Shown: positions 1 to 64,000 of the stretch, piece after piece
How positions within the stretch are numbered: the stretch's first letter is position 1
Layout of the letters: each line of letters begins with the position of its first letter
From: Rubripirellula sp.
Lineage (GTDB): Bacteria; Planctomycetota; Planctomycetia; Pirellulales; Pirellulaceae
DNA: 64,000 bases
Assembly (NCBI GenBank): GCA_965216875.1
Contig: OZ244207.1
Coordinates: 2,816,001-2,880,000 of the forward strand
Direction: 5' to 3'
Program-made: the position numbers and the translations under genes
Notes under the pieces: model-generated
What the model saw: only the letters and a program-made list of their open reading frames with translations
Databases searched by the model: none
What the model was told of the DNA's origin: nothing

Positions 1-2204
1 TTGGTCCATCGGCGTCTCGATGCATGGCGAAGGAACGTTTCCGAAACAAGGGGCGGGAGCTCTCTCGCAGCCGAAAGGCCAAACAAACTCTCGGCGATCC
101 AACGCGTGAAACCGTTTCGAATGAAGAAGTTCGACAGAAACGGCAATCGCGAAGCCACGGCCGCAACAGAATCAATGCGGCCTAACAAAATGTCTGAGAG
201 CGGCAGCCCGTTGGTCGCAACAAACTGCGCCTTCAACTCGCCGACCACTTTGGGAATGTCAACCGAAGCAGGACATTCGGCGCGACACTGATGACAATTG
301 AAACAGAGGTCCGCAATCTCCTTGGCCTTTTCGTCGGCAAGGTCGTCGACATTGAGCTGACCACTCAGCACACCACGCAACAAGTTTGCTTTTGCGCGAG
401 GTGATGCTTCTTCTTTGGGAATCGCTCGAAAAACTGGGCACTGCCGTTCACCCGACGCTGTCGCACGACAACGGGCGCAACCATTGCAGCTTCGAGCCAC
501 CGTTGCGACCGATGCGCCCGCTTGCCAATGTTGAAGCACTTCCAATTGCGGAACTGACCGTCCTTCGGCGCGAGCCGATTCCACGATCGGCTTGTCGGGC
601 TCAATCAGCACGCGATTATCAGAAGTGACCTCGATCGTTTGGTCCGCAGGGCGAAGGTTTTCGTTCGGCTTTTGCAGCGTCGCGCCAAACAGTTTTCCCG
701 GGTTCAAGCGGTGAAAGGGATCAAACAACCGTTTGACTTGCCCCATCGCTGGCCACAACGCGCCGAATTGGCGAGGCAGCAGGTACGATCGGCTTAGCCC
801 AGCGGCGTGCTCCACACTCACCTCGCCACCGTGGTCCCAAACAACTTCGGCGATCTGCTGGGAAAGTTCGACCAAACGTTCTCGATCGTTGGTGTTGCCC
901 AGATTCAGAAAGGGCCGCAGATGAAGCTGGCCATGACCAGCGTGCGCAAACAAAGTGGCCGTTGCTTGATTGCGTTGCAGCGTTTCTTGAATCGCCGTCA
1001 GCACATCGGGGAGCTGATGCGGCGGCACCGATAGATCTTCGGTGAAAGGCAATGGGGCTTCGTTGCCACGAAAACGGTGCAGACGTGGGATGACGCGACG
1101 CGAAAGTGCCCAATACTTGTCCCGTTCCTCTTGTCGCACGGTATCAATCGACGCGAACGCGCCGTCCGGACCGCCAGCGAGTTCTTGTTGTATGATCGCC
1201 AAACGATCGTAAAGGTCCCCAAGCGATTCGCCCTGGATCTCCACCAACAGCATCGCTTCCGCTTCGACAGGCAATAGCTTCGCGAAATCTTGATCCGTGT
1301 CACGCGCGATCTGAAGCAAACGTCGATCCATCAAGTCGCATGCCACCAAGCCATGGTTGAGTGCCGCGACGGCGCTGCGCGCAGCCGAATCAAGACGATG
1401 GAAAAAGAGAAGCACGACGCCGCGGTGTGCCGGTATCGCTTCGGTTCGAACCTTGGCATCGACGAGCACGGCAAGGGTGCCCTGAGTCCCAACCATGAAA
1501 CGTGCGAGGTCGACCTTGCCTGAGTCGCTAACAACATCGTCCAGCCGATAGCCGCCGCGTGACTTGGGTGCCGCTGCCCGCGCCGAGATCTGCTCGCGAT
1601 ATTGATGATGAATCTCGGCGATCCCTCGAGCCAATCGGCCCGTGGTTCCCTCTTCATCTTTTGAGTGCACGCCTAGCTCGAGCAGTTCGCCATCGAAGGT
1701 GACGACCCGCATCGATTCGATCGTGTCACGAGCGGCGCCGCTGCGCAGATAATGGCTGCCCGAAGCGTTCGTCGACAGGACACCGCCCATCGTGGTGATG
1801 CTTCGTGTGACCGGATCAGGACCAAACCACCGTCCCAACGGTCGTAGCATCCGGTTGACCGAAGCAAGCGCTGCACCGCTTTGGACGGTCACGTGGTTGC
1901 CATCGGGCTCGACGGAGATCCGACGCATGTAGCGCGAGAAATCGAGAATCAGCCCGCTGCCGAGCGATTCGCCTGCGACGCCACTGCCGGCCCCGCGAGG
2001 ATGAAGGGCGATCTCGTGCTCTGCCGCGTACTGGGCTGTCGCGATCACATCGGCAACCGTTCGCGGCCGGACCACGCCCAGTGGTTTGATCTGATAGATG
2101 CTCGCGTCGGAGGCGTACAGCTGAGAAACGAAGGGATCGCACAGCACATCGCCGCCGACGATCCCCCGCAAGTCATCTTGTACGCGTTGACGCTCAATAT
2201 CCAT
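1..2204 (-). CDS. FAD-binding/4Fe-4S oxidoreductase (GlcD/YdiJ-like), 3'-truncated by the window edge
   Basis: Not in the ORF track because its stop lies outside the window. Manual translation from ATG 2204 gives MDIERQRVQDDLRGIVGGDVLCD...LYASDASIYQIKPLGVVRPRT...PRGAGSGVAGESLG. The same frame near the left edge gives CNGCARC and CFNCHQCRAECPASVDIP Fe-S motifs. Confidence 0.88.
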   Translation of the reverse strand, partial: MDIERQRVQDDLRGIVGGDVLCDPFVSQLYASDASIYQIKPLGVVRPRTVADVIATAQYAAEHEIALHPRGAGSGVAGESLGSGLILDFSRYMRRISVEPDGNHVTVQSGAALASVNRMLRPLGRWFGPDPVTRSITTMGGVLSTNASGSHYLRSGAARDTIESMRVVTFDGELLELGVHSKDEEGTTGRLARGIAEIHHQYREQISARAAAPKSRGGYRLDDVVSDSGKVDLARFMVGTQGTLAVLVDAKVRTEAIPAHRGVVLLFFHRLDSAARSAVAALNHGLVACDLMDRRLLQIARDTDQDFAKLLPVEAEAMLLVEIQGESLGDLYDRLAIIQQELAGGPDGAFASIDTVRQEERDKYWALSRRVIPRLHRFRGNEAPLPFTEDLSVPPHQLPDVLTAIQETLQRNQATATLFAHAGHGQLHLRPFLNLGNTNDRERLVELSQQIAEVVWDHGGEVSVEHAAGLSRSYLLPRQFGALWPAMGQVKRLFDPFHRLNPGKLFGATLQKPNENLRPADQTIEVTSDNRVLIEPDKPIVESARAEGRSVPQLEVLQHWQAGASVATVARSCNGCARCRATASGERQCPVFRAIPKEEASPRAKANLLRGVLSGQLNVDDLADEKAKEIADLCFNCHQCRAECPASVDIPKVVGELKAQFVATNGLPLSDILLGRIDSVAAVASRLPFLSNFFIRNGFTRWIAESLFGLSAARELPPLVSETFLRHASRRRWT

Positions 2205-2305
2205 GCGGTCTATTTCGATCGCTGGACAACGGTTGCGTCAAGCTAGGGAGGCGAAAAGTTGCACCAAAAAGACAAACTCGCCCCATACGACCGGTTTCCC
2301 TCTCC

Positions 2306-2423
2306 GTAGGTCATGCTCCGCAGGACGTGTTGTCGGGGTTTGTGGCCCGTCGGGTGATCGCAAACAGTCCGCTTTCGGAATTCTGCCGGATCAGCGTCGC
2401 TGTCGCTCCTTGATCCGGCCTAC
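2306..2423. repeat. Inverted pair of GTAG-type REP-like palindromes of two different families
   Basis: GTAGGTCATGCTCCGCAGGAC at 2306-2326 (+), and the reverse complement GTAGGCCGGATCAAGGAGCGACAGCGACGCTGATCCGGCA at 2384-2423. Confidence 0.7.
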
Positions 2424-2438
2424 TCGCGGAAGCAGAGC

Positions 2439-3146
2439 CTAGGCTCCGCGGTTGATCAGGCCAAGGACCTCGGCACGCGACTTGGGGTCGTCCTTGAAAG
2501 CTCCACGCATTGCGCTGGTCAAGCAAAGGCTGCCGGGCTTTCTCACGCCTCGCATCGTCATGCAGCTATGCGTCGATTCGACAATCACGGCGACGCCGCG
2601 GGCGGAGAGTCGCTCCTCGATTAGGTTCGCGACCGTGTGCGTCATTCGCTCTTGAACTTGTGGGCGGCGCGCCACCTCTTCGACTACCCGCGCAAGCTTG
2701 CTCAACCCAACCACCTTGCCCTTGGGCAAGTAGGCGATGTGTGCGTGACCAGTGAACGGCAATAGGTGGTGTTCGCACATGCTGCAGAAACTGATGTCGC
2801 GAACAAGCACAATCTCGTCGTACTCCTCGGTAAACACCTTTGCCAAGTGACGACCGGGATCGGAGTGAAGGCCGGCGAACATCTCGGCATACATGCGAGC
2901 CACACGACCGGGTGTTTCCAGCAGTCCTTCACGGTCCGGATCCTCGCCCACCGCATCGAGGATGACACGAACTGCCCCCTCGATTCGCTTGAGATCGACC
3001 CCTTCGCCACGAGGCTCATTCTTGTCGACATACAGGGGTGGCTGGAGATCGGAACAAGCAGATTGCCCATTGCCGCCGCCGCAGGAGGATCGGTCTGAGA
3101 TTTGATCGGTCAAGGAAGATTCCGGATGGCTAGCGTCCAAATGCAT
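2439..3146 (-). CDS. folE: GTP cyclohydrolase I
   Basis: Motifs [43 protein letters not shown] and HSCMTMRGV. The start may lie somewhat downstream of 3146. Confidence 0.97.
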
Positions 3147-3268
3147 GATTTCGCTCTGTGGGGCCTATCGTAACAGCTGAAGTGACAGATCGTACATGGC
3201 CGACAAGTCTGCCAGACAACAGATCCCTCAAGTTCGATGGGCACCGCTGGTCGCACCTTCCAACCCTG

Positions 3269-4012
3269 CTAGTTCAGGCTGAATGGCGGTGGAAATCGCC
3301 CCTCATCCTGCTGCGGTTCTTCGGGAGCCGAAGGTTGTGGGTCGATCGAGACGCTTTCAAGCTCGATCTTCCCGCTCCCCAAAAGGTCAATCAGATCCCG
3401 CGCTCGCTGATCCACGTCGGGCTGACCGAGCAGCTGCAATTTTGCGTCGACTTCGAAGGGCAGGGTGTAGGAGATGATGTCGGTGATTGGGCCCAATCCC
3501 ATCTGGCCCGCCATCAATTCGTGCAAGTTTTGCTGAACCGTCGCGCTGGCAGGGATCAGAGCTCCAAACGCCTCGAGTAGCTCTGTCTTGAGCGTGAGGC
3601 GTTGTTCGGCGCCCGAGGGCGGGTAGACGTCCGCATCGATCTCGACCTCGGCAATTCGAAACGGCCGAGACGCATCGAGTTCGCGGATGATCCGCGCCCG
3701 AGTCATGCCAACAAGCAGGATGTTGTGCTTGTCGTCCTCGAGCTCGGAGTGAGAAATGATCTTACCGATACAAACCGTCGACGCGATCGGTGGCGGTTGG
3801 TTGGTCGCGAGCGTGATCCCTCCGGTAAGCGTCGCCATCGCAATCAGCTTGTCGCTCTCAAGTGATTCGGCCAGCATTTCACAATAGCGTGGCTCGAAAA
3901 TGTGTAGCGGCTGCATCGAATGGGGAAAGACGACGAGCTCTGGAAGGGGAAAGAGCCGTACTCGCCCGTCAAAGTCGTCGGGCAGCTTCGTTACGTCGTC
4001 CAAATGGTGCAT
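3269..4012 (-). CDS. Lon protease N-terminal (substrate-binding) domain protein, stand-alone
   Basis: Motif RLFPLPELVVFPHSMQPLHIFEPRYCEM; no AAA+ or protease domain. ATG 4012 preferred over TTG 4057. Confidence 0.88.
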   Translation of the reverse strand: MHHLDDVTKLPDDFDGRVRLFPLPELVVFPHSMQPLHIFEPRYCEMLAESLESDKLIAMATLTGGITLATNQPPPIASTVCIGKIISHSELEDDKHNILLVGMTRARIIRELDASRPFRIAEVEIDADVYPPSGAEQRLTLKTELLEAFGALIPASATVQQNLHELMAGQMGLGPITDIISYTLPFEVDAKLQLLGQPDVDQRARDLIDLLGSGKIELESVSIDPQPSAPEEPQQDEGRFPPPFSLN

Positions 4013-4167
4013 CAGATTCAGGTCACCCCGATGCAGTGCTTTCGGGCAGTAGCTCAAACCATGGTCATGGCTCGAGAGAAAAGGTTTCGTCTTTGCTGGA
4101 GACAGGCTCCAGCATCATTTTTTTCGCCAGTTCAATCTTTGGCAGTCCAACCGTTGCAAATCCCCAA

Positions 4168-4932
4168 TCAGTCGTCGCTGGCAAAGATCATCAGAATTCG
4201 CAGGACGTACCAGAACAACAGCACGACCGACGAGAACAACGCGAGTGCAGCTGCGACGTGTTGGTCCGTGCGGTAATGCCGCATGATGTTCGAGGTGTCG
4301 TACAGGATGTAGCCACAGGCAAGCCCGACCATGATCGCCGAGAAACCGAGGCCAAACATCGAACTGAATCCGGTAATAATCCCCGCAACAATCGCGCACA
4401 TCGCCAAGATGCCGGCAAGCGCCAAGTATTTACCCCAGCTTGTCAGGTCGACCTTGGTGACAAAGACAAAGGCGGTGAGCCCGATAAAACACATTCCAGT
4501 GATCACCCCGGCCAAGATTGGCAACTCGGGAGCGTTCATGAATCGCACGCAGATGTAGAGCATTGGAAGCAGAATCACCGCTTCCGCGAGGACATAAAGC
4601 CCAAGCCCGGCATACTGCACCGCAGGGGATGTGTCGCTGTGAGCCCACATGCGTGCCATCCAAGAAACGCCCATAAATGCGCCGAGCACGATCAACCAAC
4701 CAAAACCACTCGTCATGCGAATCGTCAGGGCGGTCATCGTTTCGTGAGGGACGACCGTCAGCAGAATCGCCTCAATCACAATCAAGGCGAGCACAGCACC
4801 TGTCATTGTGGCGTAAGTGCGGCGAATGAAGCTCGTTCGCGCCGAGTCTTCCGCGGTGTAGGCGACGTCCGCGACGGTCGCCGTTACGGCAAATGGGTTG
4901 TCTTGGTCTACGTGTCCGTTGGGATTGCGCAT
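4168..4932 (-). CDS. Bax inhibitor-1/YccA family membrane protein
   Basis: Motifs RTSFIRRTY and YILYDTSNI; about 7 hydrophobic helices; C-terminal AAALALFSSVVLLFWYVLRI. Confidence 0.9.
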   Translation of the reverse strand: MRNPNGHVDQDNPFAVTATVADVAYTAEDSARTSFIRRTYATMTGAVLALIVIEAILLTVVPHETMTALTIRMTSGFGWLIVLGAFMGVSWMARMWAHSDTSPAVQYAGLGLYVLAEAVILLPMLYICVRFMNAPELPILAGVITGMCFIGLTAFVFVTKVDLTSWGKYLALAGILAMCAIVAGIITGFSSMFGLGFSAIMVGLACGYILYDTSNIMRHYRTDQHVAAALALFSSVVLLFWYVLRILMIFASDD

Positions 4933-5203
4933 CGGCGACTCTCACCCCTCTCTTCTTGGTTGGTTCGAATACCTCTGACAAATATACCGCGCGGATGTGT
5001 CAAGGTGTGAGAGGAAATCATTGACGGACCGTCGATCGTCTTCAACAATTACAGTCGCCCCTGGAGGGCCACTATCGGTCCCGGTGGTGAATCGATTGTG
5101 GCCTTGATGAAGATTTCGACAATTTTGTCGCCAATCGCCTCATCAGCGTCCCTCGTTCACAGCACCAACCCTCTCTTGCTTTTCTAGTCTCGCGGATTCC
5201 AAC

Positions 5204-5800
5204 ATGCTCCTGTCCGGTGAAGAGATTCGTCAGCGTCTGAACAACGAATTGCTGATCGATCCATTCGACCCCGAGCGATTGAATCCCAACAGCTACAACC
5301 TGGCGCTGCACAACGAATTACTCGTCTACGAGGAAGTCGTTCTCGATGCAGCTTCGCCCAACCGGTACCGCCGGATCGAGATTCCCCCCGATGGTCTGAC
5401 GCTCCAGCCCAACATGCTTTACCTGGGCCGGACGGTCGAACACACCGAAACACACGAATTGGTTCCGATGATCCAGGGCCGCAGCTCGCTCGGCCGGCTC
5501 GGTCTGTTCATCAACCCAGGCGGCAGCATCGGTGACTGCGGCTACTGCGGTACGTGGACGCTCGAAATGCACTGCGTCCAACCGGTCCGCATCTATCCGA
5601 ACATGCAGATCTGCCAGATCTACTACATGCAACTCGCCGGCAAGTGTGCTGAGTATTGCAGCGACAAGTATCAAAACAGTCGCGACATTCAACCGAGCCT
5701 GATGTACCGCGAACTCGGTGGTGACGTCGGCGATGTTCAACTCGAACTCTCGTTCGAAGAATTGCTCCACGAAGCAAGCCGCGGCTCATCGGTCTCGTAG
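5204..5800 (+). CDS. dcd: dCTP deaminase
   Basis: Motifs LNPNSYNLAL, GRSSLGRLGL, GDCGYCGTWTLE and ICQI...KYQ. Confidence 0.92.
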   Translation: MLLSGEEIRQRLNNELLIDPFDPERLNPNSYNLALHNELLVYEEVVLDAASPNRYRRIEIPPDGLTLQPNMLYLGRTVEHTETHELVPMIQGRSSLGRLGLFINPGGSIGDCGYCGTWTLEMHCVQPVRIYPNMQICQIYYMQLAGKCAEYCSDKYQNSRDIQPSLMYRELGGDVGDVQLELSFEELLHEASRGSSVS

Positions 5801-5938
5801 GTCATGCTGTGCATGACTGGTTCGTAGTACCGAGCTTTAGCCGGAATCTTCCGCCCAATGACGCGATCGCGTTTCTACCCACCTTCTGGCGACGGTAGGT
5901 ACGGCTTCTAAGGTGTCATGCACAGCATGACCTACGAG
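5794..5938. repeat. REPIN-like element with perfect 24-bp terminal inverted repeats and nested REP relics
   Basis: CTCGTAGGTCATGCTGTGCATGAC (5794-5817) and its exact reverse complement (5915-5938). Inside lie GTAGTACCGAGCTTTAGCCGG (5824-5844) and CCACCTTCTGGCGACGGTAGGTAC (5879-5902). Confidence 0.85.
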
Positions 5939-6135
5939 CGCTGCGGATCAATCACCGAGCCTCCGCAGCCCTCCCTGTTCCGCATTTCCCGTACAACCGC
6001 GCCATCCATCGCCAGGGGCTGGTTTTGTTGAATCGCTCCCGCGACAGCGGTATCTTCGACTGCTCAGCCGCAGGATGAGCTGACTAGGCTAGCTTGATTG
6101 ACCACCCATGACTTTCTCGAGCCCTGGCGATCGCT

Positions 6136-8253
6136 GTGGCAAATTCATCCTCCGAGCCAACGCATGCGAATTCGACGAGCCCCACGGCACCGTCGATCTC
6201 GCAATCCCATGAGGCGATCGTTGCGCGCGTCGAGGAGATGGCCAATGCTGCGACGCATCGAGGCGAGTTCCTACGTCGTCTCGCCGAAGAATTGAGGAAC
6301 CAATTTCAAGTGGGACTCGCTCTTGTCCAATCACCTGATTGGTCCTCCCCAATGATGCTGGTCGCCGACGAAACCATGGCTCAACACATTGATCGCGACG
6401 CCATGCGAGCAATGGTCGAATCAGCAACAACGGCACCGATCGCCTGTGATGTGCCCTGTCGCGGCGCGGATAATGACGAATCCCAGTTCGCGCGAGGTAT
6501 TCGCATCGCCTTTGGCGAAACCGAAACGCGCGCCGCTGTCCTGTTGATCTACGCTCAAATGCGCCGTCCATCGAGCGTTGATCAAATCCAAGACCTGCAA
6601 CAACTCAAGCAGTACGCCGATGCTTCCGGCCCCTTGCTCGGTCGGATGCCAGCCGAAGAACCTTCTCAACCCGTTTCATCAGCCCACGGCGCGAACGCTG
6701 CAGCTCCATCGCGTGCCGAAGGTCAGTTGATCACCACCAACGTCCTTTCCAACGCGAACAACCGCAACGCACTCCTCGAGTTCCATCGAGACCTCGACCT
6801 CAACGCAACGGCGCACCGCATCGCAAACGAGTCACGTCGTTTGTTGCAGGCCGACCGAGTCACGGTGCTTGTGCCCCATCGCGGAAAACTACGCGTCAAA
6901 GCAATCAGCGGTGTCGCGGTTGCCGATTCGCGAAGCAACAGCGTCAAAGCGATTGAACAATTTGTGCGTGCCGTGACAGTGATGGGCAAGCCGCTGCAAA
7001 CAGCGGCCGATCAGCAACTACCGCCGCAAGTGCAGCAACCACTCGACGACTATTTGGATGAGTGCGGAGTCGCGTCGGCAACCGTGTTGCCACTTCGTTC
7101 GCCCGACCGCAATGACTCGGAAGAAGCTGACGAGTCACAGCCGTTCAATCCAATCGAAGGCGATAACGAAGTCGTTGGCGTCATTGTGCTTGAATCATTC
7201 GCCGACCAGCGGGCCACCGGCATCACAAGCGCGATGATGCAGGTTGCAACCGAAGCCGCCTATTCGCTTCGCAATTCCAGCGAGCATCGACGCGTGCTCG
7301 GCCTGCCCGTGATGAAAGCAGCCGGCAACGTCGTCCATTCCAAACGAGCCCCTTGGTTGATGGCCGGAGTCTTCGCGTTGGTTGGTTTCCTGGTTGCTGG
7401 CAGCCTGATCCAGGTCGACCACCACGTCATCGCGACCGGCAGCGTCGAACCTCTGCAGCGACGTCAAGTCTTTGCTGCCGTTGACGGGATCATCACAGAC
7501 GTACTCGTAAAAGATGGCCAGCAAGTCGAAAAGGGCCAGCCGCTCTTTCAACTGGAAAATGCGGACCTGGAAAGCCGGGGCGAGAACCTTTCTGGCCAGT
7601 TGCAAACCAAGTCACGACAACTCGCCTCGCTTCGATCGGTCCGCTTGACCGAACAGGGTGATGCCCTCAAAGCCGGACGCATGGCACTTGAAGAACGACA
7701 ACTCGAAAGCGAACTGGCGAATCTTCGAGCCCAACTTGACGTCGTGCGACGTCAGCAGGACGAACTCGTCGTCACGAGCCCACTTTCGGGATCGGTCGTC
7801 GGCTGGCAATTGGCTCAGCGTCTGAGCGATCGCCCCGTCTCGCGCGGCAACCTATTGGCCAGTGTTGTCGACGCTGAGGGCGATTGGACGCTCAAACTCC
7901 AAGTGCCCGATGCCGACATGGGAGCCGTGCTTGACGCCCTCGAGGTGCAAACAGATCTGCCGATTCGATTCGCCGTCGCCACCGAACCGCAACGCTCCTA
8001 CAGTGCCAGTTTGGTTGAACTTGCAACCGCCGCCAGGTTGTCCGAAAGTGGCCAGCAGGTCGTCGACCTCACAGCCACCGTGACCCCAACGCCAGCCGAA
8101 ACCTCTGGACTCGACACGTTTCGACCAACCGACGTCCGCGTCGACGCCGACGTCACGGCGCGCATCGCCTGTGGACGCCGCTGTCTGTTGGCGAGTTGGT
8201 TTAGCGACGTGATTGATTTCACGCACCGCAATGTGCTGTTCTATCTGCGTTGA
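6136..8253 (+). CDS. GAF-like domain + HlyD-type membrane-fusion (periplasmic adaptor) protein
   Basis: GAF-like segment (ATAHRIANESRRLLQADRVTV), one TM helix, lipoyl half-motifs (VFAAVDGIITDVLVKDGQQVEKGQPL; VTSPLSGSV) flanking a coiled coil. Confidence 0.85.
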   Translation: MANSSSEPTHANSTSPTAPSISQSHEAIVARVEEMANAATHRGEFLRRLAEELRNQFQVGLALVQSPDWSSPMMLVADETMAQHIDRDAMRAMVESATTAPIACDVPCRGADNDESQFARGIRIAFGETETRAAVLLIYAQMRRPSSVDQIQDLQQLKQYADASGPLLGRMPAEEPSQPVSSAHGANAAAPSRAEGQLITTNVLSNANNRNALLEFHRDLDLNATAHRIANESRRLLQADRVTVLVPHRGKLRVKAISGVAVADSRSNSVKAIEQFVRAVTVMGKPLQTAADQQLPPQVQQPLDDYLDECGVASATVLPLRSPDRNDSEEADESQPFNPIEGDNEVVGVIVLESFADQRATGITSAMMQVATEAAYSLRNSSEHRRVLGLPVMKAAGNVVHSKRAPWLMAGVFALVGFLVAGSLIQVDHHVIATGSVEPLQRRQVFAAVDGIITDVLVKDGQQVEKGQPLFQLENADLESRGENLSGQLQTKSRQLASLRSVRLTEQGDALKAGRMALEERQLESELANLRAQLDVVRRQQDELVVTSPLSGSVVGWQLAQRLSDRPVSRGNLLASVVDAEGDWTLKLQVPDADMGAVLDALEVQTDLPIRFAVATEPQRSYSASLVELATAARLSESGQQVVDLTATVTPTPAETSGLDTFRPTDVRVDADVTARIACGRRCLLASWFSDVIDFTHRNVLFYLR

Positions 8254-8264
8254 GAGGTGGCCGC

Positions 8265-10475
8265 ATGAATTCACCTCAACCGCCCTCGGCAACCGCCAAC
8301 GCACCTCTTTCGGTTCGCTGCCGGCCCGACTTGATCGCGGTCGAAACGCTCCACAAACATGAATCGGCCGTGGTGATCAAGGATCCCGTCGCGCTCAAAT
8401 ACCACCGACTCCGGCGCGACGAGTACTTCGTGCTCCAACTGCTCGACGGAAACCGATCGCTCCAGAATATCTGCGATCTCTACCACGACGAGTTTCGACC
8501 TCAGAAGGTGACCGCATCGGAAATCAATCAACTTGTTTTTCGGTTCCATCAACTCGGGCTCACCGTTGCCGATGTCGCGTTGCAGGGCGACCGCCTGCGA
8601 GAACGTCAGCAAAAGGACCGCCTACAACGATGGAAGCAACATCTTTCGGGAGTCCTTTTCATTCGCTTTCCCGGGATCGATCCCGAACCGATCCTCCGGC
8701 GTCTCTATCCGCTAGCGCGGCCGTTGCTTCGACCACTTGGGATCGCAACGCTGCTTTTGATCTGCTTGTCAGCGCTGTTGGTTATGGCGGGGCGATGGGA
8801 ACAGTTCGTCGGCGAAGTGCCTCGGATGAATCAGTGGTTACGCCTCGAGGCTCTCTTGATTCTCGCCGCCGTGATTGGCACGACGAAGGTTTTTCACGAG
8901 TTTGGCCACGCAATCGTCTGCAAACACTTTGGGGGTGAGTGCCATCAGATCGGGCCGATGTTGCTCGTCTTCACTCCCGCACTCTACTGCGACACGTCCG
9001 ACTCGTGGATGTTGCCCAATCGTTTTCAAAGAGCCGCCGTCGGTATGGCCGGCATCGCCACCGAGGTTCTCTTGGCTGCAATCGCCACGCTCGTTTGGGC
9101 CTCCACCGCTCAGGGTTTGACCCACTACCTCGCCATGAACGTGATGCTGGTGTGCAGTGTTTCGACAGTCTTGTTCAACGCAAACCCACTGTTGCGTTAC
9201 GACGGCTACTATGTCCTTGCTGACCTTTGCGACGTTCCCAACTTGGCCGAAAAGTCGCGCAGCGCATTGAATTCGTTCATTGGCCGACACCTCTTTGGGG
9301 TCCGTGATCAACATGACCAACAACAAGACGCCAACCAACGAACCTGGTTGCTTGTCTATGCCGTCGCGGCTGCGGTCTACCGCTGGGCCATCACATTCTT
9401 GATTCTTTGGTTCGTCGCGATCGCGCTGAGGCCTTATCGTCTTGAATCGATCGGTCGAGTCCTTTGCCTGTTCGCGTTTGGCGGACTGCTCTATGGCCTC
9501 TTCCGCACGCCAGCTCGTTTCCTAACCAATCCTGCAAAGCGTCGAAAAGTGAAAGCGAAACGCACCTCTCTGTCGACCGTCGCCCTTGGCGTCATCGTCG
9601 TCTTGGTCTCGATCCCCTTTCGCTCAAGCGTCAACGTGGACGGGCGACTTGTGCCCCGGGTCGATTCCCCGATCTACATCACAACTCCAGGACAACTGTC
9701 GCATCTGCACTGCCAACCTGGCGATCAAGTCAACGAGGGCGACGCCGTCGCGACGCTTGTCAACGAAGACCTGCAGCTACAACTCGTGATCGCTCAGGGA
9801 CGCTACGACGCTCAACGAGCCGTCGTCGAATCGATGCGGCAACACCAATTTGAATCTCCCCAGGCCTCGGCCGAGATACCTGCGGCCAAGGCACTACTCG
9901 ATGACTTGAAGCACCAGCTCGAAACCAAGCAAAGCCGCGTCGAAGCACTCACCCTTCGAAGCCCGGCCTCAGGAACGCTGCTCGCGGCTCCCAAACTGCC
10001 CAAAGCGGAATCGAACCAATATCGGCTCGTCTCTTGGCACGGTTACCCGACCGATGCCGCGAACAGGGACTGCTATCTCGAATCGGGCACGGAATTGATG
10101 AGCGTTGCCGAAGTTGACCGCTGGAACGCCGAGCTGGTCCTAAGCCAATCACAAGTCCAGCGGATCAGCGTCGGCTCTTCCGTTAAACTCATTTGCGCAG
10201 CAACACCAACACGTAACTTGGTTGGCCAAGTCACCGAAATCTCGAAATCGGAATGGACCGCCCAGCAGAATGCGCATCGGCGCGATGACCCTTCGGCAGC
10301 AAACCAACTCGGACCGGCCGAAACGTCTTACCTTGTCCGCGTTGAACTCGATGATGCCAAGGACGGGGCGCCGCCCGTTCCAGGATCAACCGTTTCCGCT
10401 CGGATAGCCGCACAACCGATTTCCGTGGTTGGCCGCGCCGTCAGAACACTCAACAGCCTGTTTCGTTTTCGTTGA
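8265..10475 (+). CDS. Site-2 (M50) zinc metalloprotease fused to a HlyD-like adaptor domain, with an N-terminal PqqD/RRE-like segment
   Basis: HEFGH and NANPLLRYDG M50 motifs, several TM helices, C-terminal lipoyl/coiled-coil region (TTPGQLSHLHCQPGDQVNEGD; LRSPASG). ATG 8265 is preceded by GAGGTG. Confidence 0.87.
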   Translation: MNSPQPPSATANAPLSVRCRPDLIAVETLHKHESAVVIKDPVALKYHRLRRDEYFVLQLLDGNRSLQNICDLYHDEFRPQKVTASEINQLVFRFHQLGLTVADVALQGDRLRERQQKDRLQRWKQHLSGVLFIRFPGIDPEPILRRLYPLARPLLRPLGIATLLLICLSALLVMAGRWEQFVGEVPRMNQWLRLEALLILAAVIGTTKVFHEFGHAIVCKHFGGECHQIGPMLLVFTPALYCDTSDSWMLPNRFQRAAVGMAGIATEVLLAAIATLVWASTAQGLTHYLAMNVMLVCSVSTVLFNANPLLRYDGYYVLADLCDVPNLAEKSRSALNSFIGRHLFGVRDQHDQQQDANQRTWLLVYAVAAAVYRWAITFLILWFVAIALRPYRLESIGRVLCLFAFGGLLYGLFRTPARFLTNPAKRRKVKAKRTSLSTVALGVIVVLVSIPFRSSVNVDGRLVPRVDSPIYITTPGQLSHLHCQPGDQVNEGDAVATLVNEDLQLQLVIAQGRYDAQRAVVESMRQHQFESPQASAEIPAAKALLDDLKHQLETKQSRVEALTLRSPASGTLLAAPKLPKAESNQYRLVSWHGYPTDAANRDCYLESGTELMSVAEVDRWNAELVLSQSQVQRISVGSSVKLICAATPTRNLVGQVTEISKSEWTAQQNAHRRDDPSAANQLGPAETSYLVRVELDDAKDGAPPVPGSTVSARIAAQPISVVGRAVRTLNSLFRFR

Positions 10476-10769
10476 TCGTCGCCTTTCGCTCCGCGAAAGG
10501 AGCGTCCACGAATGCAACTTTTGCGGAGAGGCTGTGTTCTTTAGTGAGCTGAACGCGCTAGCGTCGGGCCGTGCATGATGAGTTACGGGTGGTGCAGGTT
10601 TCCACTAGAACGAACTCCGGCGCATGTTCGGGACTCGCATAAGCGGCCACGCCTTGAACGCTCCTGCACCTAGGGGCAAGGGCCCGAGCCTCACGGCCGG
10701 CGGCTCACGGGCCCTTACCGCTCAGCGCCCTTACCTCTCGGAGGCCCGACGCTAGCGCGTACGGCTCAC
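10476..10769. repeat. Intergenic MITE/REP-like element with 27-bp terminal inverted repeats, plus an upstream palindromic relic
   Basis: GTGAGCTGAACGCGCTAGCGTCGGGCC (10544-10570) matches the inverted GGCCCGACGCTAGCGCGTACGGCTCAC (10743-10769) at 25/27 positions. A CCTTTCGC-TCC-GCGAAAGG hairpin lies near 10482-10500. Confidence 0.75.
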
Positions 10770-10779
10770 GGCCGGAACT

Positions 10780-12882
10780 TCAATCCTCTGCAAATCGTTT
10801 CAGTTTGCGATCGAGCGTGCTCCGTTCGATCCCGAGAATCGATGACGCGCGGCTCTTGTTGCCGCCGGTATGCCGCAACACCCGTTCGATGTGTTGTCGT
10901 TCGAGTTGAGCAAGTGTCATTTCAACCGGCGCCGAGGTCGATTCGACCGCATCGACACCACCTTCGACCGCTGGACTGAGCGCCAAATCGGATTCATCAA
11001 TCTCATTCTTCGTGTTCAGGACCACGGCTCGCTCGATCACATTCTTCAGCTCACGAATGTTGCCGGGCCATGAATATTCGACCAGTCGTTTCTTCGCACC
11101 ATCAGTGAACGCCGTGATCTTGCGTCCCATTTCGCTGTTGAATCGCTCGAGGAAGAACTCGGCGAGTTCCAGGCAATCTTGCCCGCGACTACGTAGCGGA
11201 GGAACGACGATCTCGACAACATGCAATCGGTAGTAAAGGTCTTGGCGAAATTTGCCTTCGCGCACCATCGCTTGAAGGTCTCGATTGGTCGCCGCTACCA
11301 CGCGAACGTCGACGCGAATGGGCTGATGGCCTCCAACGCGTTCAAAGGGATGCCCTTCAAGGACGCGCAAAAACTTGGCTTGGATCTCGGCATCCATCTC
11401 GCCAATCTCGTCAAGCATCAACGTGCCGCCGTCGGCAGCTTCAAACTTGCCCTGCTTGCGTTCGGTCGCACCGGTGAAGGCACCTTTTTCATGACCAAAA
11501 AGCTCACTCTCTAGCAGCGACGGCGAAAGTGCCGCACAGTTCATGCAGACCAGCGGCCCCTCCTTGCGTGCACTGGAATAGTGGATTGCGCCGGCAACAA
11601 GCTCCTTCCCCACTCCCGATTCGCCACGCACGAGCACGGTTGCGTTGGTCGGAGCGGCGAGTTGTATTTTCGAAACGACGTCGCTGATCGCGGTGGAGCT
11701 TCCAACGATGCGAACCTTGTCGCCAAGCTGCTGCTGTAGTTGTTGGACTTGCTGGCGACTTCGGCGCAACGACTTGGTAAGCCGCTTGCGATCGTGAAGA
11801 CTCGAAAGCGACTCCGCAAAAATCTCTGCAGCCCCCACGACGTACTCCAGCTCATCACCGCCGAGCGGAACATGACCGCTTGTCGTTGTCAGGTGAATCA
11901 TTCCGCGAAACGTGCCATCGCGATCTTTTGCCGGGGCAACGATCACACTCTCGACATCGATTTCGCCGCGACTGTTTTCGGTTGCGAGCTGTTGATCGCC
12001 CAGCACGTTGCGCGCGAGGACTGCGCCACCGTCGGGCGCGATCATCGATTGCAACAATCCCTCAGGCGGGCGCCGATAACTCCGCGATGAACTTTGGCGA
12101 GTGGCAATCAGGGGGACGTCATTGATCGTCTTTGGCGGCTTGGTCGCATCCCACGCGTACAAGCCGGCCGTATCGAATTTCAGCTGCTCGGCCATTTGGT
12201 CCAACACCGCTTCCGCTGCAACCGACGTTCGATCGCAGCGGGCAATGGCAAACGCAAGCTGAAGCAACGAACGGCTGGCACCACGGACAAGCGTCGATGA
12301 GCGGTCGCTGCCGGTTCGATGCGGCTCGTGCAGGTAGCGACTTTGCCGACGACGATCCGTAATCGAGCCAGCGTCCATCTCAAGCGTCAGCTGGTCGTCG
12401 GTTGCTTGCGATGAATGGCTCGGCATCCCCTCACCGAGTCCACCATCGATTCGACGAGTGAAGGTGACTCCATAGCCCGCCACCTCGATGACGTCCCCAT
12501 CGGAGAGCGTGGCTGGCCCGTCGAGCTTCGAACCGTTGACGAATGTGCCATTGCGGCTGCCGAGATCCTCGATCTCCCAATGGTTGGTCGACCAATAAAT
12601 CCGCGCGTGTCGGCGACTCGCCTGATCCGTTCGAATGGCAATCTGGTTGCTCGAGGCCCGACCGATCACCGCTTCAGCGGGGGGTGCGAGTCGAAAAACG
12701 TCGCTCCAACGACCGGCACTGCGAACGACAAGGTAGGCACTCGGCGCGGCAGCGAGGGGTGCGTCCGGCTTGGAATCTGATTCAGTTTCGCTCGAATTCA
12801 ACGCAAAAAAGACTCTAGGAGGCAGTTGGGCCGTCAGAAGAGACGAGTAAGGAGGCCTCCATTCTATACGACGGTCGATCAC
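10780..12882 (-). CDS. Sigma-54 enhancer-binding protein with FHA and GAF-like domains (FHA-GAF-AAA+-HTH)
   Basis: FHA motifs IGR...ASRRHA...[12 protein letters not shown]; Walker [29 protein letters not shown]; Fis-type HTH. The true start may be about 80 nt downstream. Confidence 0.95.
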
Positions 12883-12961
12883 CGTCTGAAGGACATGGCA
12901 AGCCGCTTTGTGAGCCGTGGAAGCGCAAGCAGCCAGCCCACGAATCGAACCGGAGCGTTTT

Positions 12962-13127
12962 TCACTCTCCCCTGGGAGAGTCGGGCTCTAAGCCCGGAGA
13001 GGGCCTGTTTTGCAACGATGATTCCCTTCCCGGACCTTTATTCCCTTCCCGGACCTCGCGTCCGACCCTCTCCGCAAGCGGGAGGGTGATTGTTGGAACG
13101 CCCTTTTCCGCCTGAAGGCGGTACTAC
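12962..13127. repeat. Cluster of palindromic repeat relics (MITE-like element plus a GTAG REP)
   Basis: TCACTCTCCCCTGGGAGAGTCGG (12962-12984) is in inverted relation to CCGACCCTCTCCGCAAGCGGGAGGGTGA (13062-13089). ATTCCCTTCCCGGACCT is directly duplicated between them. The reverse complement GTAGTACCGCCTTCAGGCGGAA lies at 13106-13127. Confidence 0.7.
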
Positions 13128-13409
13128 GAACGCGGGAATACGCGGAGCCGAAAGGCGTCTGTGACGGTTTTGAGGGCCATTCCCATCCTGTCAGCGGTCC
13201 CGCCGAAGCCTGGCGGCGAGAGATGCGTTGAACGTAGGCGATCTTCTGTTGCGAGGCCGAAAACCCCAAACTATCCTATGGTTTCGGTACCTTTGGCTCG
13301 AAGCTGCCTCCGGTCTCAGTCAAAACCAGCTACCTCGTCACACTCTTTATCACCTTCCACCACGATGACGCCTCCCATCGTGTCGTGGGTATCTTCGGAG
13401 ATCCTTTCG

Positions 13410-14768
13410 ATGGAATTGGGCTCAAAGCTGTCCCGTATTACGGCCGGTCTTTTCGTGGTTGTGGTTTGCGTCGCCACATCTGTCCACGCTGGAATTGGCG
13501 GTCTTGGCCGACGTGGTGTCGGTGGTGTCATGATCGATGGCAAGGGAGTCGTTCGCGCGGCCACGGTTGCTGAAAAGCAAGAGTTGGCCAACTTGGTTCG
13601 CGAAATGACCGCTCCCGCTGAAGGCGACTTGGCCGAAGCAACTGAGATGCGAATGATCTCGCTCAAGGGTTTGCAATCGGCTGTGATCGAAGCGAAACAA
13701 ACCGGTTCGCTTCCTGATGAAGTTGAATACTTGGCTGGCTTGCAGCGCATTGAGTACGTCTTTGTTGACAAAGAAAACCAAGACATCGTCATCGCTGGTC
13801 CCGCTGAACCTTGGGTGATGACTCCCGATGGAGCCGTCGTCGGCAAGATCACCGGTGGCTCCACCATGCGTTTGGCCGACTTGCTCGTCGCCTTCCGTAG
13901 TGTCGAAACGGCTCGCAACGGTGGCATCAGCTGCTCGATCGAACCAACCGAAGAAGGCCGCACTCGCCTTCGCAAACTACTCTCTGGTGTCACCCTTCGT
14001 CCCGGCCAAAACCCCAAGGGCTTGGAAAATGCGATGAAGCAAGCCTTCGGGCCACAAATGATTCATCTCAATGGTATCCCTGGTGACAGCCGCTACGCTC
14101 GAACTTTGGTCGCCGCCGACTTTGAAATGAAGCGCGTTGCGATGGAATTGATTCCTTCGCCCGTCGCTGGCTTGCCAAGCTACTTGAGTCTTTCGAAGAA
14201 CTCTCGTCATGCTGGCGGCCAAAACCCACGTTGGTGGATGGCATGTGACTACGATTCGCTCGCCAAGAGTGAAGACGGTTTGACTTGGAAGCTTTCGGGC
14301 CAAGGAGTCAAAACCATGACCGAGCAAGACATCATTCAAGCCGACGGTTCCGTTCAACGCGGTGGCAAGGTCGACAAAGTCGCTCAGCAATGGGCCGACA
14401 AGATGACCGACACCTTCCAAGAGTTGTCGCGTGAAATGCCTGTGTTTGCTGACCTGCAGAACATCATGGACATGACCGTCGTCGCAACGCTGATCTCGCA
14501 AGAGCATCTCGCTCAGAAGGCTGGCTTCGACATGGGTGTCTTGGCAACGGACAACGACACCGTCCAATTGGCTTCCTATCCGGTACCACAATCGGTCGCC
14601 CCACAGTGCAGCTTCGTTCGCGGACGTGCTGGTTGGGTCGTGACCGCATCGGGTGGAGTCGACATCAACGCATTCGGCGTTGTCGAAGACCAAACCACCG
14701 ACGCTTCGGTCGCCCAAAGCCGCACCGCGCTGGCTTCGGCGGGCGATCGCTGGTGGTGGAACAAGTAG
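13410..14768 (+). CDS. DUF1598-like secreted planctomycete protein
   Basis: Signal peptide; motifs VGGVMIDGKGVV, YLAGLQRIEYVFV, DIVIAGPAE, LVAADFEMKR, SGGVDI; C-terminal WWWN. ATG 13410 chosen as start. Confidence 0.75.
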   Translation: MELGSKLSRITAGLFVVVVCVATSVHAGIGGLGRRGVGGVMIDGKGVVRAATVAEKQELANLVREMTAPAEGDLAEATEMRMISLKGLQSAVIEAKQTGSLPDEVEYLAGLQRIEYVFVDKENQDIVIAGPAEPWVMTPDGAVVGKITGGSTMRLADLLVAFRSVETARNGGISCSIEPTEEGRTRLRKLLSGVTLRPGQNPKGLENAMKQAFGPQMIHLNGIPGDSRYARTLVAADFEMKRVAMELIPSPVAGLPSYLSLSKNSRHAGGQNPRWWMACDYDSLAKSEDGLTWKLSGQGVKTMTEQDIIQADGSVQRGGKVDKVAQQWADKMTDTFQELSREMPVFADLQNIMDMTVVATLISQEHLAQKAGFDMGVLATDNDTVQLASYPVPQSVAPQCSFVRGRAGWVVTASGGVDINAFGVVEDQTTDASVAQSRTALASAGDRWWWNK

Positions 14769-14789
14769 TCTGCCTAGCAGAAAAGAAAC

Positions 14790-14815
14790 GCGGAGACGCC
14801 AAAACGCGTCTCCGC
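14790..14815. terminator. Perfect 10-bp GC-rich stem-loop, possible terminator
   Basis: GCGGAGACGC-CAAAAC-GCGTCTCCGC lies 21 nt after the stop at 14768. The A-rich flank is on the 5' side, so a U-tail exists only on the minus strand. Confidence 0.45.
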
Positions 14816-14845
14816 CTGAAAACCAAGAACAAGGATGTGTGTGAC

Positions 14846-15271
14846 GTGAATCTTCCCTGGGGACCGGGAACGTTCGAAAACGACGTTGCACACGACTGGA
14901 TCGAAGACCTCGGCGACTCGGACGCCGAGGCTTTTTTGTGCGCCTGCATCGACCTTTCCGACCAAGGCGCCCCCAACTACGTCGCCTGCGTCGGCGTCCT
15001 CTGCGCCGCCGAAACCCTGCTCGGCCTCATCACCCTTCCCGAGTGTCCACGCACGCTTCCAGCGTCACTGATGGACTGGCTCCGTTCCAACGCAAAGCTC
15101 AACGCCCAACCGCTGGTCGCTCCGGCCATCATCTCGCTCTACCAAGTGACCGCCGAAACCTCCGCGCTACGTCAACTTTGGGAAGACGACCACGATCGAT
15201 TTCAGATCTGGCGAGACTCCATCTACGAACTCATCGACAGTCTCAACGCCCACCAAACCACGACCGTCTAA
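14846..15271 (+). CDS. DUF4259-like protein
   Basis: N-terminal WGPGTFENDVAHDWIEDL and C-terminal SALRQLWED...W match the family pattern. GTG 14846 chosen as start. Confidence 0.75.
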   Translation: MNLPWGPGTFENDVAHDWIEDLGDSDAEAFLCACIDLSDQGAPNYVACVGVLCAAETLLGLITLPECPRTLPASLMDWLRSNAKLNAQPLVAPAIISLYQVTAETSALRQLWEDDHDRFQIWRDSIYELIDSLNAHQTTTV

Positions 15272-15286
15272 ACTCCACCTGATCCC

Positions 15287-15387
15287 ATTCGTGCAATTCG
15301 TCCCATTCGTGGTCACCTCTTCCCGATTGCACGCCGCGCACCTCTTCATCCGTGCGATCCGAGCTATCCGTGGTTCCCTCTTCCCGA
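15287..15387. repeat. Two direct copies (61-bp period) of a 9-bp-periodic triplet motif
   Basis: ATTCGTGCA-ATTCGTCCC-ATTCGTGGT-CACCTCTTCCCGA and ATCCGTGCG-ATCCGAGCT-ATCCGTGGT-TCCCTCTTCCCGA, between convergent genes. Confidence 0.75.
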
Positions 15388-15388
15388 C

Positions 15389-16234
15389 TCAATGCGTCAG
15401 AGCATAAGTGATCACGTTGATCGAAAACGCATACGACTTGATCGAGAACCGATCGAAGAAGTCCTTTGATTCGCCTTCGCGTTCCCAGCCGTCCGCGATA
15501 TCGGTGTTGTGTGTCGCGAGTGCCATCAGTCGACCGTTTTTGTCAAACAGTCCCAAGCAATGAACCTGCTGCATCGCGGCAAGACCACCGGCTGGATAGC
15601 GATGAACGCTTGGCGGATCAAACGTGAGGCCCGACTGAGCGTAGAAGATGCGTGCAGGAATCTGCGGACACTCGTCCAAGTCGTAAACCGTTGAAAAGAT
15701 CGGATGCGACTTGGGAATCTCGAGCCACTTCCAATCACACGGCAAGTTGTTGGTGGTACGGATTAGATTCTGAAGCTCGGCATCGCCCCAGAAGTCATCG
15801 ATCCAAAGGAATCCACCCGCTTGCAAATACTTGACCAATGACTCGCCCTCACGCTTTGACAAACGTTGCCAACCAACGTCACTCATGAAGATAAAGGGAT
15901 AGTCAAAAAGCCTTGGGTCGGTCAGCCGCAAAACGATCGGCTTCGAGTTCACGCGCAGCGAAGTGAGTTCCTGCAACCGCTCAATGAAGTTCTCTTCAGC
16001 CTGCGGATAATCCGTTTCCCAACGCTGCCAATCACGCCCTTCGTACGTGTACCACGACTCCCCGAACCCACCCGTACTGTCATACTGAATCCGCACAAAC
16101 GTAAACGCATCGGAATCGCCCAGCGACAGCTGACCGGATGTAGCCAAGTCATCGCCCCTAGCGACAACGGCTATTCCCAGGATCAATAGCCACGCGACAG
16201 ACCACGCGAAACGAAGCACAAATCGATTCATCAC
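15389..16234 (-). CDS. DUF4159-like exported protein
   Basis: Signal peptide; motifs FTFVRIQY, WETDYPQAEEN, YPFIFM, YLQAGGFLWIDDFWG and NTDIADGWERE. Confidence 0.8.
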   Translation of the reverse strand: MMNRFVLRFAWSVAWLLILGIAVVARGDDLATSGQLSLGDSDAFTFVRIQYDSTGGFGESWYTYEGRDWQRWETDYPQAEENFIERLQELTSLRVNSKPIVLRLTDPRLFDYPFIFMSDVGWQRLSKREGESLVKYLQAGGFLWIDDFWGDAELQNLIRTTNNLPCDWKWLEIPKSHPIFSTVYDLDECPQIPARIFYAQSGLTFDPPSVHRYPAGGLAAMQQVHCLGLFDKNGRLMALATHNTDIADGWEREGESKDFFDRFSIKSYAFSINVITYALTH

Positions 16235-16253
16235 AATGTCGATTGCAATTCAA

Positions 16254-17738
16254 CTACAACCCAAACGCGTAGAGTCGATGATGCGTGCGAACAAATAGCT
16301 TGCCGTCGGCAAACGCGGGCGTCGCGTAGACGTTGTCTTGCATCTTGTTTACGGCCAAGACCTTTGGGCGCCGATCCAAACTCAAGACTGAGATCGTTCC
16401 GTCACCTGCAGTGCAGTAGAGCTTGTCGCCAACGATGATGGGCGACGCATAATGTGTCCCTGTTCCCTTTGTGCGAACGCGCGACACACGACCACCCTGC
16501 TCCAAATCAACGGTCGTCAGGATGCCTCCGTTCTTGACCGCGTAAACCAAGTTGCCATGTGCAACGGGGGAAGGCACTTCGGGTATCCCTTGCTCTTCGA
16601 GTGTTTCAATCGATTCAGGGTCAATCACACCCTCGCTCGCCAAGTCAATCGCCAGCATCCCATGAGTTTGGTAGCCCTTTCGAAATCGCTCGATCTCTTC
16701 AAGTTTTTGCTCCCATTCGCCACGGTCAATCTCGCCATTCTTGTCGCGATCAACCCAGCGAAACGTCACGGGCGCACCATTTTGCGGAGCCTCGGCACCA
16801 TCGGGACGATGAAAAATCATCATCTTGGGGAGCTCGCCGCGACCGATCGTGCCATCACCGTTTCGGTCATTGTCAGCAGCGAGTTGGTCAAACGTCGGAA
16901 ACTCTGGTCGCAGCGCTGGTTCTCCCATCTTGTTCCACGCGTTGACAATGACTTTTCGGCCGACGATCACGGGCGTGCTCGTCGCCGTCGTTGCACACTT
17001 AAGCACCCACAATTGCTTTCCGCTGGCTAGGTCAAATGCCTGAACCGAGCGAGCAGAGTGGACGACAAGCTTCTCGCCATCAACGATCGGGCAAGCCGTG
17101 CAAGCCAGCTCACTGTGGAAGGGCTCATCCTGATCCACGCGCCAAACCTCATCGCCAGTTTCTTTGTCGACCGCCAGCAAGAAATGGTCAACGTGATTAC
17201 CGCGGTAAAGAATCACTTTGTCGCCAACGATCGCTGGCGATGTCGCATTACCCGCGTACGACTTCGTCAGCGGCATACGGATTTCCCACAACAGCTCTCC
17301 CTCGAAGTCGAAACAAACCAGACCATAGGACCCAAAGTAGGCGACGACACGTTGCCCGTCGGTCGCTGGACTACTGCTTGCAGGATTGAACGAGGGGTGT
17401 CCCGTTTCAAGCTTGGGGGCGGACAACGCTTTATGCCAACGCGTCGCCCCATCCTCGGTAGACAAACAAACCACGCCAAGCTCGCTTCGGTCTTTGTCGA
17501 ACGTGGTCAAAAAAAGGGACGAGCCAGCAATGCAGGGCGACGAGTGCCCGGGGCCGACGTCGACACTCCAGAGTTCGCCATTGCCAGGTCCAAATTCGAT
17601 TGGCGCCAAGCCACCTTCGACAACCCCGGACGAGTTCTTTCCTCGGAACTGTGGCCATTGCGGTGAGCTGTCATCTGCACCGACACTCAGCAGCGACGCT
17701 AGGAAAATCAGCGACGCAAAAACATGACGGTTCACCAT
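16254..17738 (-). CDS. PQQ-like beta-propeller protein (BamB-like repeats) with an inserted EF-hand-like pair
   Basis: Signal peptide, WPQFRG, GHSSP and repeated SSP/ATP...W motifs; EF-hand-like loops DRNGDGTIGRGE and DRDKNGEIDRGE. Confidence 0.85.
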   Translation of the reverse strand: MVNRHVFASLIFLASLLSVGADDSSPQWPQFRGKNSSGVVEGGLAPIEFGPGNGELWSVDVGPGHSSPCIAGSSLFLTTFDKDRSELGVVCLSTEDGATRWHKALSAPKLETGHPSFNPASSSPATDGQRVVAYFGSYGLVCFDFEGELLWEIRMPLTKSYAGNATSPAIVGDKVILYRGNHVDHFLLAVDKETGDEVWRVDQDEPFHSELACTACPIVDGEKLVVHSARSVQAFDLASGKQLWVLKCATTATSTPVIVGRKVIVNAWNKMGEPALRPEFPTFDQLAADNDRNGDGTIGRGELPKMMIFHRPDGAEAPQNGAPVTFRWVDRDKNGEIDRGEWEQKLEEIERFRKGYQTHGMLAIDLASEGVIDPESIETLEEQGIPEVPSPVAHGNLVYAVKNGGILTTVDLEQGGRVSRVRTKGTGTHYASPIIVGDKLYCTAGDGTISVLSLDRRPKVLAVNKMQDNVYATPAFADGKLFVRTHHRLYAFGL

Positions 17739-17740
17739 AT

Positions 17741-18985
17741 TCAAAATGCCAATCTTCTTAGCGTGTCGTGGTCCTTGATCAGCAACGCGTCCTTCAACAG
17801 AACCGGCGGCGCCCAGGTCGGCGTTTGAGCAACGTTGATCTTCCCAACTTCCACATAGCCACCGGAAGTCGCGTCGAAGACCGTCACTGTCCCATCATTG
17901 ACCAACGCAACGACATGGTCCGGAATCGTCAAGAACGTCACGTTTTGGCCCAACCGAGGCGGCCCTTTCCATTGAACGTCGCCGGACTTTCGATCGACGC
18001 AAAAGAAACGCCCTGAATCGTAATGTGACATCCCGAAAAGGAAGACTCCCGAAGCCACCGCAGTGCTCATATCGAGGGCAACGTCTTCTTGGTGCCAAAG
18101 TTCATCGACCCGCCAAACGCTTTCGTTCATTTCAGGTTTCACGCACCGAAGCCCACGGTTTTCGCCACCAACGTAAATGCATCCATCGGCAATCGTTGGC
18201 GTCGGCATATTTTGGTTCGTCCCAACATGCGGAAAGGGATACTCCCAAAGCAATTTGCCGGTAGCAATGTCGACGCCCGCCAACGCTCGGTGATTCCACT
18301 GCACCACTTGGCGTACGCCCGATAACGTCGTCACCAATGGTGACGAATAGGATGCGCCGTCACTCCCTTGCCTCCATGAAACCTCGCCGGTCGCAACGTC
18401 CAACGCAACCAATGCGCCTTTGTCATCGGTTCCAAAATGCACGATCACACGTTCGCCGTCGACGATGGGCGAACTCGACGCTCCCCAATAAGGACAACTT
18501 CTACCGAATTCATCGTCGAAATTTCGTTGCCAAAGCATCTCGCCCGTTTCGGCATTCCATGCCGTCAGATTGCCTGTGATGCTGAACGTAAAAAGCCTTT
18601 GACTTGCATACACGGGACATGACTTCGGCCCCTTGCCGTGGCGCTCGCCACCGCCACCCATTTTGAAAGGAACTTCAGTGCGTTTCTGCCAAATCACATC
18701 ACCTGAATCGATGTTCAAGCAGGTGACGACTTCTTCTTCGCCAAGCCTACCGTGTTGAAACACACGATCGTCCACGACGACCGGTGTACCGTAGCCCGTG
18801 CCAACTTTCACCGACCATTGAGCCGATAGCTCTTGCGGAAACTCTTCGGGAACAACGAAGTTGCTAACCTGCCCGTCTCGGTTCGGGCCCAGCCAGCCGG
18901 TCCAGTCAAAGTCGCCAGCGAAGCAACTCGGCATCGCCAAGACGAAGGCCAACCAATATGCGGAAATCGATCTTTTCGTGAGCAT
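17741..18985 (-). CDS. PQQ-like beta-propeller protein (BamB-like repeats)
   Basis: Signal peptide; motifs DWTGWLGPNRDG, GYGTPVV, ASSSPIV, ASYSSP, TWAPPV. AGGAGG precedes ATG 18985. Confidence 0.87.
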   Translation of the reverse strand: MLTKRSISAYWLAFVLAMPSCFAGDFDWTGWLGPNRDGQVSNFVVPEEFPQELSAQWSVKVGTGYGTPVVVDDRVFQHGRLGEEEVVTCLNIDSGDVIWQKRTEVPFKMGGGGERHGKGPKSCPVYASQRLFTFSITGNLTAWNAETGEMLWQRNFDDEFGRSCPYWGASSSPIVDGERVIVHFGTDDKGALVALDVATGEVSWRQGSDGASYSSPLVTTLSGVRQVVQWNHRALAGVDIATGKLLWEYPFPHVGTNQNMPTPTIADGCIYVGGENRGLRCVKPEMNESVWRVDELWHQEDVALDMSTAVASGVFLFGMSHYDSGRFFCVDRKSGDVQWKGPPRLGQNVTFLTIPDHVVALVNDGTVTVFDATSGGYVEVGKINVAQTPTWAPPVLLKDALLIKDHDTLRRLAF

Positions 18986-19294
18986 GTTCACCTCCTGAGT
19001 ACTGCGGTCAATGATACCACCGTGGAAACACCCACTGAGGTATCGCATTGTTTCAAATGCGTCGCTCGTTTTTCTCGTGCGAAGCGTTAGGAACCTCGAC
19101 AAGTGACCGAAAGATGGAGGGACGAGAATAGGCAGCGAGTTTCAATCCTCGTGCATCATTTCCCGCCTGTGAATAGGGCGTGCCGGGTCGTTCGCTCTTC
19201 CTCTTTTGTCCCTTACAGACCCGACATTCGCACCAAGAATCAAATATGATCATGGGTCTCCCTCCAACTTCCCACCTGCTTCAGGTCTTTCCCC

Positions 19295-22294
19295 GTGACC
19301 TCTCCATTCAACATGCTTCGTTTCCTTGCTTGTCTCTTGGCTTTCGGCCTCGTTTCCTTCGGTACCACTCACGCCGATGACCAATGGAAACTCCAGCCAC
19401 TTCGCTACAACAACCCCGGTCTTGAAGTTGACCTCGGTGTCGGGCTTTGGGCTTGGCCTTTGCCGATCGACTTCGACGACGATGGCGACATCGACTTGCT
19501 CGTCTCCTGTCCCGACAAACCATCCAATGGCTTCTACTTTTTCGAGAACCCAACCCAAGACCGATCGAACAAAACTCCTGTTTTCCTACCAGGCGTTCGC
19601 GTTGGATCGACTGGCCACAATGTTCAAATCAGCTACGTCAACGGCGAGCCGAGAATCCTGCGGGAAGCGTCCGAGCTAATTGCGTTTTCCGATGGCGACT
19701 TTAATAAGAAACGCAAACTCTACCCGAACGATCGCTTTCATAAGGGTTCCACACGCGCTCGGATGTGGCGATTGGTCGACTACGATGCCGATGGGGACCA
19801 CGATTTGATCGCAGGCATTGGCGACTGGTCTGATTATGGGTGGGACAACGCCTACGATCGCAATGGCCAATGGCACAATGGACCGCTTCACGGCTACGTC
19901 TACCTCATTCGCAACGAAGGCACAGACGACGATCCCCAATACTCAAAATCTCCGCAGCGCATTCAAGCGGGCGGCGGTGATGTCGACGTTTACGGCTGGC
20001 CATCACCTAACTTCGCCGACTTCGACGGCGACGGCGACCTCGACCTGCTTTGTGGTGAGTTCCTGGATGGATTCACCTATTTCGAAAACATCGGAACGCG
20101 TGCCGAACCGGCCTACGCCTCCGGCAACAAGCTTCTTGATGAATCGGGTTCGCCGCTGGTGATGGACCTCCAAATGATCACTCCAACCGCGTTTGATTGG
20201 GACGCCGACGGAGACATGGACTTGATCGTTGGCGACGAAGATGGCCGCGTGGCATTGGTCGAACATACAGGCGAGACCTCCACCGGTGGGCCCGTTTTCC
20301 GCAAGCCCGTTTACTTCAAACAACAAGCCGACACGCTCAAGTTTGGCGCATTGGCGACCCCGTTCGCCTGCGATTGGGATGGCGACGGCGACGAAGACAT
20401 CCTGTGTGGCAATACGGCTGGTCATATCAGCCTTTTTGAAAACCTCGGTGCGACTTCGGACGGGATGCCAAAGTGGAACGCTCCCAAACTGCTTGAGGTG
20501 GACGGCAAACCCTTTCGTATCCTGGCCGGCGAAAGCGGGTCGATCCAAGGCCCGGCCGAAGCCAAATGGGGTTACACAACTTTGTCGGCAGCTGACTGGG
20601 ATGGCGACCACGACCTCGACATCTTGGTCAACTCAATTCTTTCCAAAGTTGAATTGCTACAGAACCACAATGGCAAACTGTCACGAAAACCACTCAACAC
20701 CGGCATCAGCGAATCGCCGCCAAAGTGGTACTGGTGGCAAACGAAGTCCAATGGAGCCATCACGCAGTGGCGCACCACGCCCTTTGCAATCGACATCGAT
20801 GCGGATGGTTCGACCGACCTTGTGATGCTCGACCAGCAAGGCTACCTAACGCTTCGGCGCAACGGCGGAGTCGCCGAGCGATTTTTTGTCGACGAAGATG
20901 GACGTCCCCTTCGACTGAATCACCGCACCGTTGGCCGCTCGGGACGATACAAAATCGCCGTTGTCGACTGGGACGGTGATGGTAGGCTCGATGTGCTCGT
21001 CAACTCAGAGAACGCGACACTCTATCGCAACAGCGCCGACCTTGATGGCAAGATCGTGCTCAAGAAACTCGGCAACCTCGCCCGTCGCAATGTTTCAGGG
21101 CACACATCGAGCCCCGCGGTCTGTGACTTTGACAAAGACGGCAAACCAGACCTGTTGGTCGGTTCCGAAAACGGTCGCATCTATCACATCGCGCATGATG
21201 ATTGCATCACCTTCAACGAAGAGCAAAAACGGATTCGAACGCCAAAACCGAGTCCTGAGCCGAAGTTCCCGGGCTTTGTCAGTGAAGACTTCGTTTTTAC
21301 CAAGGCCAAGTTCCCGCAATGTCACGCGTCGACAATCTGCCAAACATCGCGTGGACTTGTTGCAGCTTGGTTTGGCGGAACTCGAGAGAAAGCGAAAGAC
21401 GTTGGCATCTGGGTCAGCTACAACGACGGTGGCGGTTGGTCCTCGCCAATTGAATGGGCCAATGGCATCCAGCACGACGGACTGAGGCATCCCTGCTGGA
21501 ATCCGGTACTGTTCCAACCGCCAGGTGACGCGCCAACGCTGCTGTTCTTCAAGGTGGGACCGAATCCAGCGGCATGGTGGGGCGAAATGATGGTCAGCTA
21601 CGATCGCGGTCGCTCGTTTACCGATCGCCGTCGGCTGCCTGAACAAATCGATGGCCCGGTCCGTTGTAAGCCTCTCCTCTTGCCGAGCGGCCCAACGCTA
21701 TTGGCCGGCTCTTCAACCGAATACGACGGCTGGCGCGTCCACTTCGAAAAGACGCAGCTTGTGAACGGACAGCCCGACGGAACCTGGAAACGCATCGGAC
21801 CGATCAACAGCGGCAAGAAGTTCAATGCCATTCAGCCAACCTTTTTGCAGCATGCGGATGGTCGCCTCCAAGTGCTGTGTCGAACCAAAGAAAGCGTCAT
21901 CTCCACAAGTTACTCGGACGATGGTGGCCAGACATGGTCGGCAATGGAAGCGACCAACCTTCCCAACCCCAACTCTGGGATCGACGCAGTATCCCTTGCC
22001 GACGGACGTCACTTATTGATCTACAACCACCTTGGCAGTGGCAAAACGGGCTGGGGCCGACGCGGCCTGTTGAACCTTGCCATTTCCGATGACGGAGTCG
22101 TTTGGCGTAAAGCCGCTGTGTTGGAAAAGGAATCGAGCGCCGAATTCAGCTACCCCGCAATGATTCAATCCGACGATGGCTTGATCCACATCACCTACAC
22201 GTGGAAACGGCAACGCATCAAACATGTCGTCGTCAATCCATCCAAGCTCGATGTGGGCGTCGATCTCGGACGTGGCAACTGGTTTAGCGACTGA
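19295..22294 (+). CDS. Secreted FG-GAP/VCBS-repeat protein fused to a C-terminal BNR-repeat sialidase-like domain
   Basis: Many D(F/W)DxDGDxD repeats in the first ~630 aa; then CHASTI, AWFGG, the Asp-boxes SYDRGRSF and SDDGGQTW, PNPNSG and EFSYPA. Confidence 0.85.
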   Translation: MTSPFNMLRFLACLLAFGLVSFGTTHADDQWKLQPLRYNNPGLEVDLGVGLWAWPLPIDFDDDGDIDLLVSCPDKPSNGFYFFENPTQDRSNKTPVFLPGVRVGSTGHNVQISYVNGEPRILREASELIAFSDGDFNKKRKLYPNDRFHKGSTRARMWRLVDYDADGDHDLIAGIGDWSDYGWDNAYDRNGQWHNGPLHGYVYLIRNEGTDDDPQYSKSPQRIQAGGGDVDVYGWPSPNFADFDGDGDLDLLCGEFLDGFTYFENIGTRAEPAYASGNKLLDESGSPLVMDLQMITPTAFDWDADGDMDLIVGDEDGRVALVEHTGETSTGGPVFRKPVYFKQQADTLKFGALATPFACDWDGDGDEDILCGNTAGHISLFENLGATSDGMPKWNAPKLLEVDGKPFRILAGESGSIQGPAEAKWGYTTLSAADWDGDHDLDILVNSILSKVELLQNHNGKLSRKPLNTGISESPPKWYWWQTKSNGAITQWRTTPFAIDIDADGSTDLVMLDQQGYLTLRRNGGVAERFFVDEDGRPLRLNHRTVGRSGRYKIAVVDWDGDGRLDVLVNSENATLYRNSADLDGKIVLKKLGNLARRNVSGHTSSPAVCDFDKDGKPDLLVGSENGRIYHIAHDDCITFNEEQKRIRTPKPSPEPKFPGFVSEDFVFTKAKFPQCHASTICQTSRGLVAAWFGGTREKAKDVGIWVSYNDGGGWSSPIEWANGIQHDGLRHPCWNPVLFQPPGDAPTLLFFKVGPNPAAWWGEMMVSYDRGRSFTDRRRLPEQIDGPVRCKPLLLPSGPTLLAGSSTEYDGWRVHFEKTQLVNGQPDGTWKRIGPINSGKKFNAIQPTFLQHADGRLQVLCRTKESVISTSYSDDGGQTWSAMEATNLPNPNSGIDAVSLADGRHLLIYNHLGSGKTGWGRRGLLNLAISDDGVVWRKAAVLEKESSAEFSYPAMIQSDDGLIHITYTWKRQRIKHVVVNPSKLDVGVDLGRGNWFSD

Positions 22295-22478
22295 GCCAAG
22301 CCCGGGCGTCCGGTTGCAGCGATTGCGACGAGGAAAACCCTTCGCTTGTGGCTCTTGGAATGCCACTCCCGCCACCGGCGAGAGCTATGTTTGCACAGCA
22401 TTTTGTCCGTAGGCGAACGCGTCAGTTCGCCTGCGGCGGCCTGATTGCAAACCTACTACTACTGCTCCGGTTGCCCCA

Positions 22479-23045
22479 ATGGACATCGCATCGATCGACT
22501 ACAGCATCCTTGCTGCCCCGTTCATTTTGTTCCTGTTCGGCATCACCATCCTCGTTTGGATTGCGATGCTTGGTGGATCGCTCCAGCTTTCTCTTTGGCT
22601 GTTGGTCGATGAACCGCCGAGGTACTTGGTTTGCCTGGCCGTCTCACTGGGCATCATTGCACTCAACACAGTGCTGTATTTTAGCCTGGCACTCTTGCTC
22701 GGCCCCCAACAGTTCTACATTGTTGGCATCTACATGCTTGCGTTGCAGATGCTCGTGGTGATGTTCTGCGCGCGTTGTAATCCAATCACCGCATTTCTCG
22801 CCGCGGTTTGCAACGGCGTGTTCAGTGTGATGGGAACGGTCTTCATCGCTGTCTTTTTCGTCATTCTCACCGGTGTCCTAATCAACGGTGCGATGGAACA
22901 GCACGAAAAGGCGACCGAAGAAACTGCTCAAGCTCAAACGCCGCCAACCGCCCCCAAAATGCAGCCGTTGTTGCCAACAAGAAACACGGCTCCTTCGAAG
23001 GCTGAAGTGGCTCCCGGTCAGGTGGCAAACCCCTTCTTCCAATAA
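22479..23045 (+). CDS. Hypothetical membrane protein (about 4 TM helices)
   Basis: Long hydrophobic stretches and a Pro/Ala-rich tail ending NPFFQ. Confidence 0.7.
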   Translation: MDIASIDYSILAAPFILFLFGITILVWIAMLGGSLQLSLWLLVDEPPRYLVCLAVSLGIIALNTVLYFSLALLLGPQQFYIVGIYMLALQMLVVMFCARCNPITAFLAAVCNGVFSVMGTVFIAVFFVILTGVLINGAMEQHEKATEETAQAQTPPTAPKMQPLLPTRNTAPSKAEVAPGQVANPFFQ

Positions 23046-23224
23046 ACCGATTCGGTCATTTTGAATCAAACCCCAGCGCCCAACCCCTGCGTGACGGGTA
23101 CCAAAACGATCCGAAAATCGTCACCCTAGAAGGCGGAGTCGATCACCCGGCGAGACGGTGACTCTTTGCGAGCCACCCGTTCGGTAGTGAAAGTCGACTT
23201 TCAAAATGATCGCAACCTAGGGGA

Positions 23225-24823
23225 ATGAAATTGAATCAACTGCATGGAAAACAGCTGATCGCGGGCGCGCTTTCGGCGGAGAGCAGCGAGACCTTTTTTG
23301 CGATCAACGCAACCAACCAGCGACCGCTTCCAACCGAATTCCATGAATCGACGGCGGTCGAGATCGATCGCGCCATGCAGGCCGCAAGCGATTCGTTCGA
23401 AGCACTGTCGAGCGCTACCCCAGATCAGCGAGCGTCTTTGCTTGAAGCGATCGCCGATGGTCTCGCCCAAGCTCCGGATGAATTGCTCGAGCGTTGCCAT
23501 GCCGAAACGGCCCTGCCAATGTCTCGGCTGAAGGGAGAGCTCGCTCGCACGATCGGACAATCAAGGCTGATCGCTGACATGATCCGCGAAGGCAGTTGGG
23601 TCGCCGCAAAGATCGACCATGCTGATCCGACCAGACGCCCGATCCCCAAGCCTGACATCCGAAGCATGCTCGTCGGGATTGGGCCGATCGTCGTCATCGG
23701 TGCGAGCAATTTCCCGCTCGCAATCTCCGTTGCTGGCACCGATACCACAACCGCTCTTGCTTCGGGATGCCCTGTTGTCGTCAAAGCGCATCCCGCTCAT
23801 CCGGGCACCTGCGAAATGATCGCTGACATCATTTGCCGTGCGATTGATGCGGCGGGGTTTCCGCCCGGCATCTTTTCGCTCGTACATGGTCGGTCACATC
23901 AAGTCGGGCGAACCTTAGTGGAGCATCCTGAAACCAAAGCGGTCGCGTTTACCGGTTCCCTTCAAGGTGGCCGTGCACTGTTTGATGTCGCCGCAGCGCG
24001 ACCGAACCCGATTCCCGTCTACGCCGAAATGGGAAGCATCAATCCAGTCTTTGTGCTTCCCGACGCGATCCGAGAGCGGACGCCTGCCATTGCGAAGGGA
24101 TTTGTTGACTCCATCAATCTTGGCGTTGGCCAGTTTTGCACCAAGCCAGCCTTGCTTGTCCTGCCAGTCGGGGACGAGGCGGATTCTCTGCTCAAGGCGA
24201 TTCGTGACCACGTCGTCGTACTCGATTCGGCGCCGCTTCTGCACGCCGGCATCTCGGAGCAGTTTCGCAAAGCATCGCTAGGCATCTCGCAAATGGATGG
24301 AGTCGAATTCATTGGCCGAGTCGTCGCGTCCGACCCGTCGATTGCCGACGGGCATGTCCGGTGCAGTGTCGCGGTCGTCGACTTTGAAACGTTTCGTGAC
24401 AACGAAGAGCTTCGCACCGAACTGTTCGGCCCCTTTTCGACAATCGTGCGGTGTCGCAATCACGAACAAATGATCGAGGTCGCTCAATTCCTTGATGGGC
24501 AACTAACGGCAACCCTCCACGGGTCGGAGTCCGATCTACGGGATCATCGTGACCTCGTCCAACGCCTCCAGAATATCGCCGGACGGCTTGTCTTCAACGG
24601 TTTCCCCACAGGCGTCGAGGTTTGCCATGCCGTCCACCATGGCGGACCCTACCCCGCGGCGACCGACGCCCATTTCACATCGATAGGGCCGGCTTCGATC
24701 GAGCGATTCGTTCGACGTGTCTGCTTCCAGGATTGGCCCGACTCTCAGTTGCCGACCGAACTGCAAGCAATGAACACGATGAAGATTTTACGAATGGTCG
24801 ATGGGACCTACACCCGTGACTAG
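23225..24823 (+). CDS. Aldehyde dehydrogenase (NADP+), alpha-ketoglutaric semialdehyde dehydrogenase-like
   Basis: Motifs GASNFPLA, VKAHPAHPGT, FTGSLQGG, EMGSINP, GQFCTKP, ELFGP and NGFPTGVEV...HGGPYPA. Confidence 0.92.
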   Translation: MKLNQLHGKQLIAGALSAESSETFFAINATNQRPLPTEFHESTAVEIDRAMQAASDSFEALSSATPDQRASLLEAIADGLAQAPDELLERCHAETALPMSRLKGELARTIGQSRLIADMIREGSWVAAKIDHADPTRRPIPKPDIRSMLVGIGPIVVIGASNFPLAISVAGTDTTTALASGCPVVVKAHPAHPGTCEMIADIICRAIDAAGFPPGIFSLVHGRSHQVGRTLVEHPETKAVAFTGSLQGGRALFDVAAARPNPIPVYAEMGSINPVFVLPDAIRERTPAIAKGFVDSINLGVGQFCTKPALLVLPVGDEADSLLKAIRDHVVVLDSAPLLHAGISEQFRKASLGISQMDGVEFIGRVVASDPSIADGHVRCSVAVVDFETFRDNEELRTELFGPFSTIVRCRNHEQMIEVAQFLDGQLTATLHGSESDLRDHRDLVQRLQNIAGRLVFNGFPTGVEVCHAVHHGGPYPAATDAHFTSIGPASIERFVRRVCFQDWPDSQLPTELQAMNTMKILRMVDGTYTRD

Positions 24824-24900
24824 CCGAATGCGGGCGACATTCGTAACCGCATGTACCCATTGATGAATCAGCTCGCTGGGCGCAATAGAATTGAAGCATC

Positions 24901-25635
24901 ATGAAGTACATTGCCCCAATGATCGTCACCGTCGCTTTGACGCCAATCCTCTGTGTTGCCGACGAACCGGCGACGAACACAACTCGAATCATCGCGAGAT
25001 CGGTTGCCCCAGCGGAATCATCTGTATCGTTAACACGTCATGGAATCACGCGTGAGGATTTCGCCCGTATCGAGGCCACGCTGCCCAACATCCAAACCGC
25101 AATTCCCATTCGCCATCTGGTCGAACAACGGGTTCACGGCGTCGGCAGCAAATCGACCAGCAAGCCTCTGTGGATGATGGTCACGGGAACCGTAGAAGCG
25201 TTTTCAGCCGTCGCGCGCACTCCAATGCACGCTGGACGTTTTCTCAACCAAAAAGACGAATCCCATCGCCGAACGGTTGCTGTGATCTCGCTGCGTCACG
25301 CAGAGACGCTCTTTGACGATCTGGATCCGATTGGACGAGCGTTACGTATTGGCGACAGCATCTTCACCGTCGTTGGCATCGCCGAACAAACACCTGACAA
25401 CGCGATCCTGATCCCCATCTCGACAATGAGAACTCGGTTCGGAGACGTGGTTGTTCTGAGGAAATCGGGATCGTTCGAGGCCAGTCACTACGAACTCTCG
25501 GAGCTCTGGCTCGACGTCACTGGTGACCAGGAACAAGTCCGCCACACGGTCGAGATTCTCCAAAAACTGCTTGAGCGATCGCATCAAGACAACGGAAACG
25601 CACAAAAAGACTTTGAAGTGAGGGTTCAACCATGA
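24901..25635 (+). CDS. Stand-alone MacB-like periplasmic core domain protein
   Basis: Signal peptide; GRFLNQKD...VAVI...AETLF...DPIGRALRIG...FTVVGI...IPISTM. No C-terminal TM permease region. Confidence 0.75.
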   Translation: MKYIAPMIVTVALTPILCVADEPATNTTRIIARSVAPAESSVSLTRHGITREDFARIEATLPNIQTAIPIRHLVEQRVHGVGSKSTSKPLWMMVTGTVEAFSAVARTPMHAGRFLNQKDESHRRTVAVISLRHAETLFDDLDPIGRALRIGDSIFTVVGIAEQTPDNAILIPISTMRTRFGDVVVLRKSGSFEASHYELSELWLDVTGDQEQVRHTVEILQKLLERSHQDNGNAQKDFEVRVQP

Positions 25636-26855
25636 AACGTCCACTCGCGTCGCCGAACACAACCGCCATCTTGGCGTTGTTGGTTCTGCACAGTCAGCTC
25701 ATTGCCCAGGATCCAACCAACCGACCGCAGCGTTACCGAAACTTGACACAAGTTCAAGCTGCAGAATTGGAACGCAAAGTTGATTCGCTCATACGCGAAG
25801 TGGGGGTGATCGAAAGCGCGAAGGTCGTTGAGATCAAGGCGTCGGTTGAGGGCCCCATTCTCGAGCTGATCCCCGCAGGCACGATGGTCGTTCAAGGCGA
25901 CCAGATGGGCCGACTCGATCCAAGCCAACTCGAAGAAAAGGTCTCCGAGTCGCGCATCGCTTCCACGACGATGCGTTCAGCCGTGATGGAAGCCGAAGGT
26001 TCGATCAAGCGCTATGCTCTTCAACTTGACAGCGCGCGGGAAATGACCGGCAAGCGAGTCGAACTGGCAGAATTGAATCAGCGCGTCGCTGAAACCGAAG
26101 CGAGCGTCAGAACCAGTGACCTTGAGGACCAGATCAAGGCGGCCAAAGCAATGCGTGCAGCGCGCGTCCTGGCGTTGGAAAAACTCAAATCAGGTGACAG
26201 AGCCGAGCTAGCGGAAGCCGAGGCAGAGATGATTGCTGCCGAAGCAGACGTCGCGTCACTCGAGCGACAACTCAAGCTCAATGCCATGCTCGCTAAACGG
26301 AACCAAACGGAAATGCAACTTGCCGTTAGTGAAGCCAAAGGCGATCGAATGATCTCGCTGCTTGATCGCGAAATGAAGCTCAATCAAGCGCAAACGAATC
26401 TCGATGCTGCCCGTCATAACGAAGAAATCGCAGCAAACCGGCTGAAACAAGTCGAGGAAAAACTGGCCCGAACTGTGCTCGCTGCACCGATCAATGGCAT
26501 CGTTTCCTATCCCGTTTCGCGTCGGGGGCAACCCGAAATTGAAGTTGGCGTGAACGTCCGCGAAGGCCAGACCGTGGCGAGCATCGCGGATATGGATCAA
26601 CTACAAGTCGCCGTCTTGGTCAACGAAACTCGGATTTCACAAGTGCGACCTGGCCAGCGCGCGGCCATCGCTGTCGACGCCTTTCCCGGCCGTGAGTTCG
26701 CAGGCAAAGTCAAGTTTGTCAACACAGTCCCGGAACCGACGACCTACCTTGATCGCGGAGGCAAACGGTACAAGGTCATCGTTGCCTTTGACAAAGGCGC
26801 GTCTGGCCTTCGACTTGGCATGACAACAATGGTCGATATCGACACGACGAACTGA
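25632..26855 (+). CDS. HlyD/MacA-type periplasmic adaptor subunit
   Basis: Lipoyl halves, long coiled coil, LAAPINGIV, VNETRISQVRPGQ...VDAFP and LRLGMT. ATGA overlap with the upstream gene. Confidence 0.88.
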   Translation: MKRPLASPNTTAILALLVLHSQLIAQDPTNRPQRYRNLTQVQAAELERKVDSLIREVGVIESAKVVEIKASVEGPILELIPAGTMVVQGDQMGRLDPSQLEEKVSESRIASTTMRSAVMEAEGSIKRYALQLDSAREMTGKRVELAELNQRVAETEASVRTSDLEDQIKAAKAMRAARVLALEKLKSGDRAELAEAEAEMIAAEADVASLERQLKLNAMLAKRNQTEMQLAVSEAKGDRMISLLDREMKLNQAQTNLDAARHNEEIAANRLKQVEEKLARTVLAAPINGIVSYPVSRRGQPEIEVGVNVREGQTVASIADMDQLQVAVLVNETRISQVRPGQRAAIAVDAFPGREFAGKVKFVNTVPEPTTYLDRGGKRYKVIVAFDKGASGLRLGMTTMVDIDTTN

Positions 26856-26866
26856 CGCGAAGTTTC

Positions 26867-26889
26867 GTACATACCTTCGCCAGAAGGTG
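26867..26889 (+). repeat. Degenerate REP-like palindrome
   Basis: GTACATACCTTCGCCAGAAGGTG resembles the reverse complement of 5879-5902 (GTACCTACCGTCGCCAGAAGGTGG). Confidence 0.55.
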
Positions 26890-26955
26890 AGAAATACACC
26901 TTCATCTCTCCACCAAATGATCCGGCGCGTGCAAGATGGGCACGTCCATCAACCC

Positions 26956-27783
26956 TCACTCTTTCCTGGCGGCCCAACGAATCGCTTCGATGATATGTTG
27001 CCGACCAAACTTCGTTTCAAGCGAGCGCACATCGTGCCCAAGCTCGGTATAGAAGAAACGACCGTCATTGGACGTATTGATCCAAGCAATCGGATGGTCG
27101 TCTCCCATCGCTTTTCCGCCGCGTGTTTTGAAGTAGTCACGTACCGGTTCGAAGGTTGATTCATCGACTCTCAGGAGGACTTGGATTCCCGACTGGCCTG
27201 TCACCGTCCGGTCATGATTCGTCCAGTCAGCGTGGTACATGAACGATTCTCCGAACCCCTTCACGGCTGGGTGATCTTTGGCAGCAGGATCAACGACCAC
27301 GCGTGCCTCCAAAAACTCGGAGTCACTGTTGAAGTCGCATCCGGCCAATTTGTTGAACCAAGGCCATTCTGTTTGCCGCACAAGGGCTGCATGAAGCGCA
27401 ACGATGCCACCACCTTCTTTGTACCACGCTTCGATTTTTGCTCGTTGGCTCTCGTCGAGGATCTTTGTCAGCTGGTTGGAGTTGTTCAGCACTAACACGT
27501 CATAGCGATCGAGCAAGCTGGTGAGATCACGTGGCGTCTCGGTCACATCGACTTGCATGTTCAAATCGTCCGAAAGTCGCGCAAGCCATCCGCTGATGGC
27601 TGCCGTCTCGGGATGTCGATACCATCCGGTGCCCGAAAACACTAACACCGCCCCTGTATCCTTCGGCCCTCGATTCGGCTTCTTTTCGGGTTCATGCGCC
27701 ATCGCTGGCATCGCGGAAACCACAGCCAACAACGTTACTACAAGTGCGAGCAACGAAACTCTCAATCGACGGACCAACATCAC
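26956..27783 (-). CDS. ThuA-like (class I glutamine amidotransferase-like fold) exported protein
   Basis: Motifs VLVFSGTGWYRH, GGGIVALHAA, VLLRVDESTF, DHPIAW and GRFFYTELGH. Confidence 0.88.
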   Translation of the reverse strand: MMLVRRLRVSLLALVVTLLAVVSAMPAMAHEPEKKPNRGPKDTGAVLVFSGTGWYRHPETAAISGWLARLSDDLNMQVDVTETPRDLTSLLDRYDVLVLNNSNQLTKILDESQRAKIEAWYKEGGGIVALHAALVRQTEWPWFNKLAGCDFNSDSEFLEARVVVDPAAKDHPAVKGFGESFMYHADWTNHDRTVTGQSGIQVLLRVDESTFEPVRDYFKTRGGKAMGDDHPIAWINTSNDGRFFYTELGHDVRSLETKFGRQHIIEAIRWAARKE

Positions 27784-27892
27784 GAATCTATCCTGGGTGC
27801 AAGAATCAACGGTCTCTCAGTGACGCAACAACCTAGTTTTCAGCCGATGCAATGGCAAGAGACGCGGTCAACAAAGGGGATCGCCGAGCATG

Positions 27893-29986
27893 CTAATCGA
27901 CACTGATGCTCTCGGTATTGCGTCCAATCCCGTCGTGCCCATTGCCGGACGAGTCTCGGAAGAGGTCGCTTCCCGGTTCATCGTCAAATTGTAAAAGGAC
28001 GAGCGTGGCGTCGGTCTTGTCGAGCGAACTCGGTGGTGTGAATCTGGTCTCATCCGGATAGACAACTTCCTGTGAAATCCTTACCGCATCGATGGCGCCG
28101 ATAAAGAATCGATCGTTCTCACCGCGCGGCAGTCGAGTGGGATCGACACCGCCAACAAACAGTCCCGGCTCCGTTTCGCTCAACTGAAAACGTATCGGAG
28201 ACTGTCGCACAAACTTCCCATCAACGAAAAGCCTTAAGTTCTCGCCGTCCCATGTCCCAGCAATGTGCTGCCACGATCCCGAAAGGTCGCGGGTCGGTTC
28301 GTTTGAGACCGCAAACAACGATCGGCCTTGTTGCAACCGCCCAACGCCCCATTGTCCGTTATGGAAGAGCGTCATCCAGTTCGGGCCCAACCAACAAACC
28401 GGGTTGGCAACATGGACACGATCGAGCCGAGCAAACATCTCAAGCGTCACTTGATCGCCCGGGCCAAAATCGATCGACGGCACATGCACGTACCCGTTGC
28501 CGCGAAACACGAGAGCACGATTGTTGCTTTGCGCCGACGGCAAGACGGACTCGCCCGCCGACACCCGAACCGGCACCTCGTCGGATCGATCGCCTCGCGT
28601 CACCACAAAGACAACGCCTGCGACACCCAACGCGAAACATGCCCCTGCGATCCAAATGAAATTCCGTTGCGATTGTCGCGACGGATTGGAACGCTCAGGT
28701 TTTGAAGGTTGTTCGATCTGCGGCAAGACGGGACCACTTTCATTAGCCCCATCAGACAACGCATCGAGCTTTTCCAGAACAGCGTCCATCGTTTGCGGAC
28801 GTTGCGCAGGTTCCTTGGCCATCATTTGATTGGCGAGCTGCGTCAACTGTGCTGGAATCGGCTCGGAGACCTCCAACGCCGGAATCGGTGCAGTGGCGTG
28901 GGCCAAAATCGTGTCGACAACCGATTCACCTTGGTACGGCGGCCGTCCGCTTACCAGAAAGTACAGCACACAGCCCAAGGAATAGATGTCGCTTCGAGCA
29001 TCGGCGGCGCGCGTGTTGCGAGCTTGTTCGGGAGCCATGTAGCTTGCCGTACCCATCACCGCACCCGACTGAGTCAGCGGCGCCGTCGCGTCCGAATCGT
29101 CGTTGTCCTGGTCTTGATCGAGTCCAAGGCGTGCCAAACCGAGGTCAAGAATCTTGACCGTCCCCCCTTTTTCCAACAACAGGTTCGCTGGCTTAATGTC
29201 TCGATGAACAACGTCGTTGTCGTGCGCGTATTTCAAGCCCCGGGCGACATCGCGAACACAGCGAACCGCTTCTTGCCATGGCATCGGACCACGTTGGCCA
29301 ACGTGCTTTCTCAGATCGATTCCATCGACCAACTCGGTAACCAAGTAGGGGCGTCCATCCATCTCGCCTGCATCGTAAGCCGTGACGACATTCGGATGCG
29401 ATAACTTGGCAGCCGCCAAGACTTCTCGACGAAAGCGTTTCCGTAGTGCGTCTTGATTTCCCAAGTCGCTCCGCATGACCTTGATGGCCACTTCACGTTG
29501 CATCGAACGATGAACGGCATGGTAAACCGTCCCCATGCCGCCGCCACCAATCTTGCCCGCGATCTCGTATTGCCCAAGCTGCGTGGGCGCGGCATCATCG
29601 ATTTCGGTAGCACCACCGGGCGTCAAAGAAAGACGGCTATCCTCATCAGCGCCCAGCGCGGGCGCAGTTTGATCCCCGCGTCGTCCATCGGTGTCGGAAA
29701 GACTTTCCTGAAGCAGTGTCGCAAAGTAACCAGGACGCGTTTTCGGAAAACGCTTCTCGAATTCGGCCACAAGCAACGTTTCGCCGCAACCGGCGCGATA
29801 CTCCATTTCAATGGGCACCATTTGCTCAGTCGCTTCACCGTGCAACGCCTCAGGGAGCTCCCCCAGGAAATCCTCCGTCTTGGGATGATCGGTCCTATCG
29901 GAATCGCGCCATTGGCGCAGCGCCTCCTCGAATGCATCGCAGCAGCGATTGATCGCAAGCAGGTCGTCGGCATCCAATCGACTCAT
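27893..29986 (-). CDS. Membrane Ser/Thr protein kinase with an extracytoplasmic LamG-like domain
   Basis: IGGGGMGTVY, VAIK, HRDIKPANLL, DLGLA, YMAPEQ and DIYSLG; one TM helix; LamG-like WQHIAGTWDG...LFVDG...FIGAIDAVRIS. Confidence 0.95.
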   Translation of the reverse strand: MSRLDADDLLAINRCCDAFEEALRQWRDSDRTDHPKTEDFLGELPEALHGEATEQMVPIEMEYRAGCGETLLVAEFEKRFPKTRPGYFATLLQESLSDTDGRRGDQTAPALGADEDSRLSLTPGGATEIDDAAPTQLGQYEIAGKIGGGGMGTVYHAVHRSMQREVAIKVMRSDLGNQDALRKRFRREVLAAAKLSHPNVVTAYDAGEMDGRPYLVTELVDGIDLRKHVGQRGPMPWQEAVRCVRDVARGLKYAHDNDVVHRDIKPANLLLEKGGTVKILDLGLARLGLDQDQDNDDSDATAPLTQSGAVMGTASYMAPEQARNTRAADARSDIYSLGCVLYFLVSGRPPYQGESVVDTILAHATAPIPALEVSEPIPAQLTQLANQMMAKEPAQRPQTMDAVLEKLDALSDGANESGPVLPQIEQPSKPERSNPSRQSQRNFIWIAGACFALGVAGVVFVVTRGDRSDEVPVRVSAGESVLPSAQSNNRALVFRGNGYVHVPSIDFGPGDQVTLEMFARLDRVHVANPVCWLGPNWMTLFHNGQWGVGRLQQGRSLFAVSNEPTRDLSGSWQHIAGTWDGENLRLFVDGKFVRQSPIRFQLSETEPGLFVGGVDPTRLPRGENDRFFIGAIDAVRISQEVVYPDETRFTPPSSLDKTDATLVLLQFDDEPGSDLFRDSSGNGHDGIGRNTESISVD

Positions 29987-30624
29987 CCAGGAATCTCCGG
30001 CGCGGCACTATCGTCGCAAAGTTGCTCTGACAGCAGATGCCGAACAATACTCATCTTTCTTTCGATCGTGCGTCGCGAACAATCAAGCCGCTTGGCAAGT
30101 TCACCAATCGTTTCACCTGACATTCGCGCAACCGCGACCTGTCGCAATTGAGCGTCGCCCGTCGCATCGAGCCGAGTCAAGAGAATCTGAAACTGCTCGG
30201 ACAACTCCGCAGCAAATTCAGGCGTCGGACTCGAATCGAGGAACACGTCGGCATTCTCGGTAGCCTGAACGAGGGCCTGGGGCGTTGGGGAATCAGCCTT
30301 CCCCGTGCCACCTCGCTTTTTACGGTTTTCGTGCCGAATGGCGTCAACCGATTTGTGCGCGGTGATCGAAACAAGGAGCGGCCATAGGTTCTCTCGACTG
30401 ACCAGCTGTTCGAACCTGCCTTCGCGCGCAGCCAGGCAAAAACTCTTGAGTGCACTTAGTGCGACATCTTCCTCATCACGAACCGCACGCTTTGCCCCCG
30501 CCAATTGGGAAGCTGCGAAGCGAGTCAGCTTCTCGAAATAGGCGGACCACAACCGCTCGGCCGCCAACGAATCACCGGCACGAACGCCGTCGATCCAAGC
30601 GGTGATTTCTTGCGAGGTGGTCAT
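29983..30624 (-). CDS. ECF-type RNA polymerase sigma factor (planctomycete kinase-associated type)
   Basis: ITAWIDGVRAGDSLAAERLW, DEEDVALSA, KRGG and a C-terminal HTH (ELAKRLDCSRRTIERK). Its stop overlaps the kinase ATG. Confidence 0.9.
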   Translation of the reverse strand: MTTSQEITAWIDGVRAGDSLAAERLWSAYFEKLTRFAASQLAGAKRAVRDEEDVALSALKSFCLAAREGRFEQLVSRENLWPLLVSITAHKSVDAIRHENRKKRGGTGKADSPTPQALVQATENADVFLDSSPTPEFAAELSEQFQILLTRLDATGDAQLRQVAVARMSGETIGELAKRLDCSRRTIERKMSIVRHLLSEQLCDDSAAPEIPG

Positions 30625-30782
30625 GTTGAGAAGTCCAAGAAAAGTCGGCTGGAAAAAAGTTTCAGTTTTTTGTCGCACCTCGGTCCCGATTGGCGAGCAA
30701 CGGGTAAAGGCACGTTTTCTGGGGCATTCCCGCCGTGCTTCTCATCATATCGCGAATTCGACGCACACAAAGGATACCAGCG

Positions 30783-32870
30783 ATGACCCGACGACATTCC
30801 TCACGCAAATCGATGTCCAGCCGCCTTCACTCAAACAAACGCCGCCACTCAAACAAACGAGTTGCCCTAACGCGACGACGTCACGCTCGACTTGAAACGC
30901 TTGAGACTCGACGACTGCTTGCCGCCGGCACGGATGACCTTGCGCCTCTCAGTGACGAATTCGCAGACGCGAGTAGCCAATCGGCCTGGATCCGGATCAA
31001 CGAAACCGAAGGATGGAACGCCGACCAATTGCAAGTCTGGGATGTCAACGAAACACAACCCGGCCGCATGGTCATGCAGCCCAATACCGTGGTCTGGTAC
31101 GAAAACTATCGTGGCCCGATGGCCTACAAAGAAGTGACAGGCGATTTCGTGATCACGACTGAAGTGCATATCACCGACCGCGACGATGTCGGCCAGTCCG
31201 ATCCTGACGATGTTCCCGATGACGCCCATTTTTCACTTGGTGGCGTCATGATTCGTTCACCTCGCGATTTGACCAACGCGCCCGTCGAGTGGACGCCCGG
31301 CGGCGAAAACTATGTCTTCCTTTCGCTCGGCCACGGCACAGACGGTAACTTCACCTACGAGGTCAAAACCACCCAAGACAGCGTCTCCAACCTTGAACTC
31401 ACGCCGACCAACACGAACACAGCAACGCTTCAAATTGCGCGCATCGGTAACTCAGTCATCACGTTGCGTCGTGAACCGGGACAAGACTGGATCGTGCACG
31501 ATCGCTTCACTCGAACCGACATGCCCGAATCGCTTCAAGTCGGCCTGGTCTCCTACACCGACTGGACCAAAGCAAACGATTTCACGCCATTCTTTCACAA
31601 CGGCAATGTGCTCCAGCCCGGCGTAGCTCCCGATCCAACTCCCGGCGAAAGCTTCGATCCCGACCTCGTCGCGGGCTACGAATACGCTCGATTCGCACGC
31701 CCCGAAGTGCCCGCCGCACTCGAGGGCGTTGACCTTGTCGGCGCCGCGACCGATGCCCAGCTTCTCTCCTTCCTCGGCGACACTCCCAATCAACCCGCGT
31801 CGATCGACTCCGACGTGGCCGCCATTGACGTTCGCTTTATCGACCTTGACGGAAATCCGATCGAGTCGGTGGAAGTCGGTGAGTCATTCCTCGTCGAACT
31901 TGGTGTCGACGATTTACGAATGGCAGGCACGGGCGTGTTCAGCGCTTATGCCGATGCCGAGTTTGATCCATTGCTGGTGACAACCGGTACCGTTAGCTTC
32001 GGGGCTTCGTTCCCAAATGCTCAGAATGTCGAACCGATCGTCGGCGGCGAAATCGATGAAATCGGTGCGATCGCCAACAACACTCCGGGTGACGGATCGC
32101 GCCAAGTCTTGGCAACGGTTTCGATGACGCCAACGGCAGCAGGCGAGCTGACGGTCTCGACCAACCAAGCCGATCAACTTCCGCTACATGAGTTTGGACT
32201 CTTTGGTTACAACAACCCGGTTGATCCCGAAGACATTCTTTACGGTTCAGCCAGCTTGACGATTGTTGCCGGCAATGCCGCCCCAATCGCCAACGATGAT
32301 GCAACAAACCTGTTCCACACGGCGGGGCCAACCTTGATCGATGTCCTCGCTAACGACACAACCGAAGCGGGCGAAACGCTGTCGATCTCTTCGCTGTCCA
32401 ACGCGGCACAGGCGGGCGGAACGTTCGAGATCATCGACGGACAAGTTCGCTTCACGGCCGAACCAGGGCACTATGGCGCCATCTCGACCGAGTACACGAT
32501 CGATGACGGCAACGGCGGAGAAGCAACAGCGAACCTGACCGTCAACGTGGCCAAACAGTGGCATTTGACATCCGCGCCTCACGACACCAACGATGACGGA
32601 TCGGTTTCTCCGCTCGATGCCTTGAGAATCATCAACGCAATCACGCGCCAAGACGGAGCCTTCGCTGCCGAAGCGGAACCCGAAGGCCCGCTCGGTGACA
32701 TCGAGTACTTCTTGGACGTCAACGATGACGGGCAGGTCACGGCACTCGATGCGTTGCAGGTGATCAACGAGCTCGCCCGAATCAACAATGCAACGCCAGA
32801 AGCACAAGATGACGCACTCATGCTACTGATGCTCGAAGACGAGGCCGAATCTCGCTCACTCCTGTTCTAA
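30783..32870 (+). CDS. Exported multidomain protein: planctomycete export motif, beta-rich domain, cohesin-like and cadherin/Ig-like domains, dockerin-like C-terminus
   Basis: Basic N-terminus with RLETLETRRLLA; APIANDD...IDVLANDT...YTIDDGNGG repeat; paired DTNDDGSVSPLDALRIIN and DVNDDGQVTALDALQVIN. Confidence 0.85.
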   Translation: MTRRHSSRKSMSSRLHSNKRRHSNKRVALTRRRHARLETLETRRLLAAGTDDLAPLSDEFADASSQSAWIRINETEGWNADQLQVWDVNETQPGRMVMQPNTVVWYENYRGPMAYKEVTGDFVITTEVHITDRDDVGQSDPDDVPDDAHFSLGGVMIRSPRDLTNAPVEWTPGGENYVFLSLGHGTDGNFTYEVKTTQDSVSNLELTPTNTNTATLQIARIGNSVITLRREPGQDWIVHDRFTRTDMPESLQVGLVSYTDWTKANDFTPFFHNGNVLQPGVAPDPTPGESFDPDLVAGYEYARFARPEVPAALEGVDLVGAATDAQLLSFLGDTPNQPASIDSDVAAIDVRFIDLDGNPIESVEVGESFLVELGVDDLRMAGTGVFSAYADAEFDPLLVTTGTVSFGASFPNAQNVEPIVGGEIDEIGAIANNTPGDGSRQVLATVSMTPTAAGELTVSTNQADQLPLHEFGLFGYNNPVDPEDILYGSASLTIVAGNAAPIANDDATNLFHTAGPTLIDVLANDTTEAGETLSISSLSNAAQAGGTFEIIDGQVRFTAEPGHYGAISTEYTIDDGNGGEATANLTVNVAKQWHLTSAPHDTNDDGSVSPLDALRIINAITRQDGAFAAEAEPEGPLGDIEYFLDVNDDGQVTALDALQVINELARINNATPEAQDDALMLLMLEDEAESRSLLF

Positions 32871-32894
32871 GGCGTGCGCGTGAGCATCGAAACG

Positions 32895-33550
32895 AACCAC
32901 TGATCCGCATTCACAGAACACCAGCGTCCCCAGACGGAAACAACTTCCATCGAGTGTTCGATTCCGCGGGTCAGTGCCCAAACTTGTGAATCATGGAATG
33001 AGTTCCGGAAATATAGAACCACTAATCAGCACTCATCGAACACTGATCACACCAAGCGGGAAGGCACCTCATCAGTGTTCGATTCCTAGGATTAGTGTTC
33101 CCCAACACGATCCACGGTTTCAAAGAATTCATAATGAGATGCGCAGAGCGGTGCGATTCCGAAGATGTAAAGCCACTAATAAACACTCATCGAAAACTAA
33201 TCACGCCAAGCAAGAGAACCCCTCATTAGTCTTCCAAAACACGATCCACGGTTTCTAGGGCTTCGAAAAAGAGATGGCGTTGAGGGATGAGCTTTCGAAG
33301 ATGTGAAACCACTAATCAACACTCATCGAACACTGATCACGCCAAGCAGATGCACACCTCATCAGTGTTCGATTCCAGGGATTAGTGTTCCAAAACACGA
33401 TGCAAGGATTCAGGGGCTTCGAAAAAGAGATGGCGTCGAGGGACGAGCTTTCAAAGAAGTGAAACCACTAATCAGCACTTATCGAACGCTGATCCCACCA
33501 AGCAAGACCACGCCTCATTAGTGTTCGATTCCTAGGATTAGTGTTCCCAA
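32895..33550 (+). repeat. Tandem array of 5 hairpin-forming units (full unit about 155 bp)
   Basis: Units start at 32895 (degenerate), 33017, 33171 (20-bp deletion), 33307 and 33463. Consensus AACCACTAATCARCACTCATCGAACACTGATCAC-RCCAAGC-N9-CCTC-ATCAGTGTTCGATTCCTAGGATTAGTGTTCC, followed by a ~70-bp linker. Confidence 0.93.
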
Positions 33551-33637
33551 ACAAGCCCGGCTCACTTTCGTCATCTGCGTTCGACGGTTAGTCTTCAGGA
33601 ATCACCGTTCACTTCGCATCTACATCGGGGCAGAAAG

Positions 33638-34006
33638 ATGTTTAAACAGGAAGGTTACGAACTCATGGGGGCGGCTTTTGAAGTGTACAACGTCCTGGGA
33701 TTCGGTATGGCTGACGAGGTCTATCAACAAAGCCTTGAGTTCGAATTGGGATTGAGGAACATCCCGTTCGTCAGCAGAGGGGCGCTGAGGGTCAGTTACA
33801 AGAACCATGTCTTGAAAACGGTCTACCGGCCCGACTTGCTCGTACACGACGAGATCGTCGTCGAATTGAGAGCTGCCAAGACGATTGACTCGGAACATAA
33901 AGCCCAACTCTTCAACTACATGCGAGTCAGTGAGAAAAAGGTTGGGTACCTCATCAACTATGGCACGACCAAGGACCTCCAGTGGCAACGGTTCGTACTC
34001 ACGTAG
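33638..34006 (+). CDS. GxxExxY family protein (PD-(D/E)xK nuclease-like fold)
   Basis: 122 aa; GAAFEVYNVLGFGMADEVYQQSLEFEL, YRPDLLV...IVVELR and AQLFNYM...GYLINYG. Confidence 0.92.
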   Translation: MFKQEGYELMGAAFEVYNVLGFGMADEVYQQSLEFELGLRNIPFVSRGALRVSYKNHVLKTVYRPDLLVHDEIVVELRAAKTIDSEHKAQLFNYMRVSEKKVGYLINYGTTKDLQWQRFVLT

Positions 34007-34060
34007 TGCAACAGCCACGGCCGCTGAAACGCAAAGAGACGCCCATCGAACTGCGACCGA

Positions 34061-34909
34061 CTAGCTCGCGTCCTGATCGACGAGCGACTGTTGGAATGAT
34101 TTCCAGAACGAGCGATCCTTCTGGTATCGGAGTGGATCGATCTGGTTCTTGAAGTAGTCGAGATGTTCAATCCAATCCTTCGTCACTTGCACGTACGAAT
34201 AGTCGCTAGCCGCCATGGGATTGACGAAGTCGGGGCTTCCGGGCTCAGTCGTGCTGACGTAGCGTCCTTCGGCATCGACTTGAATGTTGGCCAACATCAC
34301 GGGCAGCTTCATCTGCAGCTCATAGATCATCCGTTCTCGAAGCGGCATCCCATCGGTCGCTTCGTCCCACGCCATCACCACCTCGCGCGGTGTCGTGCTG
34401 TCAGGAAACCGCAGTCCGTAGGCCTGCCCCGATTGTGTTAGGCCATCGTGGTTGATGTCGACTTGAGCAGCCATCGGAAGCAACAGGTTTAACGCACCTT
34501 CCTCGGAAAGCGAGTCAACTTGGATCGGGTCAGCAAGCCAATTTGCGTTTTGGACGACCTGCAATTCACTCGAGCTGAGTGAGCCAAGGAACGCTTTCGG
34601 ATCAACGTAGCCGCCTTCGCTGTAGGCTCGTCCAAGGAGTGAGCCGTAGGTCTGGCCGAGATCGTGTGGCGCTTCAGCGCTGGCGTAGCGACCGCCCAGC
34701 CTCTCGATTTGGTACCAGCTGTTCCATGAACTCTGAACAAGCTGGTCAAGTGGTTCGTTCGATTCAATGGACTCGGCTGATTCGAATCCGCTGCGACCGA
34801 CGTTCTCCAAGACCTCCGCAAAGACACCTTGGAGGTTTCGGTCCTCGTTTCTCCGCCGCTGCTCGATCGTCAAACCGCTCGTAGCCGAAGCGTCAACTCG
34901 CATGCCCAT
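34061..34909 (-). CDS. Hypothetical protein
   Basis: 282-aa ORF with GGGGG 5' of the ATG; contains LSEEGALNLL...VDINHDGL, one Ca-loop-like motif. Confidence 0.75.
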   Translation of the reverse strand: MGMRVDASATSGLTIEQRRRNEDRNLQGVFAEVLENVGRSGFESAESIESNEPLDQLVQSSWNSWYQIERLGGRYASAEAPHDLGQTYGSLLGRAYSEGGYVDPKAFLGSLSSSELQVVQNANWLADPIQVDSLSEEGALNLLLPMAAQVDINHDGLTQSGQAYGLRFPDSTTPREVVMAWDEATDGMPLRERMIYELQMKLPVMLANIQVDAEGRYVSTTEPGSPDFVNPMAASDYSYVQVTKDWIEHLDYFKNQIDPLRYQKDRSFWKSFQQSLVDQDAS

Positions 34910-35037
34910 TTGTCCCCCGTCGTTGATTTCGGTACACCCCTTATCGACCGACTTTCATCAACCGCTAAAGCAAGATCTTGCGGCTCTGTCGAGTCTCACA
35001 CATGCGTCTATCAAGCCTGGCAAGCCAGGAAGAATAG

Positions 35038-35412
35038 TTAACGCGAATCCAGATCCTCAGAGACCGACAACACCTGAGGCCTCGCCCTCTCAGGACGACC
35101 AGAATCGAACACCGACAGCTTGGCAAAGCGAGCAATCATCAAGCTGACCAAGAACAGTGGAACCAACACAAGTGCCATCGGTGATCCCCAATTGCACCAA
35201 GTGATCGCAGTCATCACGAAGGCAGACACCACCGGCCAGATCAACGAACCAATTCCACGTGGACGCTCCAGCCTCATGCCTCGCCTCAGCAAGCGAGTGT
35301 CGAAAAACCACTTAAAATCATCGATGGTGTCCCGACGCGCCAAGAAATACGACAACACAAAGAGCCCCAATATTGTCGAAGCTAAAAGTGCTAGCGCAGA
35401 AAAATTTAACAC
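35038..35412 (-). CDS. Hypothetical small membrane protein
   Basis: Three hydrophobic segments; start uncertain (GTG 35412 or 35517). Confidence 0.5.
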   Translation of the reverse strand: MLNFSALALLASTILGLFVLSYFLARRDTIDDFKWFFDTRLLRRGMRLERPRGIGSLIWPVVSAFVMTAITWCNWGSPMALVLVPLFLVSLMIARFAKLSVFDSGRPERARPQVLSVSEDLDSR

Positions 35413-35604
35413 CGATGTCCCCAGACTGCATGAGCGTACCCTTGTAGGCCGAAACACGGACCATTCGGGTCGCGTTTTCACCTGGAGAATGCCGGCGGAA
35501 GGTCCGGCAGCTGTCACACACTCAAAGATGCCGGGAAACTCGGTGCGCCGCTCGAAGATCCGTTCGGTGGACGGACGTTACTTTCGACGGAGCGAAAGCA
35601 ACAA

Positions 35605-36018
35605 TTAGCTCGATTCCACGTCGGTCGGCGCTCGCGTGTCCTCATTGACAGTCACGTTTCCCTTTTCATCTATGGACACTTTGTCACCCACATTGAGTAT
35701 TCCGTAGTCCTCGTCATTGAAGAGGAAATGAACCTCTGTTTTGTTGAGGCTCTCGAGCTCGACCGTCAGGTCGTCACCGAAAGTGAACTTTGATTTGGCA
35801 GACGATTGCTCGGCGTCAAGGAAATTTGCATGAATCGTTTGCTCGCTGGTCACCCCTCCTGAATTCACGCTCACCGTAAAGTCAATTCCAAAAACCTGTG
35901 CGGTGCCAACGCCGCCACGACTGTCAACAAAGCCGCCCGACGTTGGAGGAATATCTGGTTCCGTGCTTCCACTGCATCCAACAAGTGACAGCAAAGCAAT
36001 CGCAATGACCTTCTTCAT
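35605..36018 (-). CDS. Putative lipoprotein
   Basis: Lipobox signal MKKVIAIALLSLVG-C. Confidence 0.8.
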   Translation of the reverse strand: MKKVIAIALLSLVGCSGSTEPDIPPTSGGFVDSRGGVGTAQVFGIDFTVSVNSGGVTSEQTIHANFLDAEQSSAKSKFTFGDDLTVELESLNKTEVHFLFNDEDYGILNVGDKVSIDEKGNVTVNEDTRAPTDVESS

Positions 36019-36099
36019 GGTTTTAGCATCCTGATGAGTTTCGTTTTGGGAACTATCGATACATTGTGGCTAAGGGAGAGCAATCCGACTCCGAAATGG

Positions 36100-36717
36100 C
36101 TACGCGATTCGACGATCGGGGCGTCCCATGGTCACGCGCTGCTGTGGCTCGGCGAAAAAGCGATCGTCTATTTCGTCGGCAATGAAAAAGAACGCGACGC
36201 TCGCGATCACACTCAGCAGAAACGCCACCAGCATTGTGGTGATCTCGGCGGCAACGGAATCAAGCTCTAGCACTCCGCGAAACACAAACGGCGCGGCGAC
36301 GCTCACCACGATGATGGCGGTCGTCGAAACACGATCCAGAAACCGCACACATGGGCCCTGCGGTCGCGCCGAGATCAAGCCAACGTCATTCAGGAAAACG
36401 TAGTCATCAGGCGTGCGAAAGACCTCTCCTTCATACCCGACAACGGTTGCCTTGAGTGCGTTGCCAAGTTCCAGCATGACTCCGATCACGTTATTCCGCG
36501 GATCGTCGTGCCGCAGCAAACCCTCGTTCGGATCATAGAGGATCGAAACCTCTGTGCATTCGACCGCCGCTGCATTTTCGTCTTCGGTTGCGGATAGGAG
36601 CGGACTCGCTTCGACCAATCGCTTCCACTCCTCCCTAGAAATTCGGCGCGACGGTCGAACCGGCTCTCGTCGCGCAATCGCCATCGGGTCACGAGTCAAG
36701 TAAATGGTGTAGCTCAT
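36100..36717 (-). CDS. Hypothetical protein with a soluble N-domain and two C-terminal TM helices
   Basis: MSYTIYLTR...ISREEW...LKATVVGYEGE followed by two hydrophobic helices. Confidence 0.7.
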   Translation of the reverse strand: MSYTIYLTRDPMAIARREPVRPSRRISREEWKRLVEASPLLSATEDENAAAVECTEVSILYDPNEGLLRHDDPRNNVIGVMLELGNALKATVVGYEGEVFRTPDDYVFLNDVGLISARPQGPCVRFLDRVSTTAIIVVSVAAPFVFRGVLELDSVAAEITTMLVAFLLSVIASVAFFFIADEIDDRFFAEPQQRVTMGRPDRRIA

Positions 36718-36740
36718 CGCTCGCCACGGCGTCTGAGGAT

Positions 36741-36926
36741 TCAGCCCTTCCCTTTGGGCAGATTCAACACGACAAGCAGGACTGCGCCAACGAGAACGGA
36801 ACCGATCCTAAAAGCGAGTTGGGCATTGTTCACGGCCGGGCCCTTCAGAAAAAGAAAACCGCCAAAGACGATCATCATCAGCGGAATAAACCACCGCAGA
36901 TTCAAAGTGGGTTGTTCATCGGCCAT
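36741..36926 (-). CDS. Small two-helix membrane protein
   Basis: 61 aa with two hydrophobic helices; co-oriented with its neighbours. Confidence 0.6.
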   Translation of the reverse strand: MADEQPTLNLRWFIPLMMIVFGGFLFLKGPAVNNAQLAFRIGSVLVGAVLLVVLNLPKGKG

Positions 36927-37108
36927 CGCGTCATCAATCGCTTTTGTCGTGGAAAAGCTTGGATCGATCCAAGGACACGCTCGCCCGCAAGCAAGTCATC
37001 GTTGCCCATTTGCCGAACCTTTGATGCAGGGTTCGGCTCCTTCTACGAAAAGTTCCGGCCTTTCGACGGTTCCGTTTCGAGGCGTCCCATTCTATCACGA
37101 CTGAGCAG

Positions 37109-37639
37109 ATGACGATGCGACGACTCTACAACTACGTTGGTCCCAAATCGATCGCCGAGGCAGTGCGCAATCAGCGAGGCGGCGTTCGAATCGCGTCCTC
37201 TGACGATCTTTGCGACTGGCTCGACGATAACGCTGCGCAGACAATCTCCGGTCGCAAAGTTCCCCAATCAGCCCGAACCTGGGTGGCGACCTACACGATC
37301 AATCCCGATGGGTTCCTTTACCTCGCACCGCGTCAATCGGAGCATGTCGCCTGCGCCAAAGGTGGTCCGGTTCTGTCGGCCGGAGAATTGAGGATCGATA
37401 CCCAGCGAGTTGTGATCGAAGTGTCCAACCAATCGACCGGCTTCTGTCCCGAGCCAGAATCGTGGCCCGCGGTTGATGATGCGTTGGACCGCGCGTGCAT
37501 CCAACACCCATCCTCATTTACGACCGAGGTGATTTTTCGCCGTTGTCCAAGCTGCGAAAACCGAAACCTCGTCAAGGACGGTTGGTTCTACTGCGGTGTA
37601 TGCGATCACGCATTACCAGAGCAATGGAATTTCGCGTAG
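37109..37639 (+). CDS. Hypothetical protein with a C-terminal zinc ribbon
   Basis: SEHVACAKGGPVLSAGE...VSNQSTGFCP core; CPSC-x12-CGVC. Confidence 0.8.
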   Translation: MTMRRLYNYVGPKSIAEAVRNQRGGVRIASSDDLCDWLDDNAAQTISGRKVPQSARTWVATYTINPDGFLYLAPRQSEHVACAKGGPVLSAGELRIDTQRVVIEVSNQSTGFCPEPESWPAVDDALDRACIQHPSSFTTEVIFRRCPSCENRNLVKDGWFYCGVCDHALPEQWNFA

Positions 37640-37786
37640 CAAACGGCACTTGGCACCAAACAGCAGTTCCAGATCCTGTCTCCGACAATCTGTCGCAGTC
37701 GACTTTTCCTCTCGAAATCGTTACACCATCGGGATCGGAGACGTTGGTCGCAACCGAGCAAGCCGGGCTCTTGGAGAGGATTCAAA

Positions 37787-39430
37787 TTGACTGAGCGAAA
37801 ACAGATCGTTGTGGTAGGCGGAGTTGCAGGTGGAGCCTCAGCGGCGGCGAGAGCGCGCCGAGTTGACGCATCAGCAAACATCATTCTTATCGAACGCAGT
37901 CCCGACGTTTCCTTTGCCAACTGCGGCCTTCCGTATCACGTGGGTGGCGAAATTGCATCGCGCGATGACTTGTTGGTCGCAACCCCCGAACTGTTTCGCC
38001 GGCGGCTGGGCATCGATGTTCGCACCAACACGGAAGCAACCTCTATTAACGCCGAAGCAAAAGTGGTGCACGTCAAAAACGAGGATGGCGTTGAGGCAAT
38101 TGCCTACGACAAGTTGATCCTGTCACCAGGAGCTGAACCGCGGCACCCACCCTTTCTTGATCGTCCTCTCGACAATGTGACCACCCTGTGGTCACTCTCG
38201 GATATGGATCGCGTGATTGCAGAAGTCGCGGACAAGCCCGATGCAAGAACGGTTGTGATTGGCGGCGGTTTTGTGGGACTGGAAGTTGCCGAACAGTTTG
38301 CTCATCGCGGCCTACCCTGCACGCTGATCCAACGGGGCGATCAGGTACTTCAGACGATCGATGCCGAAATGGCGGCGCCACTTCATGCCGCACTCCGCGA
38401 AGGTGGTGTCGAGCTCCGTCTCGGCGCCGATGTCAAAGCTGTGAAAACCGATGGGGATCGTGCTGTTGCCCTTGACCTTGGCGGTGAAGAAATCGCAGCC
38501 GACGTCATCGTAGTGGCGATCGGCGTTCGCCCCCGCACGCAGCTTGCGGAAAGTGCAAACCTCGAAATCGGATCGTCGGGCGGCGTGAAAGTCGACCGTT
38601 TCATGCGCACAAGCGATCCAGACATCTTTGCCGTTGGCGATAGTGCCGAATATCAACACGCATTGCTCGGGCCTTCACTCGTCCCATTGGCTGGTCCAGC
38701 AAACCGTTCCGGGCGAATCGCGGGAACGGTTGCAGCGGGCGGTGCGTCACCTGAAATGATCGACGTTCTAGGGACGAGTGTCGTTCGCGTCTTTGACCTA
38801 ACTGCAGCGAGCACGGGATTGAACCAGCGACAATGCGAAGCGGCAGGACTATCGTCTCGAGCTGCCTACATCGTTGCTCACGATCACGCCTCGTATTTCC
38901 CCGGCGCTGCCCCCGTGACACTCAAGCTTGTCTACGACGGCGACGGCAGGATCTTGGGCGCACAAGGAGTCGGACGCAAAGGTGTCGATAAACGAATTGA
39001 CGTGATCGCGACTGCGCTCGGGCATGGCGGGACCGTCCGCACTCTCGCAGGTGTCGATCTCGCCTACGCTCCACCCTTCGGAAGTGCCAAAGATCCCGTG
39101 CACATGGCGGCCTTCGTTGCCAGCAATGACCTGGACGGCTTCCCCAAAACACTTGCTCCCAATAGCGACCTCACCGGATACCAAGTGGTTGATGTGCGCA
39201 CCGACAAAGAACGCGCGGAGTTGCCGATTCACGGTGCGGAGAATGTGCTCGCAATCCCCATCGATGACCTGATCGCAAACGCCGACCAAGTCGATTCGAG
39301 ATTACCAACCGTCGCGGTCTGTCACAGCGGAAAGCGCGCACACGTTGCCGCATCGATCTTGCAAAGCTCTGGTGTAAAGGACGTTTTCAATTTGACCGGC
39401 GGCGCGATGATGAGAAGTCGGTTCTTTTAA
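37787..39430 (+). CDS. CoA-disulfide reductase-like flavoprotein with a C-terminal rhodanese domain
   Basis: GGVAGG, SFANCGLPY, GGGFVGLE, IFAVGD and YAPPF; rhodanese region DVR...CHSGKR. Confidence 0.92.
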   Translation: MTERKQIVVVGGVAGGASAAARARRVDASANIILIERSPDVSFANCGLPYHVGGEIASRDDLLVATPELFRRRLGIDVRTNTEATSINAEAKVVHVKNEDGVEAIAYDKLILSPGAEPRHPPFLDRPLDNVTTLWSLSDMDRVIAEVADKPDARTVVIGGGFVGLEVAEQFAHRGLPCTLIQRGDQVLQTIDAEMAAPLHAALREGGVELRLGADVKAVKTDGDRAVALDLGGEEIAADVIVVAIGVRPRTQLAESANLEIGSSGGVKVDRFMRTSDPDIFAVGDSAEYQHALLGPSLVPLAGPANRSGRIAGTVAAGGASPEMIDVLGTSVVRVFDLTAASTGLNQRQCEAAGLSSRAAYIVAHDHASYFPGAAPVTLKLVYDGDGRILGAQGVGRKGVDKRIDVIATALGHGGTVRTLAGVDLAYAPPFGSAKDPVHMAAFVASNDLDGFPKTLAPNSDLTGYQVVDVRTDKERAELPIHGAENVLAIPIDDLIANADQVDSRLPTVAVCHSGKRAHVAASILQSSGVKDVFNLTGGAMMRSRFF

Positions 39431-39635
39431 TCCCCGTCCGTGCATCGGATCAACACCAAGCAATCGAGATTGAGAGAGCACAGTATTCAGAGCTCACGAC
39501 ACCGGTCGACTCTCGCATCGAGTACGCTGTCAGATTGGAATACCCAAACGGGGCGGTTTGGATTAACGTTGTCTCAACGCGGCCCCTTCCGATTTCTCCG
39601 CAAACAGAAGACTCGATTTTCAGGCCAACACCCGA

Positions 39636-40406
39636 ATGAGTGAATCTCGCCTAAGCGTCCTTGTGCCCGCGTTCAATGAGGAAAAGACGATCGGTGAAGT
39701 GTTGGGCAAACTCTTGGACTTGGGCGATCTCTTGCATGAAGTGATCGTCATCAACGACGGGTCGACCGATCGCACCTCGGACGTTGTGCGTCAGCACATC
39801 GAAACCGACTCCCGCATCCGGCTGATTGAACTTGAAAAGAACTCGGGAAAAACGGCAGCGATCCGGCGCGGCATTGCTGAGTTCACCGGTGAAATCATGA
39901 TCGTCCAAGACGCCGATTTGGAGTATGACCCAGCGGAAATCGGCGGAGTGATTGATCCAATCCTCTCGGGTCACGCTGACGTTGTGTATGGCAGTCGCTT
40001 CCTCGTCAGACGCGCCACGCGCGTCCTCTATTTCTACCACTACCTTGCCAACAAGAGCCTGACGTTTCTGTCGAACTTGCTCACCAATCGAAACATGACG
40101 GACATCGAAACATGCTACAAAGCATTTCGCAGTGAGGTAATCAAGCCGTTGGAACTCACGAGCAAGGGCTTTGGCATGGAAGTCGAGATTACAGCACTTG
40201 TGTGTAAGACCCACGCTCGAACGTACGAAGTACCGATCTCGTATCACGGACGCACTTACGACGAAGGGAAGAAGATCGGCATGAGTGACGGAATTGCCGC
40301 CCTCTGGTACATCTTCTACTACAACGTGATCGGTTCGCGAACGCGACGAGGCAAGCGGTACATCCAAACGGTCAACGAAAACCTAGGCAGCGACCGCGAT
40401 CACTAG
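39636..40406 (+). CDS. Glycosyltransferase family 2 (polyprenol-phosphate glycosyltransferase-like)
   Basis: Motifs VPAFNEE, NDGSTD, QDADLEYDP, VVYGSRF, TDIETCYK and EVPISY. Confidence 0.93.
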   Translation: MSESRLSVLVPAFNEEKTIGEVLGKLLDLGDLLHEVIVINDGSTDRTSDVVRQHIETDSRIRLIELEKNSGKTAAIRRGIAEFTGEIMIVQDADLEYDPAEIGGVIDPILSGHADVVYGSRFLVRRATRVLYFYHYLANKSLTFLSNLLTNRNMTDIETCYKAFRSEVIKPLELTSKGFGMEVEITALVCKTHARTYEVPISYHGRTYDEGKKIGMSDGIAALWYIFYYNVIGSRTRRGKRYIQTVNENLGSDRDH

Positions 40407-40410
40407 TCCG

Positions 40411-41316
40411 CTAGCCACCACGTCCAAACTCTTGGCAAAACGCGTCCCCAGTGACAAAGAAACGCTCGCACGCGATCTGCATCGCTGACCGATGAATCTC
40501 ATCCTGAACCATCTCGCAGGCGTCAAGGAAGCGTTGTGAGTCTCGGCGAATCAACTCGCCACGGATCTTGATCACCTTGCCCCGTAAGACCTCAATGTCT
40601 TGTGCTTGCCCCAGCAATTCCCCCAACGCGTTGCATTGGTTGAGGTGCGTCTCAAGACGCTCATTCGATGGGTTGTTCCTGTTGTTCAAAAAGAGCCCTT
40701 GATAGCGGTGCGCTTTAACAGCCTTGCGCAGATCATGGAACAATTCCGTATCGCCTTGCAGGATCATCGAAACAGCACTTCGAACCTGATCGTACTGCGC
40801 AGCCAACGACTCGAAACGAATCTTTGTCTTGCGATTGAAACGGACTGATCGAAGTTGTGCTATCGCGGATTCGAATTGACGCCGTGCCGTTGCGGCAGAG
40901 AGCTTGCACTGTTCGTTTGGCTTGTAAGAATCCAGTGGAACTCGCACCACGCGACAAACGCGTTTGATCGTTGCCGGCTTGAGTGCGGTGAGCGGATGAT
41001 TGGCGACCACATCGAAAGCGGAATCAATCACCTGTGAGTCACGCAAACTCGATAGCCTCTTGGCCGCAGCTCGAACTCGGCGCGAACACTTCCTTGCCTC
41101 TTTGTGGTCGCCCGAATCGGTCAGTTTCAGAAGTGCCCGGATCCTTTTGCACCGCTTGCGAATCTGATGTATCCGCTCGTCGTCCGATGATCGAATCGCC
41201 TTCGCTTCCGAATGCGCCTTTTCGAGTTGTCGCAGAACTTCGTTGTGAAGGTCACCCTGATTCAAGCGACTTTGCTTGATCTTCCGACCGCGTTTCGACT
41301 TCGATTCACGCCGCAA
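40411..41316 (-). CDS. CHAD domain protein
   Basis: Motifs IHQIRKRCKRIRALL, LSSLRD, FHDLRKAVKAHRY and LGELLGQAQD. Confidence 0.88.
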   Translation of the reverse strand: MRRESKSKRGRKIKQSRLNQGDLHNEVLRQLEKAHSEAKAIRSSDDERIHQIRKRCKRIRALLKLTDSGDHKEARKCSRRVRAAAKRLSSLRDSQVIDSAFDVVANHPLTALKPATIKRVCRVVRVPLDSYKPNEQCKLSAATARRQFESAIAQLRSVRFNRKTKIRFESLAAQYDQVRSAVSMILQGDTELFHDLRKAVKAHRYQGLFLNNRNNPSNERLETHLNQCNALGELLGQAQDIEVLRGKVIKIRGELIRRDSQRFLDACEMVQDEIHRSAMQIACERFFVTGDAFCQEFGRGG

Positions 41317-41409
41317 CTCACACCTCCTCTCACCCCAACATGCGCCACGTGCATTCTAGCTGGGATTCATCGACGGCGTTTCTGAGAGAGCGTCTCCGGC
41401 ATAAGGCTT

Positions 41410-44400
41410 TCAGCCCAGCTGATGTGTCAGATCAAAATCTGGATCGAGCCAAACATCATTGACGACCTTGTCGATAGCCTCAGGTGCCATGACACTGACC
41501 TGTTCGGCTTGCGGAACCGGCTCGCGGCCTAAATGATTGATGATCGTCAATGCGTCCAACGCCGAAACCCGTCCATCTTGGTTGACGTCAAAGGTCGCAA
41601 TGAGGTCTTCGATCAAGTCCGAGTCACCACCTGCGAGACTTAGACGCCCCAAGAGGTTGATGACAACGAGGGCGTCGCGCGCCGTCACGCGCAGATCACC
41701 CGTAACGTCTAACGGGACTTGTTGAGCATGGTTGGAATCTGGCACACGACGAATCCCGGGCGAGAGTTCGTCGTTCATCACATCGTTTGCTGCATCGCCA
41801 TGCGGCAGATTGAGCAGGTGCCCGAATTCATGAATCAACACGGTGAGCGCATCAACGTGAGCTTGACTCGTTGGCTGTGATGCTTCGAAAAGTAACGGTA
41901 GTGAAGTGGAATTGAACTCTTCGTTTGCATTGGGTGTTGCATCGATGAACCAACCATGCCCTGCTGCATCGTGATCGATAACGATCGTCGTTCCCAGGGC
42001 GCGCCCGATCGCCCGCCCGGGCAAATCAGCCACGTGAACTCGAGCTCGCTGTAAACGCGCGACCGCTTCGTCACTGATGCCCGTCCCCGCCCAGTAGGCA
42101 ATGGCGCTCTCAACGACGTCATCCAGCGAGTCTCGCGAAATCACTTCGCCGCCGAATCCCATTTGAGGCGTCACCAGCATTTCGCTATCCGCTTCCAGTT
42201 GCACCGTGTTGCTCTTCTGCCGACCGAGTGTCATCTGGAACGCTTGGACCAAGATAAAGTCATCAAGCTCGTCAGCTGAAATATCCAACACGCCCGACGC
42301 GATCCCATTGGAATCGGCAATCACAATCGCAACGACTTCCGCGTCGGCGATGTCTACGGTCACACCGTAATCGTCGAACGTCGTTGTTCCGCGTTGACTC
42401 CCGCGAACCAGTGCCGTGAAGGTGCCTGGCGAGGCGCAGCTGAAGGAAACCTGGTTCAATCCCTCGACGATCGGGCTTGCCGTCAAACACGTCCCGATCG
42501 AAAGCGCGAATTGGTCGTCTTCGCCACTGACACCGTTGCCAGGTCGTGAATCGGGATCGCTTTGATCCACTGCCGTCACTTCCGCAGTGTTGGTGATCGT
42601 GTCGCTCGAATCGACCGTCGCCGTGATCGTCAACGTCGCCGTTTGCCCGGCTGGAAGATTCCCAACAAACCAAATGCCGTCCAAGTCGTCGTATTCACCT
42701 TGTGTCACGGTGGAGCGATCGAAGATCAACTCAAACGGCAGGAAGTCGGTCACTTCGATGTTGGTCGCTTGATCTGGTCCATCGTTAGATAACGCAATGG
42801 TGAAAATGACGTCTTCGCCGAGTTCCGGATTCGGGTTGCTGACCGCTTGGGTCAACGAAAGATCGGCGACCTGGGGTGGTGGCGCCCCGATGGTTGCCAA
42901 AAAGTCTTCTACCTCGCCGTCAGGTGCTTCGCCGCGCGGCGTTAGCCCGGCTTGCGTGCTCAAACGCACGCGAATGAATGTCGTCCCCGAAGGTGTTGTT
43001 GAGGCAAGCGTCACGTTTTCGAGCGACGTCGATGCAACACCCGCGGGAACAGCGACATCGGTCAAAATCTGTTCACCAAAGTCATTCCAATCGCCGTCGA
43101 GATTCAAATCGATCCAAGCGCTGAGCAAGGCACCCGACGTGCCGCCATCGTGAGCGATCGAGAATCCAGCGAGTGATTCACCTGGAGTGAAAACCAACGA
43201 CTGGTTTCCAAAGGCATCCTCGTCGTCCAAACCTCCCGCATCATCACCACCAGCCGATGAATTGGTTTGTCCGTCCGGTTCCGCATCGGGTGTGACCGTG
43301 CCAAGCTTCGGCCCACCATTGCTGACAACGTGCCTCGCGCCGTCGCTAGCGAGACGCGTAGGGTAACGTCGCAGTTGACCACCGACGGTGATCGATTCAG
43401 GAGCATCGCCGAAATCGAGCGTTGCCGCCTGCTGACCAATTTCCACCGCCCCAATGTCGGTTCCGTCTGCGGCGTTATCGATGTTGACGTTGTCGATGGT
43501 ACGTGCGAAAGCGCTGCCGCGTTGATCGCTGGCAAGGCTTTGACCGTTGCTGCCTTGGTCGATCGCAGGACTTGTTGCCGATAGCGAATGCGTCTCGACC
43601 TGACCGCCGTTGTCAGTCAATTCGCCAAGCAGAGGGTCATCACCGACGAGGTTGTTGTTGACTCCATCGACAACCCCATGACCGTCCGTGCTTTGAAGCA
43701 AGCTAAACGATGCAGTGGTTTGGTCCGACGAGAGGTCGTTACCCAATCCGCTAGCTGTATTGCCCGCAACGATCGTGCTACGCAAAGTGACCGCGGCGCC
43801 CGAGGATGCAGCGTTTCGAATGCCGCCTCCATCGCCTGCGGTTGTGCTGTTGTTGGCGACGGTTGAGTTATGAATCGTTGCTGACGCATTGCTTTGCGGT
43901 GATGCTTCGTTGTGAATGCCACCGCCGCTAGCGCCAGCGGTGTTGCCAGAGACAGTGCTGTTTCGAATCGTCAAGTTCGCAGCGACCGAATCGGCATAGT
44001 AGTAGACGCTTTGGTTGGCGATCGCACCGCCAGTTGTCGCGGTATTGCCCGACAGGGTGCTGCGAACGATCGTTGTCGAAACGACCGCATCGTAGCTTCG
44101 ACTGCTAATACCGCCGCCCGTGTTCGCTTGGTTGGCCGAGATGGTTGTGTCGGTTACCTCGATCGACGCGGGATCGTAGTTCGCATAGTTTGCGATCCCG
44201 CCACCACGTGTTGTTGTGACATCACCGTTTCCGGTGATCACTGAACTTCGAATCCGAACCGTCGCGTTGTAGTTGCTAACACCCGCTCCGAACGGAGCGA
44301 CGTTGCCTGTGATCAAGCTGTCGTTGATCGTCAGTTCGCCTTCGTTGCGAATCCCACCGCCGCTACCCTCAACCGGATCGTCGTCAACGCCGATCAATCC

Positions 44401-44865
44401 GCCTCGTACGGTAACGCCGTTGATCGTCAAAGAACTGCGTACGACGTCGATCACGCGATCCAGGCCGCCGCCATCGATCACCGTGGATCCCGAGCCGGCG
44501 CCCTGCAGGATCGCCGCATCTGAAAAGTCGAGGTCACCACTGCGCGACTGTTGATCGTCTGTGCCGGAAATGGTCAGCACGTAGTTGCCCGCCGGAACCA
44601 CGATCTGGTCTGGGCCGTCCACATTGGTCAATGCGTTGGCTTCTTGAATCGCGGCGCGCAGACTGCATGCTCCGCCCGCGCTGATCTCGCAAACACCATC
44701 GCCCGGATTCAGGTCGACGGCATCATCGGTCGTGTTGACCGTCAACGTCGCCAGCAGTCGCCGCGTTTCGAGCGATTCAAGCCGCAGACGCTTCTTGCGG
44801 CGCTGATCACGACGGCGTTTTTCGCCACGTGCAGAGCTCATCGATCGAACGCGTCGGTGGGGCAT
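41410..44865 (-). CDS. Large exported protein: export motif, CSLREA-like motif and beta-helix, choice-of-anchor-Q-like, GEVED-like, DUF11-like, zinc-peptidase-like and dockerin-like domains
   Basis: RLRLESLETRRLLA, CSLRAAIQEAN, GGGI repeats, SPAIDQG...DIGAVE, DFGDAP...GEVEDF, ADLSLT...NDGPDQAT, HEFGHLLNLPH, DVNQDGRVSALDALTIIN. Start uncertain (44841-44946). Confidence 0.87.
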   Translation of the reverse strand: MPHRRVRSMSSARGEKRRRDQRRKKRLRLESLETRRLLATLTVNTTDDAVDLNPGDGVCEISAGGACSLRAAIQEANALTNVDGPDQIVVPAGNYVLTISGTDDQQSRSGDLDFSDAAILQGAGSGSTVIDGGGLDRVIDVVRSSLTINGVTVRGGLIGVDDDPVEGSGGGIRNEGELTINDSLITGNVAPFGAGVSNYNATVRIRSSVITGNGDVTTTRGGGIANYANYDPASIEVTDTTISANQANTGGGISSRSYDAVVSTTIVRSTLSGNTATTGGAIANQSVYYYADSVAANLTIRNSTVSGNTAGASGGGIHNEASPQSNASATIHNSTVANNSTTAGDGGGIRNAASSGAAVTLRSTIVAGNTASGLGNDLSSDQTTASFSLLQSTDGHGVVDGVNNNLVGDDPLLGELTDNGGQVETHSLSATSPAIDQGSNGQSLASDQRGSAFARTIDNVNIDNAADGTDIGAVEIGQQAATLDFGDAPESITVGGQLRRYPTRLASDGARHVVSNGGPKLGTVTPDAEPDGQTNSSAGGDDAGGLDDEDAFGNQSLVFTPGESLAGFSIAHDGGTSGALLSAWIDLNLDGDWNDFGEQILTDVAVPAGVASTSLENVTLASTTPSGTTFIRVRLSTQAGLTPRGEAPDGEVEDFLATIGAPPPQVADLSLTQAVSNPNPELGEDVIFTIALSNDGPDQATNIEVTDFLPFELIFDRSTVTQGEYDDLDGIWFVGNLPAGQTATLTITATVDSSDTITNTAEVTAVDQSDPDSRPGNGVSGEDDQFALSIGTCLTASPIVEGLNQVSFSCASPGTFTALVRGSQRGTTTFDDYGVTVDIADAEVVAIVIADSNGIASGVLDISADELDDFILVQAFQMTLGRQKSNTVQLEADSEMLVTPQMGFGGEVISRDSLDDVVESAIAYWAGTGISDEAVARLQRARVHVADLPGRAIGRALGTTIVIDHDAAGHGWFIDATPNANEEFNSTSLPLLFEASQPTSQAHVDALTVLIHEFGHLLNLPHGDAANDVMNDELSPGIRRVPDSNHAQQVPLDVTGDLRVTARDALVVINLLGRLSLAGGDSDLIEDLIATFDVNQDGRVSALDALTIINHLGREPVPQAEQVSVMAPEAIDKVVNDVWLDPDFDLTHQLG

Positions 44866-45145
44866 GGAACGGCCAAATGGGGAAAAGGGCCCGAAAAGTG
44901 GGTGGTGGAAGCCTGTTTGACGCGCGCCGAACTCGAATGGTTTCACGCTGCGATCGAGGCAGGACTCATCTTAGTCCGCATTTGCCCCTTTTCAGCCGCA
45001 TTTGCTCCGAACTCACCCTCGGCAAACTAGGGGGCCTGGGTGGATTTTGAGGGTTGCTTTGCCCCTGACAATTATTCCGGTTATTCCTGCCGATTTATGG
45101 AGGTAAGCCGTCACCTGACGCTCCAATCGCCAGAGATCCCGATCT

Positions 45146-46183
45146 GTGTCACGCCAACAACCACACCGCCGAATCGAGCCGACTGCAACCGCGGTGCGCT
45201 TCTTCGCGCTGATGGTGATGCTGATCGGTCCGATTGCGGCTGTTGGGCAAACGTCAGCTTGGGGGCAATCTCACTCGGAGTGCGTGGCGGTACCAACGCC
45301 CAACCATCACGACGCGATTTGCGAAGCGCTGCGCCCGCGTCTCCGCGTCGATGCCAACTTCGTGGCTTTTGATCGAATCACAGCTTCTTCGCGGTTGCTG
45401 ATGCAAAGCACGGTCAACACCGCTGCGCAAGTCAATGCCGATCAATTCAATTTCGACTTTGAGGCCGGCCTCGATTTGTCCGCAGCCTACGTTTGCTGGG
45501 ACGACAGCGTCTGGGAATTCCGCTTCCTCGGGCTCGGCGAAATGACGGCCGAGTCGAGCACTGACATGGGGAACTCTCAGGTCCAAGTCAATTCGACGCC
45601 CCCGGTTCAGGCACCCAACGTGTTGCTTGTTAACTCAAGGTATGAGTCGGAACTGTTTGGATTCGAAATCAACTACCACTATCCGTTGTACCACTGCGCG
45701 ACCGCACTGGTTGGTTTCCGCTTCATGTCGCTCGAAGATCGCTTGGAAAACGACCTGACTTCGGTTCCACAGTCACACTTGTACAACATTCGGACTCAGA
45801 ATCGGATGTACGGTGGGCAGCTTGGTTTGATCGGCCACCCCTGGTTCTTCAACGATTTCTGTTCGCTGCAAGGATTCGGCAAAGTTGGCATCTTTGGCAA
45901 CGATGCGAGACATCAAAGCCTATTCAGCACCAATGTTTCATCACTTGGGATACGCGAATCCGTTGGTCAATCGTCCGTGATTGGCGAAATTGGCTTTCGC
46001 GGCCAGTTCCATTTCAGCCGTCGATTCTCGGCCCACGCAGGATACAGCCTTCTGTTCCTCGAACGCATTGTGGTCGCAAGCGATCAGACGTCGGTGAGTG
46101 ACTTCTTCAACAGCACTGGCATTCATGATCGAGGTTCAGCGGTCTTTCACGGCGCGAGTTTCGGTGTTGTGTTCACCCACTGA
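45146..46183 (+). CDS. Putative outer-membrane beta-barrel protein (BBP7-like)
   Basis: Signal-like N-terminus; alternating beta-strands; TQNRMYGGQLG, GKVGIFGN, AGYSLLFL; C-terminal HGASFGVVFTH. Confidence 0.72.
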   Translation: MSRQQPHRRIEPTATAVRFFALMVMLIGPIAAVGQTSAWGQSHSECVAVPTPNHHDAICEALRPRLRVDANFVAFDRITASSRLLMQSTVNTAAQVNADQFNFDFEAGLDLSAAYVCWDDSVWEFRFLGLGEMTAESSTDMGNSQVQVNSTPPVQAPNVLLVNSRYESELFGFEINYHYPLYHCATALVGFRFMSLEDRLENDLTSVPQSHLYNIRTQNRMYGGQLGLIGHPWFFNDFCSLQGFGKVGIFGNDARHQSLFSTNVSSLGIRESVGQSSVIGEIGFRGQFHFSRRFSAHAGYSLLFLERIVVASDQTSVSDFFNSTGIHDRGSAVFHGASFGVVFTH

Positions 46184-46213
46184 TCCTGCCAGCTCAGCCC
46201 TACAGCTCAGCCG

Positions 46214-48256
46214 TCAATCGGCTTGGTCCAACGAAGCGGCCATGGTCGCTGTGATTCGCGGGACAGCCCCGGGAGCCCGATCGAGCATCGGCAAAATTGA
46301 CTGAAACGTCTTGCTCAATCGATCGCGGTACGATGCTTTGGCCGTGTGCGTCGCAAGATACAACAGGTTCTCGGCCGAGACGCTCGTCCCCGATGGAATC
46401 GCACCATCGGCCGGATCCTTGACGCGAACGATAAGCGTCGGATGATCTTTGGACGTAAAGAAGAACCCGCCCTCTTTCTCATCCCAAAACCATTCAAGCT
46501 GAGCATCCATCAACTTGGTTGCCGACGCGAGCCACTTCGCATCACCGGTGGCTCGGTGCAAAGCTATCAGTCCCGAAATCATAAATGCGTAGTCGTCGAT
46601 GTAGCCGTTTAGCTTTGCCTCGTTTGAGGCGAAACTGCGTCGCAACCGACCGTTTTCGTCAGCGAGACGATTGAGCACGAAATCAGCTGCCGTCGCCGCG
46701 GCACCGACATAGTCTTCGCGTTGCAGAATCCGCCCGGCATCTGCCAGGCCCGAGATCATCAAGCCGTTCCAAGCCGTCAAGATTTTGATGTCGGTGATCG
46801 GCCGCGTGCGCCGGTTTCGACGCGTGAACAATTCGCTGCGAGACGCTTGGAGGCTCTTGGTCAATTCGCCGTATTCGAGCATACGATCACGTGCAATCGT
46901 CGAAAGGGGCTTGCCCGGATCGGGAACAAAGTACTCCCCCTCGAAGTTTGGCTTGCCCAAAAGCCGAAACACTTCAGCAAACCGAGCGAAGCCGTCAACT
47001 TCCTTTTCGATCTCTTTGATCTCCTCCTCCGTCCAACGGTAGAACTTGCCTTCTTCGCCTTCGCTGTCCGCGTCAAGTGCGCTGTAAAACGCTCCTCCAG
47101 GAGCTCTTAATTCACGCAGCACAAAGTCGCATGTTCCCTCGACGACACTTTTGTATTCAGGATTCTTTGTGAGCTGGTACGCCTCGGCGTAAACGGACGC
47201 GAGTTGGCCGTTGTCATAGAGCATCTTTTCGAAGTGCGGAATTTGCCAGCGACGATCGACGCTGTAGCGATGAAAGCCACCTCCAAGATGATCGTACATC
47301 GCACCCGAGATCATGCCATCGAGTGATCGAACAAGCATTGCGAGTGCCTTGTCGCGACTCTCTTTTGCAACCGATTCTCGCGTTGATCGATCGAGAAGGA
47401 AAACAAGATTCGACGGTTCCGGGAACTTGGGCCGATTCGGGTTGGCAACCGAATAGCCGAAGCCGCCATAGGTGGGATCGAACTGATCCTCCAACGCCGA
47501 TGCGACGCGACCGATGTATGCCGTGTCAAGCGAGATCGTTTTACCATCAAGGTCTTCCGATGATCCCTGGCTAGCCTTGATCGCCTCCGTGATGGTTTCG
47601 GCCTGCGTTTCGACGATGTCTTTCTTCGTCCGCCAGACTTCATCGATTCGCTTGAGCACGGTGAGGAATCCAACACCCGCGCCACGGTCGCCATCGCGCG
47701 GCGGAAAGTAGGTGCCACCAAAAAAAGGACGTGTGTCGGGGAGCAAAAAAACCGACATCGGCCAACCACCTTGTCCGGTGATGAGCTGGACGCTGGTCAT
47801 GTAGATCTGGTCCACATCGGGTCGTTCTTCGCGATCCACTTTGACGCACACAAAGTTTTCGTTCATGAACTTTGCGATCTCGGGATCGACGAACGACTCC
47901 CGTTCCATCACGTGGCACCAATGGCACGCTGCGTAGCCCACCGACAAGAAGATCATCTTGTTTTCGCGCTGGGCGCGTTCAATTGCTTCGTCGCCCCATG
48001 GATACCAGTCAACCGGATTGTGCGCATGCTGAAGCAGATAGGGACTCGACTCGGAAGCCAGTCGATTGGTGTGCGTCGCGTCATGCCCCTGCTCATGTTT
48101 GACACTCGATGGCTTCGTTTTGTCGTTGGTGACCGTGGTGTCTTGCCCCGAGAGGCAGCCAGAAGCGGTGATCAGCAAGGTTGCGATCAGAATTGGGCGA
48201 AATGCCATGAAAAAAGCCAGGGTCGAAGGTTGAAGACACGCGCGAACGGATATCAC
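46214..48256 (-). CDS. YyaL/SSP411 family protein (thioredoxin-like DUF255 + alpha/alpha barrel)
   Basis: [57 protein letters not shown] and [10 protein letters not shown]. Confidence 0.95.
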
Positions 48257-48554
48257 ACGATTTTGGCCGATTTATGGCATCGTTTCAGGACCCCTCCCTT
48301 TGGATGCCTCCAACGGGTGGCATCGATGCAATGTGCGAGATATGCCGGATTTACTGATTCCTGGTCGATTTCGATCAGCCCGGGAGGCTGATTTGCTTTT
48401 TCCGTTTGCGGTGTTTGCATAAACTGAGTGCTGAGGGAAAAGTCGCTGGAATTGGCCGAGGAACGAGTCAACGACGGTGCCTTCATCCTCGTCTTGCTTT
48501 TCTTCGACATCGCGAGTCGCCCACTGCGGCTCCGTTATTGCAACCTTCTCGCGC

Positions 48555-51500
48555 ATGCCACCATCGCCATTCCATGTGAACTTCGCCAAAGCGGCGCCCG
48601 CTCTGTGCCGGGCGGTCGTTGCGGCAGCGATGGCTTTCCTTTGCCTCCCGTCGGCCTTTAGCCAGCGTCCAGGCACCACGCCGCCGGCGCAGATCTTCTC
48701 TGGATCAGGCGAAGACTCCGAAGAGTTACCGGTCAAGGCGTTCATGTTCATGAGCGAAGCTCAGAGCACGGTAGTGGTGCCGCGGATGACTTGGGAAGAA
48801 TTGCAGCGGTTGATGGATTCCGAGGCGCAGAGCGAGCTGTACAGCTATCAAGAATTGAGGATCACTGGTCAGGCGGTCGACCACCGCGCGGAAATGGAAG
48901 TCACGCTTGAACTGTTGATTGAGCCGACGGGGAATAAGCTGATCCCCATCCCGCTTCGCATGGGCAATTTCCATCGGCTTGCACCACCGGATGTCACGGG
49001 CGTCGACGATTACTTCATGACGCTCTCGCCCGAAGGCGGCGGCTACATGCTTTGGGTGCGTTCTCAGAATCGACACACCGCGACAATACGCATGGACGTT
49101 TCGGCTCGTGTCGAATCGACTTCGACCCGTTCGCTCGACTTTCAATTGCCCGACGTTCCCTCGACCGTCAAGATCGTCGCGCAGAACCCTAATGTCACTG
49201 GCGATGTGATCGGCCAAGGCTACGAAACGATCGAAACCAAACCAACCGCTGGCGGCGGAAGTGAGTTCACGGTCGAAAGTGGTGGCGGACGATTCACGTT
49301 GCGGTGGGGACGACTGGAACAACAACGTGAAGACACGCCGCTTTTGGAAGTCACCAGTCGCGTGAATGTGAGCTGGGATTCGCCCCAAGACCCACCACGC
49401 GCCAGCGTTCAATTGACGGTCCAAAACGTCAGCAACTCTATCGAGACCCTTGAACTCCGCTTGCCGCGAGGCGCCGAGCTTTCGAATTCAGCAAGCCTTG
49501 GCACTGCGGGACAATCGATCAAGTTTGATCCGCCCAGTGCGGACGAGCTTGGTGACCGACGCACGTTGATGATTCCCGAGAATGAGCGTCAGAAGCGAAT
49601 CGACCTGAACTTCAGTTACAGCTTGCCGGTCAATGGCGGCGCCGTCTCAGCCACCAATCCCCTTGCCTTTCAAGTCCCGCAGGTAGTGGGCGCACTTCGC
49701 CACCGAGGTGAACTGACACTTCAAACCAACCAAGATTACCAACTGCGTTGGAAGACAGAACCTTGGGTCCGTAGCGTGATTGGCGAAGGCACCGAAGACT
49801 CGACCCTTGGTCGAACTTACACCTTCGAATATGACCGCAGCAGTTTCGCGTTGCCGCTCTGGTTGGCAGCCAAAGAACGCCAAGTTCGCGTCACCGCTGA
49901 AATGCAAGTCACGTTTCGCGAGATGACAGCGGCGTTGGACATGGTGATTCGGTCCAGTGGCCGTGCGGCTGATGGGCGCGGCCCACAAGTGGATTTGGCA
50001 GGCTGGCAACTTCAGTCGATCGAAAACGATGAAACTGGCGAGGTCGTCGACTCGTTCGAAGGTGACGGTTTTCCCGAAATCGATTTTCCGCCAGGCGCGG
50101 GCGCCCCGCCGCCGATTCGCTTGCGCGCTGAAAAAACCTTTGACACAACCACCAAGAGTGTCGCCATCGAGTTGCCGCGAATCGTCAAAACGGACACAGG
50201 ACTGCTTGTCCCTACATCGCAAGTTGAAGTGGTCAATCAAGGCCGATACTTCCTCGTTGTCAACTTGGACGATTCGAGAAACTTGGAACGGATTGCCACA
50301 GGCGATGCCAACCTCGATGACACGGCCAGCGTCTATCGCATCGAGTCTCACCAAAGCAACGCTGTCTTGGCTGGTCGTATTGTCGAACAACCGCAGCGAA
50401 TCACGTTGGCGAGCGACGGAACCATCGCACTCGATGGCAATCAACTGAAGACTACGGTCGATTGGACAGTCACATCCCGACTTGATTTGGAAGGACGGCT
50501 CCCGATCCGTTTTCCGATCGTTAACGACAACCTCGCTTTGCAGACCAACGGGACGCTCCCGCCGCTCGAGCCCGATACGGCTTTGGCCAATCCTCCGGCA
50601 CCTTCTGTGATTGAATCAGCCAGAGAATGGACCGTGACCGTTGCCGGTGTGCCCGCGGCGCTGACGCCCGTTGGTGAAGACCGATTCGAACTCGTGTCTG
50701 ATCGACTCGCCGAAGGGACGGTTGCGATACGCTGGTACCGCACGACATCGATTCGACCTGCCACGGTTGGCGATTCCTTTGAATCGATTGCACTTCCCCG
50801 ACCGGCAATCGACGACGTGACCGTTCGCGGTGCCGTACGAATCGCGTTGGTCGGCAGTCCCGAGACGGAACTGATTTCAAGTGAAGCGGCAGCGGGTGAG
50901 TTGCGGCTGGATGCCTTGCCGCCAGATCCAATCCGACTGCGCATGCGATCGCGCAACACGGCAAGAGAAGAGCTTTCGATCAGCCAAGCGGTTTTGCGAA
51001 CCGCGGTTGGACTCAACACCCGGCACGAACAATTGTTGTTGAAGATTCGTGGTGGCGACGATTTGCGAATCGGTTTGCCGTCCGGCTTGGGCAACGTCGC
51101 CGTCGAAGCTTATGTCGACAGTAACGCGGTGACTGTCCGACGCGAAAGCGACACGATGCTCTTGTCGCTTCCAGGCGACCAAGTCACTCACGTGGTTGAC
51201 TTGCGCGTTTGGATGCCCGAATCAGCATCGGGAACAACGAAAAACATACGCCCCATGTTGCGTCTGCCGATCGGTGTCGGCCGCGTCTATTGGCAAATTG
51301 TGACGCCACGCGACAGCCATCTCCTTTGGGCATCGCCAACGATGGGTCGATCGATGTCCTGGAGTTTCGCTCCCTGGAAACTCGGTCGTCAATCAACTCA
51401 CGACGACCGAGCGCTGACGGCGATGGTTGGGTCTCAGCCGCATCCGATGCCACCTGGAAACGACTATCTGTACATCGGAAGTGACGTTCGGTCATTCGAA

Positions 51501-51890
51501 GTCATTTCGGTCTCGCGCGTTGCATTGTGGTTGGCGGTGGGTGTCGTGGTTTTGTTGACATCGGTTGTGTTGACCTACATCCCCCAATCGCGTCACCCAC
51601 TCTCTGCCGTCTTCGCTTCGGTCGTGTTTGCAGGATTGTTGACGATCGCACCCGATGCCGCCGTCTTGCTCGGTCAGCTTGCCGTGATCGCGCTGGTGCT
51701 TGTGATCGTCATGATCGCCGTTCGCGCGTTGGTTGCTCCATCGCGCTCGGATCGATTGCTCCCCTCACGGGACCTCAAGCGCCGCACCGACGCGTCAACA
51801 CAATCCCTGCCCGTGCCGCCGAACCAGGAACGGCGTTCCAGCATCTCGCAAACACGTTCCCTTCCGCCACAAGCCGAGGCCCAATCGTGA
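48555..51890 (+). CDS. Large hypothetical membrane-anchored protein (about 1100 aa)
   Basis: Signal peptide, long beta-rich region and three C-terminal TM helices; start uncertain. Confidence 0.85.
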   Translation: MPPSPFHVNFAKAAPALCRAVVAAAMAFLCLPSAFSQRPGTTPPAQIFSGSGEDSEELPVKAFMFMSEAQSTVVVPRMTWEELQRLMDSEAQSELYSYQELRITGQAVDHRAEMEVTLELLIEPTGNKLIPIPLRMGNFHRLAPPDVTGVDDYFMTLSPEGGGYMLWVRSQNRHTATIRMDVSARVESTSTRSLDFQLPDVPSTVKIVAQNPNVTGDVIGQGYETIETKPTAGGGSEFTVESGGGRFTLRWGRLEQQREDTPLLEVTSRVNVSWDSPQDPPRASVQLTVQNVSNSIETLELRLPRGAELSNSASLGTAGQSIKFDPPSADELGDRRTLMIPENERQKRIDLNFSYSLPVNGGAVSATNPLAFQVPQVVGALRHRGELTLQTNQDYQLRWKTEPWVRSVIGEGTEDSTLGRTYTFEYDRSSFALPLWLAAKERQVRVTAEMQVTFREMTAALDMVIRSSGRAADGRGPQVDLAGWQLQSIENDETGEVVDSFEGDGFPEIDFPPGAGAPPPIRLRAEKTFDTTTKSVAIELPRIVKTDTGLLVPTSQVEVVNQGRYFLVVNLDDSRNLERIATGDANLDDTASVYRIESHQSNAVLAGRIVEQPQRITLASDGTIALDGNQLKTTVDWTVTSRLDLEGRLPIRFPIVNDNLALQTNGTLPPLEPDTALANPPAPSVIESAREWTVTVAGVPAALTPVGEDRFELVSDRLAEGTVAIRWYRTTSIRPATVGDSFESIALPRPAIDDVTVRGAVRIALVGSPETELISSEAAAGELRLDALPPDPIRLRMRSRNTAREELSISQAVLRTAVGLNTRHEQLLLKIRGGDDLRIGLPSGLGNVAVEAYVDSNAVTVRRESDTMLLSLPGDQVTHVVDLRVWMPESASGTTKNIRPMLRLPIGVGRVYWQIVTPRDSHLLWASPTMGRSMSWSFAPWKLGRQSTHDDRALTAMVGSQPHPMPPGNDYLYIGSDVRSFEVISVSRVALWLAVGVVVLLTSVVLTYIPQSRHPLSAVFASVVFAGLLTIAPDAAVLLGQLAVIALVLVIVMIAVRALVAPSRSDRLLPSRDLKRRTDASTQSLPVPPNQERRSSISQTRSLPPQAEAQS

Positions 51891-54800
51891 CCTACGAGTC
51901 ATCTGCGGTTGGGCAAGACCGAGCTGGCTTCCTGGTCCAATCCGTTCCACGAATCGTCGTCGCGTTGTTGCTGGTCGCCAGCCTCGTCGGCCCAAAAACC
52001 TGTGCGCAGCAGCCTTCAGGTGATGCAATTTTGCCGCCGACCCTTTCCGATGGGCGACCACTTCGTCCGATCGGCTTCTTTCAATCTCAAGCCCCCGAGT
52101 TGGTGCCTGAGGATTACTTTCCCGTCGAGGTCGACGAGCTGAACGCGGCGATCCGAGAGCGACTCGAATCAACCGTCGATGACCGATCGAGCCGCCTTCG
52201 AAGTGCCGAGTATTGGATTCGAGTCGTTGACGGCACATTGGTCAGCGATCCTTCGATCATCGACTTGGAATCAAACCGCGAGGGAATCGTTCGACGCAAC
52301 TTGGGCAAGGTTAACTTTGCGATTGATGGACCGCAACGAAGTGAGAATTCCAACGCTTTGTCGACACTGCCTCGGCTCGAATCGAGTCCCAACGGCGATT
52401 TGCACGTTGTGTTTCAATCGGATGCCAGCACGAAATCGGATGTCGAGTTCAAGTGGCGTCTGTTTGGCAAGAATGTCGGCTCAGGACACGACTTCCTTTT
52501 GCGGTTGCCACGCTGCCCGCAAACGCGGATTGTTCTTGCGGCGCCGAGCGAACTGGTCGTCGATTCGCTCGACGGCGTTCTCCGCAAACGACCTGCTCCT
52601 CCGCCTGACGCAGGACAATTCCTAACCGACGCAAACACACGCTGGTATGAACTTGATGCCGGTGGCTTGACCAGCGTGCGGTTAAGGACGCGACGTTCCA
52701 ACCAATCGCAACAGTCCGAAACGATCGTCGTTCGTCGCACTTCGTTCCAATACTCTGTCAACGCTGGGCTGCTCGACTGGGAAAGTCGGATGATCGTGCA
52801 GGTCCCCGCCAATCGCAAGCTTCCGCCCGTGATCGTGTCGCCGACGACCATTACCTCGGTGCGCGTCAACGGCGTTGAGACCACCTTTTCGACAGACACA
52901 CGCGACCGCAATCGCCATCTGGTCAACATCGACCTTCCCGGTGACATGTACGGGACCACTAGCCCCGCCACCACGATCACTCTCAGTGGCAAAGGCACTT
53001 GGGAGGAAACCAGCGGTTGGTGCAACCTGCCGATGCCCGTGCTTGTGGACCAGCAAGTCGTCCACGCCTCGACTGCTGACGAAATGCAGATGTCCGTCCC
53101 GCAGAATCTGGATGTCATGCAATGGCAAATCCCAGCAGGTTGGAAGCGAAAACACAGCGTGGATGCCGGACGGATCGTGTACCAAGCGACTGGACCTCCA
53201 CAAATCACTCCGCCAATCGTGGGTGCATCCGCGACCAATCGGTCGCGTGTTCGTCTGCGCGACGCAGGCCCGATGCAACTGGCCGACTCGCAACTTCTCG
53301 TCGAAGTCACTTCGGCGGGACTTCGAGCCAAAGCTCAGATGAACGTGACGCTGCGTGACAACCAGCTGGAGCCAATTGATTTTGAATTGCAACGCGGCTG
53401 GACACTCGATTCCGTCTCGATCCCGTCGTCGAAACGTGACATCGACATTTCAAGGCAGCTCAGCGCTCGACGATTGACGATCTGGCCAGAAGCTGCGGAC
53501 GTCGCCGACGGTCAACTAGCCATTGAATTCAACGGCACTTCGCGCGTCGGTTTGGTGCAGCGACGCGTGATGCCAACGTGGTTTTGCCGCCCGACGCACC
53601 TTCGCGGTACGTCCACCATCGCTGTGGTTGCGCCAACCGACTTGAATTGGAGCGGTGATGCAGCTGCGAAAATCAAACGCATGGATGCCGACGAGCTATC
53701 GGATGCTCAGCGCGAGTTCTTTGGGAACGTCAAAGAGACAACGCTACTTTTTGAGCCCGCAAGCGGAATGACTCCGGCGCTGACGCTTCAAGCACCCGGT
53801 GTCTCCTTTAACGTTTCAACAACACTGTTGCTGCAAAGAGACGGAAACGAAATCGTTGAATCATTGATCATCGAAACCGATTCCGAAAGCCAAGTCTTGC
53901 CGGAATTGACCGTCCAAACCGGATCATCACAGGGTCGGCCGCCCTATCGATGGCTTCTGCAAGCAGTCGCCGGTGATTCCCCGCCGATCTCGCTTCCCTC
54001 GACCGATGCGCGATCGGGAAGCGTTGAGGGCGAGGTGACGATTGACGTTTCGGACCGGACGCTACGCGATCGCCGATTGGTCGGTCGCCGCCGCTATGCA
54101 TTGGACGGTGACTTGTCGATCCAGCTCCCAAGTGTTCCCTCGGCTGCGTCTCAAAGCTCGAGTGTGCATGTTGGCAGCGGGCTCGTGCTGAAAGAAAAAG
54201 ACAGTTCGGTGCTGAGCATCCCGGCCACGCAGGCGGGTGACGAAATCGCCGCATCTGTGCCTCTCACACAATCGACAAGCGAGGGATCGAACTCGCAAAA
54301 CCTCGTCACCCGGTTGCGATACGATGCCGTCAAAGAACCGACCATCGTCGTTTCAAGACGAGAACTCGATCCGAACGTGACCATCGTCTGGAATGAAGAT
54401 GTTCGAATCAAAGCCTCGAGTCGCGGCACGGACTATATCGAAGCGACCTACCAAGTTTCGACCACTCGGCCGTTTGTCATCGAACATGAACCAGAATTGA
54501 AGGTCGTCTCAGTGCTTCGAAATGGCGAACCGGTCGACCTTGCCGACGTACCGCAACGCCCCATCTCGCTATTACCTGGCCCACCCAACGAGACCATTCG
54601 AATCGTTTGGAATCGAGACCAAATCAGTCGCCAATGGTTTCGCCAATGTCGCGTGCCTAAACTCGAAGCCTCTGGGATCAAGGTCAAGTCTCAGTATCGC
54701 CTTCAAGCGTCGTCGGATACGTTTGCCCCGATCGCGTTGTTGCAACCACCGACGCTACTTTCGGAACAAGCCATCGCGATGACACCCGGTCAATACGTCG

Positions 54801-57800
54801 TGCTCTTGCGACGCAATATCGCCTTGGCACTCGGTTGGTTCTGTGCAGCGATCGTTTTCGCAGCCTCGTGGTATGTCGCCCGCCGGTCTCCCTTTGCGAT
54901 TGCGATTTGGGTCGTCCTGATGATCGCGACCGCATGCCTTTGGTGGCCTTGGCACCTGGCGATTGTTGGATGGTTCACCGTGCCTGCGGTCGCTGCCGTC
55001 TTGTTGGTAGTTTCGCTCGCTTGGACGATCGACGGAAGCCGGTTCCAGCGAAACCGCGAAGACATCCGTGTCGCCGACTCCTCAGAGCAGTCGGCAATTC
55101 CTACTGAAGATTCGCATGCCTTCTCGGTCGCCTCGATCAGCAAAACCCTGGGCATCTTCCTCTTCATCGTCAGTTGCGCGGTCGCCGTCGCTCGCGCACA
55201 GACGCCAAGCTCGCCGCAAACGAGGGCGGTCAACGTTCTGATTCCGGTACTCGAAGATGGCGAGTTGTCCGGCACAACGGTTTACATTCCGAAGTCCCTA
55301 CACGACGAACTCTTCCTCCGCCCGTCGAGCAGCCTACCGCAAGAAGCGTGGTTTCAATCGGCAAGCTACCGAGTGCAAACCAACAACAGCCGCGACTCGA
55401 GCAAGCAACAACCGCCGTTAGTCGAAGCCGACTTGTTGCTGCATATCGAAAGTGGTGATCGCCAAACCAATCTCACCAAACTGCCTTATGCATTTTCGTC
55501 CGTGCGTCGAATCGAAACGATTGGTGAATTGAGCCGAATCATTCAATTCAACAAAGCGGATGATGGCACGGTCGTCGCAAGGCTCCCGCGCGGCAACGCG
55601 TTTCGCTTGCGAGTGACTTTGATCCCCGCAATGAGTGAATCAGATCAGTGGGAAAAGCTGTTTCTCTCGATCCCGCCGATTGCTTCGTCCCGGCTGACTG
55701 TCGAAGGCGACCAGAACTTTGCCGCCGTGCGCGTTGGTGGCACTTCGGGACGACTGATGAAGGAGGCCGATCTACTGCGTTGGATTGACGAAATCGGACC
55801 GGTCAATTCGCTCGAAGTTGAGTTTCAAAAGCCAACACGCGGGGCCGGTTCGCAGCCACCGCTCCAACGCCGCTATTGGCTGAACATTTCCAATCGCCAT
55901 GTCGCCATCGACTGCGAAGTCGACCCGCCCGTCATCCCTACCGTGGGGCAAACCGTCCAACTGGTGATTCGTGACCAAGAACTTCCAACACTGACCTCAT
56001 CGGCCTGGGGGCTCGTCAAAACAGAACTCGTCAGTTCCTCGCGCCAACTACTGACGCTCGAATGTCTGAGCAGCAACCCCGGTCCGGTTCGTTTCTTTTG
56101 GTCGCGGCCGCTGTTCGATGCCGCCGATGGCGAAGACACCGCTTCCATCGAAATCCCCGAAGTGATTGCCCCCGCGCTCGGTGCAAACTCCGAAGGTTGG
56201 ATCGCCTTCGACCTGGCCGACGATGTCAAACTTACGGACATCAGCGAGCAAGTGGAAGCGTTGTCGATCGATCATTTCCTCGCAGGCTGGCAGGGCTATC
56301 GAGGCACGAAGCCCGACCGGGCCCGAATCGCGGTCAATCGAATTCCCGCGATCACGATTGCTCGAGTTGTACCGCGCCCGCCATCTGCAAAATCATCACA
56401 CCATCTGCATATCTCGCGCAGTCAATCACAACTTCGATACCGCGCCACGCTTGAGCCAGGTGATTCCACCAGCTTGCCGCGCACCTTGAAACTGCCGCTC
56501 GGCATGAGATTGTTGGATGTGCGAGTCGATGGCAAACGAATCGAAGCGTCGATCAACACGCGCAAGCGTCCCAATGAGGTTGCGCTGGGCGTTGTCTCTA
56601 GCGAAGAGCCAGTCGAAATCGAAGCCACCGCCGTATTGGACTTCTTTGGAAAGAGCAGGATGGCTCTTCCTCGGTTCAGGCTTGACCCGATGGTTGATAC
56701 GGATGAGTCGTATTCGATCTCGCGAACCCGCGACGTCAAAATCACCTTCCCCACGGCAATCGCGAAAATCTCAAACGAGTCAATCGGAATCAACGACCAA
56801 TTCCTCGAACGTGGTTGGGTGCCCGAAGCAAGCTGGGTCCGAAAAAGCACTGATCAAGGTCCGATCGCGGGCGGCCGAATCAGTGTAACGCCACTCACTG
56901 CGACCTTTGCGTGCAGTCAATTGATTGCGCTCGACCGCGAAGACGGACGTTGGTCGATGAACGTCGATGTTCGCTTCCACTCAAACAAGATCCCTGACTT
57001 CGTCGATGTTGAATTGCCAAAGGCATGGACCTCCTCGTTGGATGCATCGCCCACGCAAAACTGGATCCTGTTGCCTTCGGTAAACCCAGCCAACCAACTG
57101 GTACGAATTCATTGCGATCCAAAGCGACTCCGCGATGGCGATGGCTCGAACGGCGCAGGCCCCACGTTCGACCGCACGCTTTCGATTCGCGCCTACTTGG
57201 ATGATGCCGAAAATGGTCGCGTGGCGGCCCCCAACGTGCGCGTGCTGGGCGATGGTGCCCGCAACGTCCAGATCGCTGTGCCAACGCGACTCGGCCAAGA
57301 TGCGGTGAGCTGGCGAACGAGTGCCGTTGAAGCGAGCCAGCTCGATCAGGCATGGCGAAAACAACGCCCCGAACTTGCACGACGAAGCGTCTTTACCGCT
57401 GCCAAGCGTGAATGGTCGGTCGAACTAGCGCCGCGACCACAAATCGAAGCTGACGCGATGGCAACCACGATGGACGCCCGCGTCTTTCCTCGTGCCGACG
57501 GCGCACTAGTCATCGCTCGATGGGACATCATTCCAGGCGGTCTCGATTCCATCGATGTCGTCGTCCCCAATGGTGCTTCTTGCCTCGGCGCGTGGACCGC
57601 TGGTCGAGCCGTGACAGCGGTGCCCGTCTCTGAAAGCGACTGGGCCAAAGCGGGACAAGTCTATCGCTTGCCGCTCGCACTCAGTCAGCTCGCTCAGCCG
57701 GTCGAGTTGATGTTGCACGTGCCGACCACCAAAACACGCCAAGGACAATACCTGCCCGAACTGGTCAAGATTCCCGTCACTCAACGCTGGCTTGCGAGCT

Positions 57801-58513
57801 ATCGAGACAAGAATCGGACGGCCGACCAATCCGAACTGATTCCCAATGAACAGCGTCGCGCCTACGCGATGGCTCGATCCGTGATCGATTCGATCAGTCA
57901 CTCGCTCGATTCCGTTGCCGACCGCCCGCGCGAAGAGGTCGCTGTTTGGCTCCATCCCTGGATCAACCGGTATCAAGAAATCAATCGCTCGATCAACCGA
58001 GACGCAAACATCAACGTGGCGGATGCTGACCCGCTGCCGAGCCAAACCGACATCGCCGCATTGCGTTCCGACCCGATTCCCAAAGAACAACTTCAATGGG
58101 AATCGCTCGACCAGCAACTGGCAATGCTCATCGAACCCTATCGCGGACAAAAGGTCCAACAAGTGCACGCGTTGGACACGTGGCACCTTAAGGGATTCGT
58201 CCTGCATGAAGTGACGCGGCTTTCGGCAACCAACCGTCCGGCGTCCCTAAGCGATTCATCATCGCAAGACCTGGGTCTGCGCACGATCCTGGTCAACTTG
58301 CTCACGCTTGTTTTGGTCGCCGGCTTGCTGGCGTGCCTGTGGCCAGCCCGGCAATATGTCCAACCCGTGATCGTCCATCCGGCGTTCTGGCTTGGCATCA
58401 TCGGCTTGTTTGGAATGGTTGTCGCTCCCCTTCCAGTCGCGGCCGGCATCGTCCTCGCAGCCATCGCATTGCCGGCAATTCCCTATCCCCGATTGATCAA
58501 CCGTCGAGCCTGA
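51887..58513 (+). CDS. Giant hypothetical membrane protein (about 2200 aa)
   Basis: GTG 51887 overlaps the upstream TGA. Signal-like N-terminus; two large soluble regions, each followed by a three-helix hydrophobic cluster. Confidence 0.87.
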   Translation: MTYESSAVGQDRAGFLVQSVPRIVVALLLVASLVGPKTCAQQPSGDAILPPTLSDGRPLRPIGFFQSQAPELVPEDYFPVEVDELNAAIRERLESTVDDRSSRLRSAEYWIRVVDGTLVSDPSIIDLESNREGIVRRNLGKVNFAIDGPQRSENSNALSTLPRLESSPNGDLHVVFQSDASTKSDVEFKWRLFGKNVGSGHDFLLRLPRCPQTRIVLAAPSELVVDSLDGVLRKRPAPPPDAGQFLTDANTRWYELDAGGLTSVRLRTRRSNQSQQSETIVVRRTSFQYSVNAGLLDWESRMIVQVPANRKLPPVIVSPTTITSVRVNGVETTFSTDTRDRNRHLVNIDLPGDMYGTTSPATTITLSGKGTWEETSGWCNLPMPVLVDQQVVHASTADEMQMSVPQNLDVMQWQIPAGWKRKHSVDAGRIVYQATGPPQITPPIVGASATNRSRVRLRDAGPMQLADSQLLVEVTSAGLRAKAQMNVTLRDNQLEPIDFELQRGWTLDSVSIPSSKRDIDISRQLSARRLTIWPEAADVADGQLAIEFNGTSRVGLVQRRVMPTWFCRPTHLRGTSTIAVVAPTDLNWSGDAAAKIKRMDADELSDAQREFFGNVKETTLLFEPASGMTPALTLQAPGVSFNVSTTLLLQRDGNEIVESLIIETDSESQVLPELTVQTGSSQGRPPYRWLLQAVAGDSPPISLPSTDARSGSVEGEVTIDVSDRTLRDRRLVGRRRYALDGDLSIQLPSVPSAASQSSSVHVGSGLVLKEKDSSVLSIPATQAGDEIAASVPLTQSTSEGSNSQNLVTRLRYDAVKEPTIVVSRRELDPNVTIVWNEDVRIKASSRGTDYIEATYQVSTTRPFVIEHEPELKVVSVLRNGEPVDLADVPQRPISLLPGPPNETIRIVWNRDQISRQWFRQCRVPKLEASGIKVKSQYRLQASSDTFAPIALLQPPTLLSEQAIAMTPGQYVVLLRRNIALALGWFCAAIVFAASWYVARRSPFAIAIWVVLMIATACLWWPWHLAIVGWFTVPAVAAVLLVVSLAWTIDGSRFQRNREDIRVADSSEQSAIPTEDSHAFSVASISKTLGIFLFIVSCAVAVARAQTPSSPQTRAVNVLIPVLEDGELSGTTVYIPKSLHDELFLRPSSSLPQEAWFQSASYRVQTNNSRDSSKQQPPLVEADLLLHIESGDRQTNLTKLPYAFSSVRRIETIGELSRIIQFNKADDGTVVARLPRGNAFRLRVTLIPAMSESDQWEKLFLSIPPIASSRLTVEGDQNFAAVRVGGTSGRLMKEADLLRWIDEIGPVNSLEVEFQKPTRGAGSQPPLQRRYWLNISNRHVAIDCEVDPPVIPTVGQTVQLVIRDQELPTLTSSAWGLVKTELVSSSRQLLTLECLSSNPGPVRFFWSRPLFDAADGEDTASIEIPEVIAPALGANSEGWIAFDLADDVKLTDISEQVEALSIDHFLAGWQGYRGTKPDRARIAVNRIPAITIARVVPRPPSAKSSHHLHISRSQSQLRYRATLEPGDSTSLPRTLKLPLGMRLLDVRVDGKRIEASINTRKRPNEVALGVVSSEEPVEIEATAVLDFFGKSRMALPRFRLDPMVDTDESYSISRTRDVKITFPTAIAKISNESIGINDQFLERGWVPEASWVRKSTDQGPIAGGRISVTPLTATFACSQLIALDREDGRWSMNVDVRFHSNKIPDFVDVELPKAWTSSLDASPTQNWILLPSVNPANQLVRIHCDPKRLRDGDGSNGAGPTFDRTLSIRAYLDDAENGRVAAPNVRVLGDGARNVQIAVPTRLGQDAVSWRTSAVEASQLDQAWRKQRPELARRSVFTAAKREWSVELAPRPQIEADAMATTMDARVFPRADGALVIARWDIIPGGLDSIDVVVPNGASCLGAWTAGRAVTAVPVSESDWAKAGQVYRLPLALSQLAQPVELMLHVPTTKTRQGQYLPELVKIPVTQRWLASYRDKNRTADQSELIPNEQRRAYAMARSVIDSISHSLDSVADRPREEVAVWLHPWINRYQEINRSINRDANINVADADPLPSQTDIAALRSDPIPKEQLQWESLDQQLAMLIEPYRGQKVQQVHALDTWHLKGFVLHEVTRLSATNRPASLSDSSSQDLGLRTILVNLLTLVLVAGLLACLWPARQYVQPVIVHPAFWLGIIGLFGMVVAPLPVAAGIVLAAIALPAIPYPRLINRRA

Positions 58514-58641
58514 CGGGCATTCGATTCATCAACGCGGACAATTGAATCAACGATGTGGGCTGGAGTCCAACATCGTGTTTCGGATTCAACTATCATTTCG
58601 CTCTTCTAGCTCTGCCTTCCATTGTCAAGATTGTTGCGCCC

Positions 58642-60681
58642 ATGCTCCGACTCATCTGCCTTGTCACCGCCACATTGATCATGGCTCCCGCCGCCTTCAG
58701 CCAAGGGTTCGCAGGCGCAAAGATCGTCACCTTCCATGGCTACGACGACTGCATCGAGCTATCCAATGCGAGGACTCGTGTCGTCCTTTGCCCCGCCGCC
58801 GGTGGTCGCGTCCTTGTGTACTCACTCGACGGCAAGAACATGCTTTACTTGCCCGATGAAGGGCAGGGCTACCATTACGACCCAAACTCGAACCAACGCG
58901 GTGCAGCGATGAACGCGGGCCGGTTCGACATCGGCCCTGAAAAGTTGGTCAATCGTGGCCGCGTGCTCTGGCAAGGACGTTGGGATGGTGAACTGACGGG
59001 TGACCGCAAGGCCCGACTCACGAGTCAATACGATCCCCAGTCGGGCGTTCGTCTTGTCCGTGATTTTCAACTGGACCACACTTCTTCACGTCTTCGATGC
59101 ACTCAAACAATCATCAACGAATCGAAAAAGCCGGTCAGTCTCTGCTATTGGAGTCGGACGTTTGCCATTGGTGGCGGTGTCGCCGTCGTTCCACGATCGC
59201 CCATCCGGCGGTTCCCTGACGGATACGTACTTTATGAAAACGGCAATGAAATCACGATCAACGCGGAAGACCCAGCAATCCAAGTTACCGATGACACGGT
59301 GGTCGTGACACGCCCGCCGCGCAAGCCCAAACTCGGCTTTGATTCGCACTCTGGTTGGCTTGCCTACCTGGCGCCAAACGACCACATGTTCGTCAAGCGT
59401 TTCAAGACTTATCCGGAACGTGCCTACAACGAATTTGCCGGTCTTACGATTTCAATCTGGTACCCGAAATCGAATATGATCGAACTCGAGCCGATTGGCC
59501 CCGCCGAAAACTTGGCTCCAGGAAAGCAAGCGAGTTTTGGCGAAGAGTGGTGGCTTGTCCCCTACGAATTTCCCGCAGATGTTGAAAATGTCGACATCGA
59601 CAACGTTCGCAAGACGGTCAGAGGCAATACCGTGCCCGCAATGAGAGAAGCCGAACCACCCGCATCCCCCGAAGTCCACCCGGATCGAAGTGTCACTTTC
59701 CGATTTGTTGGCGAGGATGCTGACGAGGTAAAAGTCCAGCTCCTCGGAAAAGAGCATTCACTGCGTCAAGACGAAGACGGTCTTTGGTCGCTCACCACGA
59801 AACCACTCGAACCTGGCATCTACGACTATGTTTTTGTCGTCGACGGTGTTCGCGTTACCGACCCTCGCAATCGTTGGGTCAAGAAATGGAAGGTTTGTGC
59901 GAGCATGCTCGAAATCCCTGCGGAGACACCTCTGTTGACCGAGCGACAGACCGTCCCCCATGGCACATTGCACCACCAGATCTATGCATCCAAGACCACT
60001 GGAACCGAGCGTGATGTCGTGGTCTACACGCCCCCTGACTATCCTGCCGGCGATGACGAGCTGCCTCTGCTTGTTCTCTGCCATGGCAATGGCGACGACC
60101 AAACCGCTTGGACCGAAGTGGGGCGAGCCCAGAACATTCTCGACAATCTGATCGCGCAGAACGCTATCCCGCCGATGGTTGTCGCAATGCCGCATGGGCA
60201 TCCGATCCCGCTAAAGAACCACCATTGGTCTGATGACTACGGCGACCAAAACGAGCGTGCGATGGTCGACGACATTGCCAACGATCTGCTGCCGTTTATT
60301 GAGGCGAACTATCGTGTCTCGTCCGACCCCGACAAACGCGCCATCACGGGACTTTCGATGGGTGGTGGCCAGTCGATCGTGGCCGGCATGCTGCACCCCG
60401 ACAAGTTTCATTGGGTCGGTGCATTCAGCGCCGCAGCGCCTCGAGAAGACCTAACGACCACGGGCAAATGGCTTGTCGGCGACCTCGACAGGCACCAGCA
60501 ACGGAAGGTGTTCTGGATCGCATGTGGCGAAAAAGATTTTTTGCTTGACCGCAACCAAACCTTCTCCAAGCGTCTCAAAGCACTTGGCATTGAACACGAG
60601 TACGTCGAAACCGCCGGCGGGCATACGTGGGAAGTCTGGCGCGACTACCTTCCTGAGTTCCTTGGCATGATCTTCAAGTAG
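58642..60681 (+). CDS. Secreted fusion of a DUF4380/galactose-mutarotase-like domain with a CBM48-like + Fes-family esterase
   Basis: Signal peptide; CPAAGGRVL...IELEPIGP N-domain; SPEVHPDRSVTFR, VYTPPDY, GLSMGG nucleophile elbow and GGHTWEVW. Confidence 0.85.
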   Translation: MLRLICLVTATLIMAPAAFSQGFAGAKIVTFHGYDDCIELSNARTRVVLCPAAGGRVLVYSLDGKNMLYLPDEGQGYHYDPNSNQRGAAMNAGRFDIGPEKLVNRGRVLWQGRWDGELTGDRKARLTSQYDPQSGVRLVRDFQLDHTSSRLRCTQTIINESKKPVSLCYWSRTFAIGGGVAVVPRSPIRRFPDGYVLYENGNEITINAEDPAIQVTDDTVVVTRPPRKPKLGFDSHSGWLAYLAPNDHMFVKRFKTYPERAYNEFAGLTISIWYPKSNMIELEPIGPAENLAPGKQASFGEEWWLVPYEFPADVENVDIDNVRKTVRGNTVPAMREAEPPASPEVHPDRSVTFRFVGEDADEVKVQLLGKEHSLRQDEDGLWSLTTKPLEPGIYDYVFVVDGVRVTDPRNRWVKKWKVCASMLEIPAETPLLTERQTVPHGTLHHQIYASKTTGTERDVVVYTPPDYPAGDDELPLLVLCHGNGDDQTAWTEVGRAQNILDNLIAQNAIPPMVVAMPHGHPIPLKNHHWSDDYGDQNERAMVDDIANDLLPFIEANYRVSSDPDKRAITGLSMGGGQSIVAGMLHPDKFHWVGAFSAAAPREDLTTTGKWLVGDLDRHQQRKVFWIACGEKDFLLDRNQTFSKRLKALGIEHEYVETAGGHTWEVWRDYLPEFLGMIFK

Positions 60682-60724
60682 CCGCTTGGGTGCGAGCAAG
60701 CGAATGCACGCACCCAGCGTCAGA

Positions 60725-62404
60725 TCACAAACCACGTTGAAACTGCTTGAGCGGATGCTCGTCGATGCGGTGGATCCAGCGGCGATGGGCACCTGACTTG
60801 AACGTCGTGATGGTCAAGCCAATCGCAAAGCAAAGCATTCCTCCATGTAGTGGCCATCGAGAGCTTTCAACACCGAAGGTGTGCCACCCAATCTGGTTGC
60901 CGATTGCGATCACTGCACAAACCACTTGCAGTCCCAACACGCCAAACCAGCCGCTTCGCCGCACCACAAACAGATAGACCAATGTGATTCCGGCAATGAT
61001 CATCGGCCCTGCGAAGGTGATCCAATTCGGTTCATAGAACACACCGTACGAAACAGCCGCCGAGCTCGCTGTGATCAAAGCAGCCGAAGCCAAGACGCGC
61101 GCGGCCGTTGCAATCTGTGTATCGAATACCATTCCAATCACCATTAAAGCGGTCACGTTCAAGACGCCGGCCGTTGACGCGGCGATCGAATACTGTTCGT
61201 ACTCCACGCCCGCTTGAAGGATGGCCAGCGACACCAGAGGCGACAGGGCAATCCAACAAGCGTCGGACGTCCGCCGCTGCAAGCACACACCGAGGAAGAA
61301 GATGGATGCGTTTGCGGTAACCATCCAACGACCAACGCCAAGTTCTTCCCACGCTTGCGGAAGGGTTGCAAACAGGCTCAGTGCAATCAGCGAGCCAATA
61401 ACGGCGAACTCACAACCGCGGACTCGCAGCATCCAACCGTACAAGAAGATGCCGATACACACGACCAAGGCGACAGACGTCGAAGCGCCGCCATACTGCT
61501 GCAACTCGGGAGCGATCGACAACGTCGTCATTCCGTTACCGGTCGATGCCAACAGCAGCAATGCTGGCGCCGAGCAAAGCGTGACATAGGTGACACTCTG
61601 CCGACCGCTTGCTTTGCCATACTCAAGCACAAGCACCATGATCGCAGCGACAATCGGCAACAGCAGAAACGGTTCGAACCCAACACTGCCAAGGTACGAC
61701 CCAAAAGACATCCAAAGGGCATGTGATCGGATTCCCGCGCCAACGATCACGACTGCGAACAGACTCAGCGGATACCAGGGCCAACGCCAGGGAGTCCCAT
61801 TTTCGTTGAGCTCGACACCGAGCGAACGAACGGCGGGAATCAACAACAAAAACGCCGCGCCGATCGCCGATGAAAAGATTGGCCCCAGCCATCTCGCAAG
61901 CTGAAGGTTGTTTTCCGAGACCGCGTACCCGCCAATCACTGGCGAGGCAAAGAAGGCGACCAGAATGGTGTAGTAGCAGACCCGATACCAAAACGGAAAC
62001 TGTATTCGGCAGCAACGAATCACGAACTCCGACGACGCGATCGAAAACAACAGTCCGCCTAACAGGAAACGACCTCCGCCCTGCCAATCATTCAAGCAAA
62101 GAAGATCAAACCCAACTGACAAAGCAATGTGACTGATCGCAACCACCAGGAAAATCGATCGCGCGTCCTCCCACACCTTTCCCAATCGGACAACGCCGAT
62201 GACCGTGATCGACATCAGCAACGAATAGCCCACCATGCAAGCGGCAAGCAACGCGGATTGTTGATAGAGGTCGCCGCCTGGGCTGGCGACCATCAATCCG
62301 TAGATAATCAGAAAACAACTGATCAAATAGAACGGGTTCTGGGTGTACAGAAAGCTTCCCAGACGAGCCAAGCGATTCGAACCATCCACAAAACACCTCC
62401 ACAA
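60725..62404 (-). CDS. Hypothetical polytopic membrane protein
   Basis: More than 14 hydrophobic segments; YTQNPFYLIS and VWEDARSI motifs. Confidence 0.8.
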   Translation of the reverse strand: MWRCFVDGSNRLARLGSFLYTQNPFYLISCFLIIYGLMVASPGGDLYQQSALLAACMVGYSLLMSITVIGVVRLGKVWEDARSIFLVVAISHIALSVGFDLLCLNDWQGGGRFLLGGLLFSIASSEFVIRCCRIQFPFWYRVCYYTILVAFFASPVIGGYAVSENNLQLARWLGPIFSSAIGAAFLLLIPAVRSLGVELNENGTPWRWPWYPLSLFAVVIVGAGIRSHALWMSFGSYLGSVGFEPFLLLPIVAAIMVLVLEYGKASGRQSVTYVTLCSAPALLLLASTGNGMTTLSIAPELQQYGGASTSVALVVCIGIFLYGWMLRVRGCEFAVIGSLIALSLFATLPQAWEELGVGRWMVTANASIFFLGVCLQRRTSDACWIALSPLVSLAILQAGVEYEQYSIAASTAGVLNVTALMVIGMVFDTQIATAARVLASAALITASSAAVSYGVFYEPNWITFAGPMIIAGITLVYLFVVRRSGWFGVLGLQVVCAVIAIGNQIGWHTFGVESSRWPLHGGMLCFAIGLTITTFKSGAHRRWIHRIDEHPLKQFQRGL

Positions 62405-62673
62405 TTGGAGTGAGAATCTTCGGTGTGCTTCGGCCGAGCAGTACGGTTTGTTACGTACCTGACGCTTTGCTGGTTCTTAACGGTGCCAAGATTGCAACGA
62501 TTTGCGGGGGATTGCCCACAGAGTGACGATGATTGCCGCGTCGTTGTGGTAGGCGCGCCGTAACTTCGATAACCTGGATGCTTGGTCGCGCGCGTCGTGG
62601 TCACTCCCTTTTGATACTCAATGGCTCGTCGTGTTGATTCGGCGACCCTCCCCGCATCACCTGAGGTGTTTTG

Positions 62674-63237
62674 ATGAAACTGAAATCCATCGCAATCGCC
62701 ATGCTGCTCGCAGTCGGACTGCCGCAGCTTGCAACCGCCGAACAACTCAACGCAGTCGAAAGTGAATCGACAATCAAATTCGTCGGGTCAAAAGCTGACG
62801 GCAAACATGAGGGTGGCTTCAACAAATTCACCGTCAATGCCGAGGCGGATTTCCAAGACGCGTCGAAAAGCTCGATCTCCTTTGAAATCGACGCCAAGAG
62901 CATTTGGTCCGACAATGACAAGTTGACCAACCATCTAAAGAGCCCAGACTTTTTCGACGTTCGCAACAATCCAACGATCACGTTTGAGTCGACCGAGATC
63001 GTTCCCGGCGAAGCCAAGGAAGGAAAAGCGAAAGGGACTGTCAAAGGCAAGATGACCATGATCGGAAAAACGGTCGAGGTCGAGATCCCAATCACCGCGG
63101 AAGTCAACGAAGACGCGTTGCACCTAAAGGCCGAGTTTTCGATCGACCGCACCAAGTGGGGCATGACCTACGGCCAAGGCAAGATCAACAACGATGTCGA
63201 AATCAAAGTCGACATCGCGTTCAAGCGTGAAGGCTGA
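62674..63237 (+). CDS. YceI family protein
   Basis: Signal peptide; STIKFVGSK, HEGGF, LTNHLKSPDFFDV...P.ITF.ST and IDRTKWGM. Confidence 0.93.
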   Translation: MKLKSIAIAMLLAVGLPQLATAEQLNAVESESTIKFVGSKADGKHEGGFNKFTVNAEADFQDASKSSISFEIDAKSIWSDNDKLTNHLKSPDFFDVRNNPTITFESTEIVPGEAKEGKAKGTVKGKMTMIGKTVEVEIPITAEVNEDALHLKAEFSIDRTKWGMTYGQGKINNDVEIKVDIAFKREG

Positions 63238-63245
63238 GCGGTCTC

Positions 63246-64000
63246 ATGCTTGAAACCTCGACCATCCTTTGGTCGATCACTGCGCCAGCCGTGCTTGTGA
63301 TCATCGCAATCACGGCTGGCTCCTTTTGGGGCGACAAGTCACCGCGTCTCCAACGCGCATGCATGGCGATGGGCTGGTGGATCGCCATCCATCTCGCTCT
63401 CATTGCCGGTGATCAGTGGAACTGGCCGATCCCAACGTTTGAGACGGAAGCTTCCGGCGATCCCGTCGAAGCTTGGCGTTTCGGAACCTGGGGCCTGCTC
63501 GCCATGACCGTTGCGTCGTGGCTGGTGCTGTCGCCCAAGAACGAGACGGATACCCATACCAGCTCCCTCGCCTTTTCCGTCATCGCACTCTTGACCCTCC
63601 TGATCATCACCCCAACGGGCGACAACTGGGAAGACACGACGGCACTGCACCGAGTCTGGATACCGATCACCGCCATCGCCTTCATGACCAATTGTCTCGG
63701 AGTGATGTCGCTCGCGACAAAGGGGGCGTCACGCTGGTGTTTGTGGGTTGCGTTGGCCGGTTTGTGCGGCCCTCTCGCCATGGCCCTGGCAACCTATGCC
63801 AGCTTGTCACATTGGTGCATCGCCATCCTGGTCGCCACCGCCCTGTTTGCAGTTGCCGCAAGCTTCACGTCGAAGGTTTCACCCGCGGTGATCCTTCCAT
63901 CCTCGATGCTTGCCGCGGTCGTCATCGTCTACGTCGCAAGACACTATTCGTACATTGACTACCCGGTCTGGACGAACGCGCTGGTCCTCTTCCTGCCGAC
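63246..64000 (+). CDS. Hypothetical membrane protein, truncated by the window edge
   Basis: Not in the ORF track. ATG 63246 (MLETSTILWSITAPAVLVII...) stays open to the end of the window with many TM segments. Confidence 0.75.
   Translation, partial: MLETSTILWSITAPAVLVIIAITAGSFWGDKSPRLQRACMAMGWWIAIHLALIAGDQWNWPIPTFETEASGDPVEAWRFGTWGLLAMTVASWLVLSPKNETDTHTSSLAFSVIALLTLLIITPTGDNWEDTTALHRVWIPITAIAFMTNCLGVMSLATKGASRWCLWVALAGLCGPLAMALATYASLSHWCIAILVATALFAVAASFTSKVSPAVILPSSMLAAVVIVYVARHYSYIDYPVWTNALVLFLP

Follow-up and report, generated by a model that had tools for sequence, protein, structure and literature searches.

Does an array of imperfect palindromes that stops just short of a small nuclease-fold gene belong to that gene, and if it does, is it read as RNA or as DNA? 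The question is raised by a 64,000-nt stretch of Rubripirellula sp. DNA (the window; positions 2816001-2880000 of a one-contig 8.26-Mb genome), in which a row of related units is bounded on one side by a dockerin/cadherin gene, whose stop is at 32870, and on the other by a 122-aa ORF of the GxxExxY family (33638-34006, plus strand). The original prediction had treated the array and the gene as one unit, either an RNA array partnered with the protein (guide-like, or antitoxin-like as in type III toxin-antitoxin systems) or a REPIN/RAYT-like selfish element.

The five-unit array and the gene beside it

The five related units were found to start, as proposed, at 32895, 33017, 33171, 33307 and 33463, with unit lengths of 122-156 nt and with each arm made of three phased C(A/G)CTAAT words (more broadly C(A/G)CT(A/G)AT) spaced by 10-11 nt. 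Unit 1 (32895-33016) is the most diverged palindrome and has a shortened linker, unit 2 (33017-33170) consists of a palindrome of phased C(A/G)CT(A/G/C)AT words (~33020-33097) and a linker, unit 3 (33171-33306) is missing ~20 nt from its right arm between two words, unit 4 (33307-33462) is again a palindrome with a linker, and unit 5 (33463-33548) is the palindrome nearest the gene; no strand is assigned to any of them. The leader (33549-33637, plus strand) runs from the last arm to the ATG, with no terminator-like site found in it, and the gap previously given as 87 nt comes to 87-94 nt, varying with the choice of unit end. The array had also been described as AT-rich and as most decayed in its gene-distal unit, and both descriptions hold: it has 48.5% GC against 57.4% and 56.4% in its flanks (the GxxExxY gene is likewise AT-rich at 50.7% GC), and the identity of unit 1 to the other units is 62-72%, against 79-88% among units 2-5.

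By comparing each unit with its shuffles, we found that the proposed long hairpins are present in units 1, 2, 4 and 5 (z of -4.2, -5.3, -5.2 and -4.6 as RNA, and of -3.1, -4.8, -4.6 and -2.8 as DNA), and that the proposal fails for unit 3, which lacks part of its right arm (z -0.6 as DNA and -1.5 as RNA, not significant). A second stem proposed for the linkers, CTTCGAAA...TTTCGAAG, is complete in linker 3, the sole perfect case, has one mismatch in linker 4 and is decayed in linkers 1-2, and it folds no better than shuffles (linker 4, DNA z -0.65; linker 3, RNA z +1.14). Rfam covariance models gave no match at E≤5 across window positions 32700-34200, and none at gathering score in 20 related loci. 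The linkers in the window are not recognisable as gene remnants, and the sequence after the gene shows no detectable trace of a decayed arm. A generic periodic-palindrome detector, with 112 matches versus 9 and 13 in block-shuffled controls, missed the array, in which the words are degenerate and 10-11 nt apart.

Several further features of the window were recorded. The leader resembles the second half of linker 2 in inverted form (1/500 shuffles, in one of 20 comparisons), a likeness that is suggestive only. Other repeats lie at 15286-15387, 1627-1655, 10544-10769 and 5794-5938, and comprise a CACGAAT-like pair and two inverted-repeat pairs (27 and 24 nt). Within 27893-32870, the secreted dockerin/cadherin gene is divergent from two others, one that on inspection resembles serine/threonine kinases and one for an ECF sigma factor. 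The dockerin/cadherin gene, which gave a weak Planc_extracel match, is one of the two genes flanking the GxxExxY gene, and the other has no Pfam match.

The 122-aa ORF matches both PF13366 (PDDEXK_3; E 3.9e-36, 124 bits against a cut-off of 22, residues 4-119, its sole Pfam match) and TIGR04256 (E 1.2e-35, 122 bits against a cut-off of 35), in agreement with the co-oriented GxxExxY gene of the original prediction. Its AlphaFold model (pLDDT 96) was matched by Foldseek to Cas4 SSO0001 (E 5e-5) and to lambda exonuclease (E 3.4e-4), and VIA-align returned several restriction-endonuclease-like folds with middling Z (best 7.8, rmsd 3.5, 98 aligned); a sequence search for a solved relative found none. 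Seven residues are near-universal in 98 family members (E26, E36, D66, E76, K78, Q90 and Y94), and we take the E...PD...ExK...QxxxY residues to be a RecB/Cas4-type active site. The likeness to Cas4, lambda-exonuclease and RecB-type nucleases lies in the predicted PD-(D/E)xK fold, together with a weak PADLOC Cas4 match (E 0.0035); unlike Cas4, the conserved iron-sulphur cysteines are absent (91 of 120 sequences have none at all), and a search for Cas1 found none in this genome (99% complete). A passage of one paper that mentions GxxExxY concerns a Cas4-like gene beside a reverse transcriptase (10.1101/2021.01.26.428298).

The allele in the window departs from the family pattern, and the original prediction had overlooked its loss of two family-invariant residues. 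Its motif reads GxxDxxY, not GxxExxY as had been stated, with Asp26 where Glu occurs in 119 of 119 homologues (Asp26 is seen too in one listed homologous locus, L070); Arg78 replaces the catalytic ExK lysine (Lys in 118 of 119) and Lys88 stands where Glu is usual (111 of 119). Of 69 conserved columns it is off consensus at 8, a number that none of the 119 homologues reaches. The whole locus is also present in a sister strain (run X5), where it is covered by two overlapping contigs; the gene of that strain differs from the window gene at 12 sites (6 silent and 6 non-silent) and has the family's commonest residue at positions 26, 78, 84, 88 and 99. Between the two strains, unit 1 shows ~19 differences in 146 nt, and units 2-5 differ at 8 of 532 listed positions. 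Since the sister strain keeps the consensus residues, selection on the window copy appears to be relaxed and its allele is probably decaying; with the downstream palindrome and two invariant residues lost, this copy probably has reduced activity or none.

A separate arm word for each GxxExxY clade

The relation between protein and palindrome was studied in 106 GxxExxY loci, six of them from this genome (one of 107 gave no match). At least four C(A/G)CT(A/G)AT words were found within 500 nt at 39 of the 40 loci whose protein is at least 53% identical to the window protein (38 distinct proteins; the clade loci below), and none of the 66 loci at ≤45% identity exceeded two such words; 300 random genome sites, taken as a control, had at most three. 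The expectation that close homologues carry flanking repeats was therefore borne out. Distant homologues have words of their own (among them CACGAA, CGCAGAT, CAGGAT, CACAGAG and AAAACT), and the arm types other than ACTAAT include CACGAAT, CGCAGAT and CACAAGAA. In a quick tree of 98 proteins, from which 8 identical or short rows were dropped, all 36 ACTAAT-labelled rows fall in one 38-row branch (SH-aLRT 96) that spans Planctomycetota and Lentisphaerota; the ACTAAT label requires 3 changes versus 29.4 when shuffled, and all arm labels together require 18 versus 55.4. Because kin share flanks, the tree result is clustering and not proven co-evolution.

The same pattern is seen within this one genome, where five short genes of the GxxExxY family are each adjoined solely by their own arm family and a sixth, longer gene has no arms beside it. 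As the arm patterns were built from arms beside genes, only the empty off-diagonal of this comparison and the dispersed copies are informative. All six genes have 50-52% GC against 56% for the genome; the intergenic GC baseline taken alongside is a crude one. A long-form PF13366 gene at G000:C1:1417289-1417606 (open frame ~272 aa, no flanking arms) has similar long forms in many relatives. Across 301 genomes of the family, the clade gene (E≤1e-38) is patchy, occurring in 28, and the arm pattern is present in 27 of these 28 and in 52 of the 273 genomes without the gene, a co-occurrence that is partly circular because the pattern was derived from arms beside clade genes, which also count; a reversed-pattern control was zero in all 301 genomes.

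The clade-word counts and the protein tree support the proposal that array and gene form one unit, with each GxxExxY clade travelling with its own arm word. Among the options of the original prediction, the REPIN/RAYT-like alternative fits best. We think it reasonably probable, from the sequence comparisons given here, that the locus is a DNA element made of a nuclease and its cognate palindrome, in which the protein would bind the words and nick or cut nearby and host repair would spread the units; such an element is likely selfish. The protein would recognise, as DNA, the 7-bp words that are phased along the palindrome arms. Breaks made at or near the arms would be repaired by the host through recombination of one palindrome copy with another, and in this way the cassette would be copied, inverted or deleted and tandem arrays would grow. 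The five units of the window would have arisen by such growth and would not be a functional RNA.

Cassette layout and dispersed copies

An upstream tandem array did not prove to be the conserved unit. The commonest layout, at 23 of the 40 clade loci, is a palindrome on either side of the gene, with the right arm before it and the left arm after it, and in most clade loci arms stand near the start codon. The downstream arm is absent at 9 of the 40, including the window locus and one locus cut by a contig end, and a second locus of this genome also has its array upstream only. In the array of L046, a linker consists of two fused pieces, the leader with the first codons of the gene and the last codons with the tail (L047, L069 and L032 resemble this pattern by eye); since this linker joins the two ends of the gene, arrays can be gene-deleted cassettes.

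The signs of mobility all come from related loci and not from the window locus. The cassette of L030 lies between atpA and atpG and that of L050 between cysD and cysN, both of which are normally adjacent gene pairs. At the intergenic site that in this genome holds a CACGAAT-type paralogue (L164, G000:C1:5381700-5382350), the cassette of congener G002 (L178) shares the arm word but is oppositely oriented, the two proteins being 61% identical and the downstream neighbours 82-85%, and congener G001 (L180) has an unrelated long palindrome and no GxxExxY gene. Target-site duplications were not evident in 17 clade cassettes, whose longest flanking repeats average 5.06 (4.99 when shuffled). An empty site for the window locus was not found in runs X5, X6 and X7, of which X5 has the whole block and X6 and X7 short pieces only, and the window's flanking genes had no match in two congeners. 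At two gene-less ACTAAT sites, congeners are without the hairpins after a shared gene; these are not clean empty sites because the downstream gene differs too. A third such site has a congener match on one side only. As a separate observation, G236:C4 has two near-identical clade cassettes, L095 and L117, at a distance of 3 kb; one of them has an internal stop, and each is flanked by the duplicated start of the following gene.

This layout bears on the first alternative, namely that binding of the arms serves chiefly to control the gene itself, as at an operator, or to guard the host, which would retain the protein as an Ssn-like filter on incoming DNA, and that the palindromes are spread by host recombination and not by the protein. 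Binding alone would account for the clade-word link and for arms near the start codon, arms persist where the gene is absent, and Ssn is described as modulating transformation (PMC11893778). We nevertheless regard a purely regulatory role as unlikely, given that the catalytic residues are near-universal, that the clade is patchy, that cassettes sit in conserved operons and at one site in inverted orientation, and that the GC content of the six paralogous genes is below that of the genome.

The repeat is also found away from the gene. Inverted doublets are dispersed in extragenic space, as is characteristic of REPINs: ACTAAT arms form 14 clusters with 23 arms in this genome (control 1), and each of the four arm patterns with clean controls has 14-40 clusters genome-wide, the CGCAAAG pattern having been set aside as unspecific (35 matches, against 26 in the control). 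The original prediction had counted against itself a repeat that is scattered genome-wide and lacking beside close homologues; the outcome is divided, in that the scatter is there, in 14 clusters, and the repeat does adjoin the close homologues. Three gene-less hairpins (genome positions 47495, 47687 and 83139) share 84-87% identity with unit 4 over a stretch that takes in the loop, and tandem arrays of other families in this genome stand in some cases beside genes and in others alone. Arm matches number 13 in G020 and 11 in G269, both of them one-contig genomes whose only GxxExxY genes are distant ones. In G088, with 103 arm matches and no GxxExxY match found in a genome 73% complete, loci L132-L144 carry the ACTAAT palindrome inside a ~203-bp element with 13-bp terminal inverted repeats and 8-bp flanking direct repeats; the repeat pair is present at 10 of the 13 loci, and the 8-bp duplication is perfect at 4 of those 10. 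This element resembles a MITE that has taken up the palindrome. Since the copies sit in a terminal-repeat element, another transposase can spread the palindrome, and the GxxExxY protein is not needed for dispersal in every case.

These G088 copies with their 8-bp duplications, and the arrays of other families without an adjacent gene, would also be expected if the palindromes were passive flanks, or MITE cargo of unrelated transposases, and the gene hitchhiked without recognising them. That explanation seems to us decidedly improbable: the arm words are conserved, and the loops, linkers and inter-word bases are not, among proteins of 54-73% identity and across two phyla, and flanking direct repeats are at chance level in the 17 gene-bearing cassettes.

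Two other repeat types were noted in passing. Palindrome clusters with a 7-nt period (TTCAGGC and GAAGTTT types) lie far from GxxExxY genes at G000:C1:590900-594420, 606950-607170, 3566800-3567000 and 5685450-5685590, and probably partner another gene family. A dispersed REP-doublet family with arms AGTGGACGAGGC...GCCTCGTCCACT occurs at G000:C1:739116, 1077168, 1736102, 2260041, 6812214, 7166579 and 7668705.

DNA words, RNA helices and known systems

Whether the hairpins are maintained as an RNA helix was judged from pairing counted directly in 38 hairpins from 28 of the 40 clade loci, 33 of which were parsable; no covariance model was used because the loops vary from 13 to 165 nt. In these 33 hairpins, word positions pair at 0.87-0.93, and the 3-4 nt between the words pair at 0.41 and 0.48 versus 0.33 and 0.46 in shuffled arm pairings, of which 119 and 752 of 2000 paired at least as well; covariation is absent at these free stem positions. 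Pairing of the outer words and of the outer flank is slightly above that of the shuffles (reached in 0-3 of 2000), which fits lineage-wide word variants and would also allow a hairpin with regular internal loops. Mismatches read in gene orientation show no strand preference in the 38 hairpins, since G-T (57) and A-C (66) occur at similar numbers, and the two strands of unit 4 are equally stable when folded. A simple scan of the window array found no sigma-70-type promoter site and no terminator-like site. The loops are homologous to one another, with no more than two weak matches in the rest of the genome, and are therefore not guides.

Pairing, strand, terminator and layout all fail to support the guide or type III antitoxin reading of the original prediction, and we consider it very unlikely that the array is transcribed into hairpin RNAs that partner the protein as a type III-like antitoxin, substrate or guide scaffold, even though the array, like ToxI as described in PMC3401426, precedes the gene in the same orientation, four units are stable as RNA folds, a second locus of this genome has its array upstream only and units 2-5 have changed little relative to the sister strain, since against these points stand, beside the results above, ~155-nt units outside the 31-62 nt type III range given there and single palindromes on both sides of the gene in most clade loci. 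The resemblance to toxIN, cptIN and tenpIN is that tandem repeats precede a small gene of the same orientation; in contrast to the RNA pseudoknot repeats followed by a terminator that are described for those systems (PMC3401426), the units here are palindromes. Pfam, NCBIfam and PADLOC gave no ToxN, CptN or TenpN match, and PF13366 spans the whole length of the protein. CRISPR, with its identical repeats, unique spacers and cas genes, had already been rejected in the original prediction, rightly so in that loops and linkers are homologous and Cas1 was not found.

For the preferred reading, a nuclease that acts on its cognate palindrome as DNA, the candidate substrates are a single-stranded hairpin, as for Ssn and RAYT, and duplex DNA in which the words would be spaced by one helical turn. 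We lean slightly towards a reading of words that would not need a perfect helix. A point against the preferred reading is that a hydrolytic nuclease of 122 aa has, to our knowledge, no obvious means of joining DNA.

The closest parallels are two systems of gene and cognate repeat. Ssn nucleases, for which cleavage of ssDNA is shown, cut next to their own flanking hairpins, in a layout that their authors liken to an insertion sequence (PMC11893778). As described there, Ssn with its NTS/SRM is likewise a small nuclease of a single domain whose gene is flanked by a hairpin repeat of its own; the repeat is also dispersed genome-wide, and repeats differ from homologue to homologue. Unlike Ssn, which is of the GIY-YIG type (cd10448) with inverted repeats of 20-50 nt, the system here has a PD-(D/E)xK fold, three phased words and a variable loop, and in the window protein PDDEXK_3 is the only Pfam match, with no GIY-YIG domain, and the fold matches are to PD-(D/E)xK. 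RAYT (TnpA-REP) with REP/REPIN offers the second parallel, as its cognate palindromic doublets flank the gene, are dispersed without it and form tandem clusters. RAYTs are described as tyrosine transposases that are mostly single-copy and vertically inherited (PMC5581495), whereas here the gene adjacent to the repeats is PF13366 and not a Y1 tyrosine transposase, the fold is PD-(D/E)xK, the clade is patchy and five short paralogues with five arm types occur in this one genome.

In the published GxxExxY, PDDEXK_3 and TIGR04256 literature covered by our search, mostly freely accessible papers, flanking palindrome families were not described, and the nuclease-palindrome system is real and apparently unpublished. 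We propose, more tentatively and on odds that we would place somewhat against it, that GxxExxY proteins are widespread sequence-specific PD-(D/E)xK nucleases with clade-specific phased words, forming a new class of mobile elements that act at their own palindromes without a transposase; such an element would insert into, invert at and multiply its own palindromes. If true, this would be the third protein fold, after RAYT and Ssn, with a system of gene plus cognate palindrome, and it would provide many orthogonal enzyme-site pairs from a protein of 120 residues. PF13366 is a large family present in bacteria, archaea and viruses, with its function listed as unknown and with multiple transfers noted (PMC3424549). 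The map from clade to word gives each protein a specific candidate substrate, which makes function testable with oligonucleotides, as for Ssn. Such a system would also explain several dispersed repeat families of planctomycetes, five of them in this genome. The window locus shows turnover in a single snapshot, in which an expanded array stands beside an allele that has drifted from consensus since the split from the close sister strain.
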